In this document: one piece after another, positions 1 through 40,800 of the stretch
Position numbering within the stretch: position 1 is the first letter of the stretch
Layout of the letters: each line of letters opens with the position of its first letter
DNA from: Octopus bimaculoides
Lineage: Eukaryota
Reading direction: 5' to 3'
Assembly: GCF_001194135.2 (NCBI RefSeq)
Contig: NC_068987.1
Location: 11,938,627 to 11,979,426 of the forward strand
DNA: 40,800 nucleotides
Position numbers and translations under genes: made by a program
The notes under the pieces: generated by a model
What the model was told of the DNA's origin: nothing
Seen by the model: only the letters and a program-made list of their open reading frames with translations
Databases searched by the model: none

Positions 1-1496
1 ATATATATATATATATATAAAACCAAATACATGCGCGTAGAAAAATTATTGTTACATTAGATTCTACCTCATTTATCCATTGAACTAACAAGGGTTAAAG
101 AAAAGAAATTACTGGGAAGACTGCGAACCATAACGTCTCCTGACAATTGTCTCAAGAGTGAGAAATAAGATGGGTTGGCCATTTAACAAGACGCTAATAT
201 ATCTTATCTCAAGTGGATACGGCGATGCATAGAGAAATCTTCGATTAAAAGTGTTTGTAGGAAAACTGAAAGTACTGGAGTAGCTCAGCAACATTAAGGA
301 ATAGAAAATGAGAAAGATGTCGAAAGATCTGAAATTGGTTGATAATGGGAAAAACGGTGAGACACTGTTTTTTTATTGTTCTGCACCTACGAGTTGTTTA
401 AGCTACGAGTTCTTTAGTTTACGAGTTCTTTAGGCTAATTTGATAACGTATCAAAATATTGATTCTCGTTTTTTCATCAAATTCAAGAAATGTCTAACCG
501 TTATTGAAATAATGAGACTGGCCCTTGATGATTAAAGAGATGTGCTGCTCCATTTCCTTAAGAAGATTCAACGTGTGGATTTAAGAGGAATTGTATATGG
601 CTTACTTCCAAACTGTTAGATCGTAACCTGCTTTTGTGCTGTAGATGTTATCTTACATCCGTAGACAGTGCACTAAATATTATTTTCCAAGCGTTTCATA
701 CTTGCGGATGAAGCAATTATTAAATTGGTTTATCTCACGCAAAAAATGATGAAGGAGGGGTAAATATTTTAGAAAAGAAAAAAAAAAAAAGAAAAATGAG
801 TAAGAAAGAAAAAAGAAATAAGGAGACAGAGAAAGAAAGAAATGTAGAAAGAAAGAAAAATAAAACGTTTAAGGGACATGCCATATTCTTCGATTCCCCA
901 GGGAAAGGGCATAGATAACGTGGTATTTTGTTTCTCATATTTTATAACATTTCGACCCATTTAATAAATCATCTTTAATATTACTGTTACGACGATCCCC
1001 AAGTGTCACCCATTCACTCCACATGTTACCAATACAATAAAACTGAATACGATAAAGGTATTGATAATGATAAATACTTTATTGACACTGAATGGTGTAT
1101 TCTCGAATTTCTCTACTGCTTTATAACTGAAACCTTGTACTTTTACAACAGATGCGTTTTTCTTTTTCAAACAAAAAATACTGTTGAAGTATAATTAAAT
1201 CGTGTTAGATACTCTATTAGATTGATCTTGTATAATTATCGCTAATTAGAAAGTTGTGATTAGCCGTGTAGGGTTGCAGGCGGTGTGAAAATTATACTTC
1301 TGGTTTGTATGCTATTACTGAAAACCCCAGTGCCTTAACTGAAGTCAAATAGCTCACTCTTACATTCGAAAGTGGATGCAGGCGAATGCTTGACGGCCAA
1401 TTCTAAAGGAACCACATTGATCCGAAAGTTGGAAGTAATTTTCATTCATACTAGATGTGTATGTGTGTGTGTGTGTGTGTGCGTGTTTTATTACAT

Positions 1497-1680
1497 AGGC
1501 GCATGCGTGGCTGCATGTTAAGAAGCTTGCTTCCTAGTTACACGCCTTCGGGTTCAGTCGCACAGCGGGGCACTTTGGGCAAGTGTCTTCTACTATAGCC
1601 TTGGGCCGACCAAAGTCATGTGAGTGGATATGGTAGACGGAAACTGAGAAGAGACCGTCGTATACACACACACACACACG
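1497..1680 (+). mobile_element. SINE family A, 5' half, ending in a (CA)n tract
   Basis: Aligns by eye to the fuller copies at 6702-7112 and 19580-19941. Carries the tRNA-like head (GGGTTCAGTCG B-box-like) and TTGGGCAAGTGTCTTCTACTATAGCC. Confidence 0.85.
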
Positions 1681-1990
1681 TACACATTTTAAATGATTGA
1701 TACTGAAGACGGAGTGTAACTAAAAGCTAAATAAAGCTTCTAGTTACACTCAGTCTTCCATATCAATCATTCAAAATATACCCAGAATGCACCTAGGAAT
1801 TCCTAACGTTGATTCAGTGACGAAAGCGCAGTAACCTGGATGATACCTGATCGCCATAAGTGGTGAACGTGCTCTGCAGGTACACTACTTGGAACTTACT
1901 CGAAACAAGGTTTGGATACCGCATTTTAATGTCTCCTTCTTAAGCCTTAATTTTTCATTTTAAATTCAACTATATATATGTGTATATATA

Positions 1991-2065
1991 CAGGCGTGGC
2001 TGTGTGGTAAGAAGCTTGCTTCCCAACCACATAGTTTCCAGGTTCAGTCCCACTGCGTGGCACCC
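1991..2065 (+). mobile_element. SINE family A head fragment (tRNA-like part only)
   Basis: CAGGCGTGGCTGTGTGGTAAGAAGCTTGCTTCCCAACCACAT...GGTTCAGTCCCACTGCGTGGCACC is near-identical to the start of the 6702 copy. Confidence 0.85.
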
Positions 2066-2248
2066 CCATACACCCCCATACAACCATCATTCCTCAGTCC
2101 TAAATTCTACGCCTGGTACCTATGTCAAGAAAAATTTTGGACAGCAACAACAATATAATGCAATATATTTTGTCTATCATCATACAAACCTCGACCTATC
2201 AAAGTAGATTTCGAAGTCCCCGTGTTCAGTTTATTCACTTCATAGCAG

Positions 2249-2284
<36 letters not shown>

Positions 2285-2875
2285 GGAGAGAGAGAGAGAG
2301 ACTGTATGGAGCTTCTAATTAATTACACTGACAAACATGGTGGTCATTATCAGATTCTTTATTTGTCAGGTCAACACAATATGTCTGAGTTAATTTGTTA
2401 GTCACGTTGGTATTTTTAAAAGGAAATGACTTACTGTAAGTACTTTAAACTTAGGGCATTCATTATGATGGTACCTTTAAACGAATCAAAGAGAATGAGC
2501 ATATATACATATATATATATNNNNNNNNNNNNNNNNNNNNNNNNNNNNNNNNNNNNNNNNNNNNNNNNNNNNNNNNNNNNNNNNNNNNNNNNNNNNNNNN
2601 NNNNNNNNNNNNNNNNNNNNNNNNNNNNNNNNNNNNNNNNNNNNNNNNNNNNNNNNNNNNNNNNNNNNNNNNNNATATATGCATATAAATATATGCATAC
2701 ATACATATATACAGAGAGAGCGAGAGAGTGGGGTGGGCACTTAATAGCCTTCAGGCACTTGTCTTAAATACTTGTCTAATTTCTTACAAGTTACTGAGCA
2801 AAAGTTGAAAGACAAGACAAGAGGAAGTTCCTTGAATTTTTATTATTCTGGCAGAAATTCATAATAGTTCACTTC

Positions 2876-3088
2876 GGCGAGCTGGTAGAATAGTTATCGT
2901 GTCGAACAAAGTACTTAGCAGTATTTCTACCAGTTTTACTATACGAGTTCAAATACTGGCAAGGTCTACTTTGCTTTTTAGATTTCGGGGTCGATAAAAA
3001 TAAATACCAGCTGAGCATCGAGATCGATGTCATTGACTTATACACTTCCCTCAAAATTGCTGGTCTTGTGCCAAAATTTGAAACCATT
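2876..3088 (+). mobile_element. SINE family B copy
   Basis: GGCGAGCTGGTAGAATAGTTA head, GAGTTCAAAT B box, TTTCGGGGTCGATAAA core and CTTGTGCCAAAATTTGAAACC tail, all shared with many copies in the window. Confidence 0.85.
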
Positions 3089-3236
3089 GTTAACAGGTCC
3101 TGCACATTGGGCATTCGTTCATATATAATCTAATCCCTGTTGGTTTAATCTGTATGAAAATTAGCTTAAGCAATATAAAGTATGCCTTCAAGCGAATTCA
3201 CATATGTTGATATACGATGTGAACACGAAAGACAAT

Positions 3237-3415
3237 ACAGCTCTATATTTAAAAGACGAGGAATTATGTACATTATTTACACTTGACGGATTTTTGTCTT
3301 CATCTTGTTTGTTGTTAACACAACGTTTCGGCTGATATACCCTCCAGCCTTCATCAGGTGTCTTGCGGAAATTTCAAACCTGGGTTCTCATTCCTGAGGT
3401 ATTTTTAGATGTTGT

Positions 3416-3446
<31 letters not shown>
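3237..3446 (-). mobile_element. Short hammerhead-bearing repeat, probably Penelope-like-element-derived or a SINE tail
   Basis: Contains the complete hammerhead motif at 3317-3362 and is bounded by an (AAT)n tract. There is only one copy in the window, so repeat status is inferred. Confidence 0.6.
3317..3362 (-). ncRNA. Minimal type I hammerhead ribozyme
   Basis: Minus strand reads GACAC-CUGAUGA-A-GGCUG-GAGGGUAUAU-CAGCC-GAAAC-GU-U-GUGUU. Both conserved core boxes are present, with a 5-bp stem I, a 5-bp stem II and a palindromic ACGU in place of stem III. Confidence 0.8.
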
Positions 3447-3477
<31 letters not shown>

Positions 3478-3495
3478 TTATTCTTCTTCTTATTA

Positions 3496-3629
3496 TTGAG
3501 TGAGAGAGCAGTGCATGCTATTAAAGTGACACTGGGGTAAAATATACAAAGCCCAATATACCCATCATGACTACCCGTCTGATAAGGGTACACCAGGCAC
3601 ATGCATCACAACCATATGTGCGCAACATG
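3496..3629 (-). mobile_element. 3' part of another SINE with an (AAT)n tail; its 5' part is lost in the N gap
   Basis: Minus strand ends GCATGCACTGCTCTCTCACTC followed by an (AAT)n tail, a typical retroposon 3' end. Family assignment is from recollection only. Confidence 0.55.
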
Positions 3630-4427
3630 NNNNNNNNNNNNNNNNNNNNNNNNNNNNNNNNNNNNNNNNNNNNNNNNNNNNNNNNNNNNNNNNNNNNNNN
3701 NNNNNNNNNNNNNNNNNNNNNNNNNNNNNNNNNNNNNNNNNNNNNNNNNNNNNNNNNNNNNNNNNNNNNNNNNNNNNNNNNNNNNNNNNNNNNNNNNNNN
3801 NNNNNNNNNNNNNNNNNNNNNNNNNNNNNNNNNNNNNNNNNNNNNNNNNNNNNNNNNNNNNNNNNNNNNNNNNNNNNNNNNNNNNNNNNNNNNNNNNNNN
3901 NNNNNNNNNNNNNNNNNNNNNNNNNNNNNNNNNNNNNNNNNNNNNNNNNNNNNNNNNNNNNNNNNNNNNNNNNNNNNNNNNNNNNNNNNNNNNNNNNNNN
4001 NNNNNNNNNNNNNNNNNNNNNNNNNNNNNNNNNNNNNNNNNNNNNNNNNNNNNNNNNNNNNNNNNNNNNNNNNNNNNNNNNNNNNNNNNNNNNNNNNNNN
4101 NNNNNNNNNNNNNNNNNNNNNNNNNNNNNNNNNNNNNNNNNNNNNNNNNNNNNNNNNNNNNNNNNNNNNNNNNNNNNNNNNNNNNNNNNNNNNNNNNNNN
4201 NNNNNNNNNNNNNNNNNNNNNNNNNNNNNNNNNNNNNNNNNNNNNNNNNNNNNNNNNNNNNNNNNNNNNNNNNNNNNNNNNNNNNNNNNNNNNNNNNNNN
4301 NNNNNNNNNNNNNNNNNNNNNNNNNNNATATATATATATATATATGTAGATACATATATACATATGTATATATATATATATATATGTAGATACATATATA
4401 CATATGTATATATACATATGTATATAT

Positions 4428-4533
4428 AAATTCAAATTACGATGAGCGTAAACAAACAAACGAAGTTTGCTTTAGAAGCGTTGAGATGTCATAGAAAGTT
4501 AAAAAAGAGATTTTTAAATTCTCAAACGCAGGA
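4428..4533 (+). repeat. 106-bp direct repeat, copy 1
   Basis: AAATTCAAATTACGATGAGCGTAAACAAACAAACGAAG...CTCAAACGCAGGA recurs at 4745-4850 with a few substitutions and small indels. Confidence 0.95.
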
Positions 4534-4595
4534 CAATGCTAATAATGTAGCTTGAACAGGATAAGCTACCCCTATTTTGCAGAAAAAATAAGTGT

Positions 4596-4679
4596 TGGCG
4601 GAGAGATATGAGACTCGAGCTCACACCTGCGTGATTACGCGTCGCGGTGCTCTAGACCGATTAAGCTAAACTGCTCTCC
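4596..4679 (-). pseudogene. tRNA-like sequence with encoded CCA and a Thr(CGT)-like anticodon arm
   Basis: Acceptor GGAGAG/CTCTCC-G-CCA; D-arm TAGCTTAATCGGTCTAGAGC; anticodon arm CGCGA-CGCGTAA-TCACG; T-arm GTGAG-CTCGAGT-CTCAT; a T6 run 7 nt downstream. Extra nucleotides and T54C/U33G changes argue against a canonical tRNA. Confidence 0.65.
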
Positions 4680-4744
4680 CCCGAGATTCTTCTGCAAACT
4701 TAAGATGTATAGAAATCTCGCTTTATGAGACGCTATCATACGTT

Positions 4745-4850
4745 AAATTCAAATTACGACGAACGTAAACAAACAAACGAAGTTTGCTTTTAGAAGCGTT
4801 GAGATGTCTTAGAAAGTTAAAGAAGTGATTCTAAATTCTCAAACGCAGGA
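4745..4850 (+). repeat. 106-bp direct repeat, copy 2
   Basis: Matches 4428-4533. Confidence 0.95.
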
Positions 4851-4899
4851 TATATGTATATTTATGTACATACATATATGTATATTTGTATACGTATAT

Positions 4900-4979
<80 letters not shown>

Positions 4980-6381
4980 ATACACTCACACACAAATGTA
5001 TATATTTTTATGTGACTATCAAAGTGATTTGGCTAAAACAGGATTAGGCATTGCTGTTTTGATAGATGTGAAATTCTCCAAATCAGGATTCCTAGCAAGA
5101 CAACATTAGTCTGGTCAGTTCTTCTATTATATATGATTTATTACATAGATATCTTAACGCCATAGAAGATGCATATATCACGCTAAGGCTTTTCCATTGA
5201 ACAGTGGACACAACATTAACATTTTAACAGAATCAAATATTATCACTAGCTAGTGAAACCCACTGAAAATGAATAAATCATTCTGTACATTTTAAAACTT
5301 TCTTCACTAGTTTCAGCATTTGTTTTGGGATCATACCAGATCATCCCGTTCAGAGATTTAGTCGATTAAAAGGAATCCAGTAATTATATGGAGATGCAGC
5401 ACGGAATTTTGTCAGTGAACCGATCGCGGTTTCAAAGCGATGAAAATATTTTCATAAAGTAAATTTAAATGTTGAAGTGAATCTAACGGCTTTTGTGTGT
5501 TTTTAAATGGTTTATAAACACCTTCCACGCTGCAGTTGTTTTTGTTTCAGCACACGATCTCAGATCAAGTCACGTGCTATGCAAGTACATCTCAGTGATT
5601 ATATGCTTTATATCTTATAAAATCCACAGTAAATGAAAGAGAATGTAGGCCTGTGCAAGATTTGAACTTAGAACTTAAAAGTAATGAATTACCACAAAAC
5701 GTTTTTGTCAGATACTCTACTGATTATATCAACTAGCGATTCTATAATAGAAGTTGCTTTGCATATTAGCTTCATCTGTTATATTCAGTCCAAGTTTCCT
5801 GTATGAAAACTTCTTCCCTTCCCGCTATTTATATTGAAGGCTGGTGAGAAGAAGGGAGACTATGTCCATATCTCTGTAAAAAGCTATGGGCACTATCATC
5901 CAGTGATGGAAAAGTGAGAGTTCCAACGTGACATTTGAGGTGTTTAGGGCATTTTTGAGTCTGGTACAATCCATTACATTCCAGATCTAACTACGTCGGA
6001 TTTCTTCCAGAAAAATAGTTAGAGTGATATTAAAATAAGGAATCTGCCCTTAGTACAGGCACTTTATTTATCGGTCCCCAAAAAGCATAAAAATTGAAGA
6101 CGGCCTCATTGAGATTTGAACTTACAGAAAAAAAAAAGAGAGAGCCGGAACGTTTGCCACAAAGCAATACACCAGAAACGATAATAATTCTGCCAATTAG
6201 CTGGATGTGATTTACAGTCTAGTGACTACATCAATAGAACTAGCAATGCATCTTGGGAATATGTTAAATAGGGAAAGAGGCATTGAACGCTTGATGGAAG
6301 CCAAGATATTTTAAACAATATTACTGCAAAATATAATATTCTGTTCAGTACTGTCTACCATACGCCTGTTATTTTTTTCTG

Positions 6382-6566
6382 TCTTTTACTTGTTTCATTC
6401 ATTGGACTGTGGCCATGCTGGGGCACAACCCTGAAGGGTTTAGTCAAACAAATCGGCCCAGTGCTTATATTTTTTAAGCTGGTACTTATTCTATCGTTCT
6501 CTATTGCCGAACCACTAAATTATAGGAAAATAAACAACTAGTAGTCGGGTGGGTGGCACACATACA
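6382..6566 (-). mobile_element. SINE family A 3' half, diverged
   Basis: Reverse complement of the family A tail (TTTTACTTGTTTCATTCATTGGACTGTGGCCATGCTGGGGCAC). Confidence 0.8.
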
Positions 6567-6589
6567 TACCTTATATATATATTCTTATA

Positions 6590-6696
6590 TTCTTTACGTG
6601 TTTCAATCATTTGACTGCAGCCATGCTGGAGCACCGCCTTAAAGGGTTTTTAATCGAAGAACTCGACCCCAGAACTTATTCTGTGTATGCCTAGTT
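6590..6696 (-). mobile_element. SINE family A 3' fragment
   Basis: CATTTGACTGCAGCCATGCTGGAGCACCGCC is complementary to about 7055-7105. Confidence 0.85.
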
Positions 6697-6701
6697 TTAT
6701 A

Positions 6702-7112
6702 GTCGCAGGCGTGGCCGTATGGTAAGAAGCTTGCTTCCCAACCACATGGTTCCGGGTTCAGTCCCACTGCGTGGCACCTTGGGCAAATGTCTTCTACTAT
6801 AGCCCCGGGTCGACCAAAGCCTTTTGAGTAGATTTGGTAGACGGAAACCGAAAGAAGCCCGTCATACACACACACACACATATATATTTATGTGTGTGTG
6901 CCTTTATGTCTGTGTTTGTCCCCCACCATCGCTTGACAACTGATGTTGGTGTGTTTACGCCCCCGTAACTGAGCGGTTCGATAAAAGATTCCGATAGAAT
7001 AAGTACTAGGCTTACAAAGAATAAGTCCTGCAGTCTATCTCTGCGACTAAAACTCCTTGAAGGCAGTGCTCCAGTATGGCCGCAATCAAATGACTGAAAC
7101 CAGTAACGGAAT
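6702..7112 (+). mobile_element. SINE family A, full-length tRNA-derived CORE-like SINE with an internal microsatellite
   Basis: A-box-like TGGCCGTATGGT, B-box-like GGTTCAGTCCC, CCTTGGGCAA CORE-like motif, internal (CA)/(TG) tract and conserved tail. Multiple copies are present in the window. Confidence 0.9.
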
Positions 7113-7125
7113 AACAGAATATATA

Positions 7126-7672
7126 CAGTTGAAAATCCTTTATATGAAATTCCAAAGCGGAAAGTTTGAAATGCTGACATGATGATACGTCACGAATGGG
7201 AAATTCTACAAAGTGCTGGAGGCTTGATGATGCTCCGGTTTTTTTTATTTTATGACCGATAGTGCGACAGCCAAAATGGCTCTGAATCAAAGCGATCCTG
7301 ATGCTAGTAATGACGATGAAGATGACATTGGGAACACATTAGGAACGATGTCCATGGATAGTACGGTGAAAATGTGCGATAGACTTATTAAAGGACGAGA
7401 ACAACTTGCATTCATTACAGAAAAAGAAATCAAATTCGTGTATAAAAATCAAAAAAGAAAGAAACTGCTACAATGAAAAATATTATTAATGAAGCGGTGA
7501 CATTGCAATGATACTTGCGTCATTGTTGCACTAATAAATATAATTCTGACATTTTCAGTTTTCATTACATTTAACTATAATTAAATTTCATATTTTGTTT
7601 TTATACGGAAATCTTTATGTTCTATAACATTTTAATCAAAACAGGATTCCCCAGATGGATACTCTCAACTTG
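7126..7672 (+). mobile_element. Internally deleted Tigger/pogo DNA transposon with a transposase C-terminal remnant
   Basis: TA|CAGTTGAAAATCC left end and GGATACTCTCAACTTG right end (degenerate TIRs). ORF 7252-7476 (LNQSDPDASNDDEDD...VKMCDRLIKGREQLAFITEKEI) resembles Tigger transposase C-termini as I recall them. Confidence 0.75.
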
Positions 7673-8700
7673 TCGAATTTTCCAGCTCATAGTTATGTCG
7701 TCGATGACGCGTCCTCACCAAGTTTCTCGAACTTGACGTAGCTGTAATGTCTGTTGGGGCTACATTTATCTTCAAGAAAGCAAATCTCATCATGTTTCGT
7801 TTTGACTTTTTGTACAGTAAGCTCAAAACATTATTCTTACGCGACATCTGAATCTTACCACTGCGTACGGGTGTAACATGATGAGCGTCACTATTCATAC
7901 ATTAATTTAAAAATAAAAAGCTGACTGTTTTTCAATTTTGATTTTAATTACATATAGTCCATGCTCTAACGATCTTAACATTAGATTCAGAATTCACCCA
8001 AGGCTGGGACCAGATGTCATACGTCCCCTACTCAATTCTGATTACAACACATAAATTCACTGCAATACAATTTCTTTTCCTCACCAAGCCCCGCTCTAAA
8101 CAACATTGTCCCATCTACTAACGAAACCAGGACAAATCACTTCAAGGGATACCAGATAAGCCACCTATACCTGGATACATTTCAGTCAACAAAAACTCCC
8201 TATTTGAATTGGCCATTATACAACAAAACTTGATTTAAAAAATGACATAACAGATCCTCTCAGGTGGTGTTATTAAGTAAGACATGGCCATTTTTTTTTG
8301 CCCGAAGCATATCTAAGTCATCTAAGCTGAATCTTCACTTGTATTCCTTACATAAAACCTAATATTTGTATAGTAAAAAATGAAATACAAATGGCGTACT
8401 AATACTGTAATCTTTTATTCATACCATGACATCGCAGGTGGAGACTGATATCTTACATTTCTGATGGTATCATGGTATCATGTACGAAAATTATCATTAT
8501 TAAAAAATTTATGTAGAACTACCATCAGAATATATGTATGAGCTATGTTATGGAATGTAAACGGATATTGTGTTTAGACTTGGGTTCCATCCTCAAGCTG
8601 GGCCATTTTGTAGATAGACTATAAAAATATTCAGGAAACAGAAAAGATACGAAATTTGCAATAGTTTCCGTCCCAGAAATTTGGGACAAGGAATTTTTCA

Positions 8701-8707
<7 letters not shown>

Positions 8708-8793
<86 letters not shown>
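8708..8793 (+). repeat. (CA)n microsatellite, about 43 units
   Basis: Direct reading. Confidence 0.98.
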
Positions 8794-8795
<2 letters not shown>

Positions 8796-8966
8796 CACAT
8801 TGAGAACATACATACACATTGAGCGCTCACTTCTCATTCTCACTATTCGATATTAGCACATATATGTTTGTGTGTGTATGTGTGTGCATGTATGTATATA
8901 TATATGTGTGTATGTATATATCTCAATATATATGTGTGTGTGTGTATGTATATTATATATATATGT

Positions 8967-9248
8967 CTGTCCTTGGCTGGCCTCAAATCTCACCTGCGAA
9001 CCCATGGAAAACAAACCTCACCCAGCTATTCTGATTATATGTCTGTGCACACGATTGAATGTGGTGTGTGCCAGAGGGTTTGCAAATCCAATGGGGGTCT
9101 TGAAAGACATGTTAGGATCCACAATGAGCAGAACTTACTTGCGGGTATTGGTAGTGCAAATCAGAGGTGCAATCTGTGTGGGTGTTTTTTCAAAACACTG
9201 TCTGGTTTAAAAAGCCACATCAGACGCCATGAAAGGGCTAAGGTGTAG
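8967..9248 (+). pseudogene. C2H2 zinc-finger coding fragment (2.5 fingers), most likely the 3' end of a 5'-truncated LINE ORF
   Basis: Two perfect C-x2-C-x12-H-x3-H motifs (CGVC...HVRIH and CNLC...HIRRH) plus a half finger (LKSHLRTH), with long non-TGEKP linkers. Stop at 9246-9248, then about 50 bp and a TA tract. It starts abruptly at a microsatellite with no clear splice acceptor. Confidence 0.7.
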
Positions 9249-10301
9249 GTGCAGGAGGTGGTCAAACTCTGTTTAAGGAGTAGACAACCACCATATGTAT
9301 ATATANNNNNNNNNNNNNNNNNNNNNNNNNNNNNNNNNNNNNNNNNNNNNNNNNNNNNNNNNNNNNNNNNNNNNNNNNNNNNNNNNNNNNNNNNNNNNNN
9401 NNNNNNNNNNNNNNNNNNNNNNNNNNNNNNNNNNNNNNNNNNNNNNNNNNNNNNNNNNNNNNNNNNNNNNNNNNNNNNNNNNNNNNNNNNNNNNNNNNNN
9501 NNNNNNNNNNNNNNNNNNNNNNNNNNNNNNNNNNNNNNNNNNNNNNNNNNNNNNNNNNNNNNNNNNNNNNNNNNNNNNNNNNNNNNNNNNNNNNNNNNNN
9601 NNNNNNNNNNNNNNNNNNNNNNNNNNNNNNNNNNNNNNNNNNNNNNNNNNNNNNNNNNNNNNNNNNNNNNNNNNNNNNNNNNNNNNNNNNNNNNNNNNNN
9701 NNNNNNNNNNNNNNNNNNNNNNNNNNNNNNNNNNNNNNNNNNNNNNNNNNNNNNNNNNNNNNNNNNNNNNNNNNNNNNNNNNNNNNNNNNNNNNNNNNNN
9801 NNNNNNNNNNNNNNNNNNNNNNNNNNNNNNNNNNNNNNNNNNNNNNNNNNNNNNNNNNNNNNNNNNNNNNNNNNNNNNNNNNNNNNNNNNNNNNNNNNNN
9901 NNNNNNNNNNNNNNNNNNNNNNNNNNNNNNNNNNNNNNNNNNNNNNNNNNNNNNNNNNNNNNNNNNNNNNNNNNNNNNNNNNNNNNNNNNNNNNNNNNNN
10001 NNNNNNNNNNNNNNNNNNNNNNNNNNNNNNNNNNNNNNNNNNNNNNNNNNNNNNNNNNNNNNNNNNNNNNNNNNNNNNNNNNNNNNNNNNNNNNNNNNNN
10101 NNNNNNNNNNNNNNNNNNNNNNNNNNNNNNNNNNNNNNNNNNNNNNNNNNNNNNNNNNNNNNNNNNNNNNNNNNNNNNNNNNNNNNNNNNNNNNNNNNNN
10201 NNNNNNNNNNNNNNNNNNNNNNNNNNNNNNNNNNNNNNNNNNNNNNNNNNNNNNNNNNNNNNNNNNNNNNNNNNNNNNNNNNNNNNNNCACAGAGACACA
10301 G

Positions 10302-10335
<34 letters not shown>

Positions 10336-10715
10336 ACACACACAGACACACACACACAGACACACACACACACACGCACACACAAAGAAAGCCATTCGTA
10401 AAGACATATTGAGATCACATTAATAATCTTTAAAAATATGAAAATGTATTAAGATAATGAAAACGTCCTTGAGACCTTCATTAATATAATTAGAAAATAC
10501 AGCAACTTCCGGTCAATTATGAAAACGACTTACATTTCTTGAGTAGTGTTTAGGATGTATTAAAGCTTCATATCAGTGAAATGACACCAGATTTTTCCGG
10601 ATGTTTATGTCCAGAATCTCTGCTGACCAAGTGGTTATGTTCGATTGCGCATAACCCGTCACATGGATTCTGCACTTGACAGAATCCACGCGATGGGTTA
10701 AGAAGCCCCAGCTAT

Positions 10716-10935
10716 AAATTTTTTTCCATTCTATGCACAAGGCCCGATATTTTTTGGGAGGGGGTCAGGCGATTAGATAGATCCCAATACGCAACTGGTA
10801 CTTAATTTATCGACCCCGAAAGGATAAAAGGCAAAGTCGACCTCAGCGGAATTTGAAGTCAAAACGTAAAGATAGACGAAATACCGCTAAGCATTTCGTC
10901 CGGTGTGCTAACGTTTCTGACAACTCACCGGCCTA
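10716..10935 (-). mobile_element. SINE family B, full-length
   Basis: GGTACTTAATTTATCGACCCCGAAAGGATAAAAGGCAAAGTCGACCTCAGCGGAATTTGAA core in reverse orientation. Confidence 0.9.
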
Positions 10936-12794
10936 ATGTTATTTAACTTAATAGAAAAATGTTTTCACCGTAGTGTTTTATGGTTTTTGTAGCTACATTC
11001 TTCCTTTACAACTTTTATTCAACGTTTTTCTATTTGAATAAATTTTACCTCTTGTCAGACGTATGTCGTAGGAGTGCCAAGTGGAAAAAAAAACAACGGA
11101 TTTATCTGATATTTCAATAACTTGTTTGACATTCCATCTATTCTGCCCACCCATGATCCTGAATGTAACAGTACAAGTACCAGACGATCCTTGAATCTGA
11201 AACGCTGACTATACTGAGCAAACTACTCTTGTATATTCTGCCAGAGACTCTGAATTCAATTGCTCAAAAGAAAATTAATCCGCTTTATATTTTCGACGGT
11301 ATAGAACGGTAGAAAAGAACAATAATATTGCGCCTTTCATCAACCATTTTTCGTAGCTTCAATATGAGCTTTAATAGAGCCATCGAGATTATAGTTGATT
11401 TCTCATGAATGAAGCGAGACAAATAGCCTCTCAATACTTTTGGAAACGACTTCCTTCAACTGATCAAATAAGGTCATTTTGTATATTAGTTTTCTTGGCT
11501 GGATTAGTTCAAAAATGGAAACTCAGCGACTTCAAGTTAGTCAATTTGCGGCAAAACCGAGCATAAAAAAAAAGCTTGTATTGCAGACTTAAACCGTCGT
11601 CTCGTTAAAACTTACGATCTGGTCTTTGGATATGTTTAGCAAAGTCCTGACCGTGGCAAGCATTCTGGTTACGTTTCTGATCTGAAGATAACGTCCTCTC
11701 TCCTTCCCACCAGTTTCAGAGCCCCTGAAAGCAGTAATCAGCCCTGCTTTTTTTTCCTTGTTTCTATGTCATAAAATGAATGCTTAAAAATCAAATGATG
11801 AAATATCGATTTCTGACATAGACTCAGGGGTTCAAATCTGAGGATGGTGTTTGGGTCGATAATCTCTACCACAGTGCCTAACTGCTACCGTATTCGATCT
11901 ATACCAGAAGGATGAAAAGGAGAGATGAATTCGGTGATATTTAAACTCAAGTCACGAATTACAGCCTTGTTCTTACACAACCAAGTCAGTTTTGACGAAG
12001 ATTAACAAATGCAAAAGTGCTATCCGTTCGATACTCTTATGCTCTATATCTTCTGGTTAAACACTGAGGAATATTTTGTGAAGACATAGAATATATATTC
12101 CAGAGAGTGCTTCAATTCATGAATTTCGCAAAACAACCATATTTTCACATTTAACAATAAAAAATCTAATAAACTCATATATTTCTGTTTAAATTATTTT
12201 TATGTTCAACGATGTTAACTTACAACGGATCACTCATACTCGCACACATTCACATATATAACACACGCGCATACAAAGGCACATGTCTATCAACGTTTGT
12301 GTGCAAGTGTAAATGTAAGCATGCGCGAGTGTGTGTACATGATATATATATATATATATGTGTGTGTATGTGGGTGAGAGAGAGAGAGACAGAGAGACAG
12401 AGAGAATATGTATTTCTTTGCAAACCACGCACATCATCTTAAAAAGGATTGTAACTTATGATTTAAAAGCCAGTGGCCAACATAGATTCTCCTCCGTACA
12501 TGATATGCATCTTCAGGTTGAAAACTATTTTACTTTGCTTATTCTTTTTTTACCAAATGTTAGAAACGAGTATTCGATCAATTTTAAGTTTAGTAATGTC
12601 ATTTTCTTCCGCTTTTGTTTTCTTCTTCAGCTGCTAGTTAAAACAGAAATGTTTTATGTTTCACTCTCGACAATGTTTCTTGGTTCCGGACAACATCCTT
12701 AACATGATATATGCTAAACTGTTACAACTGACGTTAAAACTCTCATTGGATACATTTAGAATTTAGTTGCATCCGATTTGAAATTTACGACCAT

Positions 12795-12852
12795 TATTAT
12801 TATTATTATTATTGTTATTATTATTATTATTATTATTAATATTAATATTATT
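12795..12852 (+). repeat. (ATT)n microsatellite directly upstream of a family B SINE
   Basis: Direct reading. Confidence 0.9.
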
Positions 12853-13074
12853 AAGGCGGTGAACTGGGAGAATCGTTTGCACGCTGGATAAAATGGTTAG
12901 CGGTGTTCCACCCGTCGCTAGGTTCCGAGTTCAAATTCGGCCGAGGTCGACTTTGACTTTCATCCTGATGGGGTTGATAAATTAATTACAAGTGCAACGG
13001 GGGGAATCGATGTAATCGATTAGTCCCCTCGCACCCAATTTCAGGCCTTGAGCCTTCAGTAGAAAGGATTATTA
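12853..13074 (+). mobile_element. SINE family B, full-length
   Basis: AAGGCGGTGAACTGGGAGAATCGTT head, GAGTTCAAATTC B box, family core and AGAAAGGATTATT tail. Confidence 0.9.
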
Positions 13075-13267
13075 TTAATATTATTAATAAGAAGAAAGAG
13101 TGAGAGAAAGAGTACAGCAGGGTTCACCGCCACCCCCTGCCGGAGCCTCGTGGGGCTTTAGGTGTTTTGCTCAATAAACACTCACAATGCTCGGTCTGGG
13201 AATCGAAACCGCGATCCTACGACCGCGAGTCTGCTGCCCCTAACCACTGGGCCATTGCGCCTCCACA
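13075..13267 (-). mobile_element. tRNA-derived SINE (family D) inserted into the tail of the preceding family B copy, with a 14-bp TSD
   Basis: Minus strand GGAGGCGCAATGGCCCAGTGGTTAGG (A box) and GGTTTCGATTCCC (B box). AGAAAGGATTATTA occurs at 13061-13074 and 13268-13281. Confidence 0.85.
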
Positions 13268-13472
13268 AGAAAGGATTATTACTATTTATCTATTGTTATG
13301 CTTTTTTTGCGGTTTAGCAGTTCAGCCACAAGTAGGAAGATCACACTTAAGATGTTTTCTCTCTTTGTTTTTATCTTTGATAGGGTTTCTGAGACTGAAA
13401 GAGGAAGAGGGAGAAACAACAACTCAAGGTCTGCTTGGCTTCTATAGAAAGCAAAGTACTAAATACGAAACA

Positions 13473-13901
13473 CAGTTGTTGGCTTAGCTGTGTTGCGAAA
13501 AGCACTCGTTGCAACCACATGGATTCGGGTTCAGTCCCACTGTGCAGCAAATCTAGAAAATGACTTCTAGCATAGCCCCAGACCGATCAATGCTTTGTGA
13601 ATGAATCTGGAAGAAAGAAACTATAGAAGCCCATCGTTAAAATATATGTGTGTGTGTTTGTATGTGTGTCTTTGTGCTTATACGCCGTCACACCACTTGA
13701 CAACCGGTATTGGCTTGTTTACGTCCTTGTAAGTTAGCAGTTCAGTAAAAGAGACCGAAAGGATAAGCACCCAGCTAAAAAACAAACAAACAAAAAAAAC
13801 AAATAAATGTAATGGGGGTCTATAGGTTCGACTAATCCTTTCAAGATGGTGCCCCAGCATGGCCGCAGTCCAATGACAGATACAAGTAAAAAATAGAAGA
13901 T
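13473..13901 (+). mobile_element. SINE family A, full-length, strongly diverged
   Basis: CAACCACATGGATTCGGGTTCAGTCCCACTG head, internal TG tract and GGTGCCCCAGCATGGCCGCAGTCCAATGAC tail. Confidence 0.8.
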
Positions 13902-14606
13902 AAACGAAAGAATGCTTGTAGCAGAGAAGCCGGCCCCATCCCTCCATTAAGAACACCAAAGGACCAGCGAGTGACGTTAAACGGGATGACGAAAGCATGA
14001 CAGCATTTTTGCCACTTAAATTCCCAGATTCTAAATAATACATTTATTAATCAAACGGCAGATATCAACGAAAAGAAAACGGGTTAATCTTTAGGTTACG
14101 TCAATGAACGCTGATGAGAAAAAATGTTCAAGGACGGCCTTGGATGGGCTTAATTCTTCTTCTTCTCCTCAATGACTTGAGGCAAAAGATTAACAAGACC
14201 ACCTGTTAACAAACAGACCTCAGCTGATAACTGTCGTTGTTACAATTATCAGTAAGCGACTACGTGACAAAACTCGCAGTGACTAGCTGCAAACGCACTT
14301 TTGGTATTGTCATGATTGTTCTCAGGTAAAAGATTATAACACCATGGCCAGGGGTTGTATTCCATGCGATAACCCAATTCCACAATATTTGGCAAGGGAC
14401 AATCTTAACAATGACGTCAAAACACACGCTTGCTTTTGGAGGTTGTAGTGAATTGCTCAAATATATTTTTTGCTAAACACTGATGAGGTAAGAATTAAGA
14501 AGACCATATAATGTTTCAACCGGCGATAATGTAATGCTTGCTGTTATTTGCCGAAACCTTCGTATGATTTATAAGTATAAAAATGATATACTATAATTAC
14601 AATAGT

Positions 14607-14845
14607 GGGGGCGCGTGGCTTAGTGGTGTCAGTACCACGATAGTAAGATTGTGGTTTCGATTCCTGGACCGGGCGACGCGTTGTGTTCTTGAGCAAAACA
14701 CTTCATTTCACGTTGCTCCAGTCCACTCAGCTGGCAAAAATGAGTAACGCTTCGATGGACTGGCGTCCCGTCCAGCTGAAACTGGGAAACCAGGCCCATG
14801 AGTCTGGCTAGGCTTTAAAAAGGCGCATTTATTTATTATTATTTT
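14607..14845 (+). mobile_element. tRNA-derived CORE-like SINE (family E) with an (ATTT)/(ATT) tail
   Basis: GGGGCGCGTGGCTTAGTGGT A box and GGTTTCGATTCC B box. TGTGTTCTTGAGCAAAACACTT is shared with the SINE at 35061. Confidence 0.8.
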
Positions 14846-14904
14846 TTTTATATAAAACTAGGACAGATATAACTGCCTCTCTCCCAAAAGCCTTAAAACT
14901 TCTG

Positions 14905-15748
14905 GAATGTACCTCATATTTCATTGTCTCCGAACGAAATGAAAGGCAAAGATGGCCTTGGTGGCTTTTGAACTCAGAACGTTAAGACAGGCAAAATGCC
15001 GCTAAGCGTTTTTCCGACGCTCTAAAGATTTTACAAGCTCACTGTCTTACACAGCAGTAAAATAACCCTTTCTACTATAGGTACAACGCCTGATATCTGG
15101 AGGGAGGGGACGACTCGATTATACCGACTTAGTACTTGACTAGGTCTTATTTCATCGACCCCTAAAGGATGAAAGGCGAAGTTGCCCTTGGCGGATTTTG
15201 AACCCAGAACGTAAAGACGGCCGCAGTACCACGAAACAGTTTGTCCGACGTTCTAAGGATTCTGCAAGCTCGTTGTCTTACACAGTATTAAAATAATTCT
15301 GTCTATTATAGGTAGAACGCCTGAAATTTTGGGGGGTTTAGGGGACGACTCGATTTATATCGACCCAGCTTTCGACTGGATCTTATTTCATCGACCTCAA
15401 AAGGATGAAAGGTTACATCGACCTCGGTGGCACTTGAACTTAGAACGTAGAGACGGAAGAAATGTTGCTAAGCATTTTGTTCGGCGCGTAAACGATTCTG
15501 CCTAGTCGCTGCCGGAGATAAAGCGGTAAAATAATGCTTTCTACCATAGGCACAAAGCCTTAAATTTGGGGGACCGGGCTAGTAGATTACACCGACCCCA
15601 GTGCTCAACTGGTACTTATTTCATTGACCCCGAAAGGATGAAAGACAAAGTCGACATCGGTGGAATTTGAACACAGAACATAACGGCAGACGAAATACCG
15701 CTAAGCATTTCGCCCGGTCTGCTAACGTTTCTGCCAGCTCGCCGCTTT
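14905..15748 (-). mobile_element. Head-to-tail array of four family B SINE units, period about 230 bp
   Basis: Four GAAAGG..TTTGAAC..GAACGTAA cores on the same strand. The junction TCTTACACAG repeats at 15045-15054 and 15276-15285. Confidence 0.9.
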
Positions 15749-16412
15749 AGACAAAACGCTAAAACAGTAACGTACATTTTACATAATTTCGGGTGATGCT
15801 TTTAGGGAATCTGCTGCAGAGGCCTGTATAAGCCTGGTAGTCCGGGGAGAGGGGAAGAAGGAGGGAACCCACCGGCCTTTGCAGGCGGCACTCAATCTTG
15901 CTAAGCCACTGAGAAGATTCAATGTTTTAGATAGGACAAAAAATGGAAAACTAAACAAAACAAAACAAAATTCCATTTCCATTCATAAATCCACACTCGT
16001 TGTTTTACGTATATATATCATGCGCACAGGTGTCTTGAAAGATTAATTGCTTTTCACCGAAGACTTCTCAAGCTGTGGTTTTTCGTGATGCCATAATCGA
16101 TATGCCGTTCATTTATGTAGCATTTTCTGACCTACAACGTATGTACTGGTCAAGGGTTCGAACGTTTTCTCCGTACAATGTTTATGCTTACATGTTCGTT
16201 GTCATTTTTTAGAATATTTAAAAAAAAAATTATATCTCGAGTACTTGAGATGACAACTCATTATATATGACATACAACTTGAGTAAGTATTAAGTGTGGC
16301 CCATATATCTATCTATCTATCTATCTGTCTGTCTGTCTGATCTTTACAGGAAGAGGTTGACAGTGAGCCATTTACCTGTCTATCAGTCTATAATTTTGTG
16401 TGTATATATATA

Positions 16413-16768
16413 TTCTTTTATTTGTTTCAGTCATTTGACTGTGGCCATGCTGGAGCACCGCCTTCAGTCGAACAGATCAACCCCAGAACTTATTCTCTGT
16501 AAGCCTAGTACTTATTCTATCGATCTCTTTGGCGAACCGCTAGTTTAGGGGGACGTAAACTCACCAGCATCAGTTGGGGGGGGGGAACACAGACACACAA
16601 ACACACACACACACACGACGGGCTTCTTTCAGTTTCTGTCAACCAAATCCACTCACAAGGCTTTGGTCGGTCCGAGGCTATAGAAGAAGACACTTGCCCA
16701 AGGTGGTGGGACTGAACCCGAAACCATGAACTGGTAAGCAAGATACTTACCACACAGCCACGCCTGTG

Positions 16769-16771
<3 letters not shown>
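16413..16771 (-). mobile_element. SINE family A, near full-length, flanked by TA tracts
   Basis: Reverse complement of the 6702-7112 copy. Confidence 0.9.
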
Positions 16772-16819
<48 letters not shown>

Positions 16820-17467
16820 NNNNNNNNNNNNNNNNNNNNNNNNNNNNNNNNNNNNNNNNNNNNNNNNNNNNNNNNNNNNNNNNNNNNNNNNNNNNNNNNN
16901 NNNNNNNNNNNNNNNNNNNNNNNNNNNNNNNNNNNNNNNNNNNNNNNNNNNNNNNNNNNNNNNNNNNNNNNNNNNNNNNNNNNNNNNNNNNNNNNNNNNN
17001 NNNNNNNNNNNNNNNNNNNNNNNNNNNNNNNNNNNNNNNNNNNNNNNNNNNNNNNNNNNNNNNNNNNNNNNNNNNNNNNNNNNNNNNNNNNNNNNNNNNN
17101 NNNNNNNNNNNNNNNNNNNNNNNNNNNNNNNNNNNNNNNNNNNNNNNNNNNNNNNNNNNNNNNNNNNNNNNNNNNNNNNNNNNNNNNNNNNNNNNNNNNN
17201 NNNNNNNNNNNNNNNNNNNNNNNNNNNNNNNNNNNNNNNNNNNNNNNNNNNNNNNNNNNNNNNNNNNNNNNNNNNNNNNNNNNNNNNNNNNNNNNNNNNN
17301 NNNNNNNNNNNNNNNNNNNNNNNNNNNNNNNNNNNNNNNNNNNNNNNNNNNNNNNNNNNNNNNNNNNNNNNNNNNNNNNNNNNNNNNNNNNNNNNNNNNN
17401 NNNNNNNNNNNNNNNNNNNNNNNNNNNNNNNNNNNNNNNNNNNNNNNNNNNNNNNNNNNNNNNNNNN

Positions 17468-17690
17468 GTCTATCTGTCTAACTGAGTCTGTCTGAATGTC
17501 TGTCTGTCTATCTCTTTATGTACGTATGTATGTACGCTCGTACGTACGTATGCATATTTGTTTGTATGCCTGCCTGCTTGTCCGTTTGCCTGTCTATCTG
17601 TCTAACTGAGTCTGTCTGAATGTCTGTCTGTCTATCTCTTTATGTACGTATGTATGTACGCTCGTACGTACGTATGCATATTTGTTTGTA
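17468..17690 (+). repeat. Identical 99-bp tandem duplication, period 124
   Basis: 17468-17566 equals 17592-17690. It begins at the edge of an N gap. Confidence 0.9.
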
Positions 17691-17782
17691 AGAATGAATA
17701 CATGCATGAGTCGAGGAATTGTGTGGCGGGTGTGTGTATATGTCTGTGTACAAACTCGAACACGCACGCATACTCACACAGA

Positions 17783-17942
17783 CGGTTTCAAATTCTGGCA
17801 TAAGACCAGCAATTTTAGGAAGGGGCTAAATCGATTACATCGATCTCAGTACTTCTCAAGTAGTTATTTCGTCGACCCCCGAAAGGATGAAAGGCTAAGC
17901 ATTTTCCCCGACGTGCTAACGATTTCGCCGATTCACTACCTT
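17783..17942 (-). mobile_element. SINE family B with an internal deletion
   Basis: GTCGACCCCCGAAAGGATGAAAGGC joins directly to TAAGCATTTT, so the B-box segment is missing. Confidence 0.8.
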
Positions 17943-19022
17943 ACACACACCACACACACAGTTTTTCTCTCTTGACAAACTATGTTGATTCGGTTATCTA
18001 TCTATCTATCTATCTATCTANNNNNNNNNNNNNNNNNNNNNNNNNNNNNNNNNNNNNNNNNNNNNNNNNNNNNNNNNNNNNNNNNNNNNNNNNNNNNNNN
18101 NNNNNNNNNNNNNNNNNNNNNNNNNNNNNNNNNNNNNNNNNNNNNNNNNNNNNNNNNNNNNNNNNNNNNNNNNNNNNNNNNNNNNNNNNNNNNNNNNNNN
18201 NNNNNNNNNNNNNNNNNNNNNNNNNNNNNNNNNNNNNNNNNNNNNNNNNNNNNNNNNNNNNNNNNNNNNNNNNNNNNNNNNNNNNNNNNNNNNNNNNNNN
18301 NNNNNNNNNNNNNNNNNNNNNNNNNNNNNNNNNNNNNNNNNNNNNNNNNNNNNNNNNNNNNNNNNNNNNNNNNNNNNNNNNNNNNNNNNNNNNNNNNNNN
18401 NNNNNNNNNNNNNNNNNNNNNNNNNNNNNNNNNNNNNNNNNNNNNNNNNNNNNNNNNNNNNNNNNNNNNNNNNNNNNNNNNNNNNNNNNNNNNNNNNNNN
18501 NNNNNNNNNNNNNNNNNNNNNNNNNNNNNNNNNNNNNNNNNNNNNNNNNNNNNNNNNNNNNNNNNNNNNNNNNNNNNNNNNNNNNNNNNNNNNNNNNNNN
18601 NNNNNNNNNNNNNNNNNNNNNNNNNNNNNNNNNNNNNNNNNNNNNNNNNNNNNNNNNNNNNNNNNNNNNNNNNNNNNNNNNNNNNNNNNNNNNNNNNNNN
18701 NNNNNNNNNNNNNNNNNNNNNNNNNNNNNNNNNNNNNNNNNNNNNNNNNNNNNNNNNNNNNNNNNNNNNNNNNNNNNNNNNNNNNNNNNNNNNNNNNNNN
18801 NNNNNNTGTAAGTCCAGTGTGTAGAAGCAGGAATCTCTGTAGTAAAGTCCGATTCCGTCAGTCTATATCGGTTGAGCAGTAAAGTGGAGTTTCTCTTATT
18901 CTTGTAGACGTTATCATTCTTAAGTTTTTCACTCATTCTCTGAAGTCCCATTTGGTCTTATATATTTTCGTTTTTAATTTTTTCTTCTTCTTCTTACAAA
19001 TACTTTATTGCCGTTGCTTCTT

Positions 19023-19102
<80 letters not shown>

Positions 19103-19110
19103 GCTGTTGT
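19023..19110 (+). repeat. (CTA)n microsatellite grading into (GTT)/(GCT)
   Basis: Direct reading. Confidence 0.95.
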
Positions 19111-19579
19111 TGTTGCTACTGCTGATGTTGCCACTTAACCTCAGAGATTATGTGGAGGTAATAGTCGTTGGTTGATGTTGCTCGTTGTGATGATATTAGT
19201 GCTGGTGGTAGTAGAATTTGTGTTAACCAGAACCTAAGATATTCTCGTAAACAGATGTGCTTCTCGGTGGGGATAGCTTTATCTGTTTTTTTTTTCTTCT
19301 TTGTTTGTGTATTTTGTTTTTCATTTACATTTTTGTTTTGTTCTGTTTGAAGATAAGCGAAAAGCAGTGGTGAACGATAAGTGTTACACCACGTGAATGA
19401 ATGCGTTTGCAGTTGTGTCATTATAAACGTTGTTTTTGTTATTCAGCCCCCAGGTCGACCTCAATTAAGAAAGCTTTATAGTCAAAGGGCAATCGAGTCG
19501 TGACCATCACGTTTTATTTTCAAAACCAGTGTTATTCATAGAACTACATTAACCGAAAGTTTCTTTTCATTTCTTAAAC

Positions 19580-19941
19580 AGGCGCAGGTGTGGCTGTGTT
19601 GTAAATAGCTTGCTTAACAACCACATGGTTACGAGTTCAATCCCACTGCGTGGCACCTTGGGCAAGTGTCTTCTACTATAGCCTCGGGCCGACAAAAGCC
19701 TTGTGAGTGGATTTGGTAGACGGAAACTGAAAGAAGTCCTTCGTATATGTGTGTGTGTATTTGTCCTCCCAAAATCGCTTGACAACCGAAGCGGTGTGTT
19801 TACATCCCCGTAACCTAGCGGTTCCGCAAAAAAAAAAAAGAAAGATAGAATAAGTACTAGGCTTACAAAAAGAACGGTAGAATAAGTACCAGGCTGACAA
19901 AGAATAACTGAAGGCGGTGCTCCAGCATAGCCGCAGTCAAA
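19580..19941 (+). mobile_element. SINE family A, near full-length
   Basis: AGGCGCAGGTGTGGCTGTGTTGT head through GGCGGTGCTCCAGCATAGCCGCAGTCAAA tail. Confidence 0.9.
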
Positions 19942-20039
19942 GTTTACATCACCCCTTCTTTCCTTATTCATCTATCACCCTTTCCTTTCTCATTCATATG
20001 CTGTGACGGAGAAAAATACAAGAGTATTATTATAGTAGA

Positions 20040-21694
20040 TTCTGTCTACTGTAGGCAGAAAGTCGGTTCTATCGATCCCAGTGTGTTTCTGGTATTTATT
20101 TTATAGACCATGGGAAGGTGAAAGTCAAATTCGACTTCGGTAGTATTTGAACTCAGAACGTAAGGAACCTGAAAAGATTCTGCTTAACATTTTGTCCGAC
20201 GCGCTAACGATTCTGCCATGTCGCCGCCTTTAACATATTGGTTTCAGGTTTTGGCACAAGGCCAGCAAATTTCGGGGGACGGGGACTGGTCGATTATGTT
20301 GACCCCAGTGTTTCACTAGTACTTAATTTATCGACCCCGAAAGGATGAAAGGCAAACTCAACCTTGGCAGTATTTGGACTCAGGATTATGTGAACAATGT
20401 TTTCGAATAATTGTTCGAAAACAACTATTCGGAAACAGTTATTCGAAAAACATTTATTCGAATGGAGAATTATATGAATGAAAATTATTTAAAAGAACAA
20501 TTATACGAAATGTTAATTATTTAAAATTCTTTATTTTATTTAAATAAAAATGATAAAACTAAAACACACGAATGATATTTATTTCGAATAACTGTTTTCA
20601 AACAATTGTTTTCGAACACTTTTCGTGATACGGAGCTCAGAACGTAAAAATCCGGAAGAAAACAACCAAGCATTTTGTCCGACGCGCTAACGATTCTGCC
20701 AGCTCGCAGTTGCTGTATAATAAGAGTTCGTAAGAAAGAAAAAGAAATGAATTAAAGTAAGTTGATGGACAGGGAAGTATAAAACATCCAGCATCGTCTG
20801 TTCTCCTTCATCTAAATAGTGTCGTCGACATAAACAAGACAACGATGATAACACAGAAACGACACAAAACAGGAAATCCTATACAGACAGTAGTCTTTAA
20901 CTATCCCATTAATAATTATTTCTAAATCAGGCACAAGTCCTGACATTTGGGAAGGAAAGAGGTTTTAGTCTGTAGGATCGACTCCAGTACATGACTGCTG
21001 CTTTATTTTATCGACCCCAGTAAGAATGAAAATTAGAGTTTATTTGGGCAGGATTTGAACTCGTGCTACCCTATCCTACCAATAATTGTCTTAAACTTTG
21101 GCTCAAAACCAGTAATTTTAGGAGGAATATATTAGTCGATTGCATCAATTCTCAGTGCTTAACTAGTACTTTATTTTATCGAATCCAAAAAAATGAACGC
21201 AAAGTTGACATCGGCGGGATCTGAACGCCGAACGTAAAACGTCAGAAGGTTTGCTGCTAAGTACTTTGCCCGACACGCTTCTCCCAGATAGCCGCCTTCT
21301 TTCCAGCCAATAATTCTTTCTATTATAGGCACTACATCGACTCTAGTGCTCAACTGGTGCTTATTTTATAGACCCCGAGAGGATGAAAGGCAAAGTCGAC
21401 CCCGGCGGTATTTGAACGCCGAACGTGAAATCTGAATAAATGTCGCGAAGCATTTTTTCCGATGTTCGAACGATTCTGCCAATTATTATTTATTGATTTA
21501 AAATTTTGGCACAAGGCCAGAAATTTCGAGCGGGGAAATAAATCGATTATATCGACCTCAGTGTTCAACTAGTACTTATTTTATCGAAAGGATAAAAGGC
21601 AAAGTCGACCTCGGTGGAATTTGAACTCAGGACATAAAGACGGACGAAATACTGCTAAGCATTTTGACCGGCGTGCTAACGATTTTGTCAGTTA
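20040..21694 (-). mobile_element. Cluster of six family B SINE copies, all on the minus strand (about 20040-20231, 20236-20712, 20917-21065, 21086-21299, 21309-21483, 21492-21694)
   Basis: Repeated TTTATCGACCCC/GGATGAAAGG/TTTGAAC cores in one orientation. Confidence 0.88.
20383..20631. mobile_element. 249-bp MITE nested in a family B SINE, with a degenerate 8-bp TSD and subterminal inverted repeats
   Basis: Splits the SINE motif TTTGAACTCAGAACG. Flanks are TGGACTCA (20375-20382) and GGAGCTCA (20632-20639). 35-bp inverted repeats at 20414-20448 and 20582-20616 match at 31/35. Confidence 0.8.
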
Positions 21695-22164
21695 TACATT
21701 ACAAGAATATAATTATTATCAAATATTTCGATGTTACATCCGCTGGGATCATAAGTATCATGAATAAGTTCCCATGTAGAAATAGGAGTTGTCCCCTCTA
21801 TAATAATTGCTACATTGCCCTGACATTTACAGCGTTTGACTCTTTGCATCTTCATGAGAAGGCCATAAGTTCGCATTTCTTATGTCCACAGAACCAAACT
21901 AGAAAAAATTCCAGTGGGAGAAATATTGAAATTAAAATTGGAAACAACCATAAGCAAAGAAAAATGGTAATTTAATTTTATTACAATAAATTTATACAAA
22001 CCCCTAGACGAATAATTAACATATATAATTCTAATTAACACAAATAAGGCTCTGTGTCAATTCAGTAACTTTGATTATTTGTATGCACAGTCAAAATTTT
22101 TCCAGTTAAAAACTTTTGACTGCGGCACAATACCAGCTATTTTGAGAGGAAGAATAATTTATAT

Positions 22165-22520
22165 CAAAGGTTCTCAACGGGGGCCATTTGGAGCTCGGTT
22201 GGGCGTTTTGGAACAAAGGGGCATGGGAGGGGGGGCGTTAAAAGATTTGTGGGGAGTTAAAAGACTTGGGGAGCGTTAAAAGACTTGGGGAGCGTTAAAA
22301 GACTTGGGGGCGCTTGGGGCCGCTGGAAGATCCTCAGCTTTGGTAAGTTTAATTTGAAATTAACGAGTAGCGGCCATATTTTCACATCTCTGTGACAGTT
22401 TAAAAAAAAAAACATGTCATTTTGTTTCAAATTTTCAAAAACTTAAAACACTTTTTCCACTTTAACGACCCCAAGCAAATTCCTGGTACCATGTGGTGTC
22501 GCTAAAGTGAAACCTCCAAA
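22165..22520. mobile_element. Possible hAT/Charlie-like fragment
   Basis: CAAAGGTTCTCAAC resembles the Charlie-type terminus CAGGGGTTCTCAA. No matching other end or TSD was found. Confidence 0.3.
22237..22312 (+). repeat. 19-bp G-rich minisatellite, 4 units
   Basis: GTTAAAAGACTTGGGGAGC-type units start at 22237, 22256, 22275 and 22294. Confidence 0.92.
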
Positions 22521-23309
22521 ACAGAAACAAAAACTAAAAACAGACGACTACAAGGAAAAAATAATGAATAAAAGCGAAAAGCTGAATGAGTGTGTATGTG
22601 TGTGCTTGTGTGCAAATATATAAAGAATGGTGGCCAGAATTTTGGAACGAACAAGCTGGCTTTTGAGAGCGGCTGATAGGTCTGTATTTGTGCATATGTG
22701 TATATGTATGAATATGTTTATATGTATATGATTGCGTGTGTTGCCGTTTTGAATTCCCTTCTGTGATTGAACTTAAACTGATCCCTGACTATTAAAGAGC
22801 CAACCACACACGCGCACACGCATTTGTTTTAAGTTTTGTACACATTTGAACTGCGACCATACACAAGATAACGTGGTAAGTCTTATGGTTTGAAATTTAA
22901 ATTTTGAATTTGTTTTAATTATAAAATTACACCTCAGCTAAAAACACATCTTTTGGCTTTTGACAAACAGAAGCTTTTCTTTCTCTTTCTATATTTTTTT
23001 GTTAGGTTAGTTTTTCTCTGTTTTGGTCAGTATTTTCCAATTTCCTGTATCAAGCAATGGACAGAAGCATTAAAAAAACTAAATTGATAGAGCCGAACAA
23101 AATCAAAAATATTAATTTTAAACGTAATGATGGAGGGGAGTAAACATTTTCTCTTTCCTTAATACTAAGAAGAGCATAGTATGAGGGATATTTGGCTGTT
23201 ATTTCTAGCAAACTGAATTGAGAGTACCTCATTGGCTCATTTGTTGATGTGTATAAGTCAACAAAAACTAAAGGAAAAACAGACAGTAGCAAACACACAC
23301 ACACACGTG

Positions 23310-23341
<32 letters not shown>

Positions 23342-23360
23342 TGTATGTATGTATGTATAT

Positions 23361-23391
<31 letters not shown>

Positions 23392-24039
23392 TATATATCT
23401 ATATATATATATATATATNNNNNNNNNNNNNNNNNNNNNNNNNNNNNNNNNNNNNNNNNNNNNNNNNNNNNNNNNNNNNNNNNNNNNNNNNNNNNNNNNN
23501 NNNNNNNNNNNNNNNNNNNNNNNNNNNNNNNNNNNNNNNNNNNNNNNNNNNNNNNNNNNNNNNNNNNNNNNNNNNNNNNNNNNNNNNNNNNNNNNNNNNN
23601 NNNNNNNNNNNNNNNNNNNNNNNNNNNNNNNNNNNNNNNNNNNNNNNATATATGGCATTACTACAGATTTCTGCTCCACACCTCCGACTTTGGATGATCA
23701 TAACTTTCAGAAAAATGGATATTTTTTAATGACATTTTCTACGAATATGTGTTATATCATGTAGATTTCGAATATACAAAATTTTTGGGGACAATGTTTT
23801 AGGAGGGGGTGGGATGGGGAATTTCCGAAAATTCACTGGAGTCTTAAATTTCGTCTTAAATTTCAAGAAAATGCAGGTGTTTCGGAAAAAGTCGTCCACA
23901 TTTCTCTCATTTTCTCTGTTTTGTGCGTTTGTGCATCCGTAGATTTCTACAGAAGCAACAAACAGGCAATTAAGGCAAATGAAGCCCTCTCCAGAAAACT
24001 CGTTATGCTAAAATAACAGCTAAAGGTCTGGTACACAGA

Positions 24040-24216
24040 AATATGTTATAAAGACGACTTATCTATTCGTCAGTCTTTTCGTTCTGAGTTCAATTCCCAC
24101 CATAGTCGACTTCGATTTTCCTCCTTTCGAGGTCAATAAAATAAATACTGGTCGGTATCATCGACCTCCTCTCCCCCTAAATTGCTGGCCTTGTGCCATA
24201 ATTTGAAACCAATATT
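24040..24216 (+). mobile_element. SINE family B, diverged and partly deleted
   Basis: TTCTGAGTTCAATTCC B box, CCTTTCGAGGTCAATAAAATAA core and GGCCTTGTGCCATAATTTGAAACC tail. Confidence 0.75.
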
Positions 24217-25061
24217 TTTTTTATCGCATATTTTGATCTATGAATCAAAGTGTTTTATGTCTACTCATGCATTTTTTGATGGACAGTGAATGCAACTACA
24301 ATGTGACGTTTAGAATATTGTCATTTGTAAATTCAGCAAAATACTTTCATTCTTCCTGTTCTCGAATGTTCTGTGATTCAAATTAAATTAGAAATCAGAT
24401 ATCCAACGGAGATATTATATGATATTTATAACCAAATTTATTGTCGTTGCATATAAATAGTATATAGTGAGTAAGTGAATACTAAACGATTGACTTTTGA
24501 ATAAGAAATATAATACGTTGTGGTAATATAAATATTAACAATATAATTATTCGTTAATAAATTTAAGAGCTCTGTGCAGATAACTGAGTACATATCGAAA
24601 CCTAATCGCGGAAACTGAAGATAACTTAGATTACTAACCTTTTACATTCTAATGATATCAACATTTTCTCACTTAAATGACAAAGATAGTCGTTTATGTG
24701 ACATTTGCTTACATATTCTGTTAATCAAATTGACTCCCAACAATATAGTTGTTATGTATCAATTACATATTGACATTAACCCACGACGAAAATGCTTGTA
24801 GTTGATCAGATTCAATGTTTGGCGATGCAGTATACATAAAAGGAAGAGTTATTCTACTATATATCAGTATTAGTTTGTTAGCTGTTTGATTGGAACTAAT
24901 AGAAATTTCTTGAATTCATCCTATTATGAAAGGACTATGTTTGATAACATCATCTCGTTTGTCATTATTTTTTTTTTGTTGTTGTTCAATCTTGAGTAGT
25001 TCCTAACTGAACGGACAGATCAAAGGGCGTTCAAATCACCATCAATATTTGAGACGGTGTT

Positions 25062-25515
25062 AAGACGGCGAGCCGACAGAATCGTTAACACGCCAGGCAA
25101 AATGCTTAGTAACACTTTTTCCCTCTTTACCTTCTGAATTCAAATTCTGCCGAGGTCAACTTTGCCTTTCATCTTTTCAGAGTCGATAAAATAAGTACCA
25201 GGTGAGCTCTTGGATCGATACAATCGACTTATTCTTGCCCTTGAAACTGCTGCTGGCCTTGTGCCAAAATTTAAAACCAATATTTAAGATGGTCTGAGGC
25301 GCTGAACTGCTAGAATCGTCAGCATGCCGGGCCAAATGTTTAGCGGCATTTCATCCGTTTTTACGATCTGAGTTCAAATTCGGCTGAGGTCAATTTTGTC
25401 TTTCATTTTTTCTTCGTTGATAAAATAAGCACCAATTAAAAAACTGGGGTCGATGTAATCGACTTACTCCTATCCCAAAGTTGCTGGCTCCCCCAAAATT
25501 TGAAACAAGTATTTA
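25062..25515 (+). mobile_element. Tandem dimer of family B SINEs
   Basis: Two full units (about 25062-25286 and 25297-25515), bounded three times by an A(A/G)TATTT(A/G)AGA(C/T)G motif. Confidence 0.88.
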
Positions 25516-25779
25516 AGATGATAGGGTGTTATTTGAAGAGTAGTTAGATGGTATTTCTAGTAGGCTGAAATACCAACTATATAAAGTAACTGTATAAAGG
25601 TTCTGTCGTTGGCCCGTGATGTCATGGTTTTTGTTAGAGAGAGGAGTTTGACATTGAAGATCTAATACGTAGAACTGAGTCACTGTTTTGAAGTAGAGTG
25701 CTTATCATTTATAAGTACATTATGCAGTGTTTCAGCTCTTAAATACTCTGAACTATGTCTACATTATTTAGTTCAGATA

Positions 25780-26130
25780 TCACTCACGCTCTTGGCCCTC
25801 CTCAAAGTTATCCCTCCACTGATCTATGTTCTAAGCCTTCTTGTCCAGTACCACCGCCCCCGCCACCTTGTCTTGTCTAGATCTTTTTACTTCGTTCTTC
25901 AGGTCATCGTCGCCAGGAGATCTTTTGTCTTTCTCTCTTTCGCATTAGAGGATTCCATCAGAGGGTTTCCCTGGCGGTAGTGTACAGAACTTCTGAAGAG
26001 GTATCCAATCCAGCATCATTGTTCCCCGTTTGATCTTCGTATCATTAATGTTTACTTCCAGAAGGCTATATAACATTTTTTCGAACGATAAGCCCTAGAT
26101 GTTTTCCTAACTCTGCGGCAGTAATTGATA
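25780..26130 (-). pseudogene. Decayed RTE-clade LINE, C-terminal end of the RT ORF
   Basis: Minus-strand translation across stops and frameshifts gives WIGYLFRSSVHYRQ, WNPLMRKRERQKISWRR and A*NIDQWR. These match the typical RTE motifs WIGHTLR, WNPQGKRKRGRPKxTWRR and AQDRxxWR. Confidence 0.7.
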
Positions 26131-26170
26131 AACATCTGTATCTTCTTGAAGATGACTTTTGTCGATGTAT

Positions 26171-26217
<47 letters not shown>

Positions 26218-26844
26218 NNNNNNNNNNNNNNNNNNNNNNNNNNNNNNNNNNNNNNNNNNNNNNNNNNNNNNNNNNNNNNNNNNNNNNNNNNNNNNNNNNN
26301 NNNNNNNNNNNNNNNNNNNNNNNNNNNNNNNNNNNNNNNNNNNNNNNNNNNNNNNNNNNNNNNNNNNNNNNNNNNNNNNNNNNNNNNNNNNNNNNNNNNN
26401 NNNNNNNNNNNNNNNNNNNNNNNNNNNNNNNNNNNNNNNNNNNNNNNNNNNNNNNNNNNNNNNNNNNNNNNNNNNNNNNNNNNNNNNNNNNNNNNNNNNN
26501 NNNNNNNNNNNNNNNNNNNNNNNNNNNNNNNNNNNNNNNNNNNNNNNNNNNNNNNNNNNNNNNNTTTTTTCTTCTTTTTTATCTTCTTGTTTTTTCTTCT
26601 TGTTTTTGCCTTTGTGAGTTACAAGTGATGCTATCTGTGAGATTCTCAGCTTTTTTAGCTGCTATTTTCTGAACTTCGGTATATGGTGAAGCAAATATTT
26701 TGCTGATCCCTTAATTATATTTATAAATATATGAGCTTTTGAATAAGTTCTCCACCAATAATGGTGCTTTCATACCGATGGGCTTGGTAAAAATTATTAA
26801 TTGTTAATTGATTTATTAATTAATAAATTGATAATCCTTTACCC

Positions 26845-26880
<36 letters not shown>

Positions 26881-27298
26881 GTCGGCCATTTGTGATTGTA
26901 CACAACATAATAACCGGAGTATAAATCTGTGTTCACTTTCGAAAGTATGAGTTTGTCTTCAAATATTGTTTGTTCACGTTAGCGATGTTACTGACCCAAC
27001 CTTGGTGCTTTACTATTTAAGGACCTATTCGCTTGAATCCTGAAATGTATACGCGCGCGCGCACACACACACACGCGCACATATCACTGTCGGCGGCGGC
27101 GTTGGCTCGTAACCGAGTAGTAGATATGTAAACAGTGATTAAGGTTCTTCATCTTGATGGGTGCGAAGAGTGTCGATGTCTGAGGTGGCGATAAATTCTC
27201 GGGGCATTTATCGCAGTGGAGAGTTGGTGGGGAACAAGCAAGAGGGAGTGGCTCTTTGCATCTTCGATGTTTGAACTCTCCTTCTTGACGTCTATTAT

Positions 27299-27450
27299 GT
27301 GACGAACTTCTGTGTATCAAATTCACTCACAAGGCAACGTGCCAACCCGGGGCATAAGCAAGAAACTCTTCTCCAAGATGTCGCATAGTAGGATCGAACC
27401 CGAACTCACATGGCTTCAATACGGTCTTCTTAGCCACTTAACCATGACTA
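27299..27450 (-). mobile_element. SINE family A 5' half, highly diverged
   Basis: CAAATTCACTCACAAGGC and GATCGAACCCGAACTCACATGG correspond to the family A head in reverse. Confidence 0.65.
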
Positions 27451-27499
27451 TTGTCAGAAATTATTTCTGAGCCCTGAACATTATTAAGCATGTTCGCAA

Positions 27500-27610
27500 G
27501 ATTGAAAGCAACATTCTGACTTCAAATCGGGCCGAGGTCTGCCTCACTGTTCATCCTTTCGAAGTCAATAGAATAAAGTACCAGCCAATTACAAGAGATT
27601 TAATCAACCA
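27500..27610 (+). mobile_element. SINE family B core fragment
   Basis: TTCTGACTTCAAATCGGGCCGAGGTC...TTCATCCTTTCGAAGTCAATAGAATAAAGTACCAG. Confidence 0.7.
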
Positions 27611-27734
27611 TTTCATCTTCTATTTCCTCTTTTTCTTTTTTTACTTTTGTACTTATGTTGGAAGCAAATATTATACATGGTTGTTTTTTGACAACATTTT
27701 CTGCCTTGTAAGGATAAAAATTCTGCTGTTTTAA

Positions 27735-27939
27735 CCCTTTTGTTACCATATTTCTGTCAATATATGTTGCCTTTGTTTCAATTAATTTCTAAAATAATGA
27801 AATATTTAGTAAAATACCTCTATCATTATTGAGATGGGGTCTGGAACAAATTTGGAAGATTATAATTCAGACTACTTAAAAGCAGCAAGTTTATGTCAGA
27901 GACCCTCGGACAGTCTCGGGTAGGTTGGTATCAAAAGGG
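27735..27939. mobile_element. piggyBac-type MITE, 205 bp
   Basis: TTAA target duplication at 27731-27734 and 27940-27943. Termini CCCTTTTGTTACCA and TGGTATCAAAAGGG match at 13/14. Confidence 0.88.
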
Positions 27940-28384
27940 TTAACGGTGATACTGCGTTCGAAATATCAGCTTCTTGTTTGTATCGTGCGATACACATTCG
28001 ACGCTTCTAAAAAAACAAATATAAGTTTGTGTATATACACACGTGATTGTTAAATATTATACCTGCTTTTGTAGTTTTAATTAATTCATATTGAAACTAG
28101 AACTAAAACTCGAATCACGAACGCTCATCTTTTAAAACTCGTTTACGTTTTATAAAGATGCTTGCCCAGTTGCTACAAACTATTAGTTCGCGAGCCAGTA
28201 TTGAGTTCTGTTCAATCCCAGACTTCAAATCTTTTCAAGGTTTAATTCTATCTTAACCTCTGTCCAAGAGATTTTTACCATTTAGAAGCATTTATATACT
28301 GGATTCACCAAAACGCCTATACTTCTCTACGCCTACTTCTTCAAAGGACGATATTTTCTGCCAAGTCAAATAATAAAATCAATA

Positions 28385-28425
28385 AGTATGTTTCATACAC
28401 ACACACACGCACATACATACATACA

Positions 28426-28459
<34 letters not shown>

Positions 28460-28719
28460 CACATATGCACGTGTATATATCTATACATATATATGTATGA
28501 GTGCGTGTGTGCGTATATATATTCATATATATATGTACATACATATATGCATATACAGATAAACACAAACACACATACGTGTGTTTGTGTGTACATATTT
28601 ATATGTATATATTTATATGTGCGTATATCTATGTATATGCATGTGTGTATGTATACACGCACACAAACACACATATATATATATATGCATGTGTAAGTGT
28701 GTTTTCTANNNNNNNNNNN

Positions 28720-28772
<53 letters not shown>
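28385..28772 (+). repeat. Compound (CA)/(ACAT)/(TA)/(TG) microsatellite field with a small gap
   Basis: Direct reading. Confidence 0.9.
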
Positions 28773-28773
<1 letters not shown>

Positions 28774-28939
28774 TATGAACATTGTTATTAGTTCTTCCGA
28801 AATCAAAAGTAAAAGACGAGAACAACAACAATTACATCAGCCGGATATTTAAATTATATTATTTTGGAGCAAAAAGTCTAATACATTTAATTCGAATTCT
28901 ACGAACGAATAAATACAATGATGTATGGTGGTACTTTTT

Positions 28940-28961
28940 GAGTTTTTATGTATGTGTGTGT

Positions 28962-29009
<48 letters not shown>

Positions 29010-29181
29010 AATATGTGTGTATGTGTGAGAGAGAGAAAAATGTGTGTGTGTGAAAGAGAGAGAGAGAGTAATGTGTGTGTGTGAAAGAGAGAGAGAGTGA
29101 AATGTGTGTGTGGAGGAAAGAGAGAGAGAGAAATGTGTGTGTGAAAGAGAAAGAGAGAGAGAGAAATGTGTGTGTGTGTGT

Positions 29182-29216
<35 letters not shown>

Positions 29217-29230
29217 GTNNNNNNNNNNAA

Positions 29231-29277
<47 letters not shown>

Positions 29278-29300
29278 AGAGAAATGTGTGTGTGTTTGTA
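28940..29300 (+). repeat. Higher-order compound repeat of alternating (GA)n-AAT-(GT)n blocks
   Basis: About 10 recurrences of GAGAGAAATGTGTGTG with variable run lengths. Confidence 0.9.
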
Positions 29301-29524
29301 CTCATTTAATATGTATGAGTTTATTAAGCGTGGTTTCATATAGTGTGTGTATGTATGCGTGTCCTTTGTGTGCGAGAGTGCGTGTCTGTGTTATGTGATT
29401 GTGTTGTATGTGGGTGCTTGGGAATTTTATAATAAACGCACATCTCTTGTTATAGATACACTTTTTCATCTGCAGAAGCATCTACAGTTATGAACAAACT
29501 TTAAAACACATACACACATTCACA

Positions 29525-29559
<35 letters not shown>

Positions 29560-30546
29560 TCTCTCTCTCTGTGTCTCTGTCTCTGTCTCTCTGAGTGTCT
29601 GTCTCTTTCTCTCTCTCACACACACATATACACATACATTCACACACAAGCACATACCAGAACAAAAGGACTATGCTCAACGCTTGAGAAGAGTCTCCAC
29701 GACACGCTCTGCTAATTTCTCAGACTAAGATTCATGCTCGGATCAAACGACAAACAACGATCACCTTCGTAGATGAGAAAAATAAGCACATAAAACTTGT
29801 CACCAGCGAAATTAGCAACTTGTAGGTACATTTGCAAACCAATAAACAAGACTCAAAGTGTTCACTCAGCCATATAGAAATAGCAGCCAAATCGCTTTCT
29901 TATCAACCCTTGCGTTCGTTTTGTTCTTTTTTTTTTTCAGTTTTTTCAAATCTCAAAGAAACAACATAATGGATGATGCAAGCTAAGATTCAACACTTTC
30001 TTTTACCTGTCTTAGTTATTGGATTATGGACATGCTGGAGCAGTAATCGGACAACGCAACTACAGTACAAATTTAGTTTAAGGTTAGTTTTATTGTATCG
30101 GCCTCTTCTATCAAACTGCTATGTTACAAGTAAGTATACGAGCCAATACCGGTTGTCAAACACTCACTCGCCCACACAAGGACGCGCGCACACACACACA
30201 CACACAAACACGCATAAACGTCTATGTTTCATCAAGGTCAATCTTTGCCAAGGGGCTTCACTTTTCATGTTTTAGCTTCGTTACTATGGCAAGAGTCCGG
30301 ATGCTTATTGACCAGACCTCGTATATGCATATTTATATGAGAATTTGGAGGGATATGTTATCCGAGCGGATAACATATTGGCTCTCAGTTAAGTTCCAGT
30401 TAACAGCTAATCTCTTTTACCAGTATTTAATGTCTGTGGCTACTATTTGCTGCTAGTCACTCCGTGGATTCTTCTGATGGGTTATTCCGTGTAAGCTTCG
30501 CTGGACTGTAAAAATTGTCCGGAGTATATATCATTATTAATAACAA

Positions 30547-30804
30547 AGAGTATGGAAACTTGTTCAATCATAAAATTTATTTCATAATTTTATACAGCAT
30601 ATTATAATGATCTATACCTATTTCCACTGCACCGACAACTCACGGTTGGATGACCAAATGGATGGACCCCGACGAAGCTGCACCGATAATACAAGGTTGC
30701 ATCTGCAACCGTGAGTAGTGGGTGCAGTGGCAATACGGGTAGGTCATTATAATATGCTATACAAAATTAAATAAATTTTATGGCTGAACAAGACTCCATA
30801 TTCT
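30547..30804. mobile_element. Foldback/MITE-like element: about 105-bp inverted repeats with a 47-bp spacer
   Basis: 30547-30652 aligns to the reverse complement of 30700-30804 at about 82% by hand (14 mismatches, 5 gap positions). Confidence 0.85.
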
Positions 30805-31198
30805 CTACAACCAATATANNNNNNNNNNNNNNNNNNNNNNNNNNNNNNNNNNNNNNNNNNNNNNNNNNNNNNNNNNNNNNNNNNNNNNNNNNNNNNNNNN
30901 NNNNNNNNNNNNNNNNNNNNNNNNNNNNNNNNNNNNNNNNNNNNNNNNNNNNNNNNNNNNNNNNNNNNNNNNNNNNNNNNNNNNNNNNNNNNNNNNNNNN
31001 NNNNNNNNNNNNNNNNNNNNNNNNGTATATGTATGTGTGTAAGTGTGTATGTATGTATGTGTATAAAGACAAACAAACATACGCACACATATATATAAAT
31101 ACACGCATATACGTATATATGATATATATACGTATGTATATATATATATGTATATATACTATATATACATATTTATGTGTACACACACACATACAAGC

Positions 31199-31229
<31 letters not shown>

Positions 31230-31342
31230 TCAGATCGACGCTAACGTATAACCCTAACCTTAACCACGATCCACCTTGTTAACCATACACTTGGCGAACA
31301 GCTTAATGTGAACTCCGAGTCTTTGATCTCCTATTATTGCTA

Positions 31343-31346
<4 letters not shown>

Positions 31347-31416
<70 letters not shown>
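31347..31416 (+). repeat. (TG)n microsatellite
   Basis: Direct reading. Confidence 0.97.
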
Positions 31417-31418
<2 letters not shown>

Positions 31419-32162
31419 TGTCTCTCTGTCTATCTGTCTGTGTATCTGGGCATTACAAAACGTTGCTTTGCAATCACGTGTTTTTCCGAGTTTGATTTCA
31501 TTGGGTGGCTTCTTGGACAAGTGTCATTTTTTTTTATAGCCACGGGTGGATCCATAACATATTAACGTGTGAGTGAAATTGGATAGATGGAGACTGTATT
31601 GAAGCTCGCCAGACCGATTGTATCAGGGCTTTAAAGGGCCAAGCCTGTTACATTTTATGTCACGCTGATTCCCCCAGAGAATTGGTGTAATGGTGCTTGT
31701 GCATGTGGAGTACTTAACTGCTTACACGAGGTTGTTATTTTAGTTGAACGAACAATTGAACTCTCTCTCTCTGTATATGTGTGTATACGGGTGTGTGTGT
31801 ATGTGTATGTGTGCACATGAGTGTGTGCATTGTGTACATATGTATGTATGTATGTATGTATGTATGCATGCATTCATACATGCGTGTATGTATGTATGAA
31901 TGTATGCATATATGTATATATGCATGTATGAAGACATGTAGGTAAGTATTCGTTAAGTGCGACAGAGGCAGTATTAGTTTAAAATGGCAATTTGTGTATC
32001 ATACTTAAAACACATGCATCATTAAAAGCCCTATTGAACCTTGGTATTCGGCGTGAGATAGTATCACTAAAAGATATACAGTATTAAAAAACGCAAAAGT
32101 ATATCAGTAGCAGATTTTGTATAAACATACATACATACATGCATACATATATATATATCATA

Positions 32163-32341
32163 TGTGTCTGTGCGTTCGACCGTCGTTCGTGCAGTGTCCC
32201 CATCTACGGTCTCTAACACACAAGATGTCATTCAATCCGATGCTAGAGAGGAAAACTCCTACCAACATTTCTTCGTATTGAGATCGAACCCGGAAACAAC
32301 ATGGTTGCAAAATAGACTGCTTAACGACACGGCCATGTCTG
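32163..32341 (-). mobile_element. SINE family A-like 5' part, highly diverged
   Basis: GATCGAACCCGGAAACAACATGGTTGC...CTTAACGACACGGCCATG is the reverse of the family A tRNA-like head. Confidence 0.6.
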
Positions 32342-33676
32342 GAATCATACTTAAAATACATAATAAAATTTATTCTTGCTTTAAATTAGGCTTTTTAACT
32401 CTGAAGAGTGATTCGATAAACAGAAAAGTGTGGTATCTTATGTATAAGAAAGAAGCAATTAAGTTTTCTTCGTTTTCTTTTTAGTATCTGCCTCACCCTT
32501 CTTGGTTTCCTCCCCTCTCTTTATCTCCCTTGAGCTTTATAATTTGTTAAGTATTATTAATTTATTGATTTATTTTAAAACGAAAGACGAAATGTATTTA
32601 TATAAATAATTCAGATACCAATATCGCGATATTGTAATATTGTTGATATAATGCTGCTGGATTCAATTTGTTATGTTGAAGAGAGATTAATCCTCGATAT
32701 TAATGTGTAATTCATCTATAAATAACCGAAAGCTTCTTTGTACATATTAATATAAATAGAGTTAAATTTTCCAAAATATTACAGACACAAACAACGTACC
32801 CCCAACCGCACCTACGCATATGCACACAATACGCCACAGAGACATTCTCGCGAAGTATTTTAATCACCTCTCTCTCCTTGTCTATTTCTCCCTCTGTGTC
32901 TTTCTATATCCGGTTATATCCGGATCTTTAGAAATTCGAAAACACCTTGCAGTGTGTCATATTCACATGAAGGGCAACCTTTCTGACCTAGCCAATTATC
33001 CTCTTGTCGTAACTGACTTTCAATATCCCAGAAGTAATGAAAGTATGTATTTATAACCAACTTGAACACCTTAATGATTAACGCTACAGTTTCCTTAGCA
33101 TCAAATATGTTGGAGTTCTCTTCTATCGCTTTCGTTAACGGACCAAAGATTGGTTTAAATCACTTTTACTACACTGGTCACCAGCAAAGCATGTAACCGT
33201 GCTTGAAAAATGAATCTCTCAGCAAAATGCCTCATCTCTGAGCTCCATCAGACTCACGTCTCATAGATCAACACCTTCCGTTACAAGGCTCAAAGGCATG
33301 TCTGCTGGCAGATTTACCTCTAGCCTATACACTCTATCAACTTTGGTGTGTCATAAAGTTCAGTTTTGACCCTTAAGTTGTTTCTTTTATGCATTGACGG
33401 CTAATTTATCGTCAAAATCCAATAAAGTCCTCATATCTTTCCTCGGTAACACTCTTCATCAAAACATCAATCGTATGGAACCTAGACACTTCACGCCGAA
33501 CCGACACGGACATCGGAAACAAGTGTCGTAGAGTCCGACGAATCTCATAATCTAGCTTTGTGTACTTTCAGGCACATTATCAATAAGTAGAATTTCTCTT
33601 CTGAGACAGTTACCGCTGCGAAGGGTATACAAACGTATTGAATTTAAATGAAACAGATAAGAGAAATGACGTGAGA

Positions 33677-33719
<43 letters not shown>

Positions 33720-34141
33720 CTGTAAAGTTGATGTTTTGGACTACCATGAATCATTCGGAGATTAGTGTGTTATATTACTTCTCAGCAGAATTGTATATAT
33801 GGGTGTACACACGCATATATATTCATATGTGTATTTATTACACGTGCGAATGTTGATGTAATAGCTATCATATAACTGACAAGATTATGAAACAACTGAA
33901 AACGAATCGAATGAAGATCCATTTTCTCACCTCACTTCTCTTATGTGTTCTATTCATGTGCATTCTCTCCGCCATTGTAACTCCTGAATCTTCAGAACAA
34001 GGCGTAGGCTCATCCTAATCTCAACCACGGTCATTTTTGTTACTATGTACATGACGGAGAGCTTCATGTGAGATCTGTTTGATGCTTTGAATCCTTATTA
34101 GTATTATCTCCCCCACCTTTCACTCTCTCTCTACCCCCTCT

Positions 34142-34220
<79 letters not shown>

Positions 34221-34929
34221 ACATAAGCACATAAATAACTTTGCGTCTAAGGAATGTTGCTGAATTACTGAAAGAGGCGACTATTATTTAAGGCGTTCAA
34301 ATTGATACCTCATCAATTAGAAAATTTCCGACAATAAAGTTAATTTTACACCAAATTATAACCATTTTCCCCTTGACAGAGAATTCTGAATCTGTCACCA
34401 TGATCGTAAAAGAAAGACAAACGAAGAGGAAGAGAAATTAATTGAACTATATAATTATATAATTCCAGCATTCTATATAATAGATTACCACACAATAAGC
34501 TATACCAAACAAGTAAGCGGGGTGGATTGTATTTAAATGTGGAAATAAGATTCTATGCATTCAAATATAAAAACGTCTTAGAGATGAAACACGACTATAT
34601 TTGTTTTTTGTTAAGCTATGCAGCTACACAGTATCCCACGATAAAAAACACTATTTTAGAAAGATTTAGAAATGATTTAGAAAGCAAAAAAAAAAAAAAA
34701 AAAAAAAAAAAGAAAAAGAAGCTTTTTAGAACAATTTAGAATAATTTAGTTGTCATCATCAATCAAAAATTTTAGTGGTAGATTTTCGAGTGAACGAAGG
34801 AAGCTGCTACGTTCTCCTTCAGCTTGCTAGATATAACAGCTAAATAGCTGTGAAGTCATACCTTGCTGTATGAAGAAGGTGGAGCTAGTGTGTGTATGTG
34901 TGTGTGTATACGCACACAAATACATACAC

Positions 34930-34977
<48 letters not shown>

Positions 34978-35035
34978 GTCTGTCTGTTTGTCTGTTTGTC
35001 TGTCTGTCTATCTGTCTGTCTGTCTGTCTGTCTGT
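34930..35035 (+). repeat. (TATC)n grading into (TGTC)n
   Basis: Direct reading. Confidence 0.95.
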
Positions 35036-35060
35036 TTCACTGCTTTGATATACATACATA

Positions 35061-35322
35061 CATGGCTCTGGTTACAGCGTCAGGTTCACAATCGTGAGGT
35101 AGTGAGTTTGATTCTTGGACCAGGTTGTGTGTTGTGTTCTTGAGCAAGACACTTTATTTCACATTCCTCCAGTTTCACTCAGCTATAGAAATGATTTGCG
35201 ATGTCACTGGTACCAAGCTGTATTGGCTTTTGCCTTTCCCTTGGATAACATCAGTGGTGTGGAGAGAGGAGGCTGGTATGCATGGGCGATTGCTGGCCTT
35301 CCACAAACAACCTTGCCCGGAC
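35061..35322 (+). mobile_element. tRNA-derived CORE-like SINE (family F), 3'-truncated
   Basis: GAGTTTGATTC B-box-like motif. TGTGTTCTTGAGCAAGACACTTTATTTCAC is shared with the SINE at 14607, but the 3' region differs. Confidence 0.75.
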
Positions 35323-35733
35323 AGCTGTTTCTGATCAAAATTGCCAGAATGCAAATTATACATAAATGCGAGAATAAAATTCTTCATCTTCATAGGGCAT
35401 TCGAATTAAGGCAACCGAACTTCATCAGAGTGAAAAAAAAGAGCATACAATATAAACAAAAGGGAGAAGGAAGAGGTAAGGAAACATGGTTTAGACAAAT
35501 AGTCTAAAAGCCCAAAATGTTAAGTGCACATAATTATTTGTCATCCGAGCTCAAAGAACGCAGATGAAAGAATTTGTATATATATGAGATAGAATTTTGT
35601 ACAAAATTATATATCTTTACTATCATGGATCTAATATACTCTTAAATCCTGTAAAACAAATCTGTGTGTTTTCAACTCTTCTCTCTTTATATATATATAA
35701 ATATAATCTTGGCGAAATCTACTTTACTTCTTA

Positions 35734-35824
35734 CTAGCAGAAATACCCGGCGTTGCCCGGGTTAAAGAGAATAATGAAATCTAAAAACGCCGTCTAGACT
35801 ACGCATCATCTTTATATATAGAGA
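35734..35824 (-). mobile_element. 91-bp mini-Helitron, copy 1
   Basis: Minus strand A|TC ... ACCCGG-GCAACG-CCGGGT hairpin, 7 nt, then CTAG|T. These are canonical Helitron termini and an AT target site. Confidence 0.85.
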
Positions 35825-36302
35825 TGTATATACACACACGCACCCAAACACACGTATATATATGTATATCAATATAAATATATGAAAGTCAATGAAGTTT
35901 CGTAAAAGAAGGCGATCATGTACATACTTTCTTGCTGTTGTGATTATAACACCTCATTGTAAACTATGTTCCTTGTTTTCCCTTGTGGAGCATATACAAA
36001 TAGGTTTTTTGTTGCTGCCCACTCTTGAGCAGCCAACATACAGTTGTCCANNNNNNNNNNNNNNNNNNNNNNNNNNNNNNNNNNNNNNNNNNNNNNNNNN
36101 NNNNNNNNNNNNNNNNNNNNNNNNNNNNNNNNNNNNNNNNNNNNNNNNNNNNNNNNNNNNNNNNNNNNNNNNNNNNNNNNNNNNNNNNNNNNNNNNNNNN
36201 NNNNNNNNNNNNNNNNNNNNNNNNNNNNNNNNNNNNNNNNNNNNNNNNNNNNNNNNNNNNNNNNNNNNNNNNNNNNNNNNNNNNNNNNNNNNNNNNNNNN
36301 NN

Positions 36303-36563
36303 GTCACTACAGTATCGAAATGTGATTGTTTCAGTTAGTGGAATAGTTTCATTTTTAAAGTGAAAGTATTTGACATGAGTGTTTTTGTTTCACTTTTGAC
36401 ACGTAATACTTAAATAGTGGAGGAGATATTATGTTGCCGTGTGCTCGAACTCTGCAAGAAGTTAATAATGTTTTTTGACTAAAACACAACTGGAACACTA
36501 AGTAAGGCATGTGTAAAATTTGAATGAAATTGGTTGCGTAGTTCTCGAGTTTTAGGGATTCAC

Positions 36564-36605
<42 letters not shown>

Positions 36606-36648
36606 CGACAGACAGACAGACACACATTCTCATTTTTATATATATAGA
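36303..36648 (-). mobile_element. 5' portion of a longer non-autonomous Helitron with a (GTCT)n tract; the 3' end lies in or beyond the gap
   Basis: Minus strand starts A|TCTATATATATAAAAATGAGAATGTGTGTCTGTCTG. This TC start followed by a (TA) run and a tetranucleotide tract is typical of non-autonomous Helitrons. Confidence 0.7.
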
Positions 36649-36678
36649 TAATCTTGGCGAAATCTACTTTACTTCTTA

Positions 36679-36769
36679 CTAGCAGAAGTACCCGGCGTTG
36701 CCCAGGTTAAAGAGAATAATGAAATCTAAAAACGCCGTCTAGACTACGCATCATCTTTATATATAGAGA
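36679..36769 (-). mobile_element. 91-bp mini-Helitron, copy 2
   Basis: Two substitutions relative to copy 1, one of which disrupts the hairpin stem. Confidence 0.85.
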
Positions 36770-36837
36770 TGTAAATTCTGGTGTTGCTAAAGTAAAGAAC
36801 TTTATTCCGCATCCTCCTCCTCCTCCTCTTTTTCTTC

Positions 36838-37076
36838 TTCAATGATATAATTACCGTTTCGTTCCTGTATCTTCTGCCGTCTTGTGGGAAAATCCCTTAT
36901 TCCTTGCGCAAGAACGTTCCTGTTTTTGCTAGCGAAAATCACTTCTGGGTGAAGTCGGTCCATTCAATGAATTTTGAGAAAACCGAAACAGGTTAGAATC
37001 TGAAGGCGTAAAGTTGCGCGAATATGTAGGGTGCCGCAAAACTTCTTAGCGGAGCCCCAATAACTTCCGCCACGTT
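36838..37076 (-). pseudogene. Mariner transposase C-terminal relic
   Basis: Minus strand gives KLLGLR*EVLRHPTYSRNFTPSDSNLFRFSQNSLNG and, after a frameshift, LAQGIRDFPTRRQKIQERNGNYII. These match mariner motifs [36 protein letters not shown] and GIxxLPxRWQKxxxxNGxYI. Confidence 0.85.
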
Positions 37077-37173
37077 TTAAATCTGCTTAATAAGTTAGCT
37101 ACTTATTAGGGTGCATTAAGTTTTGTGTCGACAAAAACCGAACGGACATCTTAGCAAATCTAATAAAAATTAG

Positions 37174-37291
37174 AGATTAGACAATCAAATTGAATAATCA
37201 TGTACCCATTTGGTAAAGATTAGACAATCAAATTGAATAACCATATACCTATTTGGTATATGATTATATAATAATCATATACCTATTTGGT
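37174..37291 (+). repeat. About 43-bp tandem repeat, two full units and one partial
   Basis: AGATTAGACAATCAAATTGAATAA..CAT.TACC.ATTTGGT at 37174 and 37217; partial unit at about 37271. Confidence 0.9.
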
Positions 37292-37624
37292 CCTGTATTA
37301 CACGTAGATTTAATGATTCCTTTGAAGTTCACTAAATCTAATCTGCTTGATTTCATTCATTTTGAAAAGAAAACATAACAATAGAAACAGAAAGTTAAAA
37401 CAACCAATCAAAGAAAAGAAGTGAAAGGAAGACATGAATGAAGGCTTAAAACCTGTGTCCTTGCTGCACTGAATAGACTTCGTAATAAAGACAAGTATTT
37501 AACAGAATATATTTAACAGAAAATACTTATAGATATTGTTTTCTCACATAAGTCTATTTGTATAGGAGCAGGCATGGCTATTTGGTTATAGCTACAAGTA
37601 TGGCTCGCTTTGCAAGCCTGTAGT

Positions 37625-37661
37625 TGTTTTACGTTTCGAGCAAAACTCTCCTTCGGAAACA
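37625..37661 (-). ncRNA. Degenerate minimal hammerhead-like motif, probably inactive
   Basis: UGUUU-CCGAAGG-A-GAG-UUUUG-CUC-GAAAC-GU-A-AAACA. Stems I and II and the GAAACGU palindrome are intact, but the core box deviates from CUGANGA at two positions. Confidence 0.45.
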
Positions 37662-37736
37662 GGCGATTTAGGAAAGCCCAAAAGAAAAGGAAGGATGGAA
37701 AAAAATCGCCAATAGTCTACGTAAATATATATATAC

Positions 37737-37815
<79 letters not shown>

Positions 37816-38045
37816 TATATAAAAATATGTATATATATTAGACTACATTATGTGATGTATCCAATATTTTAAAGATATTACAGTTTAATCTAAGTTTGAT
37901 TTTCCTGCGCGTTCTAGCTGATAAAGATTCCCTTCATTAAGCTCACATTTTGCAGTTGGCTGCAAAAAATCGAAACTACATTTTATTAGAGTATCTATGA
38001 AGCAATGACAACTATAACATCAAGGAAAACTACACCATCACATCC

Positions 38046-38047
<2 letters not shown>

Positions 38048-38089
<42 letters not shown>

Positions 38090-38090
38090 G

Positions 38091-38128
<38 letters not shown>

Positions 38129-38181
38129 GCTGCTAATACTGCTGCTGCTACTGCTGCTACTACTGCTGCTGCTGCTGCTAC
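38048..38181 (+). repeat. (CTA)n/(CTG)n trinucleotide field
   Basis: Direct reading. Confidence 0.95.
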
Positions 38182-38385
38182 CGGCTTGCGAGATGAAACC
38201 TCAATGCTTTTGCTCCTGAGCTAAACCAATATCTATTCATATATTGTTATTTTTCATAACGATTTCCTATTTTTATTATTTCATAATCATCCCTTTAGAT
38301 ACGGAAGGATATGAGAAAATAATACACACACAAGTTTTAATATATCCATTCATGTGTGTGTGTGTATATATATATATATACGTAC

Positions 38386-38438
<53 letters not shown>

Positions 38439-39466
38439 NNNNNNNNNNNNNNNNNNNNNNNNNNNNNNNNNNNNNNNNNNNNNNNNNNNNNNNNNNNNNN
38501 NNNNNNNNNNNNNNNNNNNNNNNNNNNNNNNNNNNNNNNNNNNNNNNNNNNNNNNNNNNNNNNNNNNNNNNNNNNNNNNNNNNNNNNNNNNNNNNNNNNN
38601 NNNNNNNNNNNNNNNNNNNNNNNNNNNNNNNNNNNNNNNNNNNNNNNNNNNNNNNNNNNNNNNNNNNNNNNNNNNNNNNNNNNNNNNNNNNNNNNNNNNN
38701 NNNNNNNNNNNNNNNNNNNNNNNNNNNNNNNNNNNNNNNNNNNNNNNNNNNNNNNNNNNNNNNNNNNNNNNNNNNNNNNNNNNNNNNNNNNNNNNNNNNN
38801 NNNNNNNNNNNNNNNNNNNNNNNNNNNNNNNNNNNNNNNNNNNNNNNNNNNNNNNNNNNNNNNNNNNNNNNNNNNNNNNNNNNNNNNNNNNNNNNNNNNN
38901 NNNNNNNNNNNNNNNNNNNNNNNNNNNNNNNNNNNNNNNNNNNNNNNNNNNNNNNNNNNNNNNNNNNNNNNNNNNNNNNNNNNNNNNNNNNNNNNNNNNN
39001 NNNNNNNNNNNNNNNNNNNNNNNNNNNNNNNNNNNNNNNNNNNNNNNNNNNNNNNNNNNNNNNNNNNNNNNNNNNNNNNNNNNNNNNNNNNNNNNNNNNN
39101 NNNNNNNNNNNNNNNNNNNNNNNNNNNNNNNNNNNNNNNNNNNNNNNNNNNNNNNNNNNNNNNNNNNNNNNNNNNNNNNNNNNNNNNNNNNNNNNNNNNN
39201 NNNNNNNNNNNNNNNNNNNNNNNNNNNNNNNNNNNNNNNNNNNNNNNNNNNNNNNNNNNNNNNNNNNNNNNNNNNNNNNNNNNNNNNNNNNNNNNNNNNN
39301 NNNNNNNNNNNNNNNNNNNNNNNNNNNNNNNNNNNNNNNNNNNNNNNNNNNNNNNNNNNNNNNNNNNNNNNNNNNNNNNNNNNNNNNNNNNNNNNNNNNN
39401 NNNNNNNNNNNNNNNNNNNNNNNNNNNNNNNNNNNATGTATGTATGTATATATATATATATATATA

Positions 39467-39593
39467 CAGAGTGTCCACAAGGTCTGGGTACATGGAGTAA
39501 ATTAAATCATAACATAAACAATTAAATATAAGAAATAATAATTTCTTAAAGGATGTGTTAATCCCCATGTGCCCAGACTTTGTGGACACCCTG
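39467..39593. mobile_element. Tc1/mariner-type MITE, 127 bp
   Basis: TA target duplication. 29-bp TIRs at 39467-39495 and 39565-39593 match at 26/29 (CAG(A/G)GTGTCCACAA...). Confidence 0.9.
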
Positions 39594-40517
39594 TACATAG
39601 GTGAAAAGGGGTTAATTGAAATATTATTCTGTATGTTTATGTACAAGATGATATGACTCTGAAGTTTCTATAACTTTACTTGCAGTTTTCCCCTCAGGTC
39701 TATTACAAACGAGTAGAACAAAGATTTTCAGCCATTTAAATGCACACGTCTTCTGTTACACCGTTATTTTGACAATCAAAATAAACGCCTACCACTAACA
39801 AGTTCATTTTCTCCCTAATTACGTTTTGTGTAGATTTGATAGGTGTTGTTAGCAATATTCAGGGGATAGGGAACGATGATGTTAAAAGTAAGTAATTAAT
39901 TAGTCAGTTAATTAATTTTATTTTACTTTATGTTTTTTTTATATGTTTTCTTTCAAAAATAGATATATATTTTCTCGTTTTTGTTGTTTATAAATGACAA
40001 GATTAAATGTTCAATAAAGGCTCAAGCAATTAATAATTAATAATAGTCAAAAATTAATTATATATTTATGTAGAAGAGACGCACGCACACACAAACACGC
40101 GCTCGCACGCATCATATTTAGCGTGTTTATACAATGAGACAATAAAAAGGCGGTATTCATCTTGAATACAGCGAAGGGATTGAAAACGAGGGAGAGAGAA
40201 AGATAAGAAGCATAGAGAGAAAGGGCGGATGAGAGAAAGAAAGAAGGTATAAGTAAAAGCAAAAAATGAGGAGCGTTTTGAAATGGTCGGTCAGCTGACG
40301 CATATACTGAAACCAAAGAGATTGGATGTATCGTCAGCTGCCTAAATATGGACATTGATCCTCTGTTATATAAAGCAGTAAAAAGTTCCCTGATGATCTG
40401 CTGTGGTTCAGCATCTAAATGCACTTAGAACATCCAATGTAGGGTTCCAAAAACAATCGTAATGATGAAATATACGTAGGAAGAAATCCTATTCACTTGT
40501 GTTCATCGTGGTCTCAC

Positions 40518-40570
40518 CTACAATTGGCTCGTATACGTTATCTAGTAATACCATTAAGTATTGAAATTGC
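40518..40570 (-). CDS. Candidate 53-nt internal exon (QFQYLMVLLDNVYEPIV), gene unknown
   Basis: Minus strand CTAAT-TTGCTGTGTTCAG acceptor and AG|GTGAGA donor, with a single open frame. No homology is recognised. Confidence 0.3.
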
Positions 40571-40660
40571 CTGAACACAGCAAATTAGATGATGATAATC
40601 TACGTGGAGCTCAAACCTTAACAGTGTTTACATACGCAACGACACACACACACACACACT

Positions 40661-40661
<1 letters not shown>

Positions 40662-40735
<74 letters not shown>

Positions 40736-40741
40736 CCTATC

Positions 40742-40800
<59 letters not shown>
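40662..40800 (+). repeat. (TATC)n microsatellite running to the window end
   Basis: Direct reading. Confidence 0.97.

What the first reader, a model, noticed from the sequence alone, without database searches (positions are those of the whole stretch)
4428..4850. CCA-ending tRNA-like cassette bracketed by 106-bp direct repeats
Seen: DR(106) - 211-bp interior - DR(106), embedded in TA-rich microsatellite on both sides. The interior holds an 84-nt cloverleaf-like sequence on the minus strand (4679-4596) with genomically encoded CCA, a CGT anticodon loop and a T6 run just downstream. It also holds a 7-bp hairpin, GTAGCTT/AAGCTAC (about 4548-4569). Established: eukaryotic nuclear tRNA genes normally do not encode CCA, and a GGAGAG/CTCTCC-G-CCA acceptor is the style of bacterial tRNA-Ser. 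Inference: a miniature LTR-like (TRIM-type) or recombinase-type element carrying a Pol III cassette, a remnant of a 317-bp tandem array of tRNA-like units, or a tRNA captured by reverse transcription or from foreign DNA. It matches none of the SINE families in this window.
Basis: partly seen in the sequence, partly recalled or inferred. Interest (0 to 1): 0.7.

Follow-up and report, generated by a model that had tools for sequence, protein, structure and literature searches.

The report
Decayed tRNA-Thr-like pseudogene in short duplication
A worn-out copy of a threonine tRNA gene sits in a 317-bp piece of DNA that is present one and a third times in a row inside a TA-rich microsatellite. It looks like ordinary repeat debris of a probable octopus genome, not a new kind of mobile element.

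Summary
The layout is real. Two 107-nt direct repeats (4427-4533 and 4744-4850; 6 substitutions and 2 one-base indels) bracket a 210-bp interior, and the same compound TA/TG microsatellite lies on both sides.

The interior holds a tRNA-like sequence on the minus strand, but it is sub-threshold:
- Rfam tRNA scores 21.2 bits against a cut-off of 29.
- ARAGORN finds nothing by default. At 95% of its threshold it calls tRNA-Thr(cgt) at 4600-4676.
- Defects: two acceptor mismatches, G33, C54, extra linker bases and a C·A anticodon-stem mismatch. It folds no better than shuffles (z = -0.47).

The "encoded CCA" is one base out of the canonical register, and its two C's can pair with an upstream G-run. 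A T6 run lies 11 nt after the tRNA end, as in a native Pol III gene.

None of the sequence hallmarks that can be judged here for TRIM/LTR, SINE, Helitron or hammerhead elements is met. The 4-bp flank match is uninformative. No bacterial, plasmid, phage or viral match was found. No second copy exists in the window or in any searchable collection.

Best reading: a dead tRNA-Thr-like gene copy in 1.34 units of a 317-bp repeat, lodged in a microsatellite.

The parts
3630..4327 (.). Assembly gap of 698 N, lying 100 bp left of the block. What lies beyond the left microsatellite is unknown.
4328..4426 (.). Left compound TA/TG microsatellite, 40-bp period x 2.5. It contains the motif ATGTAGATACATATAT twice.
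4427..4533 (+). Direct repeat copy 1 (A), 107 nt
4534..4743 (.). Interior (B), 210 bp, unique in the window
4547..4569 (.). 7-bp perfect hairpin GTAGCTT-(9 nt)-AAGCTAC, downstream of the T-run on the minus strand. Its statistical weight is low.
   Evidence: I13
4583..4588 (-). T6 run, a Pol III terminator-like signal, 11 nt after the tRNA-like 3' end at C4600
4596..4598 (-). The 'CCA' triplet. It follows C4600-G4599, so it is one base beyond the canonical position 74-76. Its two C's can pair with the upstream G-run.
   Evidence: I7
4600..4676 (-). tRNA-Thr(CGU)-like pseudogene, 77 nt. The D arm is GCTT/GAGC with G18G19, and the T arm is GTGAG-CTCGAGT-CTCAT. Defects: acceptor mismatches C·T and A·C, a 3-nt 8-9 linker, an extra base at position 26, a C·A mismatch in the anticodon stem, G33 and C54.
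   Evidence: ARAGORN at 95% threshold; Rfam RF00005 21.2 bits at 4604-4672
4744..4850 (+). Direct repeat copy 2 (A'), 107 nt, 92.6% identical to copy 1
4851..4979 (.). Right compound microsatellite, TA/TATG-type then (TG)24. It contains ATGTACATACATATAT in the same orientation as the left flank.

Best explanation
The block is 1.34 head-to-tail units (A-B-A') of a 317-bp sequence. The unit contains one eroded nuclear-type tRNA-Thr(CGU)-like gene copy that still has a downstream T-run. The block lies inside a single compound TA/TG microsatellite.

Shown:
- the repeat geometry;
- that the tRNA-like sequence is tRNA-derived and which defects it carries;
- the absence of the assessable LTR, SINE, Helitron and ribozyme hallmarks;
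- the shared microsatellite motif on both sides.

Inferred:
- The block arose at the DNA level. Either it is a fragment of a short tandem array of tRNA-gene-plus-spacer units, or a local tandem duplication was later trimmed.
- It either came to lie in a break-prone TA-rich microsatellite or was inserted into one.
- It has since decayed neutrally (4 transitions, 2 transversions and 2 indels between A and A').
- It has no function of its own. If the weakened A and B boxes still recruit Pol III, the product would be an RNA of roughly 90-100 nt ending at the T-run. That RNA could not act as a tRNA because of G33, C54 and the broken acceptor and anticodon stems. It would not include the direct repeats, so it could not propagate the block by retroposition.
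For: - Repeat geometry and identity.
- tRNA derivation: Rfam 21.2 bits. The E-value is 0.014 for the 111-bp search against all 4227 families, which I scale to about 1e-3 for the tRNA family alone over the whole window.
- ARAGORN calls tRNA-Thr(cgt) at 95% threshold. It is the only hit in the window, with 0 hits in 1.4 Mb of shuffled sequence.
- Pseudogene status: below both programs' default thresholds, fold z = -0.47, and the defects visible in the ARAGORN drawing.
- Native-gene layout: T6 lies 11 nt after the 3' end, and about 60 bp of non-tRNA sequence lies upstream within the unit.
- One interrupted microsatellite: the motif ATGTASATACATATAT occurs at 4344, 4384 and 4864 on the same strand, and elsewhere only near 28530. 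Expected by chance: 0.01.
- No further degenerate units in the flanks.
- No foreign match.
- A second tandemised SINE-like repeat at 14939-15710 shows that such tandemisation happens in this genome.
Against: - Only 1.34 units are present, so a 'tandem array' is an extrapolation.
- A-B-A' is not the product of a single simple tandem duplication. It needs either an insertion of an array fragment or two steps.
- Terminal direct repeats are also what LTR-type elements and long target-site duplications produce.
- The block is CpG-rich compared with its surroundings: observed/expected 1.53 against 0.86, and its CpG count is in the top 5% of 424-bp tiles. That is not what a very old, methylated relic should show.
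No other copy was retrievable from any collection.
Confidence: 0.5

Rival explanations
1. A short satellite-like array that was dispersed by, or belongs to, a non-autonomous mobile element. Examples of the kind are the tandem-repeat-containing MITE / Helentron elements of molluscs (pearl, DTC84, Cg_HINE). Alternatively it was re-inserted after rolling-circle copying of a 317-bp circle, with TA-rich microsatellite as target.
For: - Mollusc elements of this kind carry 1-5 core repeats joined to a microsatellite, and each repeat holds a palindrome near the unit junction (PMC3879986; PMC7492417).
- Here a fractional array abuts microsatellite on both sides.
- A 7-bp palindrome lies 14 bp from the A|B junction.
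- The relative CpG richness would fit a younger insertion.
Against: - No flanking left or right modules, no terminal inverted repeats, no Helitron-type TC...CTRR ends and no 3' subterminal hairpin at the block ends.
- The described families are from bivalves and insects, not cephalopods.
- No second copy in 35 kb of sequenced window, nor in the protein or contig collections.
Confidence: 0.2
2. Assembly effect. The true locus holds a longer 317-bp tandem array that a short-read assembler collapsed to 1.34 units, or A' is a misplaced piece.
For: - The scaffold has 12 N-gaps in 40.8 kb, one of them 100 bp from the block.
- Short-read assemblers collapse tandem arrays (general knowledge).
Against: - A and A' differ at 8 of 108 columns, and the longest run of columns without a difference is 24 nt. 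Any assembler with k of 31 or more can therefore tell them apart.
- There is no gap inside the block.
- B is unique.
Confidence: 0.1
3. A miniature LTR-type retroelement (a TRIM / TRIMp3 relative) whose Pol III unit sits antisense in the internal region instead of in the LTRs.
For: - Terminal direct repeats of 107 nt around a 210-bp interior fall within the TRIM size range.
- The 4-bp flanks are TATA/TATA. Animal Helenus elements make 4-bp duplications (PMC10886601).
- On the + strand the complement of the tRNA-like 3' end reads TGGCGGAGAG, which resembles a primer-binding site, and it is preceded by a purine run, AGAAAAAATAAG.
Against: - No TG...CA ends.
- The PBS-like TGG lies 62 bp from repeat A instead of 0-5 bp.
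- There is no polypurine tract next to A'.
- There is no tRNA-like sequence in the repeats.
- The flank match is expected by chance in a TA repeat.
- No other copies were found.
Confidence: 0.06
4. A functional Pol III gene for a non-canonical tRNA-like small RNA.
For: - The A box TAGCTTAATCGG is close to consensus.
- The B box keeps G53, T55, C56, A58 and C61.
- The T6 terminator is correctly placed.
- CpGs are retained in the tRNA-like part, observed/expected 1.28.
Against: - G33, C54 and mismatched acceptor and anticodon stems.
- No thermodynamic preference for the cloverleaf.
- Below the Rfam and ARAGORN thresholds.
- No conservation data.
Confidence: 0.04

Closest known systems
Nuclear tRNA pseudogenes and tandemly duplicated tRNA gene units in animal genomes
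   Same: - A tRNA-derived core with recognisable D and T arms and A/B-box remnants.
- A T-run terminator about 11 nt after the 3' end.
- Gene plus spacer repeated head to tail.
   Different: - Only 1.34 units are present.
- The copy scores below the detection thresholds.
- The block is embedded in a microsatellite.
- No intact parent gene was available for comparison.
Helenus / TRIMp3: TRIMs with a tRNA-derived Pol III promoter (Kojima 2024, PMC10886601)
   Same: - A small element-like layout of two direct repeats around a short interior, with a tRNA-like sequence.
[quoted passage not shown]
- Animal Helenus elements make 4-bp target duplications.
   Different: - In Helenus the tRNA-like part lies inside each LTR, and a PBS and a PPT lie between the LTRs.
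- Here the repeats carry no tRNA-like sequence, there is no PBS or PPT, and there are no TG...CA ends.
- In the part of the paper read here (section 3.3) the only mollusc Helenus listed are from pteriomorph bivalves; no cephalopod is listed.
Tandem-repeat-containing MITEs / Helentron non-autonomous elements of molluscs: pearl, DTC84, Cg_HINE (PMC3879986, PMC7492417)
   Same: - A short, fractional tandem array next to microsatellite.
- A palindrome near a unit junction.
- Host phylum Mollusca.
   Different: - Core repeats of those elements are roughly 160 bp (from memory, not read here) and, as far as I know, carry no tRNA-like part (neither abstract read here mentions one).
- They have defined left and right flanking modules and characteristic termini. 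None is seen here.
tRNA-derived SINEs (for example cephalopod SINE families)
   Same: - A Pol III A/B-box head derived from a tRNA.
- A host genome rich in such elements.
   Different: - The tRNA-like part is not at the 5' end of the repeated unit.
- A T6 terminator follows it at once.
- There is no LINE-type or A-rich tail.
- The 107-nt 'flanking repeats' are far too long for the usual target duplication.
- No similarity to the SINE-like repeats in the window.

Membership tests
Canonical tRNA gene (Rfam RF00005 / ARAGORN) | Score at or above the curated threshold | tested here: not met
   Rfam gives 21.2 bits against a gathering score of 29. ARAGORN finds 0 genes at default and calls the sequence only at 95% threshold or lower.
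Canonical tRNA gene (Rfam RF00005 / ARAGORN) | Cloverleaf with a 7-bp acceptor stem, 2-nt 8-9 linker, U33 and T54 | tested here: not met
   The acceptor stem has 4 Watson-Crick pairs, 1 G·U pair and 2 mismatches. The linker is 3 nt. G33 and C54 are present, and the anticodon stem has a C·A mismatch. The fold z-score is -0.47.
Canonical tRNA gene (Rfam RF00005 / ARAGORN) | Internal A and B boxes and a downstream T-run, as in a eukaryotic Pol III gene | tested here: inconclusive
   The A box TAGCTTAATCGG is near consensus. The B box AGCTCGAGTCT has 3 departures. T6 lies 11 nt downstream. Promoter activity was not testable.
   In the canonical register the 3' end is C4600, followed by G then CCA. 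The two C's can pair with the upstream G-run (I7). A terminator and about 60 bp of 5' flank are present.
Bacterial tRNA-Ser / foreign origin | Long variable arm and a close match in prokaryotic, plasmid or phage DNA | tested here: not met
   The variable loop is 5 nt and the isotype call is Thr. There are 0 exact matches of the D-arm 21-mer and of the 3' 23-mer in GTDB genomes, and 0 of the D-arm 21-mer in viral contigs. BLAST of the 424-bp block found nothing in phages or plasmids.
TRIM / LTR retroelement | LTRs that begin with TG and end with CA | tested here: not met
   The repeats read TAAATTC...GCAGGA on the + strand and TCCTGCG...GAATTTA on the - strand.
TRIM / LTR retroelement | A primer-binding site (TGG...) directly after the 5' LTR and a polypurine tract directly before the 3' LTR | tested here: not met
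   On the + strand CAATGCTAAT follows A, and GCTATCATACGT precedes A'. On the - strand ACGTATGATA follows the 5' repeat, and TTATTAGCATTG precedes the 3' repeat. The only TGG-type complement lies 62 bp from A.
TRIM / LTR retroelement | 4-6-bp target-site duplication | tested here: inconclusive
   The 4-bp flanks TATA|...|TATA match and the 5-bp flanks do not. A match is expected by chance inside a TA microsatellite.
Helenus / TRIMp3 | tRNA- or 5S-derived Pol III promoter inside the LTRs | tested here: not met
   The only tRNA hit in 4300-5000 is in the interior. The definition comes from PMC10886601.
tRNA-derived SINE | tRNA head at the 5' end, then a body, then a LINE-type or simple-repeat tail, with short target duplications | tested here: not met
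   On the minus strand, rc(A') and about 60 bp of interior (about 170 bp of the block) precede the tRNA-like part. T6 follows it directly. The block ends in the 107-nt repeat and has no tail.
tRNA-derived SINE / any interspersed family | Many dispersed copies in the genome | not testable with these tools
   The host genome is in no searchable collection. There is one copy in the window. No hits in metagenome contigs or in the protein database queried with six-frame ORFs.
Satellite / tandem repeat | At least 2 head-to-tail units | tested here: inconclusive
   Only 1.34 units are present. TRF does not report them. There are no degenerate units in the flanks. A gap lies 100 bp to the left.
Helitron / Helentron non-autonomous element | 5' TC and 3' CTRR termini with a subterminal 3' hairpin, inserted between A and T | tested here: not met
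   The minus-strand 5' end is TC after an A, but there is no CTRR end and no hairpin near either terminus.
Hammerhead-bearing tandem repeats (metazoan retrozymes) | A hammerhead ribozyme motif in each unit | tested here: not met
   The Rfam scan of 4300-5000 at E up to 10 lists no hammerhead family.

The most novel reading that the evidence does not exclude
A previously undescribed non-autonomous element of cephalopods. It would have 107-nt terminal direct repeats and an internal, antisense tRNA-Thr-derived Pol III unit, making it a TRIMp3-like layout with the promoter outside the repeats. It would insert into TA-rich microsatellites.
Probability: 0.05. Interest if true: 0.55.

Novelty: new member of a known kind. 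Interest (0 to 1): 0.18.

Why it matters
It matters little by itself. It is an example of how tRNA-derived debris and small duplications accumulate next to unstable microsatellites in a repeat-rich, probably octopod, genome.

It is also a caution for annotation. Relaxed tRNA finders will call it tRNA-Thr(CGU), and an apparent 'encoded CCA' can arise from a shifted helix register.

It would become interesting only if a genome-wide search showed many A-B-A copies with target-site duplications. That would add a new architecture to the Pol III-promoter-bearing TRIM-like elements, and it would show targeting of microsatellites.

Tried and rejected
No read depth, long-read, junction or small-RNA check was possible, read laying could not be used, and I did not try to work around this.
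- Other copies by exact DNA pattern, all 0 hits:
  - D-arm 21-mer in viral contigs, metagenome contigs and prokaryote genomes;
  - a 27-mer from the direct repeat in metagenome contigs;
  - a 23-mer from the tRNA-like 3' end in prokaryote genomes.
- Other copies through spurious ORFs: a concatenated six-frame translation of the block found nothing in the 5.8-billion-protein set.
- Exact-product look-ups of window ORFs and of the two protein hits found nothing on record.
- Foreign origin: BLAST against phages and plasmids gave no match.
- Organism: the C2H2 ORF had no homologue. Searching the literature for strings of the SINE-like tandem repeat found nothing. A concatenated repeat-ORF query did hit an Octopus bimaculoides UniRef protein, so an octopod origin is a supported lead and is not proven.
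- Rejected readings: SINE head, TRIM/Helenus, Helitron, hammerhead retrozyme, bacterial tRNA-Ser and CCA-bearing retrocopy (see the membership tests).
- Degenerate extra units in the flanks: Smith-Waterman scores were no better than shuffles.
- A 12-nt inverted repeat around the tRNA-like part (92% complementary, perfect 9-bp core TTTGCAGAA/TTCTGCAAA, I3), and its relative inside the direct repeat (I1, I8), were noted. I judged them too short to interpret.

Full report
**What is in the sequence.** Positions 4427-4533 and 4744-4850 are direct repeats of 107 nt each. They align over 108 columns with 6 substitutions (4 transitions, 2 transversions) and 2 one-base indels, which is 92.6% identity. 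The start-to-start spacing is 317-318 bp. They enclose 210 bp (4534-4743) that occur nowhere else in the window.

The block is therefore A-B-A', or 1.34 units of a 317-bp sequence. Tandem Repeats Finder does not list it. Smith-Waterman comparison of the unit with about 1 kb of left flank and 1.5 kb of right flank gives scores no better than shuffles, so no further decayed units are adjacent. A 698-N assembly gap starts 100 bp to the left.

**The flanks.** Both sides are compound TA/TG microsatellite. Only about 2% of the window's 40-mers have this character. The 16-nt motif ATGTASATACATATAT occurs twice on the left (4344, 4384) and once on the right (4864), all on the same strand. Elsewhere it occurs only near 28530, against 0.01 matches expected by chance. 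The block thus appears to interrupt one pre-existing compound microsatellite. Removing it would leave ...GTATATA|TATATGTATA..., a continuous repeat.

**The tRNA-like part.**
- ARAGORN at default settings finds no tRNA in the window, and no Rfam family reaches its gathering score.
- In E-value mode, Rfam's tRNA model matches 4604-4672 on the minus strand at 21.2 bits (gathering score 29), covering model positions 4-67. The D and T arms align well and the anticodon arm aligns poorly.
- With ARAGORN's threshold lowered to 95%, a single call appears: tRNA-Thr(cgt), 77 nt, at c[4600,4676]. It is the only call in the whole window, and none appears in 40 block-shuffled copies of the window.

The sequence is therefore tRNA-derived beyond chance at this scale, but it is damaged:
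- the acceptor stem has two mismatches and one G·U pair;
- three bases, not two, link the acceptor and D stems;
- there is an extra base at position 26;
- the anticodon stem has a C·A mismatch;
- position 33 is G instead of the universal U;
- position 54 is C instead of T.

Shuffles average -22.5, giving z = -0.47, and 62 of 200 shuffles fold at least as well. The cloverleaf itself is worth only -16.4 kcal/mol.

**The CCA.** That helix leaves 7 nt before the D stem and 2 nt after the T stem. Because of the GAGAG/CTCTC periodicity, a second register exists with canonical geometry, and this is the one ARAGORN picks. There the tRNA ends at C4600 and the genome continues G-C-C-A, so the CCA is one base out of place. 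My estimate is that a CCA triplet within a few registers of a 3' end is about a 5% event, so this is weak evidence.

Against a retrocopy of a mature tRNA, the unit keeps about 60 bp of non-tRNA sequence 5' of the tRNA-like part. It also has a T6 run 11 nt after its 3' end, which is the normal layout of a nuclear Pol III gene.

Against a bacterial source, the variable loop has 5 nt and so is not Ser-type. Neither the D-arm 21-mer nor the 3' 23-mer occurs in 185,579 prokaryotic genomes. The D-arm 21-mer is also absent from viral contigs. BLAST of the whole block finds nothing in phages or plasmids.

**Mobile-element tests.**
- LTR/TRIM: the repeats lack TG...CA ends on either strand. The bases next to the repeats are not a TGG-type primer-binding site or a polypurine tract in either orientation. 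The 4-bp flank identity (TATA) is uninformative in a TA repeat.
- Helenus/TRIMp3: these are the described TRIMs with a tRNA-like Pol III promoter. They carry that sequence inside the LTRs and have a PBS and a PPT (PMC10886601). Here the repeats hold no tRNA-like sequence.
- SINE: on the minus strand the tRNA-like part is preceded by the reverse complement of A' plus about 60 bp of interior (about 170 bp of the block). It is followed at once by a terminator. A Pol III transcript could therefore not contain the repeats, and there is no tail.
- Helitron/Helentron: there are no CTRR termini and no subterminal hairpin.
- Hammerhead retrozyme: no hammerhead family appears even at E up to 10.
- Mollusc tandem-repeat-containing MITEs and Helentron non-autonomous elements (PMC3879986, PMC7492417): they resemble the locus in joining short fractional arrays to microsatellites and in having palindromes near unit junctions. 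Their flanking modules and termini are absent here.

**Other copies and host.** No other copy could be retrieved:
- none in the window;
- none in metagenome contigs;
- none among predicted proteins, using a concatenated six-frame query;
- exact-product look-ups failed.

Copy number, long-read support and expression therefore remain untested.

The host is a gap-rich, microsatellite-rich eukaryotic scaffold. A repeat family present three times in the window matches a stretch of a UniRef protein of Octopus bimaculoides (55% identity, pairwise E 6e-17). An octopod origin is thus a supported lead.

**One unexplained point.** The block is CpG-rich relative to the window. Its observed/expected ratio is 1.53 against 0.86, and its 23 CpGs put it in the top 5% of 424-bp tiles. 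The numbers are small. They fit a not-very-old or unmethylated sequence better than an ancient relic.

**Verdict.** The tRNA call is a sub-threshold pseudogene and the 'encoded CCA' is not robust.

The most likely account, with confidence about 0.5, has three parts:
1. The block is a dead tRNA-Thr-like gene copy with spacer, present as 1.34 units.
2. It arose by DNA-level duplication or by insertion of an array fragment into a fragile TA-rich microsatellite.
3. It has no function of its own.

A dispersed, element-borne short array (0.2), assembly collapse (0.1), a TRIM-like element (0.06) and a functional small RNA (0.04) remain as rivals. A genome-wide count of A, B and A-B-A arrangements and an orthologous empty site would settle it.

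Noticed in passing
window 14939-15710: There are 3.3 head-to-tail copies of a 231-236-bp SINE-like unit. The minus strand carries a Pol III B-box-like GTTCTGAGTTCAAA and a conserved CTTTCATCCTTTCGGGGTC...AAATAAGTACCAG segment. This is a second tandemised repeat of apparently Pol III (SINE-like) type in the same window.
   Followed up: partly
window 6797-7180, 13678-14043, 19567-19971 (minus strand): Three copies of an interspersed repeat. Its translation (…FVSLVLILS…EPL.YG.VNTP…) matches residues 138-196 of a UniRef 'VPS51 homolog' of Octopus bimaculoides. That stretch is probably an exonised repeat in that gene model. It is the only tool-based clue to the host organism.
   Followed up: partly
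window 8868-9248 (+): A 126-aa ORF with two C2H2 zinc fingers (Pfam zf-C2H2, E 3e-10), wedged between microsatellites and an assembly gap. It has no homologue in the protein database.
   Followed up: partly
window 4427-4850: The block is CpG-rich for its surroundings. Observed/expected CpG is 1.53 against 0.86 for the window, and about 2.1 in each 31-33% GC direct repeat. This is unexplained and the counts are small.
   Followed up: partly
window 4463-4477, 4576-4587, 4687-4701, 4780-4787: A short motif, AAGTTTGC(A/T)..AGAA, recurs in each direct repeat and, inverted, on both sides of the tRNA-like part (the perfect 9-bp core is TTTGCAGAA/TTCTGCAAA). It is too short to judge. It could be a microhomology used in the rearrangement.
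   Followed up: no
window, 12 N-gaps (e.g. 3630-4327, 9306-10288, 16820-17467, 38439-39435): Most of the larger assembly gaps directly abut TA, CA/TG or other simple repeats. The scaffold is therefore systematically broken at simple repeats, and the repeat content next to the gaps is under-represented.
   Followed up: no
window 22230-22310 and 37174-37266: Two small minisatellites: a 19-bp unit, GGGGGGCGTTAAAAGACTT, x 4.3, and a 43-bp unit x 2.1. They were not examined.
   Followed up: no
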